A stretch of 48,450 bases of DNA from Deltaproteobacteria bacterium (GTDB lineage Bacteria; Myxococcota_A; Polyangia; Polyangiales; Houyiibacteriaceae). Position 1 is the stretch's first letter. Each line of letters opens with the position of its first letter. The stretch is taken from contig JAXMNT010000058.1 of NCBI GenBank assembly GCA_034670305.1, forward strand, positions 1 through 48,450, in the 5' to 3' direction. Below the pieces are notes generated by a model, which ran no database searches, had not been told where the DNA came from, and saw nothing but the letters and a program-made list of their open reading frames with translations. Of the stretch, positions 1-48,450 are shown piece by piece. A program made the translations under genes and the position numbers.

Positions 1-2
1 CG

Positions 3-122
3 CTGGGCATCGCGCTCCGATTCGCGCCTCGCCGTCGCGAAACACACGGCGTCCACGACGCGGGCAAGGGCACGGGCAAGGGCAACGGCAAGGGAGCAGG
101 TCGCTTTTCAGCGACCTGCTAG
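3..122 (+). CDS. Possible 3' end of a gene entering from the left (partial)
   Basis: Frame 3 reads LGIALRFAPRRRETHGVHDAGKGTGKGNGKGAGRFSATC to TAG at 120-122. The tail is encoded by the repeat element, so coding status is uncertain. Confidence 0.25.
   Translation: MGIALRFAPRRRETHGVHDAGKGTGKGNGKGAGRFSATC
59..122 (+). repeat. (GGGCAA)-like hexamer run plus hairpin element, copy 1
   Basis: cgcgggcaa gggcac gggcaa gggcaa cggcaa ggg followed by agcaggtcgct-tttc-agcgacctgct. Resembles the reverse complement of 48322-48402. Confidence 0.7.
95..120. terminator. Perfect 11-bp stem hairpin at the DUF1552 stop; terminator- or REP-like
   Basis: agcaggtcgct (95-105), 4-nt loop, agcgacctgct (110-120), overlapping the stop codon at 119-121. 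Confidence 0.5.
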
Positions 123-1552
123 TCGAGGGAGTGGAGCGGGCCGGTGCCTTCGATGCCGAAGGTCATCGCGTCGGACTTGCCGACCGCTTGGAGCATGGAG
201 ACGTAGAGGTCCGCGATGGGCTCTCCGTCGTACACGATGTGACGGCCCGGGCGATGGGCACCGCAGCCCCTGCCACCGAGCAAGAGCGGCAGGTTCGTGT
301 GACGGTGCACCGGACCCGACGCACGCGGGGTGAGGTCGCCGACGCCGTCGCCACTGCCGTGGCCGGTGCCGTCGAGTCCGCCGCCGAACATCACCAGTGA
401 GCTGTCGATCAGCGTCGTGCCGTCGCCCTGGGTGAAGCTCTGGAGCTTGTCCATGAGCAGGCCGAACTGCTCGATCTGCCACGCGTTGATCGCTTCGATC
501 TTGCGCACGTCCGAGTCGCCCGCCTCGAGGTGGGAGATGTTGTGGTGTGCGGAGCTGATCGAGGAGCCGTCCACACTGAGGAAGTCGTAGACGCTGTTGC
601 TCTTCTCGAGGTCGAGGCTGACCACGCGGGTGCGGTCGCACTGGAAACCGAGGGCGATGACCTCGAACATCAAGTCGATGTAGTTGCGGAAGTCACCCAT
701 GTCGACGTCGGTGGGTGGATCGCCGGGGTCGCCGCAGGAGCCGGTGCCCTCGGACATGTTCAGCTGCTCTTCGAGCGAGCGGATGCCGGTGAGGTACTGC
801 TCGAGCTTCTCGTTGTCGGCGCTGCCGAGGCGGGCCTGGAGCCGGGTGATGTCCCCGACGACCGAGTCGAGGATGCTGCCCTCGAGCGACAAGCGGCGGG
901 TGCGTTCGGCCAGGGTCTCGCCCGGATCGAAGCCAGCGAAGAGGCGCTCGAAGACCGCGCGGGGGCTGGTCTCCTTGGAGGCCGGCTGGGTGGCGCTGAG
1001 CCACGAGATGTTCGACTTGTAGATCGGGGAGTAGCCCGAGTCGCCGCCGTAGCTGCCCGACCGAGTGGCCAGCGTCAGGGAGGGGATCGGCGTGTAGTCG
1101 CGGAGGTAGTTCGCGGCTTCCTGGTCGATCGAGATGCCGTTGCGGATGTCGCCGCTGACGTCGGTCTTGAGCAAGCGGGCCGCAGTCAAGAACGTGCCGG
1201 TGTCGCGCGCGTGGTCGCCGGGGCCATCGCTCGACTCGGTTCCATCCGGGTAGCGGTAGTACCCGCCGCCCGGGCGGTTGCTGAGTCCGGTGAGGATCGA
1301 GAAGTTGTCGCGGTGACGCTCGATCGGCGCCAGATGCGGCGTCATCGCGTAGCCCGCGCCCGCAGCACTCGGCGTCATGCGGGTCCGGATCATGCCGTTC
1401 GGCACATGGACGAACACGAGCCGGGCCGGTTGGTCACCGGCGGCCTTGGCGCGCTGGACCGAAGGAATCATCGCCTCGAGGAACGGGAGCGACACGACGG
1501 CGCCGGCACCACCGAGGAACGCGCGACGGGAGAGGTTGAACTTCTTGGCCAT
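119..1552 (-). CDS. DUF1552 (HXXSHH) family protein, Tat-exported, paralog 1
   Basis: Starts MAKKFNLSRRAFLGGAGAVVSLPFLEAM (twin-arginine). Contains RLVFVHVPNG, SIDQ, NISW, PRAVFERLF, SILD, DRTRV, AHHNISH and NLPLLLGG. ATG overlaps the upstream stop (TGATG). Confidence 0.9.
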   Translation of the reverse strand: MAKKFNLSRRAFLGGAGAVVSLPFLEAMIPSVQRAKAAGDQPARLVFVHVPNGMIRTRMTPSAAGAGYAMTPHLAPIERHRDNFSILTGLSNRPGGGYYRYPDGTESSDGPGDHARDTGTFLTAARLLKTDVSGDIRNGISIDQEAANYLRDYTPIPSLTLATRSGSYGGDSGYSPIYKSNISWLSATQPASKETSPRAVFERLFAGFDPGETLAERTRRLSLEGSILDSVVGDITRLQARLGSADNEKLEQYLTGIRSLEEQLNMSEGTGSCGDPGDPPTDVDMGDFRNYIDLMFEVIALGFQCDRTRVVSLDLEKSNSVYDFLSVDGSSISSAHHNISHLEAGDSDVRKIEAINAWQIEQFGLLMDKLQSFTQGDGTTLIDSSLVMFGGGLDGTGHGSGDGVGDLTPRASGPVHRHTNLPLLLGGRGCGAHRPGRHIVYDGEPIADLYVSMLQAVGKSDAMTFGIEGTGPLHSLD

Positions 1553-3270
1553 CACTCGCCTCCTTCCAAGGAACCGACAGTTCGGAACACGTCGTCGAGA
1601 ACCAACGACTCGATGAGACCGCGGAGGGTCAGCTCGGGACCGAAGTCCTGGGCGCGCTCGACCACGTCTTTCACGTAACAGTAATCGCTTGGGGTCTGCG
1701 GCGAGCGTCCGATGCCGAAGGTCATCAGTTTCTCGGTGACGCACTGCGCGAAACGTTCGTCCTCGGCGATGATGCTGCCGAGCTCCGCGGCCCCCGAGAG
1801 GGTGCGGCCGTCGGGCAAGACGCCGAAGGAATCGATGTCTTCGCCGTTGTCGGTCTCGCGCCATGCGCCGGTCGCATCGTAGTTCTCGAGGCTGAACCCG
1901 ATCGGGTCCATCAGATCGTGGCAGATGGCGCAGTCCGGGTCCGCGCGGTGGCGTTCGAGGCGCTCCCGAAGCGTCAGGGTCTCCCCCGTGTCGGGATCTT
2001 CCATCTCGTCGGAGAGCGCGTCGACGTTGTCGGGCGGGTCGGCGGGCGGCGCACACAACAGGCGCGCGAGCACGTACTTGCCTCGAAGCACCGGGCTCGT
2101 GCGGTCCGGGTGCGAGGTGGTCATCAAGACCGAACCCTGCCGGAGCAATCCACCGCGCTGCTCGTCCGAGAGGTTCACCAGGCGCATCTCGTCGCCGGTC
2201 ACCCCGCCGATGTCGTAGTGGTTGGCGAGGCGCTCGTTGAGGAAGGTGAAGTTCGCGGTCAACAGCGTGGAGAGCGGCATGCCCTCCCGAATGACGTGCC
2301 GAATGAAGAGGCGGGTCTCTTCGGTCATCGCGGAACGCACCTCGGTGTCGAACTCGGGGAACTGGTCCCAGGACGGCTCGATGGTCCCGATGCGCTCTTC
2401 GTCCACGTCGAGCCAGCGCGCCGCGAACTCTTCGAGCAGCGAGTCGGAGCGGTCGTCGTCGAGCATGCGGTCGACCTGGTCGCGCAGCACGTCTTCGTTC
2501 GCGAGCTCGCCACTCTCCGCGAGCGCGAAGAGTTCGTCGTCCGGCATCGAGGACCAGAGGAAGTAGGAGAGCCGGGAGGCCAGCTCGTATCCGTCGAGGT
2601 CTCGGATCCCGGCCGCGTGGGTCTCGGAGCGGAAGAGGAACTCCGGGCTCAGCAACATCGCGCGGATCGTGAACTGGATGCTCTCGTCGTAGCTGTGGTC
2701 GTCGGATGCGTTGACCGCGATGTCCACGAGCCGGTCGATCTCGGCCGCCTCGACCGGGTGCCGGTACGCCCGGGGCGCGAAGCGCTCCACGAAGTTCGCG
2801 GCGCAGGTGGCGACGCCATCCAGGGCCGGGTCGCAGCCGTCGAAGTGCTCGGTGCGGAACGTCTCGGACGCGACCGCGTTGGCGGCGACGGCGGTGGCGG
2901 CGTTCGCCAAGTTCGCCACGACCAGGTCGTCCACGCTCAACGCATCGGCTTCGTTGGTGAACCCGTCGGCGTTGCGGTTGTCGTCCGGGAACGCGTCGGC
3001 GGGCCGGCTCGAGTCCCCGAAGAGATCCTCGATGGTGTTGTTGTACTCCACCCGGTTGAGGCGGTGGATCGTCACGTACCCAGGCGAGCGCTCGAGCTCG
3101 ACGCAGAAGTTGGGGTCGTCCGGTCGAAGCGGGCCGCCGATGGGCTCTTCGATGTTGCCCTGGCACCCGAAGGCAGACAGGAGCAGCGCGGCGCTGCTGA
3201 GGGAGGCGACCCATGCGGGCAGGCGTGTTGCCTGGGCGTGGAGCGGGGGGGTCCGATGGAGGAGAGGCAT
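1552..3270 (-). CDS. DUF1592/1587/1595/1588/1585 multidomain lipoprotein with CxxCH, paralog 1
   Basis: Lipobox LSAFGC; HRLNRVEYNNTIEDL, SPEFLFR, ELASRLSYFLWSSMPDDEL, RGGLL, TSPVLRG, CAICH, DPIGFSLENYD. AGGAGG lies upstream of ATG 3270. Confidence 0.9.
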   Translation of the reverse strand: MPLLHRTPPLHAQATRLPAWVASLSSAALLLSAFGCQGNIEEPIGGPLRPDDPNFCVELERSPGYVTIHRLNRVEYNNTIEDLFGDSSRPADAFPDDNRNADGFTNEADALSVDDLVVANLANAATAVAANAVASETFRTEHFDGCDPALDGVATCAANFVERFAPRAYRHPVEAAEIDRLVDIAVNASDDHSYDESIQFTIRAMLLSPEFLFRSETHAAGIRDLDGYELASRLSYFLWSSMPDDELFALAESGELANEDVLRDQVDRMLDDDRSDSLLEEFAARWLDVDEERIGTIEPSWDQFPEFDTEVRSAMTEETRLFIRHVIREGMPLSTLLTANFTFLNERLANHYDIGGVTGDEMRLVNLSDEQRGGLLRQGSVLMTTSHPDRTSPVLRGKYVLARLLCAPPADPPDNVDALSDEMEDPDTGETLTLRERLERHRADPDCAICHDLMDPIGFSLENYDATGAWRETDNGEDIDSFGVLPDGRTLSGAAELGSIIAEDERFAQCVTEKLMTFGIGRSPQTPSDYCYVKDVVERAQDFGPELTLRGLIESLVLDDVFRTVGSLEGGE

Positions 3271-3285
3271 GACGGTCCCCTCCTG

Positions 3286-3302
3286 TGCAATGTCGGTACC
3301 AA
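3286..3302 (-). promoter_or_regulatory. Candidate sigma54 (-24/-12) promoter for DUF1592/DUF1552 operon 1
   Basis: Minus strand reads TTGGTAC-CGACA-TTGCA: GG-N10-GC spacing, one mismatch to TGGCAC-N5-TTGCA. Confidence 0.55.
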
Positions 3303-3443
3303 CGTCACCATCGGCGGTTTGGGGCAGATCACCCGCCCGTATCCACCGAACTTCGAGCTTCTTGGAAGGGGGTGGGGGCTGAGACCCACAATGGGGTCCG
3401 CGGCCCCGTGCAGATCTGCGCGGCGACGGGGAGGGTCGCGTGG

Positions 3444-3485
3444 TTGTTGAACAGGGGTCGGGGCGCTTGTTGAACACGGGTCAGG
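3444..3485. promoter_or_regulatory. Tandem 19-bp direct repeat with palindromic TGTT-G-AACA core; candidate regulator site
   Basis: ttgttgaacaggggtcggg (3444-3462) and ttgttgaacacgggtcagg (3467-3485), 23-bp spacing, in the divergent DUF1592/uvrC gap. Confidence 0.5.
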
Positions 3486-3566
3486 ACGGGCCGGCGCCAT
3501 TCGAACCGTCGTTTCTGCCGAACCGCCGCGGTTGCTGCTGTCACACCGCCACGCAATAACCTCCTC

Positions 3567-5537
3567 GTGGCGTTCTCGACGTTGGTCCAACAGAAGCTCG
3601 AGACGTTGCCGACCCAGCCGGGCGTCTACGTCTTTCGAGACGCCGCGCGCAACGTGCTCTACGTCGGCAAGGCGCGGAGCCTGCGTTCGAGGGTCCGCTC
3701 GTACTTTCAGCCGGGCACGAGCGACGTGCGTGCATTCGTCGCGCGGCTCGAAACCGAGCTCGCGGACATCGAGACCTTCGTCGCCGAGAGCGAGAAGGAA
3801 GCGGCGCTGCTCGAGAACCAACTCATCAAGGAGCACCAGCCCCGCTACAACGTGAAGCTGCGCGACGACAAAGAGTTCCTGTCGCTTCGCCTCGATCCGA
3901 AGAAACATTGGCCGCGGCTCGAGGCGGTCCGCAGGCCGCGCGACGACGGGGCGATGTACTTCGGTCCATACCACTCAGCGACGTCCGCGCGTCAGACACT
4001 TCGGCTCGTCAACCGCCACTTCCAGCTGCGCACCTGTACGGACAAGGAACTGACCAGCCGCACCCGACCGTGTCTGCAGCACCAGATCGGTCGGTGCCCT
4101 GCCCCGTGTGTGTTGGAGGTCGATCGAGCCCACTACGACGATCAGGTCGGCAACGTCGCGCTCTTTCTCGAAGGCCGGCACGACGAGCTCATTCGACAGC
4201 TCGAGGAGCGCATGAAACGGGCGGCCGAAGCGCTCGCCTACGAACAGGCCGCGGTCTTGCGCGACCAGATCCGCGCCGTCGACCGGGTGCGCGAAACGCA
4301 ACGCGTGTCTTCGGTGAAGTCGATCGACCAAGACGTGATCGGGTTGTTTCGGCAAGCCGACCAAGCGGAGGTCGCCGTCCTCATGGTCCGCGACGGCAAG
4401 CTCGTTGCGGTGCGCACCTACGACCTGCGCGATCTCTCGCTCCCGGACGACGAGCTCGTCGCCTCGTTTCTGAGCGAGTGGTACGAGCGCGCCACGGTGC
4501 CGGACGAAGTCCTGCTGCCGCTCGAGGTCGAAGCGATGGAGGGACTGGCGGCGGTGTTGGCCGAGCGTCGCGCGAAACAGCCGAGTGCGCGATCTCGCGC
4601 CGCGCCCAAGGTGATCGCACCGCAACGGGGTGCGCGCCGCAAGCTCTTGCAGATGGCCCTCGACAACGCGGCCCACGCGTTCTCCGAGAAGCGGCTCGCC
4701 GAGAAAGATGTCGGCCGACGTCTCGGTGAGATCCAACAGAAGCTCCGTCTGCCGACCTTGCCCGTCCGGATCGAGTGCATCGATGTCTCGCACAGTGGAG
4801 GACAGGACACGGTGGCGGCGATCGTCTCGCTGAAGGACGGTGCGCCGGAGCGAGCGCGCTACCGGACCTACCGGGTGAAGCGGGTGAGCGGCGGCGACGA
4901 CTACGGGGCCATGTACGAAGTGCTCTCCCGGCGCTTCCGCCGCGCGCGCGACGAAGAAGACGGCTGGGCGCTGCCCGACCTGCTCGTCGTCGACGGCGGC
5001 AAGGGACAGCTCGCGGTGGCGCTCGCCGCGCTGACCGATCTGAAGGTCGAGGTCCCGGTGGTCGGATTGGCGAAAGAGAAACCCGAGTTCGTGCGCGCGG
5101 GCGAAGAGACCAAACCGGTGGACCGGGTGTACGTCCCCGGCGCGAAGAACGCGATCGCGGTGCACACCAGTCCGGCGCTGCAACTGCTCGCCTACGCACG
5201 CGATGAAGCCCACCGCGTCAGCAACGCCTACCGGCTGAAGCTCGGCGATCGACGCACGCTGCGGAGCGAGCTCGACGACATCCGAGGCATCGGTCCGAAG
5301 ACCCGCGCGAAGCTGCTCGCCGCCCTCGGTTCGATGAAGGGCGTGCGCGAAGCGACGCTGGAAGAACTGACCGGCGCGGGCGCCACGCAGCGTCAAGCGA
5401 ACGCCATCCTCACCGCGCTGGGTTCGAGACCGCCGGGTTCGAAACCTCCGCCCGCCGCCAACATCTCCGCCGCCGAGCGCGACGCGGTCGACCATGCGTT
5501 CGATGGCGCTGCGGAGGACACGGACGGGGACGAGTAG
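3567..5537 (+). CDS. uvrC: Excinuclease ABC subunit C
   Basis: GIY-YIG N-terminus (PGVYVF...LYVGKARSLRSRVRSYF), UVR domain, RIECIDVSH, DDYGAM, PDLLVVDGGKGQL, RDEAHR and HhH (GIGPKT). Confidence 0.97.
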   Translation: MAFSTLVQQKLETLPTQPGVYVFRDAARNVLYVGKARSLRSRVRSYFQPGTSDVRAFVARLETELADIETFVAESEKEAALLENQLIKEHQPRYNVKLRDDKEFLSLRLDPKKHWPRLEAVRRPRDDGAMYFGPYHSATSARQTLRLVNRHFQLRTCTDKELTSRTRPCLQHQIGRCPAPCVLEVDRAHYDDQVGNVALFLEGRHDELIRQLEERMKRAAEALAYEQAAVLRDQIRAVDRVRETQRVSSVKSIDQDVIGLFRQADQAEVAVLMVRDGKLVAVRTYDLRDLSLPDDELVASFLSEWYERATVPDEVLLPLEVEAMEGLAAVLAERRAKQPSARSRAAPKVIAPQRGARRKLLQMALDNAAHAFSEKRLAEKDVGRRLGEIQQKLRLPTLPVRIECIDVSHSGGQDTVAAIVSLKDGAPERARYRTYRVKRVSGGDDYGAMYEVLSRRFRRARDEEDGWALPDLLVVDGGKGQLAVALAALTDLKVEVPVVGLAKEKPEFVRAGEETKPVDRVYVPGAKNAIAVHTSPALQLLAYARDEAHRVSNAYRLKLGDRRTLRSELDDIRGIGPKTRAKLLAALGSMKGVREATLEELTGAGATQRQANAILTALGSRPPGSKPPPAANISAAERDAVDHAFDGAAEDTDGDE

Positions 5538-5560
5538 CCGAGGCCGAAGCCGACGCCGAG

Positions 5561-5872
5561 TCAGATGTCCGGCGGTTCGCCGAGCAGCGCTTCAGCTTCT
5601 TCCTTCTGGGCGGCTTCGTCTTCGTTCAATGTGAACGTCAAACACGCTTCGAGTTCGTCCAGCGCTCGGCGGGCGCGGGTGAGTCGCTGGGCTGCCCGCT
5701 CGAGGTGTTCTCGTCGCTCCACGATCCAGCCAGGCGCCATCGAGGTCTCGGCTTCTTCCCGCGCGGCTTCCACCGCTTCGACCGCGCGCGCACAGAACGC
5801 GCGCACGTCGTGGTGGTCGATCCGGCGCAACGGGACCGGTGCGGCGGGCGGCTTCGAGGGCTCGTCGGTCAC
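5561..5872 (-). CDS. Small helical hypothetical protein (~103 aa)
   Basis: GTG start overlaps the upstream stop (GTGA). Reads VTDEPSKPP...RRIDHHDVRAFCARAVEAV...LLGEPPDI. Confidence 0.6.
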   Translation of the reverse strand: MTDEPSKPPAAPVPLRRIDHHDVRAFCARAVEAVEAAREEAETSMAPGWIVERREHLERAAQRLTRARRALDELEACLTFTLNEDEAAQKEEAEALLGEPPDI

Positions 5873-6888
5873 TCGCCGTAGATCTGACGCTGCCAGGTCA
5901 CCGGCAGATCGAGGAACCCTTCGCCGTGCAGGTAGCCGTAGATGGTGTTGCACATCACCGCGCAGATCTCCGCGTAGATGCGCGGGTCCGCGGCGAACCG
6001 GAGCGTGTCTTCCTTGAAGTCGTAGTCGGGCTCTTCGCGGAGGCGCCGCTGAAGCGGCGCCGACAGGCCGATCAGCAGCCGGTCCATGAACTTCGTCTCG
6101 AAGGTCTGGCGGAAGCTCGCGAACTGTCCTTCTAGGATCTTGTAGGAGAGCTCGTGGCCGCGCGCGATCTGCGACTGCTGCACGACCTCCCAACAGAAAT
6201 CTCCGAGCCCGTCGCGAAAGTCCTTCATCAAGAACACGAGCAGGACATCTCGGTAGACGACCAACAACCGCTCGAGCTCCGGGCGCGAGTGCGCGAGCAC
6301 ATCGCCGGCGAGCTGCTTCTCGTATCGAGAGAGGCGCTCCATCGCCATCTTCTGCACGCTGACGTCCCGGTACTTGAACTCCATCAAGTCTTCGAGCATG
6401 CGGCCGCTGTAGCGCTGAACCACGGCGAGCAGTGCTTCGTCCGGATACGTGAACTCGACGTCGAAGACTTCCTTCGCGTCGGTGTAGATCTCACTCGTGA
6501 AGTAGAGGTTCGCGATCTTGCGCTGGATGGTCTCGATCTTGTGGCGCAGGAAGTGTTCGCGACGCGCCGACACCATCTTCTCGAGCAGTTCGCGGATCGC
6601 GCGAATCAGCTCGATCTCGACGCCCTGCGCGTCGCTCGGCATCTTCGCCTTCATGCCCGCCCTCTGAAGTTTCTTCAGTTCCTCGACCACCTTCGCGGTG
6701 ATGGCGTCGAGTTCGGCGTTGGTCTCGAGGGTCGGGTCGACGTACACGATCCGCGCGCGCAGCTGCTCGTCGCGCAGACGCATGGCGGCCTTGGCGAGCG
6801 CCATGCGGTCCTTCGTCCCCTTCGGCACGGCCGGGGGCACGCTTCCGGAGATCGGAGGTGGGGGCGGTGGCGGTTTGCCTTGCGTCAT
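5869..6888 (-). CDS. Hypothetical cytoplasmic alpha-helical protein (~339 aa)
   Basis: Natural-looking C-terminal part of ORF 5869-8421, starting at MTQGKPPPPPPP. No family recognised. Confidence 0.8.
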   Translation of the reverse strand: MTQGKPPPPPPPISGSVPPAVPKGTKDRMALAKAAMRLRDEQLRARIVYVDPTLETNAELDAITAKVVEELKKLQRAGMKAKMPSDAQGVEIELIRAIRELLEKMVSARREHFLRHKIETIQRKIANLYFTSEIYTDAKEVFDVEFTYPDEALLAVVQRYSGRMLEDLMEFKYRDVSVQKMAMERLSRYEKQLAGDVLAHSRPELERLLVVYRDVLLVFLMKDFRDGLGDFCWEVVQQSQIARGHELSYKILEGQFASFRQTFETKFMDRLLIGLSAPLQRRLREEPDYDFKEDTLRFAADPRIYAEICAVMCNTIYGYLHGEGFLDLPVTWQRQIYGE

Positions 6889-7016
6889 GTAGTTAGGGTG
6901 CCGGGGCGCCGCCCAACGATCAACGGCAGAGATCCATGTCGTGCCGGGGTCACGCCCCTTGCTGCTGACCCCGCCGCGACGTCGTCCCCGGCTCTGAGAC
7001 TTGGTCTCGTCGGGAG

Positions 7017-8468
7017 TCAGCGCAGAAGTTCGGCCGCGACCCCACGTTGATACGCCGGGTTCGGGTTGCCGAGCGTGGTCAGTCCGGTGGTGCCCATGCC
7101 GTGTGCGAGCGCCATCAGCATGCCGACGTGTTTGTGGTAGCTGTCGACTTCGTTGCCCCACGTGAGCCGCTGACCGCTCCGCAGGTAGTCGCCGAGCTGA
7201 CCGAAGAGCATCACCGGCATGTCGCGCGCGTTGTGGTTCCGGCCGAACTCCATGCCCACCGCGACCGCGCTGTCGCGCAGGATGTTGGGCGCCTCGCTGC
7301 CGTCGCCGCGAAGGGCACCGAGCAACTCGGTGACCCGTTGCGCATACCAGTTCATGAAGAGCGGCACGTTGGACTCGTCCCAATGGGTGTAGCTGTGGTG
7401 GTCGCTGCCCGAGTTCGAGTCGCCGCTCTCGCCCACGAACCCGAGCCCGAGCTCCGGGATCTGGAACCGGCTCGCCACGCCACCGAACTGGATGTTCACC
7501 ACGTGGGTGCGCTGCAGCCGCAGCGACGCGTTGATGATGCGCACCCACTGGTCCCAGACGGCCGGGTGGTTGGTCGGCGCGGTGTCCATCGATCCGGGTG
7601 GATCGGGAACCATCGCAGGATCGATGACGGTCTCGTCCATGAAGCTGAGTTCCAGCTCGCGGATCGACTGCAGGTGCTCTTCGAGGATGCGGCGGCCTTC
7701 CGCCGGAAGCGTGCGCTGAATGCCGGCCAACTCCGCGCTCGGCACATCCAGAATGCTGCGGCCGAAGGCCTGCAGGTCTTCCAGCGAATCGCCGCCACCC
7801 ATCTCGACGAAGTCCCGGAACATCTGGGCGAAGCCGTCTTGCGGTTGGTTGTGCTGCGACACCGGGTCGAGCGCGCGGCTGTAGGTCGCGCCGAGCGTGT
7901 AGTCCGCGGGTGTGCCGGTGTAGACCGCGGGCAGACGGAAGCTGCTGCCGGTCATCTTGATGTTCAGAGACTTGCGGAGCGGGTCGGTGATGTGCCCCTT
8001 CTCGAGCAGATCCCACGCCACGATTTGATCGATGGAGGGCGCCATGCCCGCGCGGCCCGCGCCGTCGACCGCATGCGGTACTTCGCCGCTGTACATCACC
8101 GCGCCGGGTGCGACGTGTCCACCGTGGTCGCCGGTGTAGTCGGCGTTGATCATGCCCTGGAAGCCGTACTCGTCGAAGACGATCATGTCGTCTTTGAACG
8201 CCATGTAGGGCTCGTAGCCAAACGCGAGGCGGTAGTCGTCGCCGGCGCCGAGGATGTACTCGTTCGAGGCGACCTTGCCGTTCGGCAAGAAGATCAAGAT
8301 GAGGTTCCGACGACCGACCATCGCCTGGGCTTCGGCCATGTCGTCCCAGTACTTGGCGACCGGCGCGAGCAGGCTGGCGAGCACGGAGTTGCGCAGGAAG
8401 GTGCGCCGCTTCGAACGCCAACCGTTGACCGAGCGCACCGCGCTGGACCGTTTCTTCGGGGACTTCAT
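7017..8468 (-). CDS. DUF1552 family protein, divergent paralog 2
   Basis: KRRTFL twin-arginine, LILIFLPNG, PSIDQ, RSILD, DHHSYTH, EFG...H...MPVMLFG. Start overlaps the upstream stop (ATGA). Confidence 0.85.
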   Translation of the reverse strand: MKSPKKRSSAVRSVNGWRSKRRTFLRNSVLASLLAPVAKYWDDMAEAQAMVGRRNLILIFLPNGKVASNEYILGAGDDYRLAFGYEPYMAFKDDMIVFDEYGFQGMINADYTGDHGGHVAPGAVMYSGEVPHAVDGAGRAGMAPSIDQIVAWDLLEKGHITDPLRKSLNIKMTGSSFRLPAVYTGTPADYTLGATYSRALDPVSQHNQPQDGFAQMFRDFVEMGGGDSLEDLQAFGRSILDVPSAELAGIQRTLPAEGRRILEEHLQSIRELELSFMDETVIDPAMVPDPPGSMDTAPTNHPAVWDQWVRIINASLRLQRTHVVNIQFGGVASRFQIPELGLGFVGESGDSNSGSDHHSYTHWDESNVPLFMNWYAQRVTELLGALRGDGSEAPNILRDSAVAVGMEFGRNHNARDMPVMLFGQLGDYLRSGQRLTWGNEVDSYHKHVGMLMALAHGMGTTGLTTLGNPNPAYQRGVAAELLR

Positions 8469-10132
8469 TCGGACACCTCCACCGCCGCGCGGAACCGGGA
8501 CGAGAGCGCGATCTCGCGCATCAACGCGAGCACGTCGCCTTCGGTCGCTTCGTAGGCATCTTCTAGATCAGACATCGTGTCGGCGTCGTCGTCGGAGGGC
8601 GCGCTGCCCTGCGCCGAGTGGAACATCTGGCCCACGAAGGAACGCCGCATCAGCGCGTGGCGGCTCAGCCCCTCCACCGCCTCGACCGTCGTGTCGAAGG
8701 ACACCGAGGCGTAGGGAGGCGCGTCGAACGTCGCGACGGTCTCTTCCGGCCCGACCCGATCCGCCGGGAAGCGGCGACCGACGCTGTCGAAGACATCGAA
8801 CGCGAAGCCAGCGTTGAGCATGCGGTGGCAGTTCAAGCAGGGCTGGGTGGTTTCGAGAGGTTCGAACTGTTCGCGGAAAGACAGGTCTTCCACACCGTCC
8901 GGAAGCGTCATCGCAGCGGCCCCGAACTCGGCTGGAAAGCCGAGCGTCATGACCTCGGCGATCAAGAAGTTGCCCCGCTGCATCGGCGATCGGCCGGACT
9001 CTTTGGCGTGTGCGGCGAGCACGAGGCCGGTGGTGAGCAGCCCGGCGCGCTCGGTGCCTTCGAGCGACGCTTCTTGGAACTCGGCGCCGGTGATGCCGGA
9101 GATGCCGTAGTGCGCGGCGAGGTTGCCGTCGATCTCGGTGGTGCGCGTGGTGAGCAGTTCGCGGAGCGTGCCGCCGTCCTGAAACACCACCCGCCGAATC
9201 ATGCGGGACGCTTCTTCGACCATCGACCGGTCGAGCCCTTCGGGCAGCTCGTCCGCTGCGAGTTTGAGCGAGAGGTCGAGGTGCTCGAGCCCGAGCCAGT
9301 CGAAGAAGAACGCGACGAGCGCTTCCTCCGCGCGGGGGTCTGCGAGCAGCCGGTCGACCTGACCAGCGAGTACGACCTCGTCCGCGAGGGTGCCGTCGTC
9401 CGCCAGGGCGCGAAGTTCCGCGTCTGGCCCACGGCCGATCAAGAAGTAGGAGATCTTGTCGGCGAGCTCGTGCGGGGTGAGCTCTCCGGACGCGTCTCCG
9501 ACTTCGGTGCGGTAGATGATCTTGGGCGAGATGAGCGACGCCTGCACCACGGCGCGGCGCGCGAACTCAGCCGAGAGCGTATCGGTGGCTCGAACGTAGA
9601 GGTCCCGGTACCGGGCCAGATCCGTCTCGTCGAGCCGCTGGGCGAACGCGGGTTCCAGGTAGCCGCGCAGTTCCGCGTCGGTGCAAGTGGCCGCACACGG
9701 GAGGCGCGCGTCGATGTCGACGCGTCCCGCGACATCGGTGGCGAGCTCGAGGTAGGCGAGCATCTGGCCTGGCTCGTTCACGGTCGAACGGCCCGCATCG
9801 TTCTGGAGGTTGATGATCTCTCGGTCGTCGAGAATGGCGTCGACGTCGGGATCGACACCGGTCGCGTCGAAGACGGTCCGGCGGAGCTCGGCGCGGGTCA
9901 GGCGACGGACGCCGGGCTGAGTGGACGCCGCGTTCGGTTCGAGCAGGAACGTGGGGAAGAGATCTTCGGGATCCGGTTCCGGATCGGGGTCTGGGCGCGG
10001 ATCGGGATCGACCATGGGATCCTCGATCGACCCCGTGCACCCGAGCGCACCGAAGGCCACCGCGAGCGCGAGGAGGAGGTGCCACGATGGTCGTGGCATC
10101 CGAGCGGGAGTGTCTCGATGCGACTGCGCCAT
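8465..10132 (-). CDS. DUF1592-family lipoprotein with CxxCH, paralog 2 (start 10132 or 10099)
   Basis: Lipobox GALGC; RRLTRAE, SPKIIYRTE, ELADKISYFL...PDAEL, RAGLL, SPMQRG, CLNCH, GFAFDVFD. Confidence 0.85.
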   Translation of the reverse strand: MAQSHRDTPARMPRPSWHLLLALAVAFGALGCTGSIEDPMVDPDPRPDPDPEPDPEDLFPTFLLEPNAASTQPGVRRLTRAELRRTVFDATGVDPDVDAILDDREIINLQNDAGRSTVNEPGQMLAYLELATDVAGRVDIDARLPCAATCTDAELRGYLEPAFAQRLDETDLARYRDLYVRATDTLSAEFARRAVVQASLISPKIIYRTEVGDASGELTPHELADKISYFLIGRGPDAELRALADDGTLADEVVLAGQVDRLLADPRAEEALVAFFFDWLGLEHLDLSLKLAADELPEGLDRSMVEEASRMIRRVVFQDGGTLRELLTTRTTEIDGNLAAHYGISGITGAEFQEASLEGTERAGLLTTGLVLAAHAKESGRSPMQRGNFLIAEVMTLGFPAEFGAAAMTLPDGVEDLSFREQFEPLETTQPCLNCHRMLNAGFAFDVFDSVGRRFPADRVGPEETVATFDAPPYASVSFDTTVEAVEGLSRHALMRRSFVGQMFHSAQGSAPSDDDADTMSDLEDAYEATEGDVLALMREIALSSRFRAAVEVSE

Positions 10133-10262
10133 CTGCACAGAATGCCCGATCGGCTCCTCGCTGCCCAGGGGGGGTCGGGGCAGCCCTGACGCGGGACCTG
10201 GGAGACGGTCGCCGAAAAGGAGGTCCTTCGTCTGCGCGTGGTACCGTGCGGCGGTGACGGAC

Positions 10263-10565
10263 ATGCGAACGGTGACGCTCGAGATCGGTGGGTCTCGCTA
10301 TCGGATGACGACGGACTCGGACGAAGCGCACATGCGTTCGTTGGCCGAGATCGTGAACGAGCGCATCGCCCAGCTCGGGCCAGCCGCCAAGCGGGCGAGC
10401 AAAGCCCAGCTCATGGCGGTGGTCGCGCTCTCGCTCGCGGAAGAACTGCAGGCGCGGGGCGGAGAACAGGAAGGTCTGCGCGAGCGCACGAGCACCATGC
10501 TGGCCGAAGCGATCGGCATCATCGACGGCCGGCTCGCCGCCGTTGCCCGAGACGACTCCGCCTGA
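10263..10565 (+). CDS. zapA: Cell division protein ZapA
   Basis: ~100 aa: VTLEIGGSRYRM...DEAHMRSLAEIVNERI...AVVALSLAEEL plus coiled coil; sits directly upstream of a ygfA homolog. Confidence 0.85.
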   Translation: MRTVTLEIGGSRYRMTTDSDEAHMRSLAEIVNERIAQLGPAAKRASKAQLMAVVALSLAEELQARGGEQEGLRERTSTMLAEAIGIIDGRLAAVARDDSA

Positions 10566-10578
10566 CATCGCCCCGACC

Positions 10579-11199
10579 ATGAACGACGACTCGATGGATC
10601 CGCGCGAACGTGTGCTGCGCGGCCGGGTGAAAGACGACTTCCGCAAACGCATGAAAGCACTGCGCGGGTCGCTGCCCAAAGAAGCGCGCGCCGCACGCAG
10701 CGCGAAGATCACCGAACGGCTCTTGGCGCTCCCGGAGCTCGCCTCGGTTCGCTCCTTTGCGGCGTTCAGTCCCATCCGCGGCGAGGTGGACCCAAGGGCC
10801 ATCGTGGGTGGACTCCGGGAACGCCAAGTGGAGATCATTCTGCCGCGCGTGTTGCCCGAAGAGGGCATGCTGTCTCTGCATCGCTTCGCGCCCGGGGACC
10901 CGCTCACCGAGAGTGGGTGGGGCATTCTCGAGCCCCCGGAGCACTGCCCTCGCGTGACCGAGGTGGAGGCGATCCTGGTGCCGGCGCTGGCGGTCGATTT
11001 GACGGGTCATCGAATCGGCTACGGCAAGGGGTTCTACGATCGACTCCTGCCCACCTTGGGCAACGCGCTTCGAATCACCGTAGTCTACGATTTCCAGCTG
11101 ATCGCAGAGGTTCCGGCGCTCGAACACGACGAACGGGTGGACCTCGTGGTCACGGACGCCCAGGTGGTGCGCACGGGACGCCTCATCGAGAAGAACTGA
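10579..11199 (+). CDS. ygfA: 5-formyltetrahydrofolate cyclo-ligase
   Basis: GEVD, LPRV, WGILEP, ILVPALAVD, RIGYGKGFYDR, HDERVDLVVT. Confidence 0.93.
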   Translation: MNDDSMDPRERVLRGRVKDDFRKRMKALRGSLPKEARAARSAKITERLLALPELASVRSFAAFSPIRGEVDPRAIVGGLRERQVEIILPRVLPEEGMLSLHRFAPGDPLTESGWGILEPPEHCPRVTEVEAILVPALAVDLTGHRIGYGKGFYDRLLPTLGNALRITVVYDFQLIAEVPALEHDERVDLVVTDAQVVRTGRLIEKN

Positions 11200-11291
11200 C
11201 GACGCCAAACACCACAGCCCCGACCACAACGTGTTAGGGTTTTCCCCCCAGCCGTCGAGCGTTTGGGGCAAATCGAGACTGTTTGGTGACG

Positions 11292-14200
11292 ATGATCAAG
11301 GTCGAATGTCCTTCCTGTGCTGCCCCGTACCAGTTGGACCCAAAGCGGCTCCCGGGCAGTGGACTCAAGATGCGTTGCCCCAAGTGCGGAGAACGCTTTC
11401 ACGTCCATCCGGACGGGCGCATCGGCGACGCCGATCAGGCGAGTGCCCCGCCGCCCAAACGCACACCCAAACGCACTGAGATGGGTGTGGGCATCGCCCC
11501 GCCGGTCGCCCTCCCCTCCCCGCCACCACCCGCGCGCCGTTCTCCCAAAGCGACGATGATCGGAGTTGGGATCGGCAAGCCGCACGCCCACGAAGAGATC
11601 ACCGATCTCCCCGCCGCGAAGAAGCCGATCGCGCCGGCGTTCAGTCCTCCGCGCCCGCCGCCGCCCCGGCCGGCGCCACCACCGCCGGTCGCGCCGCCAG
11701 CTCCTGAAGCCAAGAAGCGGCCGCTCGCTCCAGCGTTCCCAGATGCGGACACCGATCTGCCAGCGCTTCAGAAGCCCAAACCTCCCTCGCCCCCTTCTTC
11801 GGCGTCGAGCGATCTCGACATCGACCTTCCGGCCCCCAAGAAGCCGTCGCCTCCGCCGCCGCGGCGCCCGATGGACAGCCTCGACCAGTTCCCGGCCGTG
11901 TCCAGCAGCGCGTCCAGCAGCTCGTCCGACAGCGCCCTCGACGATCTGGATCTTCCGGCACCGAAACATCCGCGCCCGACCCCCAGCGGCGGCGTCGATC
12001 TGCCCGCACCCAAACGTTCGGCGAAGGGCTCGACCCCATTCGACGACATGATCAGCGACCTGCCCGCGCCTCAAGGCCCTCGGGGCGGCGACGCGTTCGA
12101 TGGGTTGGATCTGCCAGCCCCCAAGGCTGCGGCCGCGGCCGTCGGAGGCATGGACTCGCTCGATCTCGACTTGCCCATGCCGAAGCACGACTCGGGCGGT
12201 TTCGGCGATTTGGACCTTCCGATGCCCAAGGCGGATTCGGGCGGACTCGATCTGGATCTGCCGATGCCCAAGGGTCACGCCGACCTGCCGGCCCCGCAGG
12301 GCGAGATCGATCTGCCCGGTGTGCAGCATGGGGACCTCCCCATGCCCAAGGCGGGCGGCGGCATCGACCTCGATCTCCCCATGCCCAAGGCGGGAGGCAT
12401 CGACCTCGACCTCCCGATGCCGCGAGCGGATTCGGACCTGCCGCGTCCACGGGGCGACGACGATCTCCCGATGCCGAAGTCGGGCACCTCGGACTTCGAT
12501 CTGCCTGCGCCGCAGGGAGAGCTTCCGGCGCTTCAGGACTCCGGTGGAGGCGCGGAGGGATACGGCGACCTCGATCTTGGGCTGCCCGAACCGCGCCCGG
12601 CGCCGGGGGGCGACGCCATGCCTGGCCTCGACGACGATCTCTCTTTGCCCGACCCGCGAAGCGCGCCGCCACCGGGTGCAGGCTCGGCGGCATTCGGCGA
12701 GATCGATCTCGGCGGCGGCGATGCGAGGGACTCCCTCGAGTTCTCCGACCTGCCCGAGAAGGACGACGTCGACCTGGACGCGCTCGGCGGCATGGACATT
12801 CCGAGCGGCGAAGCGCCTCGGCCGTCGAAGACGCGTCGCAAGAGCCCGGTCAAGGTGCCCACCGCGCCGAAGAAGCGCGGCAAGGGACTCGTGGTCCTCG
12901 CCTTCGTGCTGATGCTCATCGCGGGGGGTGGCTTCGCGTTGAAGTTCACGCCGTACGGCATCTACGGCGTTCACTTCTTCGAGCAGTACATGTCCGGCGC
13001 GGGCGACGACGCCACGGTGCAAGCACAGATTCAAGGGGCCGAAGAGCAGGCCTCGAGCGACACCTACTCGGATGTGCGCGCCTCGCTCGTGACGCTGGGG
13101 CACGCACGCCAGACGAGCTACTTGCATCGAGGGCTTCTGGCCCGAAGCGCGATGCACCACGCGCTCTTCCTCGTGCGGTTCGGGGACAACGCCCGCTCGC
13201 CTGGCATCGTGCGGCGGATCCTGGACCGGCTCGAGACGCGCGGGAACGACGCGCCGGGCATCCACCTCGCGCTGGCCGCGAACCACCTACAGGCAGGCAA
13301 CCTCGGCGCCGTGCCCGGAGAGATCTCCGCGGCCCGTTCGGAAGCACCCTCGGATCCCTACGTCGATCTCATCGCTGGCGAGCACGCGCTCGCGTCGGGC
13401 AACCACGCCGATGCGGTCGAAGCCTTCCAGGCCGCCGCCGATGCGGGCGCCGGAGCCCGCGGACTGTGGGGCGTGGCGCGTGCCCATCGCGCGGGCAGCG
13501 CGGACGCCTTCGGGGCGGCCATCGACGCCACGCTCGAGGCGAGCCCGTTGCACGCGGCTGCGCTCGCAGCGTCGGCGCGACGTGCACTGACCGCAGGAGA
13601 TGTGGAAGAAGCCACCCGCTTGGCGCTCTTGGCCGCCGGGTCGAGCGTCAGCGAGGACGGCACCCGGGTTCGCGGGGCGCCGAGCGACACCGCCGACGCC
13701 TGGAGCTTGCTCGCGCGCATGTACGAGTCGGCGGGACGCCGCGGCGCTGCCCGCACCGCGTTCGAGCGCGCGGCCGAGGCCGATCCGTTCCGAGTCGAAG
13801 CGTTGCTGGGGCTCGGTCGAATCTTGGTCGACGAACGGCGGTACCGCGACGCACTGACGCGTTTCGCGGCCGCGGAAGAAGCGCTTGGTTCGAGCGAGGA
13901 CGAGGCGCTCGAAGGCGAAGAGCCGTGGGCAGTGCAAGCCGCGCTCGGACAGGTTCAATGCCTGCTCGAACAAGAGCAGGTCCAGCAGGCCCACGGAAAG
14001 GTCGCAGCGGTCGCGGCCGCCAACCCAGAGTCCGCACGCGCGGCCCTCTGGCTCGGCGAGACCCTGGAGGCGATGGGCGAGAAGGAAGACGCGCTCGCTC
14101 AGTTCGAACGGGTGATCGAGATCGACCCGGCCAGCTTTGCGGGGTACCTGGCGATCGCGCAGCTCCACTTCGCAGCCGACGAAGCCGCGGACGCCTCCCG

Positions 14201-15329
14201 GGTGCTCCGTCGAGCCCGGGAACACGTCGAGTTGACCGCAGAAGTCCACCGACTGCTTGGCGAGTCGGAGCTTCGACGGGGCGAACTCGGCGCGGCCGAA
14301 CGCGAACTGCGCGCGGCATTGCGTCTCGAGTCCCGGGACACGGACGCACTCTTCGGACTCGGCGTGACGCTGCGCAAGGTCGGCCGCACGCAGGAAGCGG
14401 AGCGGGCCTTCGACCAGCTCGGTGCCATCGATCCGGAGTACCCCGGCCTGTCGCTCGAGCGGGGTCGGATCTTCGAAGCCCTCGGGCGCCCGGAGCGTGC
14501 GGTCCGAGCCTACGAAGAGGCGCTCGCGGAACAACCCGCGGACGTGGAACTCAAACTCCGCCTCGGCGCCGCACGGGTCGCGGCCGGCGAATACGAAACC
14601 GCGAACACCGTGCTCCAGGAAGTGCTGCGCGAGCGGGCCGACTCCGCGGAGGCGGAACACTACCTCGGGCGCTCGGCGTACCTCGCCGGCCAGAACCCAG
14701 CCGCCCTCGCCCACCTCAGTCGTGCCTGCGCGATCGATCCAAGCGTACCCGAGTTCCACCTCTGGCACGGACAGGCGCTCCTGGCCGCCAACCAGATCGG
14801 ACGCGCCCGTGAGTCTGTTCAGCGGGCCCTGGAACTCGACGACACCGTTGCGCTCGGACACCTCGTCTCGGGGCGGGTGCACCTGCGCACCGGCGCGTAT
14901 CTGGACGCGCGACGCGACTTCGAGCAGCACCTCCAGACCTCCCCGAACGACGCCGAAGGCTGGGGCGGGCTTGGCGAAGCGCTCGACCAGTTGAGCCAGC
15001 GATCGGGCGCGATCGCCGCGTTCGACCGGGCGGTGGCGATCGTGCCGGACCGTGGAGACTGGTGGTACCGGCTCGGCCGATTGCAGCTCGACAACGGACA
15101 TCGGGCCGACGCGCTCGCCGCCCTGGTGCGCGCGACCGAACTCGGAGATCCCGTCGACCCCCCGCCGAGTTGGTTGGCAGACGCCCACCGGATCCGCGGC
15201 AACGCGTTGCGTCTCGGGGGCGACCGAGCGAACGCGCTCATCCACTACCGCCGCTACATGCAGCTTGCCCCGAGCACCGCGATCGACCGCGGTGAGGTCT
15301 CCGACTGGATCAGCCGTCTCGGCGGGTAG
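11292..15329 (+). CDS. Zinc-ribbon / Pro-rich DLP-repeat linker / TM / TPR membrane protein
   Basis: MIKVECPSC...MRCPKC (MJ0042-type finger), long low-complexity region, TM GLVVLAFVLMLIAGGGFAL, then many TPR-like helices. Confidence 0.88.
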   Translation: MIKVECPSCAAPYQLDPKRLPGSGLKMRCPKCGERFHVHPDGRIGDADQASAPPPKRTPKRTEMGVGIAPPVALPSPPPPARRSPKATMIGVGIGKPHAHEEITDLPAAKKPIAPAFSPPRPPPPRPAPPPPVAPPAPEAKKRPLAPAFPDADTDLPALQKPKPPSPPSSASSDLDIDLPAPKKPSPPPPRRPMDSLDQFPAVSSSASSSSSDSALDDLDLPAPKHPRPTPSGGVDLPAPKRSAKGSTPFDDMISDLPAPQGPRGGDAFDGLDLPAPKAAAAAVGGMDSLDLDLPMPKHDSGGFGDLDLPMPKADSGGLDLDLPMPKGHADLPAPQGEIDLPGVQHGDLPMPKAGGGIDLDLPMPKAGGIDLDLPMPRADSDLPRPRGDDDLPMPKSGTSDFDLPAPQGELPALQDSGGGAEGYGDLDLGLPEPRPAPGGDAMPGLDDDLSLPDPRSAPPPGAGSAAFGEIDLGGGDARDSLEFSDLPEKDDVDLDALGGMDIPSGEAPRPSKTRRKSPVKVPTAPKKRGKGLVVLAFVLMLIAGGGFALKFTPYGIYGVHFFEQYMSGAGDDATVQAQIQGAEEQASSDTYSDVRASLVTLGHARQTSYLHRGLLARSAMHHALFLVRFGDNARSPGIVRRILDRLETRGNDAPGIHLALAANHLQAGNLGAVPGEISAARSEAPSDPYVDLIAGEHALASGNHADAVEAFQAAADAGAGARGLWGVARAHRAGSADAFGAAIDATLEASPLHAAALAASARRALTAGDVEEATRLALLAAGSSVSEDGTRVRGAPSDTADAWSLLARMYESAGRRGAARTAFERAAEADPFRVEALLGLGRILVDERRYRDALTRFAAAEEALGSSEDEALEGEEPWAVQAALGQVQCLLEQEQVQQAHGKVAAVAAANPESARAALWLGETLEAMGEKEDALAQFERVIEIDPASFAGYLAIAQLHFAADEAADASRVLRRAREHVELTAEVHRLLGESELRRGELGAAERELRAALRLESRDTDALFGLGVTLRKVGRTQEAERAFDQLGAIDPEYPGLSLERGRIFEALGRPERAVRAYEEALAEQPADVELKLRLGAARVAAGEYETANTVLQEVLRERADSAEAEHYLGRSAYLAGQNPAALAHLSRACAIDPSVPEFHLWHGQALLAANQIGRARESVQRALELDDTVALGHLVSGRVHLRTGAYLDARRDFEQHLQTSPNDAEGWGGLGEALDQLSQRSGAIAAFDRAVAIVPDRGDWWYRLGRLQLDNGHRADALAALVRATELGDPVDPPPSWLADAHRIRGNALRLGGDRANALIHYRRYMQLAPSTAIDRGEVSDWISRLGG

Positions 15330-15407
15330 GCCGCGAGGTGCGATCGACGGTCGGCCAGGGCGGTCGGCACCAGGGCGGTCCGCACGCACGGTCGACGGTC
15401 GAAAGCG

Positions 15408-15494
15408 TCAGGACGCGACCGTCAACGTGCAGGTCTGTACGAACACCCAAGTGGCGAGTCCGAGCGGCAGCAGTGCGAGGAGGGCGACGAACAT
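15408..15494 (-). CDS. Candidate 28-aa hydrophobic small membrane protein
   Basis: MFVALLALLPLGLATWVFVQTCTLTVAS*. GGAAAGGA lies 5 nt before the ATG, with a sigma54-like promoter upstream. Confidence 0.5.
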   Translation of the reverse strand: MFVALLALLPLGLATWVFVQTCTLTVAS

Positions 15495-15536
15495 GAGGTT
15501 CCTTTCCGTGGAGTCTCTGGGAGTCACCCCCTGCAT

Positions 15537-15553
15537 CGCAGGACCTGTGCCAA
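15537..15553 (-). promoter_or_regulatory. Candidate sigma54 promoter for the small peptide
   Basis: Minus strand TTGGCAC-AGGTC-CTGCG, exact GG-N10-GC spacing. Confidence 0.55.
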
Positions 15554-15747
15554 GTGCGAACCTCTTGAAAAACCCGCCGATTCTCCATGCATGAACCGCC
15601 CACCGTGTGGACGCAGACCCATCGCGGGTCCGGTCTGACACGTTCTTCGGTCGGCTGGCCGAGCCCGCGAGACCATTCGGCGTTGTGTGCGGGGATCTCA
15701 GCGTCTATGCAGCTAGAGACGAACGAACCTCCTGTTCTTGGAAGACC

Positions 15748-16590
15748 ATGACCGACGCGCACGACCAGCCCCAGAAGCCCCGACTCGAACTCGCCGCCCA
15801 GGATGTGCGCGCCCAACTGCCGGACGCTGCGCCCACGGTCGGCCTGGTGCTCGGCTCCGGCCTGGGGGCCTTCGCCGACACGCTCGAGGACCGGACCGCC
15901 ATCCCATACACGGAGATTCGCGGCATGCCGATGTCCAAGGTCGCTGGACACGCGGGCAACCTGGTGCTGGGAACCGCGGAAGGCGTGCACGTCGCCGCCA
16001 TGCAGGGGCGCGTCCACCTGTACGAGGGGCACTCTCCGAACGACGTGGTGTTCGGTCTGCGACTGATGATTCACCTCGGCGTCAAGACCGTGATCATCAC
16101 CAACGCGAGCGGCGGCATCGGCGACCACCTCGAGGTCGGCGATCTGATGCTGATCGAAGATCAGCTGAACCTGACCGGCATGAGCCCGCTCTTCGGCGTG
16201 AACGAAGACGAACTCGGCCCGCGCTTCGTCGACATGACCACCGCGTTCGACCGCGAGCTCCGAGAACTCGCCAGCGAAGGCGCGAGCGCGCTCGGATTCG
16301 AACTCAAGCGCGGCGTCTACACGGGCGTGCTCGGACCGAGCTACGAGACGCCCGCCGAGATCCAGATGTTCAAGACGATGGGTGGTCACGCCGTGGGCAT
16401 GAGCACCGTGCTCGAGGTCATCGCGGCGCGGCACATGGGCGCGCGGTTGCTCGGCATCAGCTGCATCACCAACAAAGCGGCGGGCCTCGGCCACGAAGTG
16501 CTCGACCACGCCGACGTGCAGGACGTGGCGCGCCAATCGCGCGAACGGTTCATCTCGCTCCTTGGCGCCGTCCTGCGACGACTGCTCTGA
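15748..16590 (+). CDS. punA: Purine nucleoside phosphorylase (PNP/MTAP family, PunA/XapA type)
   Basis: GLVLGSGLG, VAGHAG, QGRVHLYEG, TNASGG, GPSYETPAEI, AVGMSTV, CITNKAAG. Confidence 0.92.
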   Translation: MTDAHDQPQKPRLELAAQDVRAQLPDAAPTVGLVLGSGLGAFADTLEDRTAIPYTEIRGMPMSKVAGHAGNLVLGTAEGVHVAAMQGRVHLYEGHSPNDVVFGLRLMIHLGVKTVIITNASGGIGDHLEVGDLMLIEDQLNLTGMSPLFGVNEDELGPRFVDMTTAFDRELRELASEGASALGFELKRGVYTGVLGPSYETPAEIQMFKTMGGHAVGMSTVLEVIAARHMGARLLGISCITNKAAGLGHEVLDHADVQDVARQSRERFISLLGAVLRRLL

Positions 16591-16597
16591 CCGGCCG

Positions 16598-17932
16598 ATG
16601 ATCGACGACATCCGAGTGCATGGCGGCACCGTCGTGACGATGGACGCGAAGCGGCGCGTATTCGACGGCGAGCTGCGGGTTCAAGGCACGCGCCTGCAAC
16701 ACGTCGGAGCGCGGTCGCGAAGGCAGTCGGCCCGGACGCTCGACGCCAAGAACTGCCTGGTCGTTCCGGGTCTCGTGATGACCCACCTCCACCTCTGCCA
16801 GACGCTCTTCCGCGGCATGGCCGACGACCTGCCGCTCCTGCCCTGGCTGCGCCAACGCATCTGGCCGCTCGAGGGCGCACACGACCCGAAGTCGCTGCGG
16901 GCCAGCGCGCATCTGGGTCTGGCGGAGATGCTGAAGTCGGGCGTGACCTGCGTGCTCGACATGGGCACGGTCCACCACCACGACACCGTCTTCGAGGCGA
17001 TGCGGACCAGCGGCATCCGCGGGTTCTCCGGCAAGGCGATGATGGATGTCGGCAAGGGCGTGCCCCGCTCGCTCCGAGAGACCACGCGTGCGTCCCTGAA
17101 GGAGAGCCATTCGCTCCGGGACCGCTGGCACGGCGAAGCCAACGGCCGCCTCGGCTACGCCTATGCCCCGCGCTTCATCCTGTCCTGTACCGAGAAGCTC
17201 TTCCGCGAAGTGGCCGCGGCCGCCGCCGACGTCCCTGGCGTGCTCGTGCACTCCCACGTCGCCGAACATGCCGAAGAACGCGCCGCGGTGAAGGCCCAGC
17301 TCGGGCGGGACGATGTCGCCGCCCTGTCCGCGTGGGGTGTGCGCGGCGAACACACCGTGCTCGCCCACGGCGTGCAGCTCCGTGCCGCCGAGATGCGCCG
17401 CATGGCGCGCGACGGGACCCGCATCGCGCACTGTCCGAGCGCCAACCTCAAACTCGCGAGCGGCATCGCGGACGTGGTCGCCATGCGCGACGCAGGCATG
17501 GTCGTTGGCATCGGTCCGGACGGCGCGCCCTGCAACAACCGGATGGATCCCTGGACCGAGCTCCGGTCCGCCGCGTTGCTCGCGAAAGCCAAACGTCTCG
17601 ACGCGGCTGCGCTGCCAGCCGAACGCGCATTCGAACTCGCCACGATCGAGGGCGCGCGCGTGCTCGGACTGCAAGCAGAGATCGGCTCGCTCGAGGTGGG
17701 CAAGAGCGCCGACTTCGTGGTGGTCGAACGCAACGGACTGCATCAACTCCCCGGCGGCGATCCCTACAGCCGGCTCGTCTACGCGACGCGGGCCACCGAC
17801 GTGCGCCACGTGGTGATCGACGGCCAGGTGGTGGTGAAGGACGGAGAGCTGCTGACGCTCGACGAAGAACGCGTGCGACGCGCCGCTGTGCGCGAGGCCA
17901 AACGACTGCTCTCGCGAACGAAGCTCCGGTAG
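16598..17932 (+). CDS. Amidohydrolase; 5'-deoxyadenosine/MTA-SAH deaminase-like
   Basis: PGLVMTHLHLCQTLFRG (HxH), HSHVAE, AHGV, HCPSANLKLASG, GPDGAPCNN, GSLEVGKSAD; in an operon with PNP. Confidence 0.88.
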   Translation: MIDDIRVHGGTVVTMDAKRRVFDGELRVQGTRLQHVGARSRRQSARTLDAKNCLVVPGLVMTHLHLCQTLFRGMADDLPLLPWLRQRIWPLEGAHDPKSLRASAHLGLAEMLKSGVTCVLDMGTVHHHDTVFEAMRTSGIRGFSGKAMMDVGKGVPRSLRETTRASLKESHSLRDRWHGEANGRLGYAYAPRFILSCTEKLFREVAAAAADVPGVLVHSHVAEHAEERAAVKAQLGRDDVAALSAWGVRGEHTVLAHGVQLRAAEMRRMARDGTRIAHCPSANLKLASGIADVVAMRDAGMVVGIGPDGAPCNNRMDPWTELRSAALLAKAKRLDAAALPAERAFELATIEGARVLGLQAEIGSLEVGKSADFVVVERNGLHQLPGGDPYSRLVYATRATDVRHVVIDGQVVVKDGELLTLDEERVRRAAVREAKRLLSRTKLR

Positions 17933-17934
17933 AC

Positions 17935-19284
17935 GTGCCGCGCGGCGAATCGTCCACGACGGAGCTCCTCGAGTGTCCGGGATGCGGTGGCCCCCTGCCT
18001 CCGTCCTCGGAGGCCAACGAGACCGTCGACGTCGTCTGCCGGTACTGCGACCGAACGGTGCGCGTGCATGGCACCGAACGGTCGGTCGAGGGCGCGGAGA
18101 ACGCCGACCCGATGGTCGATCGACTGCTCGCCGGAACGGTCGAAGCGCGGCGGGGAAGCGCTTCGCGCCGACCAGCGGTGGAGGTTCCTTCGGTGGAGTG
18201 GCGCAGCGCCGAGCACGGGGTGTGGCCCACCGCAGCCCGCGCCTCGTCGTCGTATGGATCGAGCTGGGGAGAAGGACAGACGGTCGGGCCTCCGAAGGTG
18301 TTCCCTCGTTCGGGCGACCTGCCTGGCGCTTGGGCACCCGGCACCCGGCAGAGCAAGGTCGAGTGGCTCGAGGTGGACTTCGAGGAGTCGCAGCCAGTGC
18401 GCGCGGTGCGGGTGTTCGAAACCTGCGCCGCCGGATCGACGTTCGCGGTGACGGTCGCGTCCGAAGGCGGACACGAGCTGGTCTACGAGGGCCGGCCGGT
18501 GAGCCAAGCCGGCGCGGCGATGCTCGAAGTGACGATCGAACCGCCGCGCACCGTGCGTTCCGTCCGCGTGTACATCGACAACACGTTGAACAAGACCTGG
18601 TCCGAGATCGACACCATCGGGTTGGTCACCGCCGAACCCTTGCCCCCCGAACGCCGCACCCGGGTGCCACGCTTCCGACCCAGCGGTTGTTCGGTGTTCG
18701 CGTTTCTCGCGGTGCTGCTCTGTTTCGCGGTCGGCGGATTCATGGCGTGGCAACACGGGAGCCACCCCGATCCGCCGCCCCTTCCGATGGATGCGATCGA
18801 CGGCGCGAACATGATGGTGTGGCACGCGACCGTCGACGAACTCGCGGAGCGAGACGTCGTGTGGGCCATCGAGTCCGTCGAGGTCTCCACCCAGTACGGG
18901 GGTCGAGACTGGGCGGGCTACCAGGCGGTGGGTCGCCCCGATGTGTTGCCCGAGCACGGCGACGTGAAACGGGCGTGGGCACCCAAAGCCGAGGACTACG
19001 GTCCCGAGTGGATCGTGCTCCGGTTCGAGCCGACCCGGGCGAGCGCGATCGCGATCGTCGAGACGTACCACCCGGGCGCGGTGGTGCGGGTCGAAGACCT
19101 CACCGACGGGGTCGAGACCACGCTGTGGTCCGGCGCGACCACGCCTTCCGACGAAAGCCGCGTGCTCAGCCTCGAGCTGCCGTCGCCGCGCACCATCGAC
19201 CACCTGCGGGTGCGCCTCGACACCCGGCGGGTCGAAGGCTGGAACCAGATCGACGCCGTCGGCCTGGTGCCGGTCACCCCCTGA
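17935..19284 (+). CDS. Zn-ribbon plus two homologous discoidin/galactose-binding-like domains separated by a TM helix
   Basis: CPGCGG...CRYC; duplicated domain W..SS.YG..W...VG.P.V.P..GD...AWAP...EW...F...ET...G...W..ID..GLV; TM VFAFLAVLLCFAVGGFMAW. GTG start 2 nt after the deaminase stop. Confidence 0.75.
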   Translation: MPRGESSTTELLECPGCGGPLPPSSEANETVDVVCRYCDRTVRVHGTERSVEGAENADPMVDRLLAGTVEARRGSASRRPAVEVPSVEWRSAEHGVWPTAARASSSYGSSWGEGQTVGPPKVFPRSGDLPGAWAPGTRQSKVEWLEVDFEESQPVRAVRVFETCAAGSTFAVTVASEGGHELVYEGRPVSQAGAAMLEVTIEPPRTVRSVRVYIDNTLNKTWSEIDTIGLVTAEPLPPERRTRVPRFRPSGCSVFAFLAVLLCFAVGGFMAWQHGSHPDPPPLPMDAIDGANMMVWHATVDELAERDVVWAIESVEVSTQYGGRDWAGYQAVGRPDVLPEHGDVKRAWAPKAEDYGPEWIVLRFEPTRASAIAIVETYHPGAVVRVEDLTDGVETTLWSGATTPSDESRVLSLELPSPRTIDHLRVRLDTRRVEGWNQIDAVGLVPVTP

Positions 19285-19410
19285 GGCCAGCGCGAACCTG
19301 CTCAGTCCATCTGGTAGATGTCGGGGATCTGGTCGAGCTGGGTGACGGTGGTGTCGAGATCCTTCAAGAGGCCGTCGCTCAGCCCCGCCGATGCGCGTCT
19401 ACCTCAACAC

Positions 19411-22083
19411 TCAGGGGGTCCAGGGTTCGGGTGCGCTGCGGGTGTTCTGGGGACGCCGCTGATCCTGCGTCACGAAGTCGGTCGCGTTCATGTCGGTGTC
19501 GTAGCCGTTGCCGTCGAGCTCTTCGGCGCCACCGGGCGCGAGCGACATGGCCGTCGAGGTGGCCTGCGCCCGGCGCTCGTAGGAGAGCGCCGCGCTCGGC
19601 AAGGGCGCGAGGAGTGGGGGTTCACCGGGTCCGAACGCCCCCTCCTTCGCCATCACACCGCCGTCCACGGTGGCGCCACCACCGTCCGGGGGGGTGCCAC
19701 CGTCGGGAACACCAGCGTCCATGATGGCGGCCGTGCCCCAGCCGACGGCGTCGATGCGCGTGCCCCCGCAGTAGAGTTCGATTTCGCCAGCCGCGGAGAG
19801 TGGCTGGCTGCCGCCCACCACGTCGGGCGCGGGGTCCGTGGCGCCGTACCCGACGAGGTAGAACCCGCCTTGCGGAAGCACGGCCGGGTCCAGATCGACC
19901 TCGCCGCTGGCGTTGACCATGGAACACCCGCCCACTTCGACGTCGAACATCCCGCGGTTGAACACCTCTGTGAACGCAGCGGGCCCGAAGCGCACTTCGC
20001 TGATCACCAGGTCGGTGCAGGCGCCGATCCCACCAGGGCAAATCGCGGAGCCCCCGAGACACGCGTCCGGGGTGTCGCACAGGCCCATCTGGGTGCGGCA
20101 ACGCACTCCTGCGGATTGATGTCGGTCGGCCGGGCACTGGATGGAAGTGCCATCGCACACCTCGGCGATGCCACATCCTCCGCCCGCCATGCGGCACGGG
20201 TAGCCGGCGGAACGCGCCCCGTCGGCCGGACATGCCGGTCCGTTGCCAGGGCAGTACTCCTCTTGATCGCAGAGGGCGCCCGAAGCGGCCATGCGACAGA
20301 CCGTGGTCGAAGGCAGCACCGCGTCTTCGGTGGGACACATCGGGCTGGTGCCGTTGCAGACCTCGGGCAGGTCACACAGCCCCGCACCCGCGTTTCGGCA
20401 GACGAACCCACTGCTGCGCACGGTGTCCATCGGGCACGTGTTGCTGGTGCCGCTGCACATCTCCGGAATGTCGCAGTTGCCAACGGCCGGACGGCACTCG
20501 AAGCTGCTCGGTCGTTTCGCGTCGGCGGGACAGGTCGGAGAACTTCCGGTGCATGTCTCGGCGACGTCGCACCCGCCGTCGGCGGCGGGCCGACAGACGG
20601 TGCCGGCCGACAGGTTCGGCGCCACGCACACAGGCGTGCCGCTGCTGCAATCGAAGGTGCCGTTGGGCGCGCACGGGCCGAGACTGCACGCATCGCCGCA
20701 GCCGGCGCTCGTACACACACCCATCCCGTTGCAGAGCCCGTCGTCCCCACACGTGACGCCGGCCATCGCGAACTGGTCCGTCGGACATTCGGGGGACGTG
20801 CCGTCGCAGGTCTCGTTCAGATCGCAGACCGGATCGGTCTGGGGACGACACATCTGCCCAGCGTCTTGTTTGCGGTCCATCGGGCAAGTCGGCGACACGC
20901 CGTCGCACGCCTCCGGCAAGTCGCACAGGCCCGCAGATTCCCGGCAGGTCGTGCCACCCACCGCGACCGCGTTCGGGCAGTCGAACCGTACGCCGTCGCA
21001 GAGATCGGCGACATCGCACGCGCCCATGACGCCGCGGCACATGGTGCCAGACGCAACCGGTATGTCCGCCGGGCAGGTCCGGGCGACTCCGTCGCAGACC
21101 TCCGGCGCGTCGCACACGCCGAGCGCCGGGCGGCAGACTTCGCCGGCGGTGCGGGGATCGGCGGCCACGCACTCGCCGCCGGTCTCGGTGCACTCGAGAA
21201 AACCGAGCTCGCACTTGTTGCCCGTGTCGCACATCACGCCGGGGTCGCAGGTGATGCAGTCTCCCGCGAGGCAGATCTGGCCCTCGCCGCAAACGCTGCC
21301 GTCCATCTCCGGTTCGTCGACCGGACACTCCAGGCCGACTCCGTCGCACACTTCTTCGACGTCGCACACTCCGTCGTCGGCGCGGCAGACGGTGCCCTCG
21401 GACCGCACGCCGTCGCCCACACATACGGGTTCCCCGGATTCGGCATCGCAACGGATGTGGCCGAGTTCGCACAGCGCGAGTCCGTCGCTGCACTCGTCGC
21501 CCTCGCCAGCGCAGCTCGGCGCGTCGGGGCCCGTGTCGCCGACCACACCCGCATCGAACTCACTGCCGGGAAGGGGCAGGAGCTCCGGCGGGATCGGGTT
21601 GAGGTCTTCGCACGTGCCCTGCACGCACGTCTGGCTGACGATGCATGTCCGGTCCCGACACGCGCCGCCCGGAAGGTAGAGGCGCAACACGCGTGTCTCG
21701 CCGTCGACGAAGCCAGAGATGGCGCGCGCTTCGGAGATCGTGCGGGTGCCGCTGGCGTCGGAGACCAGCGCTTCGGCCGTCACCCGGTACAGACGGGTCG
21801 CGTCGTCGTCGAGGGGCGCGATCACATGGACGAGCGGAAAGTCGCCGCCCGATGCCGGGACCGCGGTCTCCGTCAGGTACACCGGCGGGGTGTCCGCAAA
21901 GACATCGTCGCGACCTCGGCCTTCGACCCGGATGCGCACGCCGGTCACGTCCACCGCGATGTCGTCGGCGGCGTAGACCTCGACGAGGATCTGGGTGACG
22001 TCACCACCGCACCCCAGGGCCAGCAGCACACAGACCGGCAGCAGCCAACCCGCTCGATTCGTCCGACCCATCGCGCCCCCCAT
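19411..22083 (-). CDS. Cys-rich lipoprotein with ~11 disintegrin-like repeats and a C-terminal lamin-tail-like domain
   Basis: Lipobox LALGC; repeats of type G.VCR...G.CD..E.CDG....CP.D; C-terminal LVISEV...FTEVFN...IDAVGWG...DTDMNATDF...PQNT. Confidence 0.85.
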   Translation of the reverse strand: MGGAMGRTNRAGWLLPVCVLLALGCGGDVTQILVEVYAADDIAVDVTGVRIRVEGRGRDDVFADTPPVYLTETAVPASGGDFPLVHVIAPLDDDATRLYRVTAEALVSDASGTRTISEARAISGFVDGETRVLRLYLPGGACRDRTCIVSQTCVQGTCEDLNPIPPELLPLPGSEFDAGVVGDTGPDAPSCAGEGDECSDGLALCELGHIRCDAESGEPVCVGDGVRSEGTVCRADDGVCDVEEVCDGVGLECPVDEPEMDGSVCGEGQICLAGDCITCDPGVMCDTGNKCELGFLECTETGGECVAADPRTAGEVCRPALGVCDAPEVCDGVARTCPADIPVASGTMCRGVMGACDVADLCDGVRFDCPNAVAVGGTTCRESAGLCDLPEACDGVSPTCPMDRKQDAGQMCRPQTDPVCDLNETCDGTSPECPTDQFAMAGVTCGDDGLCNGMGVCTSAGCGDACSLGPCAPNGTFDCSSGTPVCVAPNLSAGTVCRPAADGGCDVAETCTGSSPTCPADAKRPSSFECRPAVGNCDIPEMCSGTSNTCPMDTVRSSGFVCRNAGAGLCDLPEVCNGTSPMCPTEDAVLPSTTVCRMAASGALCDQEEYCPGNGPACPADGARSAGYPCRMAGGGCGIAEVCDGTSIQCPADRHQSAGVRCRTQMGLCDTPDACLGGSAICPGGIGACTDLVISEVRFGPAAFTEVFNRGMFDVEVGGCSMVNASGEVDLDPAVLPQGGFYLVGYGATDPAPDVVGGSQPLSAAGEIELYCGGTRIDAVGWGTAAIMDAGVPDGGTPPDGGGATVDGGVMAKEGAFGPGEPPLLAPLPSAALSYERRAQATSTAMSLAPGGAEELDGNGYDTDMNATDFVTQDQRRPQNTRSAPEPWTP

Positions 22084-22724
22084 CACCAGCTCACCAGCGC
22101 GCGTGTGGCTGGGCCGAAGTCGCCCTGTGCCAAACCGTCGTCGCCCCCGACCTGGGTCACCACCACAGCCGTCACGACCCCGACCACCACGACACCGACG
22201 ATCAATCCGATCCACCAGCGGCTCGGTTTGGACTCGTTCCGAAGCCGCTCCAGCTCACGCTCGCGAGCGGCCGCGGCTTCGGCGTCTTCGGCAGCTCGGG
22301 CGCGGCGTTCCTCGAGTGCACGTTCGAGCGCGGCCACCCGCCCCTCGACCTGGGCCCGTTCGGGGGCCTCGGCCACTTCGGCGAGGAACCGCCGGTAGGC
22401 CGCGAGCGCCTCGTCGTCGTGACGGAGCCGGTCGTGGGCCAACCCGACGTTGTAGTAGAGCGCCACCCGCCCGGTCAGGTCGAGCGCGCGCTGAAACGCA
22501 TCGAGCGCCGTCGCGTAGTCGCCGCCATCGTAGGCATGCCGTCCGCGAAGAAACTCGGCGCGACCGATCTGGTCGTCGCTCGGGGGCGCATCATCGGCAG
22601 TCGGCGCAGCGGGCGCGACGGCCTCCGGTGGGGTCGTGGGCTCAACCTCCGCGGCGGGGGGCTGGGCGAACGCGGTCTGCCCTGCTGCTGTGGCAAGGAG
22701 AAACACCATCAAGAAGCGAAGCAC
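22083..22724 (-). CDS. Secreted or membrane TPR protein with C-terminal TM
   Basis: Signal peptide ...TAFAQ; F.RG..AY..GDY..AL..F..A; LYYNVGLAHDRL; WWIGLIVGVVVVGVV. Stop overlaps the next ATG. Confidence 0.8.
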   Translation of the reverse strand: MLRFLMVFLLATAAGQTAFAQPPAAEVEPTTPPEAVAPAAPTADDAPPSDDQIGRAEFLRGRHAYDGGDYATALDAFQRALDLTGRVALYYNVGLAHDRLRHDDEALAAYRRFLAEVAEAPERAQVEGRVAALERALEERRARAAEDAEAAAARERELERLRNESKPSRWWIGLIVGVVVVGVVTAVVVTQVGGDDGLAQGDFGPATRALVSW

Positions 22725-22784
22725 CCAGGCAGCATATCTGGATTGCGGGGCCAATTCACGTTCGGGGCGGTATGCTCCTCCGCC

Positions 22785-23963
22785 ATGCGCTTTCCCCTGC
22801 TCCTCGTGTGTGTGCTCGGCTTGGCCTGCGGAGACGACTCGTCTCCCGATACGGACGGCGGCGCGCGCCGCGATGGTGGCCCCCGAGCAGACACCGGTCC
22901 CCGCCCCGACACCGGACCCCGCCCCGACGCGGGACCGGTGGACGGCGGACCGCTCACCAACCCAGACGACGGGCCGCCGGCGGGCAACCCGGACGGCACC
23001 TGCGCGGTGCCCGACGAGGCGCGGGCCGTGGACACCTCGTCGCCAGACATCGTCGTGGGCGACGGCACCCCCGCGAGCTGCACGTCGCGGGCGTTCGTCG
23101 ATGCAGTCGAAGCGGGCGGCATCATCACGTTCGATTGTGGCGACGAGCCGCACACGATCCTGCTCGAGGAGACGGCGAAGGTGGTCAACAACACCGGCCC
23201 CGAGATCGTGATCGACGGCGGGGGCCTCATCACGCTCAGCGGCCAGGGCGTGCGGCGCATTCTCTACATGAACACCTGCGACATGGCGCAGATGTGGACC
23301 ACGCCCATGTGTCAGAACCAGGACCACCCGCGGCTCACCGTGCAGGGACTGACCTTCGTCGACGGCAACAGCACCGGCATGGAGGAAGAAGGGGGCGGCG
23401 GCGGTGCGATCTTCGTGCGCGGCGGCCGGTTCAAGATCATCGGGTGCCGCTTCTTCAACAACCGATGCGAACCGACCGGACAGGATCTGGGCGGCGCGGC
23501 GGTGCGGGTGCTCAGCCAGTACGAAGGGCTCCCGGTCTACGTGGTTGGTTCGACGTTCGGTGGCGCGGAAGACTTCGGAAACTCGTGTTCGAACGGCGGC
23601 GGCCTCAGCAGCATCGGCGTTTCGTACACCGTCTTGAACAGCGTGTTCTCGCACAACGAAGCGACCGGCAACGGCGCCAACCCGATGCGGCCGGGCACGC
23701 CGGGCGGCGGGAGCGGAGGCGCGATCTACAACGACGGCAACACCTTCACGCTGACCGTCTGCGGCACCCGCATCGAGGACAACCACGCGAACGAAGGTGG
23801 CGGCGCGATCTTCTTCGTGAGCAACGACCGGAGCGGCACCTTGGTGATCCAAGACTCCGTGCTCCGCCGCAACCCGAGCGACGGATTCGAGACCGAAGGG
23901 TACCCGGGCATCTTCGTACTCGCGGATGGCGACCCCCAGGTCAGCGGCAGCACGATCGAGTAG
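22785..23963 (+). CDS. Lipoprotein with beta-helix (polymorphic-membrane-protein-like GGAI/FxxN repeats)
   Basis: MRFPLLLVCVLGLAC lipobox, DTG/DAG stalk, GGIITFDCG, repeated GGAI, FFNN and FSHN. Confidence 0.85.
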   Translation: MRFPLLLVCVLGLACGDDSSPDTDGGARRDGGPRADTGPRPDTGPRPDAGPVDGGPLTNPDDGPPAGNPDGTCAVPDEARAVDTSSPDIVVGDGTPASCTSRAFVDAVEAGGIITFDCGDEPHTILLEETAKVVNNTGPEIVIDGGGLITLSGQGVRRILYMNTCDMAQMWTTPMCQNQDHPRLTVQGLTFVDGNSTGMEEEGGGGGAIFVRGGRFKIIGCRFFNNRCEPTGQDLGGAAVRVLSQYEGLPVYVVGSTFGGAEDFGNSCSNGGGLSSIGVSYTVLNSVFSHNEATGNGANPMRPGTPGGGSGGAIYNDGNTFTLTVCGTRIEDNHANEGGGAIFFVSNDRSGTLVIQDSVLRRNPSDGFETEGYPGIFVLADGDPQVSGSTIE

Positions 23964-24202
23964 TTACTCGTCGCCCAAGTCGGGGATCCAAACGGTGGAC
24001 CCCTCCGGCGCGTCGTTGAGCAGGATGACCGCGGCGCACGCGGCCACGCCTTGGGCTCCACCCGGACCGTGCCGCCGTCTTCGAGTTGCAGCTCGAACGA
24101 CTCACAGCAGTAGAAGCGCTGCCGCTTGTATCCCTCGGTCTCGATGCGGGCGTACCCGATCTTCACGCCCTGCCCGAGCACCGTGCCGCGCCAACGTTCC
24201 AC
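23964..24202 (-). pseudogene. Possible frameshifted gene remnant
   Basis: MERWRGTVLG...ESFELQLEDGGTVRVEPK continues naturally only after a frame change near 24050, giving GVAACAAVILLNDAPEGSTVWIPDLGDE* (TAA at 23964-23966). Confidence 0.3.
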
Positions 24203-24238
24203 CCGACGAAGCTACCACCAAGCGAGGGTGCCAGCGGG

Positions 24239-25339
24239 CTACGCGAGGATGACGCTGCGCACCGCTTCGACGTCCTTCAGTTCGAAGAGCACCGGCGGCA
24301 CCCCATCGCGGGACGGCAAGAACGGACGGAGCGCACCACTGTCGGCCAACGCGCGGGAGTGGGGGGCGTCGAGGACGAGGAAGAGGTGGGCTTGTCCGCG
24401 CGGCGCGAGCTTCGGCGCCACGTCCACGATGACCTTTCGGTCCACGGAGAGTTCGACCAGTCCGCGGCGAATCAACACGCGGCGGTCGGTCACCAGATAC
24501 TCGGTGTCCTCCCCGAGCCTGCGTGCCCGGATCACGCCGTACCAAGCGAGCCAGAACCCGACGGTCACGATGCAGATCCACGAGATGAGCACCGCCGAGA
24601 ACAGCAGGCCCCATTCCCACGAACGCACCTGCAGACCGAGGCTCTCGAGGTCGAGCAGAATGCCCGCGTTGCGGTGTCCGTAGACGAGCGCGATGGCCGT
24701 CACCCACACGCCGAGTCCGGTGGTGGCGAGTTCGCGCCAACCGAGGTGCCATCCACCGGGGTGCCCACCCCACACGACCGACTCGCCGCCTTCGAGACGT
24801 TCGGTGAGCGGGACGGCGCGGTCGCCAGCGTGCTCGGAGGGTTCTTCTCCACGGATGATCGCGAGCAACCGATCCGGCTCACGCACGTCTCGGAAGACAA
24901 AACGCAAGCGTCGCGCGAGGGGGCCGAACGGCACGGCGATCACGAGCTCCAGGTGACCAACCACCGGTACGGATCGGTGCCATCGAATCCGCGCATACGT
25001 CAGCCGGTCGCGCTCCATCGAACGCACGTGGCGACCACGCCGCCAGAGAATGCGTCGGTCGGTGACCAGGTACGCGTGGTCCCCGAACAGCAGCTGGGGC
25101 GCGAAGCTTGCGGCGATGGCCGTCGCGCCCAGGAGACAGGCCGTCGCGATTGTGCGGCTGACGCCGGGCAGCTCCGCGAGGTCGAGCAGTTTGGCGAAAA
25201 GCGCGGAGACCAGCGCGATCGCGAAGAAGAGCATGGGAAGCAGGACCCACAGTCGGTCCCGGGGAACGGCCGCGGGACGCCCCTCCCAGAGGATCTCCTC
25301 GGAGGGAAGCAATCGCCAGGCGGACCGGTCGGACTCCAC
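24239..25339 (-). CDS. Membrane protein with an internally duplicated 2TM plus bacterial PH-like module
   Basis: Two copies of L...E...W.G.P, two TM helices and YLVTDRR.L.RRG. Start uncertain (25339 or 25360). Confidence 0.75.
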   Translation of the reverse strand: MESDRSAWRLLPSEEILWEGRPAAVPRDRLWVLLPMLFFAIALVSALFAKLLDLAELPGVSRTIATACLLGATAIAASFAPQLLFGDHAYLVTDRRILWRRGRHVRSMERDRLTYARIRWHRSVPVVGHLELVIAVPFGPLARRLRFVFRDVREPDRLLAIIRGEEPSEHAGDRAVPLTERLEGGESVVWGGHPGGWHLGWRELATTGLGVWVTAIALVYGHRNAGILLDLESLGLQVRSWEWGLLFSAVLISWICIVTVGFWLAWYGVIRARRLGEDTEYLVTDRRVLIRRGLVELSVDRKVIVDVAPKLAPRGQAHLFLVLDAPHSRALADSGALRPFLPSRDGVPPVLFELKDVEAVRSVILA

Positions 25340-25437
25340 GCGTGAATCGTAAGACTGCACCGCCGATACGACAACGCCGACGCGAGAAAGGTCCTTCCGG
25401 CTTCGTCACAGGCCCTTGGAAGGGACCGCGGCGGTGG

Positions 25438-26241
25438 TCAGCCGGCGTTGCCGAGGTCGGCGAGCTGGTCGCGGGCGTCGCCGGCTTCGTCGCTGTCGGG
25501 GAACCGTTCGACCAGGGTGCGGAACGCCTCTCGAGCCTGCGGCCGATCGTTCATGTCGATGTAGGTCTCGCCAAGGAGCAGCAAGGCTTCCGGTTCCAGA
25601 CCGCTGCCCTCGTAGGTGGTCAGCACGGTGCGCAACCGAAGGACGACGGCGGCGTACGCGTCGCGGCGCAGGTAGAACCGGGCGGCGTAGATCTCGTGGT
25701 TCGCGAGCACCTTCAAACAGTCTCGGATCATGCGCTGCGATTCGGCGATGCGGTCGTCTTCCGGGAAGTCGAGCACGAAGCGGCGAAGGTTTCGGAGCGC
25801 CTCGTTCGTCGGCCTCGGATCCAGCTCATGGCTGGGCGGCGTCAGGAACGAGCCGCTCGGGATCTGCGCAAAGTACGACTCGGCGATGCGGAAGCGCGCG
25901 TAGGGAATGAGCGAATGGGAGGGGCGGAACCGGACGAACTGCCGATACGCCGTGATGCCCTCCGCGTACTCCTTTTGCTTGAACTTGCAGTCCGCGATCC
26001 GCAGCTCGGAGAGCGCGGCGAAGCGGCTGTAGGAGAACTCTCGGCGGATGCGACGGAACTGCGGTTCGGCGTCGATGCACTTGTCGTTCTGGAAGTCGAG
26101 CAGCGCGTGTTCGTACGCTTCGCGGGCGTTGGCACCGTAGCTGATGGTGCTGCGACCGGACGACGATCCCGTGGTGCCCTCGCACGCTGGAAGCGCGCAG
26201 AAGCCGACACACAGGAGAATGACCGGGAGGGGCAACCGCAT
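25438..26241 (-). CDS. bamD: Outer membrane protein assembly factor BamD
   Basis: Lipobox LPAC; FSYSRFAALSELRIAD; Y..FVRFRPSH...YARF; LANHEIYAARFYLRR...AVVLR...Y. Confidence 0.88.
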   Translation of the reverse strand: MRLPLPVILLCVGFCALPACEGTTGSSSGRSTISYGANAREAYEHALLDFQNDKCIDAEPQFRRIRREFSYSRFAALSELRIADCKFKQKEYAEGITAYRQFVRFRPSHSLIPYARFRIAESYFAQIPSGSFLTPPSHELDPRPTNEALRNLRRFVLDFPEDDRIAESQRMIRDCLKVLANHEIYAARFYLRRDAYAAVVLRLRTVLTTYEGSGLEPEALLLLGETYIDMNDRPQAREAFRTLVERFPDSDEAGDARDQLADLGNAG

Positions 26242-26304
26242 CGTCGAGCGGAGGTAGCGCACACCACCTCGAACGTCGAGCAGTCAGCCCTATTCCGCTC
26301 CGAC

Positions 26305-26794
26305 CCGCGAAGCGGGCCAGGCCACGAGATGACGCCGGCGAGTCAGGCGACTCCGCTCGTGCACCTGCGCAGCCCGCAGGGCGAGCAACTGGTGCACTCC
26401 CCAATCGATCCGCGAGAGCGCCGATAGGAGCGCCTGGACGCGCGCAGCCGCCAATCGCCCCAGATGCTTCTTCATTCCATCAAGTGCAGTGGCGGCGAGC
26501 ACGTGCAGGCAGCGACGGGCGCGAATTAGGGCCGCCAGTCGAGCGAAGCGAGCCAGGCCACGAGATGACGTCAGCGAGTCAGGCGACTCCACCCGTGCAC
26601 CTGCGCAGCCCGCAGGGCGAGCAACTGGTGCACTCCCCAAGTGCGTCACAGAGGCGGCGGGAGTGCCTTCACCGCGCGCAGCCGCCAGTTGTTCCAATCG
26701 CTTCTTCAGCGGACCCGAGTGAACAGGCGGCGAGCACGTGAAGGTGCTCTGGACGCCGAATTAGGGCCGCCAGTCCCGCGAAGCGGGCCAGGCC
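26305..26794. repeat. Non-coding tandem repeat, ~236-bp unit, two full copies plus the start of a third
   Basis: gcgaagcg(g/a)gccaggcc recurs at 26307, 26543 and 26778. A ~98-bp block is nearly identical, followed by short conserved blocks alternating with variable segments. Confidence 0.9.
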
Positions 26795-26807
26795 CGTAGT
26801 GTGGAAA

Positions 26808-28145
26808 TCAACGCGTCGCGCGGCCGACGTTTCGGCGGGCGGGGGCGGCTTGCCGCACTTCGCGCAGGGCCGCCTGGACTCGGGCGCGGTCGAGGTCGCC
26901 TTCGCCGCGGAGGGCCCGCTCGTAGTAGGTCGCGGCTTGGGCACGGTCGCCGCGGGCTTTCATCGCGTCGCCGTAGAGCGCCAGCGCGGCCGCCCCGTTG
27001 GCGTGGACCTGCAAATAGCGGTCGAGGTAGCCGGTCGCGAGCACGTCCCGGTCCAGGCGAAGCGCGAGTCGCGCCGCGAGCACCAGGCCGGTCGGGCGGC
27101 GGGGCGATAGATCGGCCGCGTGCCGGTACTGGGAGAAGGCTTCTTGGTAGGCCTCCCGGCGCTCCGAGATCTCCCCGAGCGTGAGCGCCACTTCGGGAGA
27201 GTTCGGCACGAGCTCGAGTGCGGTTCGGAGATGCGGTTCTGCCGCCGCGTCGTCACCGCCCGCCGCGAGGATTTGCCCCAACCCGATGTGGGCGGCCGCG
27301 TTGCGTTCGTCGAGCGCGATCACCTGTTCGAAATGGGTGCGTGCGGCAGCGGCGTCTCCGGCTTGCCGCTCCACGTCGGCGAGCGCCACGAGCGCCGCGG
27401 TCCACCCTTCCCGGGCCGCCACGGCCCGCGTCAGGAGCGTGCGCGCTTCGTCGCCGCCGACCTGGATCGCGAGCTGGTACCAGAGGTCTGGAACCTCGCC
27501 GTCGATGGCCAGCGCCGCGCGGAAGGACCGGACGGCGTCCGCATCGCGGCCCGCCTGAGAGAACAAGAGCCCGAGTCCGTAGTGCGTCTCGTAGCGACGG
27601 CCGTTGAGCGCGATCGCCCGGCGGTACGCCGCCTCGGAAGCGGTGACCTCGTGGCGCAGTCGGTTCGCGTCTCCAAGCGCCAGCTGTGCCTCGAAGTGGT
27701 TCGGATCCGCGGCAACAGCCGCTTCGAGTTCCTCGAACGCCCGACCACTTCGGTTCCACACGAGGAACGCACGCGCGCGGCACACCCGGGTGAGCACGGC
27801 GTTGCGTTCGACGCGCTCGAGCGCACGGCACGCCGCCCGCGACTTGCGGTACTCACCCGTGGCGAACGCGACTCGGGCCACGTCGTAGAGCGATTCGAGG
27901 GAGGAGTCGCTCAGACGCGCGGCGATCTCCATCTGGCGCTGTGCGTCGCGGTACCGTTCCGCGCGCAACAGCGCCATGCCGTACGCGCGCTGAGCTGCCG
28001 CATCCCGTCGATTCTGGGTGGCTGCGGTGCGCAGTGCATCGAGCGACTGCCCCTCGGCCGGCGCAGGCAACAACGCACCCGAGCACGCGAGGGCGAGCCC
28101 GCACAGCGCGATCCTACGGGCGCACGACCCGAACCAATGCCTCAT
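26808..28145 (-). CDS. Secreted TPR protein
   Basis: Signal peptide MRHWFGSCARRIALCGLALACSGALLPAPAEG followed by tandem TPRs. Confidence 0.85.
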   Translation of the reverse strand: MRHWFGSCARRIALCGLALACSGALLPAPAEGQSLDALRTAATQNRRDAAAQRAYGMALLRAERYRDAQRQMEIAARLSDSSLESLYDVARVAFATGEYRKSRAACRALERVERNAVLTRVCRARAFLVWNRSGRAFEELEAAVAADPNHFEAQLALGDANRLRHEVTASEAAYRRAIALNGRRYETHYGLGLLFSQAGRDADAVRSFRAALAIDGEVPDLWYQLAIQVGGDEARTLLTRAVAAREGWTAALVALADVERQAGDAAAARTHFEQVIALDERNAAAHIGLGQILAAGGDDAAAEPHLRTALELVPNSPEVALTLGEISERREAYQEAFSQYRHAADLSPRRPTGLVLAARLALRLDRDVLATGYLDRYLQVHANGAAALALYGDAMKARGDRAQAATYYERALRGEGDLDRARVQAALREVRQAAPARRNVGRATR

Positions 28146-28177
28146 GACCAGGAGAGACGCGCCTCGGGCGGGGATCT

Positions 28178-30655
28178 TCACAACTGCGCGATGGCTTGCT
28201 GAGCCGACCGGTTGTTGGGGTCGATGGCCAACGCCCGCTGGTACGCTTGGCGCGCGCCGTTTCGGTTGCCCGACATGCGCAACGCATGTCCAAGCGCGGT
28301 GAAGAACCCGCCGTGGCGTGGACTCAACTGAACGGCGCGCTGATACGCCTGCACCGCGCCATTGAAGTTGCGCATCTGCATTCGGGCGGCGCCGAGACCG
28401 GCCCACGAGCCCGCATGACGCGGGTTGCTCGCGGTCGCGGCGAGATAGGCCTGCTCCGCCTGTGGGAACCGGCGCGCCTGGAAGTGCTCACGGGCGGCTT
28501 CGCGGGCCTGGTCGAAGCGGCTCGCACCCATCGACGAGGCCATCGACGTGCGCATGGAGCGTCCGGTCCGGCCCGACATCGCGGTGTCCATCGAGTGCGC
28601 TTCTTCGATCCGCTCTTCGGCGACCTCGACCGCTTCTTCGGCTTCCGCTTCCGCGATGAGCTGCGCTTCGGCCTCGGCTTCCGCAGCCTCGGCATCCGCG
28701 TTGCTCGCGGCCGCTTCGGCGGCAGCGGCTTGCGCGGCGGCGGCCTGTGCAGCAGCGGCGGCTGCGGCTTGGGCGCGGGCCGCCTCGAGCTGGGCTTGCA
28801 GTTGCGCCTCGAGGTTCGTCGTCGGTGCACTGGCCGTGTTCGGTGTGGGGACCGCAGCGATCGCCTCCGGCTCGTCCGAGTCCTTGATGACCTGGTAGCC
28901 GACGAACAGACACGCTGCGAGGAACACCAACGCACCGCCGGCCAAGAAGTACACCCCGTTGCGGCTCTCGGGCTGCGGCTGTGCGATCGCTTCCCGCGCC
29001 GTCGATTCGTCCGCGCGCGGTGGCGGGGGCTCCGACACCGCCGCCGACGCCGCGTGCGCACCAACGGCCGCTGCGGGCGCGGCCTGCTCAGGCTGCGGTT
29101 GGGGGTCGGCTGCGGGTGCGGCGGCGACCTCGGACGGAGCCTCGCGCGCGATGGTCTCGGCCAGATCGTCGTAGTCGAGGTCGTCCATCTCGGGCGCGGC
29201 ACCCACAGGCGCGGCACCCACAGGCGCGGCACCCACGGGCGCAGCCGCGTCGGCAGCACCGACCGGCGCAGCAGCCGCGTCGGCAGCAACGGCCCCTGCG
29301 GCCATGGCCCCGACCGCACCGACGGCGAGTGCGGCGTCCGGAAACGCGTCCGGCTCGTCCACTCCGGCGGGCGGCGGCTCGCTGAGCGACTCGAACTCCT
29401 CTTCGACCTCTTCGATGTCTTGCGCCGCGAGCTGCTGCGTGCGGTCCACGGGAGGTTTCGCGGTGGGCGGCGTGGAGCCTGGCGGCGGCGGCGGCACCGA
29501 GGGGGTCCCGGAAGGCCGCATCGAGGGCGGCGTCGGGGGCGGCGCCGAGACCCGGAGCGGCTTCTGATCGACGATGTCCTCGAGCGCGACCTGCTGGGTC
29601 GCGTCCGGGTTGCCCTTCGGCGTCGTGCCCGGTTTGCGAACGGGTTCCGGCGCTTCGCTCGCGGCCGCTTCGGGCGCCTCGGGCGGTTTGCTCATCGAGG
29701 GCGGGGACGGCGGCTTGCTCATCGAGGGCGGACGCGGAGGCGCGCTCGGCCGCATGCTCGGCGGACTCGGGGGCCCGCCCATCGCGGGCATGCCGACCAG
29801 CGTGCTCGATGGACGTTTGCTGGGCGAGTCGCCCTCGAGAGCTCGGAGTTCATCCGGAAGGAGCGGATTCAGCGTCCGACGGACCTGCTGCGCCGAGAAC
29901 GGTCGCTCGCGGGGATCTTTGGAGAGCAGCTGCGCGATCAACTTCGCGAGTTCGTCCGGAAGTCCGCTCGGAACCTCCGGCGCATCGACTTCCGCGTGAC
30001 TGCGCAGCAGCTCCGCCGTGTCGCCTTGGAAGGGCGGATCGCCCGTCGCGGCTTCGAACAACACACAACCGAGGCTGTAGAGATCGCTCCGGAACGAAAC
30101 GAGTTTGCCCTTGGCTTGTTCGGGAGAGACGTAGGTCGGGGTCCCGTAGAGGTCGAAGACATCTTCCGCCTGGATCGGCGCCGCGAGCCCCGCGTCGATG
30201 CACACCACCGTCAGATCTTCTTGGACGACGATGTGGGACGGTTTGAGATCGCGGAACAGCAGCCCGGCGCGGTGCAGCTCGTCGAGTGCGCCCGCGACCT
30301 GCGCCGCCACGGCGAGCACTTCAGATCCTGCGAGCGCCCCATCGGTCAGCCGCTCGGCCAGGGTGCGTCCCGGGACCCAGTTGCGCGCGAGCCAGAGCGT
30401 CTTGCCCGCTTCGCCCGTCACGTGGGGCAGCATCAGGTTCGGGTGCGAGAGCGTGGTCTGTTTGACGAGCTCGCGCTTGATGCGCTGGCGGTCCGAGTTG
30501 CTGCCGTAGACGCCTGGATCGATGACCTTGAGGGTGGTCGGCCCGGAGCCAGCCGCCGTGGTGTCGGTCGCGCGGTAAAGGGTACCGGTCGATCCAGTCA
30601 CGAGGGTCTCGTGAATGTCGAAACGGTCCTTCAGTTCCTGAGGAATGTTGGTCAC
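28178..30655 (-). CDS. Hanks-type Ser/Thr kinase-like protein (probable pseudokinase) with Pro/Ala linker, TM and C-terminal TPRs
   Basis: LKV, KRE, HPN, FRDLKPSH, IDAGLA, GTPTYVSPEQ, SDLYSLG, GDPPF, KDPRERP; TM GVYFLAGGALVFLAACLFVGY; TPRs. GTG start estimated. Confidence 0.85.
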   Translation of the reverse strand: MTNIPQELKDRFDIHETLVTGSTGTLYRATDTTAAGSGPTTLKVIDPGVYGSNSDRQRIKRELVKQTTLSHPNLMLPHVTGEAGKTLWLARNWVPGRTLAERLTDGALAGSEVLAVAAQVAGALDELHRAGLLFRDLKPSHIVVQEDLTVVCIDAGLAAPIQAEDVFDLYGTPTYVSPEQAKGKLVSFRSDLYSLGCVLFEAATGDPPFQGDTAELLRSHAEVDAPEVPSGLPDELAKLIAQLLSKDPRERPFSAQQVRRTLNPLLPDELRALEGDSPSKRPSSTLVGMPAMGGPPSPPSMRPSAPPRPPSMSKPPSPPSMSKPPEAPEAAASEAPEPVRKPGTTPKGNPDATQQVALEDIVDQKPLRVSAPPPTPPSMRPSGTPSVPPPPPGSTPPTAKPPVDRTQQLAAQDIEEVEEEFESLSEPPPAGVDEPDAFPDAALAVGAVGAMAAGAVAADAAAAPVGAADAAAPVGAAPVGAAPVGAAPEMDDLDYDDLAETIAREAPSEVAAAPAADPQPQPEQAAPAAAVGAHAASAAVSEPPPPRADESTAREAIAQPQPESRNGVYFLAGGALVFLAACLFVGYQVIKDSDEPEAIAAVPTPNTASAPTTNLEAQLQAQLEAARAQAAAAAAAQAAAAQAAAAEAAASNADAEAAEAEAEAQLIAEAEAEEAVEVAEERIEEAHSMDTAMSGRTGRSMRTSMASSMGASRFDQAREAAREHFQARRFPQAEQAYLAATASNPRHAGSWAGLGAARMQMRNFNGAVQAYQRAVQLSPRHGGFFTALGHALRMSGNRNGARQAYQRALAIDPNNRSAQQAIAQL

Positions 30656-30812
30656 GGTGAGCTCCGGTGGGGTCCAGGCCAGCGATGCCCAAACGGCCTT
30701 CCGCGGGTGCAACTCCCATGAGTCGCAGGCGCGCGGCAAACTAGACGGTGTGGCGACGGAGTGTCAAACAAGGGTGGGAGAAACCTCCCGCCGAGCCCAC
30801 TGCGCCAAACGC

Positions 30813-32393
30813 TCAGAGGCTGTGCTCGGGGAGCCCCGAACCGTCGGGAATCGCGGTGCTGGGCCGGGTGTGGGTCGCGGTGGAACGGACATCGGAGGAA
30901 CACTCGGTTGAAACCCGGGCCGGCGCCTCGACCTTGGGCACCCCGGCGAGCCGGGGCCATCTGCCCCAGGCGGTCTCGAGGCCCAGGGTGGTGAGCACCA
31001 GCCCGTACTGAACCCATGTCAGCCCCCGCGGCTCGAGCCAGACCGTGTCCTGGATCCAACCGTCCAGCGGCGCGTACGCCGCAAACGCGACGATCGACCA
31101 CACCACCACGGTCCACCGCCTCAGCGCCAACTCCAACGGCAAGAGCCACAACAGGTACCAGGGATGGACCTGGGGGGAGAGCAGGAGCACGCTGAGGAGA
31201 ACCCACCGGATGGCCACCAGTGGCGGCGTGCGGCGCCACGCCAATCCGAGCGCGAGTCCGACGACGCAAAGGAACACCATCGCCCGGGCCAGTGCGCTCG
31301 CGATGACGTGCACCTCGAACTCCGCCGGGTCGAAGACCTGCTTCTTCTCACCCAGGAACGACGCGCGGGGATCGAAGCGGGTGCCCTGCAGAGCGGCGAA
31401 GAGCGCCCGCTCCTGGTCGAATCGGACGCGCGTGGTTCCGACTTCTTCGCCCATGTGTCGGACCGCCCACGCAGCGCCCGCCTCGACGCCCCCGTAGAGA
31501 CCTTCGTTGCCGCGCCAGCGCCGCGCGTACTGGCCGAGCCCACCCGTCACGCCGGTGCCCTCCCCTGCGCCGATCAACGGCACGATCGGCACCAGACAGA
31601 CGACCAACGCCAAGACCATGACCTTCCGATCGCGGATGCCGATCAGAGGGGCGAGCACCAGGCCGATGAGTTTGAGCCCGCTGGCCAGGGCCACGAACAG
31701 GAGCGCCCGCCATACCCGTTGCGTCGCGAGCGCCCACCCGAACCCGAGGACCGCCAGCCCGACGAACACGTCGATGTGTCCACCGAGGGCCGACTCCTGC
31801 AGGGCGAGCGGGTTCAACCAGAACGCCATGCCGATTCGGACGCCGGCCTGGTCGTCGCCGCGACCGAGCGCCGCGGGCAAGCGGGTCAAGGCGAAGCCGA
31901 CCCCCAGGTGTCCGAGCAGTCCGACCAGGCGCGGCGACCACGGCGCATGGCCGAGCCCATCCATTCCGCGGAACAACCATTGAGCGACCGGCGGATAGAT
32001 CGTCGGCACCTCGGGGTTGTTCACCTGGCGCCACAGCCCATCGCGCGCGATTTGCAGCGCCGGGTCCGACGGCGCGTACTGGTAGGGATCGATCCCGAAG
32101 GAGGCGACGCGCGCATCCCACAAGAAGCGGTAGAGGTCGTCCGAGAACGCGACCGGCGCTGCGACACAGAGCGCGCCGACACCCACCACGGCGACGAGTC
32201 CATCGCGGGTCGAGAGTGTCGCGCGCCGCCACACGAGCCAGCCATACGGCAGCGCCGCTGCACAGAACCAGAGCAGCGCGGTCGAAGGCGGGGCGGCCGC
32301 ATGCACCGAGACGACGCCCGCGCCCATCGCGCACGTCCACAAGGCGAGCGCGGCGCGACCCGTCCACACGGACGAAGGGACAGAAGGCATCAT
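30813..32393 (-). CDS. GT-C fold membrane glycosyltransferase (GT87/DUF2029-like)
   Basis: [35 protein letters not shown]...E...GHID, VHPWY and many TM helices. Confidence 0.8.
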
Positions 32394-32429
32394 GGAGGGG
32401 ACTGGCACTACCGCGGAAGTCGACGTTCG

Positions 32430-33149
32430 TTACCGAATCGGGAAACTCAGGACGTCCTCGAGGCGCTCGTTGGACGCGAGCGTGATGTTCCAGCTCCCGA
32501 CCACCGTGCCGGCCACCGAGAGGGTGATGGTCGCGGTCGAGGTCCCGGCGGCGGATTCACATTCGAACAGGTAGTGGAGCCCTACCGAGTACTGACCGGT
32601 GGGCGGCCGTTCGGCGTAGACGAAGTTCTCGACCCGCTGGACCGGCGTGCTGCCTTCTTCTCCTTGGAGCCGCGCGCGCACGCTGGTGGCACCGTTCTCC
32701 GGCGAACAGGAGCCGCGGGCTTCGTGGTCGATGTGGCCACCGCTCTCCACCCGCCGCCGCTGGTAGCTCGCGTCCTCTCCGCCCGGATCGCGGACGTAGA
32801 GATCCAGATCCGCGTCGCTGTTCCACGCGACGGTGATCTGCATCGGTCCGGTCGCGTACCCACAGCCTTCGTCGATCGCGCCATCGCAGTCGTCGTCGAG
32901 CGCGTTGCACTGCTCGGGGGCGTCGGCCGCGCACGCCACGGCGAGCGGCGTCACGCGTTCGTTGGCGACGACCTCTTCGAGGGTCGGGGCCACGAGCGGG
33001 GATTGGGTGAGCGCCGCCGGCGCGACTGCGGTGCGGGCGGTCGCGGTGCCGGTGGTGGTGCCGGAACAGGCCAGGCCCACGCAGCACACCGCGATCCCGA
33101 AGGACCGGGACTTCCAGCCGGGTGTGGGGAGGATGGGGTGGCTGCGCAT
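32430..33149 (-). CDS. Lipoprotein with a Cys/Asp metal-binding-like motif and a YfaP/DUF2135-like domain
   Basis: Lipobox [45 protein letters not shown]...P.GQY. Confidence 0.78.
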
Positions 33150-33190
33150 GACGGGAGTGTAGGCCACCGGCGCCGGTGCGCTACGCGGAG

Positions 33191-33395
33191 GCCGGAGCCG
33201 GTGCCGGTGCCGGTGCCGATGCCGAAGCCGATGCCGATGCCGAAGCCGAAGCCGAAGCCGAATCCGAAGCCGAAGCCGAATCCGATGCCGAAGCCGATGC
33301 CGAAGCCGATGCCGAAGCCGATGCCGAAGCCGACGCCGAATCCGACACCGAAGCCGACGCCGAATCCGACACCGAAGCCGGCGCCAGCCGGTGCC
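33191..33395. repeat. Intergenic hexamer microsatellite (GCCGAA/GCCGAT/TCCGAN)n
   Basis: About 200 bp of 6-bp period with 18-24 bp higher-order units, between the LysR stop and the next gene. Confidence 0.9.
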
Positions 33396-33398
33396 GCT

Positions 33399-34229
33399 CT
33401 ACTGATCGAGCAGCAACTCCCGGAGGGCAGCGGCCGCGGGTGGGAGCCGTTCGAGGCCGCGGTGCAGGATCCGGAACTCGCGAGGGATCGGTGTCTGGGG
33501 GTGGGGGACTTGGATCATCTTGCCGCGGCGAAGATCCTCGTCCACCGCGTTCTCACTCACCAGCGCCACGCCGATGCCCGCGCGCACGTTGCCTTTGACC
33601 GCCGCGATCGAACCGAGCTCCATCGCGATCTCGGCGTCCGGAAACACGCGGTCGAAGATGGTGCGGGTCGTGGCGCCTTGTCGAAAGGTCAGGTGCGGCG
33701 CGTGCTCGACGTCTTCGAGCGTGGGTCCCGCCACCAGGATGAGCCGGTCGTCCCGCCACTTGTCGCCGACCACGCTCGCTTGTTCGAGCTCACTCACGAT
33801 GGCCAGGTCGAGCTCTCCCCGCGCGAGCGCTTCGATCGCTTCCGCGGTCGTGCGCTCGAGCAGCAAGATCCGGACGTGGGGGTGGCGTTTGCGGAACCGG
33901 GCGAGCGCGGCCGGAAGCAAATAGGTGCACGCGGTCGCGCCCGCCCCGACGGTGACCTCGCCCGCGCGCAGCTCCGCGATGTCGAGGGCCGCGCGCTTGC
34001 CTTCTTCCACAGCCACCCACACCGCGCGCGCGCTCGGCAGGAACGCGTCGCCCGCGGCGGTGGGTCGTGCCCCCCGCCGACCTCGATGAAGCAACCGCAC
34101 GCCAACGAACTCCTCCAGGCGCTGGATGGAAGCACTCACCGCGGGTTGCGAGAGATGGGCGTGTTCGGCCGCCGCGCGAAAGGTGCCGTGCTCCACGATC
34201 AACAGAAAGTGCCGGAGTGAATCGAGCAT
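33399..34229 (-). CDS. LysR-family transcriptional regulator
   Basis: [39 protein letters not shown] plus substrate-binding domain. Confidence 0.95.
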
Positions 34230-34236
34230 TCATCAC

Positions 34237-34270
34237 TATTGCTTATCAATACGGTCAAAACAATCGATTG
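34237..34270. promoter_or_regulatory. Candidate LysR operator in the divergent promoter
   Basis: AT-rich gap with inverted repeat TATTG-cttat-CAATA (contains T-N11-A) and palindrome CAATCGATTG. Confidence 0.55.
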
Positions 34271-34303
34271 GATGGATTGAAGGTCGATCTCTAACCTGAA
34301 GCC

Positions 34304-35050
34304 ATGTCCGACCTCACCTGGCTCATCCCCATCGGCCTCTTCGCCGGTGCCCTCACCACCCTCGCTGGACTCGGAGGCGGCATGGTCATGACCCTCGCCC
34401 TGAGCGCCATGTGGGGACCGCAGCGCGCGCTCGCGACCGCGGCCCCGGCACTGCTCATCGGCAACTTCCACCGCGTCGGCATCTACCGGGCGCACCTCAG
34501 CAAAGCGGTGTGGCCATTCGTCGCGGGCGCGGTGCCTGGCGCGCTGGTCGGAGGCTGGATGACGGTGGTCCTGCCAGAGCGGCTGCTGCAGTCGCTCCTG
34601 ATCGGGGTCGCGGCGCTGGCGGTGATCCGGGAGCTGCGCAACCGGTGGCGCAAGCGTCAGGGCGGCACCGATGTGACCACAGCGCGCCTTCCGACCTCGA
34701 TCGTGCTCCCAGGCAGCTTCGGCGCTGGCATCGTGACCGCGACCTCGGGTGGGGGCGGCATGTTGCTCGGACCGCTCCTGCTGATGACCGGACACCGCGC
34801 CGAGCGGTTCGTCGCGGCCGCGTCGTGCATCGCGCTCACGATGCACATCGCGCGTTCGTTCTCGTACGGCGCCGGTGGCCTCGTGCACACCCAGACCTTG
34901 GTCGACGCGCTCTGGCTCGCCGGCAGTGTGTTGGTGGGCAACCTGGCCGGCAAGAGCGCCCGCCGCTTCCTCAGCGAACCCCGCGCAACCGCCCTCACCT
35001 ACGCGGTGCTGCTCTTGTGCGTGGGCCTGAGCGTCGCAGGGCTGCGCTGA
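34304..35050 (+). CDS. Sulfite exporter TauE/SafE family membrane protein
   Basis: GLFAGALTTLAGLGGG, GAVPGALVGG, second repeat GIVTATSGGGG.LLGP; about 8 TM helices. Confidence 0.88.
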   Translation: MSDLTWLIPIGLFAGALTTLAGLGGGMVMTLALSAMWGPQRALATAAPALLIGNFHRVGIYRAHLSKAVWPFVAGAVPGALVGGWMTVVLPERLLQSLLIGVAALAVIRELRNRWRKRQGGTDVTTARLPTSIVLPGSFGAGIVTATSGGGGMLLGPLLLMTGHRAERFVAAASCIALTMHIARSFSYGAGGLVHTQTLVDALWLAGSVLVGNLAGKSARRFLSEPRATALTYAVLLLCVGLSVAGLR

Positions 35051-35104
35051 GGCGGCCAGTGCTGTCTCCGGGAATCGCAGCGCAGTCGACGACTTCCGAG
35101 GCGA

Positions 35105-36049
35105 CTAACGTGTCTGCAGGTGTTCGATGACGAGTCCCACCCGCACGAGTTCCGCCGGTGTGGGCCGGATGCGGAGCGGAAGCATCCGGTCGTACGCATC
35201 GCGCGGCACGAAGTAGACGGCGTGGGGGAAGGGATCGGCGTCGGTGACCTGCAGCAGCTCCGGTGCCCAGGTCTGCAGCAACGACCCACTCTCCGCGGCG
35301 CTCAAACCGCGCGCTTGAAGTGCTCGGTCGAGCCGGACTCGGAATGCCGCTGCGTTTCCCCGGCCCTGCAGACGAGGCACATCTCCGCGCACTTCGTACT
35401 CGGTGTAGCCCGACCGATCGACCACCCACACCTCGGTCTCCGTCCCGAGCGCGCGCAGGCTCGGCGCGTGCGCCGGACCACGCATCTCGAAGCCCCGCTC
35501 GAGTTGCACGAGCCCGTCGTAGAATACGAACCGTTCGTTGGTGCGCCCTCGAAAAGTCGACGCACCGACGGCGCGCAGATGGTTCCACCAGTGGCCGGGC
35601 GCAACCTCTGGCAACACCTCTACGCCTGGCGCGCCTGCAGGCACCACGCGGCCTCGCCAAGACAGCCGCTCCCCCCGATGACGTGCAGCCGGCGCGTGGA
35701 GCCACGGGGTGCCGCCGACGAACTGCACGTCGATGCGCACCGGCGTCGGTCGGTCGGCGTAGAGAAAGAGCACCGGCTTCTCGACCGTCGTCGGTCCCAT
35801 GCGAATGCGCGGGATGGTGGCTGGACGTTGCCGCACCCGCGTGACGAACGGTGGCGACTCCGCCTCCAGATCCTCGAGCGTCACCCGACCCCGCGCGTCG
35901 ATGCGCCACACACCCCACTCATGGGCCACGAGTCCTGTGGCACGTTGTCCATGCGCAGGTCGTTGCTCCGCGACACCGGTCGTCAGGCAGAGCACCAGCA
36001 GCCCCAACCCACGCCACGCCTGCCTGTGCACGGTGGAGCCCGAGTTCAT
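35105..36049 (-). CDS. Secreted hypothetical protein (HEWG / KPVLFLY motif type)
   Basis: Signal-like N-terminus; VAHEWGVW, EKPVLFLY, ERFVFYDG, GL...E...LLQTW, LPLRIRPTP..LVRV. Confidence 0.75.
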   Translation of the reverse strand: MNSGSTVHRQAWRGLGLLVLCLTTGVAEQRPAHGQRATGLVAHEWGVWRIDARGRVTLEDLEAESPPFVTRVRQRPATIPRIRMGPTTVEKPVLFLYADRPTPVRIDVQFVGGTPWLHAPAARHRGERLSWRGRVVPAGAPGVEVLPEVAPGHWWNHLRAVGASTFRGRTNERFVFYDGLVQLERGFEMRGPAHAPSLRALGTETEVWVVDRSGYTEYEVRGDVPRLQGRGNAAAFRVRLDRALQARGLSAAESGSLLQTWAPELLQVTDADPFPHAVYFVPRDAYDRMLPLRIRPTPAELVRVGLVIEHLQTR

Positions 36050-36086
36050 CTGGAGAGACTAGCCCGGAACCTGAACCAGACGCAGC

Positions 36087-38594
36087 TCAACCGTTTGCAT
36101 CGACGATCGCGGCGACCAGTCGGTAGCCCCCCGGACCTCGCTTGAGGTGCGCGGCGAGTCCCAGTTTGCGCAGGGTCGCCAACGCCACGTGCAGCCGGTT
36201 CTTGGCGGCCTTCGTCGCCGAGCGCTGCGCACGCCATCCCGCCGCGATGAGGTCTTCCGCGGGCACCTCCTCTTTCGGATCCCGCATCCACGCCGCGGCC
36301 AGCGTCGCGACCACCCCATGCAGTTGCGCGCGGGTGGAGAGATCGACGCGGGGACTTCCGGGCGGCTCGAACCACGCGCCATCGCGCGCCACTCGAAGGG
36401 CGTCCCGCGCGCCCCGTGCCCGCTCGAGTGCACCCGCGAGGATGCGGGTGGCGAGCCGCGCGTCGTCGCCTTCCCCAGTGTCGTTGCAGAGTTGCTCGAC
36501 CGCTTGGAAGAGTGACTGCGCCGCGGCTGGCTCACGTCGTGCGCGCATCAAGAGCAGGTGCCCTTCGTGCTTCTCGAGCGCTTGCTCCAACCCAGGCTCC
36601 CGAAGCGGTTGGACCAGCGACGCCGCGCGCACGAACATCGCCGCCGCGTCGTCGTCGTCGAGACACGCGAAGGCCACCGCGAGCAGCACGTGCGCGAGGG
36701 CCACCTCGCGTTGGTCCCCGGCCGCGGCGGCGAGCGCGCAGGCGGTCTCGGCCTCCGACTTCGCCTCCGGCATCCGACCCCGCTCGAGCGCGAGCGCCGC
36801 GAGATCGAGGTACGCGATGGCTTCGTAGCGGCGATGACCAAGCGCGACGTGCCGTGCGAGCGCCTTCCGGTACAGCGCTTCCGCCCGGACCAGATCGCCC
36901 TCCTCCTGGACCAGCAGCCCGAGGTTCTGGAGCGACATCGCTTCGAGCAGGTCGGCCCCCGCCGCACGGGCACACACCAGCGCCTCCTCGTACAACACGC
37001 CGGCTTCGGTGAGACCGGCGCGTTCGGCGACGAGTCCGGCGAGCGACGCGGTGACCCGCGCGCGCAGTTCGAGGTCCGCGACCACCGCGAGGGTGCGGCG
37101 GTAGTGGGTCTCGGCCAGCGCCGGCTCGCCGTGGTGGCGGAGGTGGTCTGCCAGGTGGCTGGCCGCCTGCGCTTCACGCGACGCGTCGCCGACCTGCGAC
37201 GCGAGCTCGAGGGCGCGCTGGAAGTCGGCGCGACTGCGGGCGGGGTCCGCGTCGCGCGCGTGCAAGCGGCCACGCACGAGCAAGAGATCGACGAGTTCGG
37301 ACGGTGTCGCGTCCTGCACCAGCGTGAACACCCGGTCGAGTCGATCGAGCGTGGCGCCCACGGGACCGCGGATCGAAGCCACGCGCCCTAACACGATGCC
37401 GAGCGCGACCGCGGTCGCCGGATCGGTCGCCATGTCCAATGCGCGGCCGAGGTCCGCGCCCATGCCGCACAGCGCAACCATGCTCTCGCGCTGTCCCCAG
37501 CGTTCGATGTGGCGGGCTGCGTGTGCCGCGACGCAGGACATGTACCGAGCCCGGCGCGCCGCGTCTTCCGGAGTGCGCCGCCGAACATAGGTCCGGGTCA
37601 CCGCCAAGAGCCGGTAGCGGTTGCCCTCAGGATCGCGTTCGATCCGAAGCCAGGAACGATCGCCCAGCGCGGTCAGCTGCGCCGCCGCATCGCTGCCCGC
37701 GGGCAAGACCTTCTGCATCGACGCGAGATCCGGCAGCAGGTCCTCGAAGAGCGCCAGGCTGCACAGCGACTCCTTGAGCCCATCGTCGAGCAGCGACCAC
37801 GACACGTCGAGCGCCGCGTGGAGCGACCGGTGCCATCCGGTGTCGTGCGTGTCACCCTCGGTACGCGGCGCTTCACCGTCGGCACCCGCGATGGCGGAGC
37901 GCTCGAGTGAGTCGAGCAACTCACGCGCACTCAACACCGCCAGCTGGGCGGCGGCGAGTTCGAGTGCGAGCGGCAGCGCGTCCAACCGGCGGACGAGTTC
38001 GGGCACCAGCGAACGCTCTTCTTCGCGAAGCGGCGTGCCTCGTGCGGCCTCGGCCCGTTCGACGAAGAGCGCTGCGGCCGCCGGCGCCTCCAATGGCTCC
38101 ACGAGCAACACCGTCTCACCCGGCCCGCCGAGCCGTTGGCGGCTCCCGACCAACACCCGGAGCCCCGGCAACGCCGCGAGGGTCGGCGGCAGGAAGTTGG
38201 CAAGCCACGACGCGCCGCGCTCCGCGTCGTCCAGTGCGAGCGTCATGGCGCCGGCAGCGCGAAGCAGGTCGACCAGGCGGGCCGCATCCTCTGGGAGAGA
38301 CACAGCCTTGCCGTCGGTCTGGGACGCGAGCACCTCGCCGATGCGCCCACAGATCTCCCGCTCCGTGGATGCACCCGCGAGCGAGCAGCGCCAGACGCCG
38401 CCAGGTGATTCGCGCGGAGGCACGCCCGCGGCCACCGCGCAGAGCAGCCGCGACTTGCCCACCCCAGCGGTGCCCAGGAACGTGAGCCAGCGGGTCCCTC
38501 CATCCAAGAGGGCGTGCGCGCGGTCCACCAACTCCGCGCGACCGAGGATCGGCGTGAGCGGCTCGCTCACGTTGGTGCGCCGGGGACTCGCCAT
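36087..38594 (-). CDS. STAND-type ATPase with TPRs and a C-terminal winged-helix-like domain
   Basis: ILGRAE, Walker A GTAGVGKS, LALDDAE, GSRQRL, LDALPLALELAAA, SL.AALDVSW; C-terminal LIAAGW...NRLHVALATLRKLGL. Confidence 0.85.
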   Translation of the reverse strand: MASPRRTNVSEPLTPILGRAELVDRAHALLDGGTRWLTFLGTAGVGKSRLLCAVAAGVPPRESPGGVWRCSLAGASTEREICGRIGEVLASQTDGKAVSLPEDAARLVDLLRAAGAMTLALDDAERGASWLANFLPPTLAALPGLRVLVGSRQRLGGPGETVLLVEPLEAPAAAALFVERAEAARGTPLREEERSLVPELVRRLDALPLALELAAAQLAVLSARELLDSLERSAIAGADGEAPRTEGDTHDTGWHRSLHAALDVSWSLLDDGLKESLCSLALFEDLLPDLASMQKVLPAGSDAAAQLTALGDRSWLRIERDPEGNRYRLLAVTRTYVRRRTPEDAARRARYMSCVAAHAARHIERWGQRESMVALCGMGADLGRALDMATDPATAVALGIVLGRVASIRGPVGATLDRLDRVFTLVQDATPSELVDLLLVRGRLHARDADPARSRADFQRALELASQVGDASREAQAASHLADHLRHHGEPALAETHYRRTLAVVADLELRARVTASLAGLVAERAGLTEAGVLYEEALVCARAAGADLLEAMSLQNLGLLVQEEGDLVRAEALYRKALARHVALGHRRYEAIAYLDLAALALERGRMPEAKSEAETACALAAAAGDQREVALAHVLLAVAFACLDDDDAAAMFVRAASLVQPLREPGLEQALEKHEGHLLLMRARREPAAAQSLFQAVEQLCNDTGEGDDARLATRILAGALERARGARDALRVARDGAWFEPPGSPRVDLSTRAQLHGVVATLAAAWMRDPKEEVPAEDLIAAGWRAQRSATKAAKNRLHVALATLRKLGLAAHLKRGPGGYRLVAAIVDANG

Positions 38595-38724
38595 GCCCGC
38601 CAGTGTCGCCGATCGAAGCCGCTTGTCGACGCTTCACGCGCCCGCGCACCAAGTCACGATCACCCCGAAGTGTCCCACCCGCGCCGGCACGGGAAGAACG
38701 CCAAGGGTGTTCAGAGATGGGTGT

Positions 38725-39927
38725 TCAGAGTTCGAAACAGCGGACCACCAAGGCCGCGGTGGAGCCGAAGTCGGGATCGGGACTTGGCACACGCGTTCCG
38801 TAGGCCGCCATCACGACACCGTCCTGTTCCACCAAGACGGAACCCGGCCACGCGCCCTCGATGGGGATGTCGTGGTCGAGCGCGAGGGTCGCGCGGTCGT
38901 AGGCTCGAAGCCGGTCGTCGCTCCCGATCAACAGATGGGTCGGGGTGACCCGCCACCCCGTCGCCGTGCCCTCGAACAACCGTTCTCGAAACACCGGCGC
39001 AGCCGGAAACGACTCGATGTACACCGCGCCGGAGCGGGAGGTGAGCGCGCGATCCCCGTCCACGACTTCGTAGACGTAGTCGGGCCCTGGCACGGGACCC
39101 ACGTCGAGCACGAGTGCCCACACCCCCGCGCGCGTTCGTTCGAACCGCATGTGCCGCCAGGTCCGCGTCTCCCCGCTCGACTCGGTGGCGAGGCAGTCGA
39201 CCGATCCTCCATCGGACCCGAAACGGCACCTCGGCACCGGCGTCTCGACCGGCAGCTGCGTGAACTCGAGTTCTTCGAACGCGGCCTCATCGCCCAACGC
39301 AAGTTGCGTCACGCTGAGTCCGGCGGTCGTCGAGTCCCAGGTGGAGCGGAGCACCTGGACGTGTGCGCCCGACCCACGCGCGCCCGGCACCACTTGGGCG
39401 GCGAGGACCGCGGGTCCCCAGCCGTCGTACACCGTGGCGAAGTCGTCCTCAAGCAACCCGAGGCGGGCGAGGCGGTCTCCCCGAACCACCACCTCGCCGT
39501 CGACCAGGTAGGCGTCGGTGCGGGCACCGTAAAACGACACGCGGAAGCCGAGGGAGATCGTCTCGCGGGGGACGCCCTCCGGTGTGAGGTGAAGCGCGAG
39601 CGAGTCGGTGGAGTTCGTGTACAGGAGCAACCAACCGTCTTCGAGCGGGAGCAGTGCGCCCGGCACGACCGACGACCGGGTCCCGTGGATCCCGGGGTCG
39701 TCGCCGACGATCAGCGGGCCTTCGAAACAGGTGGTGGGATCGGGCGCGTCTGGGGCATCGGGTGCGTCCGGGAAACGCGGTGCGTCGAGCGCCGTGTCGA
39801 GTGCTGTGTCGAAGGGGGCGTCCAGCAAGCCCGCGTCCGATGCGGCGTCGGCGTCGACGGGCACGTCCGGGGATGCCACGGTGGAGCGAGAACACGCGAA
39901 GAGAAGAACGAGTAGAACGATGCGCAT
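38725..39927 (-). CDS. Hypothetical beta-rich lipoprotein
   Basis: MRIVLLVLLFAC lipobox, DA-rich stalk, then beta-strand-rich sequence. Confidence 0.7.
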   Translation of the reverse strand: MRIVLLVLLFACSRSTVASPDVPVDADAASDAGLLDAPFDTALDTALDAPRFPDAPDAPDAPDPTTCFEGPLIVGDDPGIHGTRSSVVPGALLPLEDGWLLLYTNSTDSLALHLTPEGVPRETISLGFRVSFYGARTDAYLVDGEVVVRGDRLARLGLLEDDFATVYDGWGPAVLAAQVVPGARGSGAHVQVLRSTWDSTTAGLSVTQLALGDEAAFEELEFTQLPVETPVPRCRFGSDGGSVDCLATESSGETRTWRHMRFERTRAGVWALVLDVGPVPGPDYVYEVVDGDRALTSRSGAVYIESFPAAPVFRERLFEGTATGWRVTPTHLLIGSDDRLRAYDRATLALDHDIPIEGAWPGSVLVEQDGVVMAAYGTRVPSPDPDFGSTAALVVRCFEL

Positions 39928-39982
39928 GCCCCACGAGAGCAAGTCCTCCCTTAACGGTCGTCTTAACGGCGCGTGCGTCTTC

Positions 39983-40825
39983 ATGGCGTGCGTCTTGGCG
40001 GCGCTCGGCTGCGGCGACGACGACGCGGCGGTGGACTCAGGCCGTGTGGACTCCGGTGTGGACTCCGGCGCTGTGGACTCGGGTGCGGACGTCGGCGCGT
40101 CGGACGCTGGTGCCGATGCGGGCGCAGCGGACGTCGGCGCCGATGTCGACGCAGGCTGTGTCCTGCCCGCCCCTCGGGTCGTCCGGTTCACCACCGACGA
40201 CGGAGTCGATCTCGAAGCCGACCACTACCCCGTCGCGGCGGGTTCCCCCGCGGTCGTGCTCCTCCACATGATCCCGCCGGCGAACACGCGCGCGAACTAC
40301 CCCCTCGCCTTCCGCGAAGCGCTCTACTGCCGCGGCATCGCCGTCCTCAACGTCGACCGGCGCGGCGCCGGCGGTTCCGAAGGTGTGCCGACCGAAGCCT
40401 ACGAAGGCCCGAACGGCGCACTCGATGCGAAGGGCGCCGTGGAGTGGATGCTCGCGGAAGAAGCGGCCCCCGATCCCTTGCGCATCGGGATCGTCGGCGC
40501 GTCGAACGGCACCACCACCCTGCTCGACTTCTCGGTGTTCTCCGTCATGGCCCGCACGGTCGAAGAACCGGCCGCGGTCGTCCTGCTCTCGGGCGGCACC
40601 TACACGACCAACCAGAACCCACTCGACGAACTGGCCTTCGACGGCGCCCCCGCCCTCTTCGTGTACCCGGCCGCGGAAGCCGGCTGGAACGAAACCGTCG
40701 CGGTCGACGCCCCCGACGTGTGGCGCTTCGTCGAGATCGATCCCGGCGCCCACGGCACCGGCCTCTTCACCGCCGCCCCCACCACCATCCCCCTCGTCGC
40801 CGACTTCCTCGCCACCTCGCTCTAA
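39983..40825 (+). CDS. Alpha/beta-hydrolase lipoprotein (start uncertain)
   Basis: AALGC lipobox, DSG/DAG stalk, VVLLHM, DRRGAGGS, nucleophile elbow GASNG, AHGT. Confidence 0.82.
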   Translation: MACVLAALGCGDDDAAVDSGRVDSGVDSGAVDSGADVGASDAGADAGAADVGADVDAGCVLPAPRVVRFTTDDGVDLEADHYPVAAGSPAVVLLHMIPPANTRANYPLAFREALYCRGIAVLNVDRRGAGGSEGVPTEAYEGPNGALDAKGAVEWMLAEEAAPDPLRIGIVGASNGTTTLLDFSVFSVMARTVEEPAAVVLLSGGTYTTNQNPLDELAFDGAPALFVYPAAEAGWNETVAVDAPDVWRFVEIDPGAHGTGLFTAAPTTIPLVADFLATSL

Positions 40826-40836
40826 GGCACGTTGAA

Positions 40837-41052
40837 ATGCTCGAGACGCTGTTCGAGACGGAGGTCGTCTGGCTGGACGACGATGGGGTTCGGTCGCGCT
40901 CCGAGGGCGCGGTGGTCAACCTTCCCAAACGACCTGGACGGCTCGACAAGCTCGGTGCCCGCATTCGCCGGCACTTGGCCGAACACAGCGCGCCCAACCA
41001 GTCTCCTTTCCGGAAGACCTTGCGCGCAGCCGGCGCCTGCGTGACCGGCTGA
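40837..41052 (+). CDS. Possible small hypothetical protein (71 aa)
   Basis: MLETLFETEVVWLDDDG... begins 11 nt after the hydrolase stop. Confidence 0.3.
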   Translation: MLETLFETEVVWLDDDGVRSRSEGAVVNLPKRPGRLDKLGARIRRHLAEHSAPNQSPFRKTLRAAGACVTG

Positions 41053-41179
41053 CAACGAACACACGCGCGCCCCACATGGTCAAAGCGCCACGTGTCGACC
41101 GTGCCAGTGGGTGCCACCGCCGTTGCATGCGGTTCACACGTACCTCGGCCGACCGGCCAGGAACGGGCGGAGTTCGGGA

Positions 41180-41195
41180 TGGCATACGTCGTGCT
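41180..41195 (+). promoter_or_regulatory. Candidate sigma54 promoter
   Basis: TGGCAT-ACGTC-GTGCT (GG-N10-GC), followed by CAGGAG RBS at 41213 and ATG at 41225. Confidence 0.6.
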
Positions 41196-41224
41196 CTGAA
41201 CCTGGGTCTTCACAGGAGTTTTCT

Positions 41225-42163
41225 ATGTACTCGATTCGCTTCTCATCCCTTCTCGTTCTCCTCGTCGTGAGCGCTTGCTCGATCGGCACCGACCCGTCTC
41301 GCGGGGAACTCGACAACGTCGGGCTGTCTTGGCAGGACGGGCTCGGGTGTCTGTTCGGCTGCGACGCCAACGGCACCATCGCGCTCGGCGCCGCAGCACG
41401 CTTCGGCGTCGAAGACCACGAGCGCGAGCCCGACCTGAGCGTCGCGAGCCCGGATGGTTCCGCGCTCGTGACCTACGACGCGGGCACCGGCACCGTCGTG
41501 GTCACCGCGCTGGAAGCGGGCGAGGTCGTGGTCGAGTTCCTCCGCGACGGCGGCGTGTACGACCGCTTTCGATGGCCGGCCGCGCCCATCGCCGATCTCG
41601 AGTTGCGCCAAGCGCTGGTCCTGCCGGTGGGCGCGAGCGGTGTCCACGGCATGACCGTGCGGAGCGCGGGCGGCACGACCCTTCGCGGCCGAGGCGCACT
41701 CGAGTCGAGCGTCGATCCTGCGTTCTCGGAGATCTTCGACGGAGGCGTGAACCCCACGCCCGACCTCGGCAGCGCGATCGCAGATGCGTTCACGGGATCG
41801 AACCACGAGCAGGTCTGGTTCCAAGCCCACGCGCCGGGCGAAGGCACCATCGTGGTCGACGCCGACGGTGGCGCGCGGTTCGAGATCCCGGTCGTCGTGG
41901 TCGCGGACGCGGACATCGACGCCATCGAACTCGACGTGGACGTGTTCGACTCCGACGGTGCGCGGGAAGCGCGCGTCGTCGCGGCCGCCCGATCGGCCGG
42001 TCGAGAACTCGTCGAAGCACCGTGCACGTGGTCCTTCTCCGACGGCGCACCGGTCGGCTCGGCGCTCGACCGGTCGGCCAGCGCCAGCCTTCGAGGGACG
42101 GGGACCCACGAAGTCACCTGCACGATCGGAACGACGACGGCGACGGCACGGGTCGCACTCTGA
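41225..42163 (+). CDS. Hypothetical lipoprotein with Ig-like beta segments
   Basis: MYSIRFSSLLVLLVVSAC lipobox, good RBS, GCLFGC, beta-strand pattern. Confidence 0.8.
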   Translation: MYSIRFSSLLVLLVVSACSIGTDPSRGELDNVGLSWQDGLGCLFGCDANGTIALGAAARFGVEDHEREPDLSVASPDGSALVTYDAGTGTVVVTALEAGEVVVEFLRDGGVYDRFRWPAAPIADLELRQALVLPVGASGVHGMTVRSAGGTTLRGRGALESSVDPAFSEIFDGGVNPTPDLGSAIADAFTGSNHEQVWFQAHAPGEGTIVVDADGGARFEIPVVVVADADIDAIELDVDVFDSDGAREARVVAAARSAGRELVEAPCTWSFSDGAPVGSALDRSASASLRGTGTHEVTCTIGTTTATARVAL

Positions 42164-42325
42164 GGAGGCGAGCCGCAACGGCGCGCCAGGAACAACCGCG
42201 CGTTCCTGGCCGCCGTGTTCCTGGCCGCCGACTTTCTGGGCCGCCGCGTTCGTGGGCCACCGGGAGACGTGCCGGCTGTGAGTGAACCGCGTCCGTGACG
42301 TCCGTGGCGCTGCTACGGTGCTCGA

Positions 42326-43003
42326 ATGCGCTTGGCACTCTTCGAACCGTCGCCCTCCCCTGCCCGCACTGCCGGTGCGGCCTTCTTGCTCGCGTGCGGC
42401 CTTCTGCTCGCGGCGTGCGGGGACGACTCCGCACCACCGGTCGATGCGGGGCTGGACGCACCCGAAGACACCGGTCCACGGATGGTCGATTCGGGGGGCT
42501 GCATGGAAGGCTGCGCGGACCTGCCGCTGTGGCCGCTCGCGGTCGGGTACCGGTGGGACTACCGCTCGGCGGATGGCTGTTCGCCGAGCGTCGAAGTGAT
42601 GGCCGAAAGCGAGCTCGGCGGGCGCCCCGCGTTCGAGGTGCATCTGCGCTGCATGCCCGACCGCCCCGACGATCTCTTGGCCGATCCTTGGATCATGTTC
42701 CTCTCGCCCGACGGTGACGACCGGGTGCTTCGCTGGCTGGACGAGGTGGACCGGTGGGACCCCTACCTCGAGACCCCGGTCGCGGATGGGACCACCTGGA
42801 CATTCGATGCGCGGACTGCCGAGTACTCGGACGTCACCGCGACACCCGCCATCGTCCCACTCGAGGGACGCGACTGCTGGGTCCAGATCATCCAGCCGAA
42901 GAGCGGGGTGCCGGCCGAGGTCAACGAGTTCTGTCGGGGCTACGGTCCCGTGCGACGCGGAGACGGCAGCCGCAGCCTGCGCGAACTGCCGAACACCCAC
43001 TGA
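42326..43003 (+). CDS. Hypothetical lipoprotein
   Basis: LLAACGDD lipobox, DAG stalk, LWPLAVGYRWDY ... FCRGYGPVR. Confidence 0.72.
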   Translation: MRLALFEPSPSPARTAGAAFLLACGLLLAACGDDSAPPVDAGLDAPEDTGPRMVDSGGCMEGCADLPLWPLAVGYRWDYRSADGCSPSVEVMAESELGGRPAFEVHLRCMPDRPDDLLADPWIMFLSPDGDDRVLRWLDEVDRWDPYLETPVADGTTWTFDARTAEYSDVTATPAIVPLEGRDCWVQIIQPKSGVPAEVNEFCRGYGPVRRGDGSRSLRELPNTH

Positions 43004-43082
43004 ACGCGTGAAGACTGCACGCACCGAGTATGGCGCAGCGCCCGTTATCAAGGCCTGCAGCATGCCCTGGTATCTTTCATCG

Positions 43083-44174
43083 ATGCGCACGTGGACTGGA
43101 CTGCTCTTCATGCTCGCGGCCTGCGGCGCGGGTGAGGTGGATCTCGAACCCGACGCAGCGGAGCGGGACGCCGGCCTCTCGGACAGTGGTCTGGAGGAAG
43201 CCGACGCCCCGCTGCCTTCCGACGCAGCCGAGCCTCTGGATGTGCCCGTCGTGCGGCTGGACGGCGGTGACGTTTTCGTGGACGCAGGCGCCGACGGAGG
43301 CATCGACGGTGGTCCGGTGGAGGTCGACGCCGGCGAAGAAGAGGATCCGCGCGTGATCGAAGCAACGTATCGGGTGCTCCACTGGAACATCGCGGGCGGC
43401 AAAGAGAACGCCTGTGCGACCGCGGGCATCACCCGCGCGGTGCGGCGCTTCGTCCGAGACAACGACGTGGACTTCGTTGGCCTCAACGAGGTGTGCCCTT
43501 CCCAGTTCGCCTCCATCCGAGACGACCTTCGCAACCTGTGGGGCTTGGAGGACGGCAACCGCTTCGCCGCGTTCGTCGGAGACGGCACCGGACGGGTGGT
43601 CGGCAACGCCATCTACAGCCGGTTCGGCCTGCGCGAAGTCGAATCACAGAAAGTCGGCGAAGACCGATACGGCGATCGCAACCTGCTCTGCGGTGAGATC
43701 GCGGGACAGCGCCAGCTGCGTCTCTGCGGCACCCACCTGACGCCGGGCGACGCCACCGCACGCGTTCAGCTCGGCCGGGTGTTGACGCAGATCGAACGCT
43801 GGTGGACCCGGGACCGAGACACCGTGATCCTCACCGGCGACCTGAACATCCACCCCAACGACTCGGGGCTGAACAGCGTCTACAGCGCCGAAGCCAACAC
43901 CCCGAACAACCCGAACAACCGTGGCCGCTACCGCGAGGTCGACGACAACGATCCCGACCACTGCCGTGGCTACGGCGAACGATCGGTGCCGAGCACCGGC
44001 GGCGGTCCCTGCGGCATGGGCGGCAAGATCGATTTCATCTTCGCGCGAGAGAACCGCATCGTGGACGATCGTTACGCCGGCGACACGTTCAACATCCCAG
44101 ACGACTGCACCGGCGTCTGCTCCGACCACCGCCCCGTGTTCGGGCGGCTGCGCCTGCGCGTCCGCAACGACTGA
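43083..44174 (+). CDS. Endonuclease/exonuclease/phosphatase (EEP) family lipoprotein
   Basis: LAAC lipobox; HWNI, GLNEV, GNAIYSR, GTHL, LTGDLN, KIDFIF, SDHRPV. Confidence 0.9.
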   Translation: MRTWTGLLFMLAACGAGEVDLEPDAAERDAGLSDSGLEEADAPLPSDAAEPLDVPVVRLDGGDVFVDAGADGGIDGGPVEVDAGEEEDPRVIEATYRVLHWNIAGGKENACATAGITRAVRRFVRDNDVDFVGLNEVCPSQFASIRDDLRNLWGLEDGNRFAAFVGDGTGRVVGNAIYSRFGLREVESQKVGEDRYGDRNLLCGEIAGQRQLRLCGTHLTPGDATARVQLGRVLTQIERWWTRDRDTVILTGDLNIHPNDSGLNSVYSAEANTPNNPNNRGRYREVDDNDPDHCRGYGERSVPSTGGGPCGMGGKIDFIFARENRIVDDRYAGDTFNIPDDCTGVCSDHRPVFGRLRLRVRND

Positions 44175-44211
44175 CGTCACCGACCACTGAGTTCGTCGAG
44201 CACCGACGCGT

Positions 44212-45147
44212 CTACGCCAGCACCGCGTCCATCGCACCGACCCGCGCCTGCAAGAAGTCCACGGCATGCGCCGCGAAGACGTCCGCATGGTCTTCGTGCG
44301 CGAACAACTTCGCGCCTTCGATCGCGCGGAGCTCGCTCGGCCCTGCGAACTGCTCGAGCATCGCCTTCGCTTTGGGGAGGGGGAAGAACGGGTCGGCGGC
44401 GCCCCAGATCAAACACGTGGGTGCATGGATCCGTGCGTGGGCGTCCTCCAGTTCGTCCACCACGCCCCAATCGAACCCTTCGAGCAGCCGGACCTGTCCG
44501 GCCAACACCGCGGCATCGGTCCGGAGCGGCCGAACGAAGAGGTGGCCGAACGCACCGTCGGCATAGGCCGCATCGGTGAAGCACCCCCCGAATCCCAACG
44601 GGGAGCGGCGCATCCAGCGCCACCCGAGCGAGGCCGAGAACATCTTCAGGCCACCGGGGATCTTGAGCGCGAGAAGGTAGGCCTTCAACTGCCACGCGTG
44701 GTGGCCGGGGATCTCCGTGTTGCCCATCACGAGCGCCGAGACTCGGTCGCCCATGGACGCTGCGGCGAACCGTGCGATGGCGGCGCCGCTGTCGTGGCCG
44801 ATCAGACCGAAGCGGCGCAGTCCCAGTCGATCCACGAACCGCTGCAGCGTGTCGGCGTGCTCCTTCAACCCGATGCGGGCCTCGGGACCGGTGCGCGTCT
44901 GGCCCACCCCAGGCAAGTCGAAGAGCCGGCAGGTGTAGTGCTGCGCGAGGACCGGAACGAGCCGACGAAACGTGGCCGAGTGGAGCGGCCAACCGTGCAC
45001 GAAGACGAGCTCCGGCCCGGTCCCGAACGTCCAGGACGCGAGCTCGCTGTGCCCCACGTCGACCCATTCGTGAGGCGCACCTTGGATCGCCCGCAGCACT
45101 TCGGCTTCGTCGAGGGTGGCCGGCTTCGTCTTTGTGGTCTTGGTCAT
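44212..45147 (-). CDS. Alpha/beta hydrolase (epoxide hydrolase/dehalogenase-like, Asp nucleophile)
   Basis: VFVHGWP, DLPGVG, IGHDSGA, LIWGAADPFFP. Start estimated. Confidence 0.88.
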   Translation of the reverse strand: MTKTTKTKPATLDEAEVLRAIQGAPHEWVDVGHSELASWTFGTGPELVFVHGWPLHSATFRRLVPVLAQHYTCRLFDLPGVGQTRTGPEARIGLKEHADTLQRFVDRLGLRRFGLIGHDSGAAIARFAAASMGDRVSALVMGNTEIPGHHAWQLKAYLLALKIPGGLKMFSASLGWRWMRRSPLGFGGCFTDAAYADGAFGHLFVRPLRTDAAVLAGQVRLLEGFDWGVVDELEDAHARIHAPTCLIWGAADPFFPLPKAKAMLEQFAGPSELRAIEGAKLFAHEDHADVFAAHAVDFLQARVGAMDAVLA

Positions 45148-45192
45148 GTGTGCGTCCATGCGTTGATCCTGAGGCCAGAGCGTGTGGCCTTC

Positions 45193-45211
45193 CATGACCT
45201 CCGAGGTCATG
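45193..45211. promoter_or_regulatory. Perfect palindromic operator candidate
   Basis: CATGACCTC-C-GAGGTCATG, about 45 bp upstream of the hydrolase start. Confidence 0.5.
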
Positions 45212-45374
45212 CCGAACCCGCATGGTGCATCGGGCTGTATCCTCGAGATGCGATGGGGTGTACGAAGGTGGCATGCTGGTGGGCGGTGAAGACCGACTGA
45301 TCGTCCGGGTGGACTGAACCGCTCCGGTTGCCGACGTCGGGCGTTCGGCTCTGGCAACCTGCTAGTCTGAAGGC

Positions 45375-45791
45375 ATGCCGCCGGATTCTGCTTCGATGTT
45401 TCGCGCGATGGTGCTGGCTGGCTGCTCGATGGTGGGGTGCACCGAGGGGCGTGCGGTCGAGGCGCCGGCTGTGACGGCGGCGGCAGAAGCAGAGGCAGCG
45501 GCAGAAGCAGCGGCAGAAGCAGAGGCAGAGGCAGAAGCAGAAGCAGCGGCAGAAGCAGAGGCAGAAGCAGAGGCAGAGGCAGAGGCAGCGACAGCGGCAG
45601 CGACAGCGGCAGCGACAGCGGCAGCGGCAGCGACAGCGGCAGCGGCAGCGACAGCGGCAGAAGCAGAAGCAGAAGCAGAAGCAGAAGCAGAAGCAGAAGC
45701 AGAAGCACCGGCGCCCACGATGCGGCGGGCGGATGCGCCTTGTCCGCCGGGGTCGGAGCGGCCGACGCCGCCTTGTTTCTTCATTCTGTGA
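45375..45791 (+). CDS. Short lipoprotein-like ORF with an Ala/Glu microsatellite stalk and a Cys-containing hydrophobic tail
   Basis: MPPDSASMFRAMVLAGCSMVGC...(AE)n/(AAAT)n...CPPGSERPTPPCFFIL*. The stop is embedded in GTGA next to the ferritin-like gene. Confidence 0.55.
   Translation: MPPDSASMFRAMVLAGCSMVGCTEGRAVEAPAVTAAAEAEAAAEAAAEAEAEAEAEAAAEAEAEAEAEAEAATAAATAAATAAAAATAAAAATAAEAEAEAEAEAEAEAEAPAPTMRRADAPCPPGSERPTPPCFFIL
45483..45706. repeat. Hexamer microsatellite (GCAGAA/GCAGAG/GCAGCG/ACAGCG)n
   Basis: 6- and 12-bp periodic array inside ORF 45375-45791. Confidence 0.9.
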
Positions 45792-45812
45792 AGGTCCCGT
45801 TCGACGATCCGA

Positions 45813-46490
45813 GTGTGGACGCTTCCCGACGCCACGCGCCGGGCGATCGCGCGTCGGTGGACGGAGCGCATTCGGAGCGAACTGGAGGTCGGGTTGGCGT
45901 TCGCGGATCTGGCCGGGCGTTTGGCCGCCGTCGGCGCCGAGCCCGTGGTGGTCCAGCTCGCCGCAGACGCCGCGACCCAGGAGCGCGCCCATGCCGAACT
46001 CTGCCACCAGCTGGCCGAGCGCTATGGGGGAGAGACCGTCGCGCTGCCCTCGCTCGAGTCCTGGGCGCCGGTCGACTTCGGCTTCGCGGACGAGCGGCTC
46101 GAGGTCCTCTTCCAGGTCGCGGGCATGTGCTGCGTCAACGAGACGATCGCGGGCGTGTGGCTGCGCCATTGCGTGGGGCTGTCCGAGTCGCCCATCGCGC
46201 TGGCCGCACATCGGATGCACCTGCGCGAGGAGATCCTGCACGCGCGGGTCGGCTGGGCGCACCTCGCGTCGGACGCCGTCACGCCACCAATGCGCCAGCA
46301 GCTCTCGGGCCGTCTGGCGGAACTCGTGCAGGTGAACGCCGCGCAGTGGGTCCAAGCGGACAAGTACGTCGAGGAAGGGGTGCCCGGCCATGGGCAGCCG
46401 AGCCTCGAAGCATCCCGCGACGTGGTGCGCCGAGCCGTCGAAGAAGTCGTCGTGCCCGGCTTCGTGCACCTCGGTGTGCCGTACTCGTAG
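45813..46490 (+). CDS. Ferritin-like di-iron carboxylate protein
   Basis: Ligand pattern E (RSEL), ExxH (QERAH), E (CVNET), ExxH (EEILH) followed by A.VGW. The true start may be GTG 45788 with a frameshift near 45820. Confidence 0.8.
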   Translation: MWTLPDATRRAIARRWTERIRSELEVGLAFADLAGRLAAVGAEPVVVQLAADAATQERAHAELCHQLAERYGGETVALPSLESWAPVDFGFADERLEVLFQVAGMCCVNETIAGVWLRHCVGLSESPIALAAHRMHLREEILHARVGWAHLASDAVTPPMRQQLSGRLAELVQVNAAQWVQADKYVEEGVPGHGQPSLEASRDVVRRAVEEVVVPGFVHLGVPYS

Positions 46491-46516
46491 CGGGCAGCGG
46501 GCGTCGAAAGCGCCCT

Positions 46517-48226
46517 TCAGCAGCCGCCGTTGCCGCTGGTGGTCGTCGTGCCGCCGACGGATCCCAAACCGCCGACGAAGCTGTCGACGTCGGTCATGCA
46601 GAGGTCGGGGTTGTCGCGCACGATCAAGTCGCGGCCGACCGAGCCAAGCGTATCGAGGGCGTCCAAATCGAACAGGCTGGGGTTGCCCAAGATCTCCAGG
46701 TCGTTGGTCACGAGGGCGAGGTTGTTCATCCCGTCGAGCGACTCGAGTGCCGGGTTGCCGTCGATCTCGACGTTGCCCGCCCGGGTCATGCGTTCGAGCC
46801 CGCGCATGTCGACGAGCGACGCGTTCTCCACGATCCGGATCGTGAACACGGTGCCGTTGACCGGCAGTCCGCGGAGATCGAGCAGCACGCGGTTGCCGTC
46901 GAGAATGATCTCGTCGACCGCATCGACGCCGTCGAGCCCAGAGAGCGAACCGAGCTGGTCGTTCTTCGCGATGGTCATCGACCGCACCCGTCCTGTGAGT
47001 CCATCGAGCCCCGAGAGGTTGGTCAGCCCGGTGTCACTCAAGGTGATGCTGTTGCCGACCCGGGTCAGACCTGCGAGCCCCGACAGCGTCCGGAGCGAGG
47101 GACAGTTGTCGATGGTCAGGTTGCTCCCGATCTCCTGGAGCGTGGACATGGCGCTGAGGTCGTCGAGGATGGGTGCCCCTTGCAGTCGAAGAAACGACAG
47201 CTGGGTTTGCGCGGGAAGTCCGTCGAGCGAGGTCAGGACGTCGGCGTCCAGGATGGCGATCGCCTCCACCGACGTGAGGGCGGTGAGCCCCTCCAGTGTC
47301 GGCAACGACTCAACCCCAGCGATGGTCAGTGCGCCACCAATGGTCTCGAGGGTTTCGAGGCCCACCATCGAGTCGAGCAGAGGCACCCGGTCCAGAAGCA
47401 CCGAACCCTCGACGGTGGTGAGCGCCGGCATCGTCAGGTCGTCCAGCACCCAGTCGCGCACGATGTTCAGATCGCCACCGACCGTGTGCAGGGACTCGAG
47501 TCCACGCATCGACTCGAGCGCGAGGTGCCCCGCGACGAGCAGCTCGCCCTCCACTTCCTCCAGCGATGCGAGTCCATCCAGGGTGGTGAGCGAGGCGTTC
47601 TCTTCGATCGTGACCGCACTGAGCGTCCGCACGGCGCCGAGCCCACGCAGATTCGCCATGTCGCGGTGACCGCGCACTTCGAGCCGCCCACCGATCGACG
47701 CGACACCCCCGAGGCCATCCAGCGACACGAGCACGTCGTTGTTCTGCAGGACCAAGTCGCCAGGGATCTCCGTGACTCCGGCAAGCCCCACGAGCGACCC
47801 GAGCACACCGTTGTCCACCAAGCGCAGGTCGCCGCCGATCGACGCGAGTGCGCCGATCCCGCGGAGTCGCTCGAGACTGGTCCGCAAGATGTGGAGCGTC
47901 CCGTCGATGCCTTCGAGCGCAAACAGCGGCGCCAGGTCGGAGCCGACGTTGCCGTCCAGGGTCAAGTCTCCGCCGATGGACCGACACCCACGGAGCAGCT
48001 CCAGCTCCGCGCGGGTCGTCGCCGTGGCGTCTCCGGGACAGTCCCGCAGCACGACCGGTGCGTCTTCGCCCGACGGAGCGTCCTCGCCTGGCGCGTCGCG
48101 CCCGGGCGCGTCCATCGAACCGCCATCCAGTCCACCGCCGCCGGTGTCTGCGTCGGGCATCGATCCGCCGCCGCCGCCGCACGCCAGCACCAAGACACAC
48201 CCCGCCACCCCCAACGCTGTTTTCAC
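46517..48226 (-). CDS. Lipoprotein with tandem receptor-L-domain-like leucine-rich repeats
   Basis: VLAC lipobox, DAP stalk, then many ~25-aa L.GL..L..I.G.L.I..N..L.SL repeats with Cys caps. Confidence 0.87.
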   Translation of the reverse strand: MKTALGVAGCVLVLACGGGGGSMPDADTGGGGLDGGSMDAPGRDAPGEDAPSGEDAPVVLRDCPGDATATTRAELELLRGCRSIGGDLTLDGNVGSDLAPLFALEGIDGTLHILRTSLERLRGIGALASIGGDLRLVDNGVLGSLVGLAGVTEIPGDLVLQNNDVLVSLDGLGGVASIGGRLEVRGHRDMANLRGLGAVRTLSAVTIEENASLTTLDGLASLEEVEGELLVAGHLALESMRGLESLHTVGGDLNIVRDWVLDDLTMPALTTVEGSVLLDRVPLLDSMVGLETLETIGGALTIAGVESLPTLEGLTALTSVEAIAILDADVLTSLDGLPAQTQLSFLRLQGAPILDDLSAMSTLQEIGSNLTIDNCPSLRTLSGLAGLTRVGNSITLSDTGLTNLSGLDGLTGRVRSMTIAKNDQLGSLSGLDGVDAVDEIILDGNRVLLDLRGLPVNGTVFTIRIVENASLVDMRGLERMTRAGNVEIDGNPALESLDGMNNLALVTNDLEILGNPSLFDLDALDTLGSVGRDLIVRDNPDLCMTDVDSFVGGLGSVGGTTTTSGNGGC

Positions 48227-48321
48227 GCGCCAAGCATAGCCGCTTTCTCACCGTTCCGGAGTGCCGCTCCCTTACAACTGCACCCGCCCCGCGGCGCAGT
48301 CGACGAGGCTCACGAGACCGG

Positions 48322-48402
48322 CTGGCAGGTTGCTGAAGAACGCCCGCAGGGCGTTCTCGCAGCCTGCCCCTTGCCCCTGCCCTTGCCTTTGCCCTTGCCC
48401 GC
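48322..48402 (-). repeat. (GGGCAA)n plus hairpin element, copy 2
   Basis: ggcaggttgc-tga-agaacgccc-gca-gggcgttct-c-gcagcctgcc hairpin followed by (ttgccc)n. Confidence 0.7.
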
Positions 48403-48405
48403 GGA

Positions 48406-48450
48406 TCAGCGGTCAGATCGCTTGATCAGCGCGACGAGCATCGCGACGAC
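48406..48450 (-). CDS. 3' end of a gene entering from the right (partial)
   Basis: Reads VVAMLVALIKRSDR* (hydrophobic then basic), stop at 48406-48408. Confidence 0.4.
   Translation of the reverse strand, partial: VVAMLVALIKRSDR

Follow-up and report, generated by a model that had tools for sequence, protein, structure and literature searches.

A two-gene cassette of Polyangia pairs a lipoprotein-like peptide with a predicted ferritin-fold di-iron protein

The window, by which we mean the whole 48,450-nucleotide stretch of Polyangiales DNA that was analyzed (contig JAXMNT010000058.1), carries close to its end two neighboring genes on the forward strand (Table 1). The upstream one is a small open reading frame (ORF) with the layout of a peptide precursor, and the downstream one, which begins 21 nt past the peptide stop codon, encodes a protein devoid of a signal peptide. 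The original prediction had described the former as a three-part ORF and the latter as bearing a full E/ExxH/E/ExxH ligand set, and we find both as described. Neither protein matches any Pfam or NCBIfam model (Pfam E ≤ 0.1 for the enzyme). A PADLOC search with 7 proteins and an Rfam search over 44000-47500 (E ≤ 1) returned no match, and a consensus scan of 45100-46700 yielded no sigma-70 site.

Table 1. Coordinates of the cassette and its parts within the window
Feature	Position	Strand	Basis or remark
Divergent intergenic region between an alpha/beta-hydrolase gene (minus strand) and the peptide gene	45166..45374	.	Presumed promoter region of the cassette, from the ORF map
Precursor-like small ORF, 138 aa	45375..45791 (stop codon included)	+	Head, linker, and tail
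Head, residues 1-22, MPPDSASMFRAMVLAGCSMVGC	45375..45440	+	Signal-peptide-like leader
Ala/Glu/Thr linker, a hexanucleotide microsatellite (GCAGAA/GCAGAG/GCGACA types)	45483..45712	+	Tandem Repeats Finder
Class-A tail CPPGSERPTPPCFFIL, last 16 codons	45741..45788	+	Alignment with class-A tails
Ancestral first 12 enzyme codons, GTG start, MKVPFDDPSVDA	45788..45823	+	Three-frame translation compared with L002-L005
Ferritin-fold protein, predicted di-iron, 225 aa, internal GTG start	45813..46490 (stop codon included)	+	Open frame

The head of the small ORF contains the family motif MFRAMVLAG and ends at Cys22 of a lipobox-like MVGC, where cleavage is predicted from the sequence; the leader profile used below matches this head at 45381-45446. 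The linker is one repeat array with periods of 6, 12, and 18 and the consensus GCAGAA, and each of these periods is divisible by 3, so that gain or loss of copies leaves the peptide frame intact. The microsatellite stalk had been anticipated as length variable: the repeat is there, and its variation in length and composition is seen only between orthologs. For the window, the repeat length is taken from the assembly, the stretch 45469-45719 being bridged by 0 contigs of four sequencing runs, and GC3 in the peptide frame is only 0.30-0.47 inside the repeat. Compared with the closest ortholog, the last 26 codons comprise 12 synonymous, 10 non-synonymous, and 4 identical ones, with 19 differences at third positions versus 9 at first and 7 at second positions; judged by this codon comparison, the synonymous excess shows that the tail is under purifying selection. 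The head and the tail also reappear at related loci without a change of frame, and this recurrence, the codon pattern of the tail, and the GC3 of the enzyme frame (0.80-0.97, with no stop codons) together place the observation beyond chance. The exact 138-aa protein is absent from a collection of 15 billion proteins, consistent with gene callers overlooking the ORF. A terminator candidate at 45758-45771, made of a 5-bp GC stem and a T-rich run inside the tail codons, was rejected as a feature because the tail of the closest ortholog ends in TGCGTGCTGATCCTC and not in a T-rich run.

The ligands of the window enzyme are E23, E57xxH60, E110, and E140xxH143, to which H136 is added. Its structure model (pLDDT 96.3) has a six-helix fold, in which a helical-bundle core holds two E...ExxH ligand sets as in the ferritin-like di-iron carboxylate superfamily; metal binding and reaction with O2 are predicted from this model, which depicts a bare 225-aa bundle with no additional peptide-binding domain. 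Ancestrally, the gene started at the GTG of 45788-45790, which forms the overlap GTGA with the peptide stop codon. The 12 codons that it opens lie in a frame different from the remainder of the window gene, whereas the close relative P0194 reads KVPFDDPSVDALPDATRR in a single frame: around 45821-45824 the window has GCTT versus the frame-keeping GCTCTT, a 2-nt deletion relative to P0194. Having lost its normal first 12 codons, the window copy may be weakened. The segment 45720-46550 shows 0 differences in contigs of four runs, which are possibly the assembly's own source reads.

The number of representative clusters retrieved by a profile search for the enzyme family grows from 264 at E ≤ 1e-30 to 2180 at E ≤ 1e-10, and the 365 stretches found in species-representative genomes are restricted to myxobacteria. 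Cultured carriers include Chondromyces apiculatus DSM 436, Sorangium sp. So ce1078, and two Polyangium strains; the host lineage is rich in natural products and social behavior. E23, E57, H60, E110, and H143 are present in 88/88 enzymes, E140 in 84/88 with Asp in the others, and H136 in 55/88. The only solved proteins reached by sequence profile are the AurF/CmlI arylamine N-oxygenases (PF11583; PDB 3chh, 2jcd, and 5hyh), with E values of 0.014 and 0.027 and an alignment that spans E110 and the HLR(D/E)ExxH stretch. AurF and CmlI have a third His ligand in an HxxxExxH stretch, and H136 of the window enzyme, four residues before ExxH, is in weak profile alignment with the AurF HLRDExxH. Homologs P0006 (22.4 bits) and P0033 (17.4 bits) do not reach the PF11583 gathering cut-off of 29.6 bits, and a precomputed match to this model exists in only 5 of 44 homologs. 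The structural neighbors of the model are ferritin-like oxygenases; PaaA/PaaC-like proteins, cyanobacterial aldehyde-deformylating oxygenase, and the R2-like ligand-binding oxidase (4mud, 3pvr, 5ux2, and 4hr0) stand at 10-14% identity, and a Foldseek search returned nothing at E ≤ 0.001. We know of no member of these three groups that acts on a ribosomal peptide nor, more generally, of a ferritin fold that tailors one. The literature searched, mostly outside subscription journals, held no ferritin-like or AurF-like protein tied to a ribosomal precursor or to these lipoproteins.

A recurrent feature of the family is its pairing with the peptide gene. Among 105 enzyme loci (tblastn, E ≤ 1e-10), a head-bearing ORF lies just upstream of the enzyme in 100 and just downstream in one (L024), and the remaining four are uninformative, with no upstream DNA at L049, L071, and L085 and only a partial match at L072. 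A head motif shared by the upstream ORFs of homologs was the check preset by the original prediction, which passed it. From the peptide side, a search of five genomes with a 28-column head profile (E ≤ 0.05) gave 13 matches, all 13 adjoining an enzyme homolog, with zero orphans. In the genome of the window itself, a scan with the motif returned 4 matches, of which the 2 true ones lie upstream of the two best enzyme paralogs. Arrays occur as well, with 2 peptide genes before one enzyme gene in C. apiculatus (L037) and 3 in L080. Paralogs with tblastn E > 1e-10 (L014-L016 and L020-L023), which belong to other subfamilies, have no head-bearing ORF. Within 4 kb of 80 loci, there is no conserved gene for a protease, transporter, or recognition domain, and the commonest further neighbor family occurs in 5, in a scan of about half sensitivity that found the enzyme itself in only 41 of the 80. 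P0115, the only one of the best 150 profile matches with a head at its N terminus, was considered as a true fusion and rejected, its joining stretch resembling translated intergenic DNA. The two genes form a real, conserved, and undescribed cassette of Polyangia (Myxococcota), of which the window holds a class A member; the earlier claim of an undescribed system agrees with the lack of a Pfam or NCBIfam model and of a description in the literature searched. Wherever it could be checked, peptide and enzyme genes are adjacent in this one myxobacterial branch, which, at the level of gene sequences, points to a new type of enzyme-tailored peptide.

The 91 distinct peptides share a head with the consensus (R/K)-L-F-(H/R)-A-(I/V/L)-V-x-x-G-A-(A/S)-L..C, in which L is kept in 80, F in 82, V in 90, and G in 79, and K or R precedes LF in 81. 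Its hydrophobic core contains a polar residue, H in 41/91 and R in 28/91, with S, Q, N, and P also found. A lenient lipobox regular expression matches 69 of the 91 peptides, the residues before the Cys being atypical in the other 22, and the C. apiculatus homolog is labeled "Lipoprotein" in UniRef; by its signal sequence, the peptide is predicted to be exported and is probably lipid anchored. The mature peptides (median 75 aa) are mostly acidic, disordered, and of low complexity. Their tails fall into at least 8 classes. The tail of the window class, CPPGSERPxPPCxxI[L/K/R], is kept in 29/91 distinct peptides, and C21, P30, P31, C32, and I35 are invariant in an alignment of 27 class-A tails (A2). 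Other classes end in PTK, CCGG, and other sequences, and classes B and C have zero Cys outside the lipobox. The hydrophobic IL end foreseen for the family as a whole holds for part of class A, whose tails terminate in L, K, or R, and fails as a general rule; no residue common to all tail classes, as a single shared target would be, was found.

Between classes, identity is 0.44 in the 15-residue head core, 0.34 in the enzyme, and 0.10 in the tail, and precursor families are usually built in this way, with a hypervariable tail behind a conserved head. Within class A the order is inverted, with mean pairwise identities of 0.68 for the tail, 0.56 for the head, and 0.48 for the enzyme; a tail more constrained than the enzyme is functional in its own right. 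When mapped on the 88-row enzyme tree, the tail classes require 16 changes versus a shuffled mean of 53 (0/200 shuffles as low), and class A corresponds to a single enzyme clade (SH-aLRT 91). Such tracking is expected for any linked gene pair and leaves co-evolution unproven. A comparison of class-A enzyme columns with the last tail residue (K/R versus L) reached at best an uncorrected p of 2e-4 in about 900 tests, in which relatedness is a confounder.

The sequences and the structure model show that the two genes are paired, that head and tail are conserved, and that the enzyme has the fold and ligands described above. From this starting point, we propose with moderate confidence that the cassette specifies a small pre-pro-peptide that is tailored before export by a cytoplasmic ferritin-fold di-iron oxidase. 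Both genes would be cotranscribed and translationally coupled, through the GTGA start/stop overlap in the intact form. The enzyme would recognize the family head, (R/K)LF(H/R)A(I/V)V..GA.L, in the cytoplasm, and O2 activated at the E/ExxH/E/ExxH center would oxidize a residue of the class-specific tail, here CPPGSERPTPPCFFIL-COOH. The head would then serve as a lipoprotein signal for Sec export, diacylglyceryl transfer to Cys22, and cleavage by signal peptidase II, and the product would be an acidic, disordered, lipid-anchored peptide bearing a modified tail. This enzyme-substrate reading is suggested by the two-sided pairing, by selection on the peptide, and by the combination of a conserved head with a hypervariable tail, as well as by the several precursors per enzyme, the catalytic signature, the export signal, and the precedent of the DAG-RiPPs. 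On these sequence comparisons, the view of the original prediction that the enzyme modifies the peptide core is partly supported.

The DAG-RiPPs, RiPP-lipoprotein hybrids such as DybA/DybH and NedA/NedBC (PNAS 2026, PMC13056109), are the closest precedent, with an unrelated family of iron enzyme. In the accessible portion of that paper, non-haem iron enzymes of the cytoplasm act on precursors with a lipoprotein signal, triacylation follows, and both modification and triacylation are demonstrated by mass spectrometry. This experimental precedent in other systems lends plausibility, by analogy, to the logic of cytoplasmic tailoring followed by lipidation (PMC13056109). As far as the accessible text goes, the two systems have in common a short precursor with an N-terminal lipoprotein-type signal and a lipobox Cys, both putative here, and an adjacent gene for a cytoplasmic, O2-dependent non-haem iron enzyme without a signal peptide, which is predicted here. 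The motif modified in DAG-RiPPs is C terminal, like the one proposed here, and processing by the general lipoprotein pathway, likewise proposed here, makes a dedicated protease or exporter unnecessary. A short precursor gene beside the enzyme gene is also the gene layout of DAG-RiPPs. In the published examples covered by that portion of the paper, the tailoring enzyme is always an MNIO (DUF692, a TIM barrel), often with a partner protein; only MNIO neighborhoods were mined, and the accessible text does not contain the word "ferritin". The Polyangia enzyme is in contrast a ferritin-fold four-helix bundle with no DUF692 match, its peptides are unrelated, and its chemistry is a prediction, whereas that of DAG-RiPPs is described. 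Bufferins (PMC11626156 and PMC12452194, as available in part) are copper-binding RiPPs that carry Sec signal peptides and are modified by MNIOs; they resemble the cassette in their signal-peptide precursors beside an iron enzyme, in their large and often Cys-rich families, and in tailoring before export, a step that is proposed here. They differ in enzyme fold and precursor families, and their clusters have further conserved genes, whereas the 4-kb scan found none for the cassette.

Several observations count against this enzyme-substrate reading: the enzyme lacks an extra peptide-binding domain, the tails lack one shared residue, the 4-kb scan of about half sensitivity shows no conserved protease, transporter, or recognition domain, and the residues before the Cys are atypical in part of the peptides; in the window itself, the codon usage of the repeat is atypical, the peptide gene is uncalled, and the N terminus of the enzyme is frameshifted. 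These last features also bear on an alternative that we judge unlikely, although the least so of those considered, namely, that the window cassette is decaying, the 2-nt deletion at enzyme codon 12-13 and the expansion of the peptide-gene repeat marking early pseudogenes whatever the family does elsewhere. The frameshift is apparent relative to P0194 and orthologs L002-L005, the sequence was identical in the contigs of four runs (possibly the assembly source), and GC3 in the repeat is low. However, the in-frame GTG at 45813 keeps the six-helix fold and all ligands open, the downstream GC3 is still high with zero stop codons, and the hexamer repeat preserves the frame. Rather improbable in our view is that the two proteins are obligate partners other than enzyme and substrate, the di-iron protein acting on a small molecule or lipid and the peptide being a carrier, receptor, sensor, or regulator. 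The structural neighbors of the di-iron protein do act on such substrates, but a generic enzyme would not need a neighbor whose head motif is more conserved than itself, nor tail classes that follow its own clades. Loci with two or three precursor genes for a single enzyme gene fit this explanation poorly, as does the lack of further conserved pathway genes in the 4-kb scan.

A quite improbable variant places the target of the enzyme in the conserved head or at the lipobox Cys, the product being a modified, released signal peptide or an altered mature N terminus; enterococcal pheromones, which are cut from lipoprotein signal peptides, offer an analogy. Conservation across all classes is confined to the head, which has an unusual polar residue in its hydrophobic core, yet this position varies (H, R, S, Q, N, and P), and the class-A tail is more constrained than the enzyme. 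SitA proteins carry full toxin domains. It is very improbable that the cassette encodes, like the SitA/SitI toxins of outer-membrane exchange, a polymorphic lipoprotein effector together with a protective protein downstream. With these Myxococcus systems, as described in the accessible parts of PMC5562445 and PMC8546572, the cassette shares a conserved lipoprotein N terminus, a highly variable C terminus, and a specific downstream gene, and it further occurs as several paralogous copies per genome (up to 12 enzyme matches) and is confined to myxobacteria. In contrast to SitI immunity proteins, which vary with their toxins, the downstream protein resembles a conserved metalloenzyme, with a metal site invariant across classes. 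The variable parts of the peptides are short, the conserved class-A tail of 16 aa being below the size of a toxin domain and the mature peptides being mostly disordered and acidic; neither a toxin domain nor a co-varying immunity protein was found, and one downstream gene serves arrays of 2-3 peptide genes.

Returning to the enzyme-substrate reading, we tentatively suggest that the cassette represents a new class of ribosomal lipopeptides, in which a ferritin-fold oxidase reads a head that doubles as leader and lipoprotein signal and oxidizes hypervariable C-terminal cores, of at least 8 classes and some rich in Cys. The products would be displayed on the envelope or vesicles of the social, predatory Polyangia, where they might have roles in signaling, recognition, or metal binding. 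The large size of the family, its diverse cores, and its cultured carriers make the enzyme-substrate question accessible to a direct test. Should the enzyme tailor the peptide, the families of RiPP-modifying enzymes would come to include ferritin-like di-iron proteins, and the route of cytoplasmic modification followed by lipidation and export through the lipoprotein pathway would extend beyond MNIO enzymes. Even if this reading fails, the near-obligate pairing of two unannotated gene families demands an explanation.

The same-strand ORF directly upstream of the enzyme gene is the feature that recurs at the loci related to the cassette. We found enzyme matches in 21 of 41 genomes (40 related and the window's own), a single genome containing as many as 12, and an early inspection of 12 initial loci and then 20 more paralog loci repeatedly revealed such an ORF, in which a head reading (R/K)LFHAIV..GA.L..C is followed by a low-complexity acidic middle and by a short end that is conserved. 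When one genome per species was scanned, 365 stretches encoding an enzyme relative emerged. Nearly all of the best 80 of these 365 carry the labels of Polyangia lineages (Polyangiales, Polyangiaceae, Sandaracinaceae, Kofleriaceae, Labilithrix, Haliangiales, Nannocystaceae) and the remainder broad labels (Deltaproteobacteria, Myxococcales, Myxococcota, Proteobacteria, Pseudomonadota), the exceptions being one Myxococcaceae and one Gammaproteobacteria MAG; four of these 80 come from cultured strains.

A first regular expression detected the peptide in 72 of 80 loci, and five seeming misses or false picks contain it on inspection. With enzyme loci defined by tblastn at E ≤ 1e-10 (n = 105, some being one place fetched twice), 100 have an upstream peptide, yielding 91 distinct peptides and a positive outcome for the originally suggested test of a shared leader in short ORFs upstream of ferritin-like homologs. 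The others are L049, L071, L085 (locus without upstream DNA), L072 (partial match) and L024, where the peptide gene lies directly downstream of the enzyme. A 28-column head profile gave 13 matches at E ≤ 0.05 in five genomes, all 13 adjoining an enzyme match, and two of the four matches of a motif scan in the window's own genome are true (the window and contig C46), each lying ahead of one of the two best enzyme paralogs. Candidate precursor genes form arrays ahead of one enzyme gene in Chondromyces apiculatus (two; L037) and a Kofleriaceae MAG (three; L080). At the 80 loci, no third gene family was found to recur within a distance of 4 kb, the most frequent occurring in 5; a weakly conserved one could be missed, since the ORF filter regained the enzyme itself in only 41 of the 80.

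P0115 (417 aa, JGI metagenome) joins head, Cys-rich core, about 45 spacer-like residues and enzyme in a single ORF; it is unique in this among the 150 best profile matches and probably reflects a lost stop codon or a frameshift, not a true fusion. In the window's own genome, a distant ferritin-like paralog (L014, G000:C20:122000-125992, reverse strand; tblastn E about 1e-10; match 932-1474) follows a different signal-bearing ORF (133-660; RARARLLLKSAALTAGSMLVGC) with TEEG repeats and two NPKGS(T/L)YD motifs, a possible parallel case of pairing in a different subfamily. At L017 (G012:C1:6474900-6480600) and L015 (G000:C5:220500-226200), paralogous cassettes or ferritin-like genes are immediately preceded by other dinucleotide-codon-type repeats, which translate in various frames as PMPMPM/LSLSLS and KPKPKP.

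Among the 91 peptides, the head consensus consists of K/R before the motif (81), L (80), F (82), H (41) or R (28), A (61), V (90), G (79) and L (66), with a Cys 13-22 residues after the first L. A lenient lipobox is matched by 69 of the 91. For the mature parts, the median length is 75 residues and the median net charge -9. NCBI lists the C. apiculatus peptide as "hypothetical protein", and UniRef lists it as "Lipoprotein". Between tail classes, identity is 0.44 in the head core versus 0.34 in the enzyme; within class A, it is 0.68 in the tail versus 0.48 in the enzyme. On the enzyme tree, the tail classes require 16 changes, compared with 53 on average after shuffling (none of 200 shuffles came as low), and class A forms a single clade (SH-aLRT 91). 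This mapping demonstrates stable co-inheritance, and does not by itself show co-evolution.

Tail classes of the peptides
Class	Tail	Peptides
A	CPPGSERPxPPCxxI[L/K/R]	29, window included
B	acidic, then hydrophobic end, e.g. MVLIL	23
B2	..EMP[L/A]IR	2
C	GWxPTK-type ends	6
D	CEPGWPTTK, then Cys-rich part	6
E	CGCPCCW...CCGG	5
Other Cys-rich		10
Other		10

Neither the 138-aa peptide nor the 225-aa protein reached any Pfam or NCBIfam model. A near-length search at E ≤ 0.001 returned 44 homologs of the latter, 43 at 38-60% identity and the 44th being the window's own protein from the gene finder; their names are all uninformative, one comes from a Kofleriaceae MAG and five have a weak precomputed AurF (PF11583) match. 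An alignment of 26 sequences shows no variation at E23, E57, E110 and H143 and almost none at H60 and E140. Across enzymes from all peptide classes, E23, E57, H60, E110 and H143 each occur in 88 of 88 and E140 in 84, with Asp in the remaining four; only 55 have H136, the additional His in HxxxExxH of the AurF type. The AlphaFold2 model built from the 26-sequence alignment has six helices (pLDDT 96.3, pTM 0.92), and the protein has no N-terminal hydrophobic segment. Foldseek gave no PDB match at E ≤ 0.001, its top rows, all above this value, being aldehyde-deformylating oxygenases and PaaA/PaaC; the only solved relatives by sequence profile are AurF entries (E 0.014 and 0.027), in an alignment spanning E110 and HLR(D/E)ExxH. 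On these grounds, the protein is a member of the ferritin-like di-iron superfamily, within which it belongs to no curated family.

Features of the window discussed here
Feature	Coordinates	Strand	Basis
Lipoprotein-like gene	32430-33167	-	
Hexanucleotide microsatellite	33191-33380		GCCGAA/GCCGAT, ~28 copies
LysR-like regulator gene	33399-34229	-	
486-aa open frame	42714-44174	+	endonuclease/exonuclease/phosphatase domain, Pfam PF03372, E 1.6e-17
Alpha/beta-hydrolase gene, divergent from cassette	44212-45165	-	Pfam Abhydrolase_1, E 4.7e-25
Small ORF, 138 aa	45375..45791	+	ORF listing
Linker-coding tandem array	45483-45712		periods 6, 12, 18
Terminator-like stem and T-rich run	45758-45771	+	terminator scan
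Enzyme ORF, 225 aa	45813..46490	+	ORF listing
569-aa repeat protein gene, convergent to cassette	46517-48226	-	ORF listing

In the window (G+C 68.6%), the small ORF runs from MPPDSASMFRAMVLAGCSMVGC through an Ala/Glu/Thr linker to PAPTMRRADAPCPPGSERPTPPCFFIL; its peptide is absent from the protein collection searched. The linker is encoded by a single tandem array, within which GC3 in the small-ORF frame is only 0.30-0.47, and the 225-aa ORF has a coding pattern normal for the genome (GC3 0.80-0.97, low GC2). In the tail, comparison with the closest ortholog gives 12 synonymous, 10 non-synonymous and 4 identical codons. The terminator-like 5-bp GC stem and T-rich run consist of ERPTPP and CFFIL codons, and the closest ortholog's tail codons are not T-rich. 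The second hexanucleotide microsatellite, flanked by the lipoprotein-like and LysR-like genes, seems intergenic, and such repeats in this genome are therefore not restricted to coding linkers. The 569-aa protein has a lipoprotein-like start, MKTALGVAGCVLVLACGG, many leucine-rich-type repeats and weak Pfam matches to Recep_L_domain and LRR_EndoS, and its gene is not kept beside the cassette at other loci. In the 486-aa frame, the domain is preceded by a hydrophobic signal-like LLFMLAACG and an acidic Asp/Ala/Gly-rich linker.

We considered that the window's copy is decaying locally. In orthologs, the enzyme has a GTG start at or just past the peptide stop codon and reads M-K-(L/V)-P-(Y/F)-D-D-P-x-V-D-A-L...; in the window, the GTG at 45788 overlaps the peptide TGA stop as GTGA and the 12 ancestral-start codons (45788-45823) are out of frame with the rest of the gene. 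P0194, a protein of the same 90%-identity cluster, reads KVPFDDPSVDALPDATRR in a single frame, from which it follows that 2 nt are missing from the window at about 45821-45824. Over 45720-46550, contigs of four runs, which may be the assembly's source, show 0 differences from the window, and the open frame that starts at the internal GTG (45813) retains the entire fold and all ligands.

The best-supported reading is that the cassette consists of a precursor and its tailoring enzyme. The cytoplasmic di-iron oxidase would act on the pre-pro-peptide, the head would double as recognition element and lipoprotein signal, and the class-specific tail would most likely be the target, as originally proposed for a C-terminal core. 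We also considered that the two proteins are partners, though not enzyme and substrate, that they form a toxin-immunity pair, or that the head or the lipobox Cys is the target. Against a firm enzyme-substrate claim, the tail classes have no residue common to all, classes B and C have no Cys besides that of the lipobox, and the nearest folds of the enzyme act on small hydrophobic molecules.

For MNIO enzymes, a 2026 study of DAG-RiPPs, which mined MNIO neighbourhoods only, demonstrated the modify-then-lipoprotein logic (PMC13056109); bufferins are a second precedent for signal-bearing precursors. The cassette would share the precursor-tailoring logic of DAG-RiPPs, with a ferritin-like di-iron protein where those systems use MNIO enzymes (PMC13056109). 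Both gene families are absent from Pfam, NCBIfam and PADLOC, the nearest clusters in the ESM Atlas consist of unnamed Myxococcota proteins with a minority of ferritin-type Pfam matches, and the literature searched contained no description of the cassette. Provided that the peptide is modified, the enzyme fold, the precursor families and the lineage would be what is new here, within a known RiPP-lipoprotein logic.
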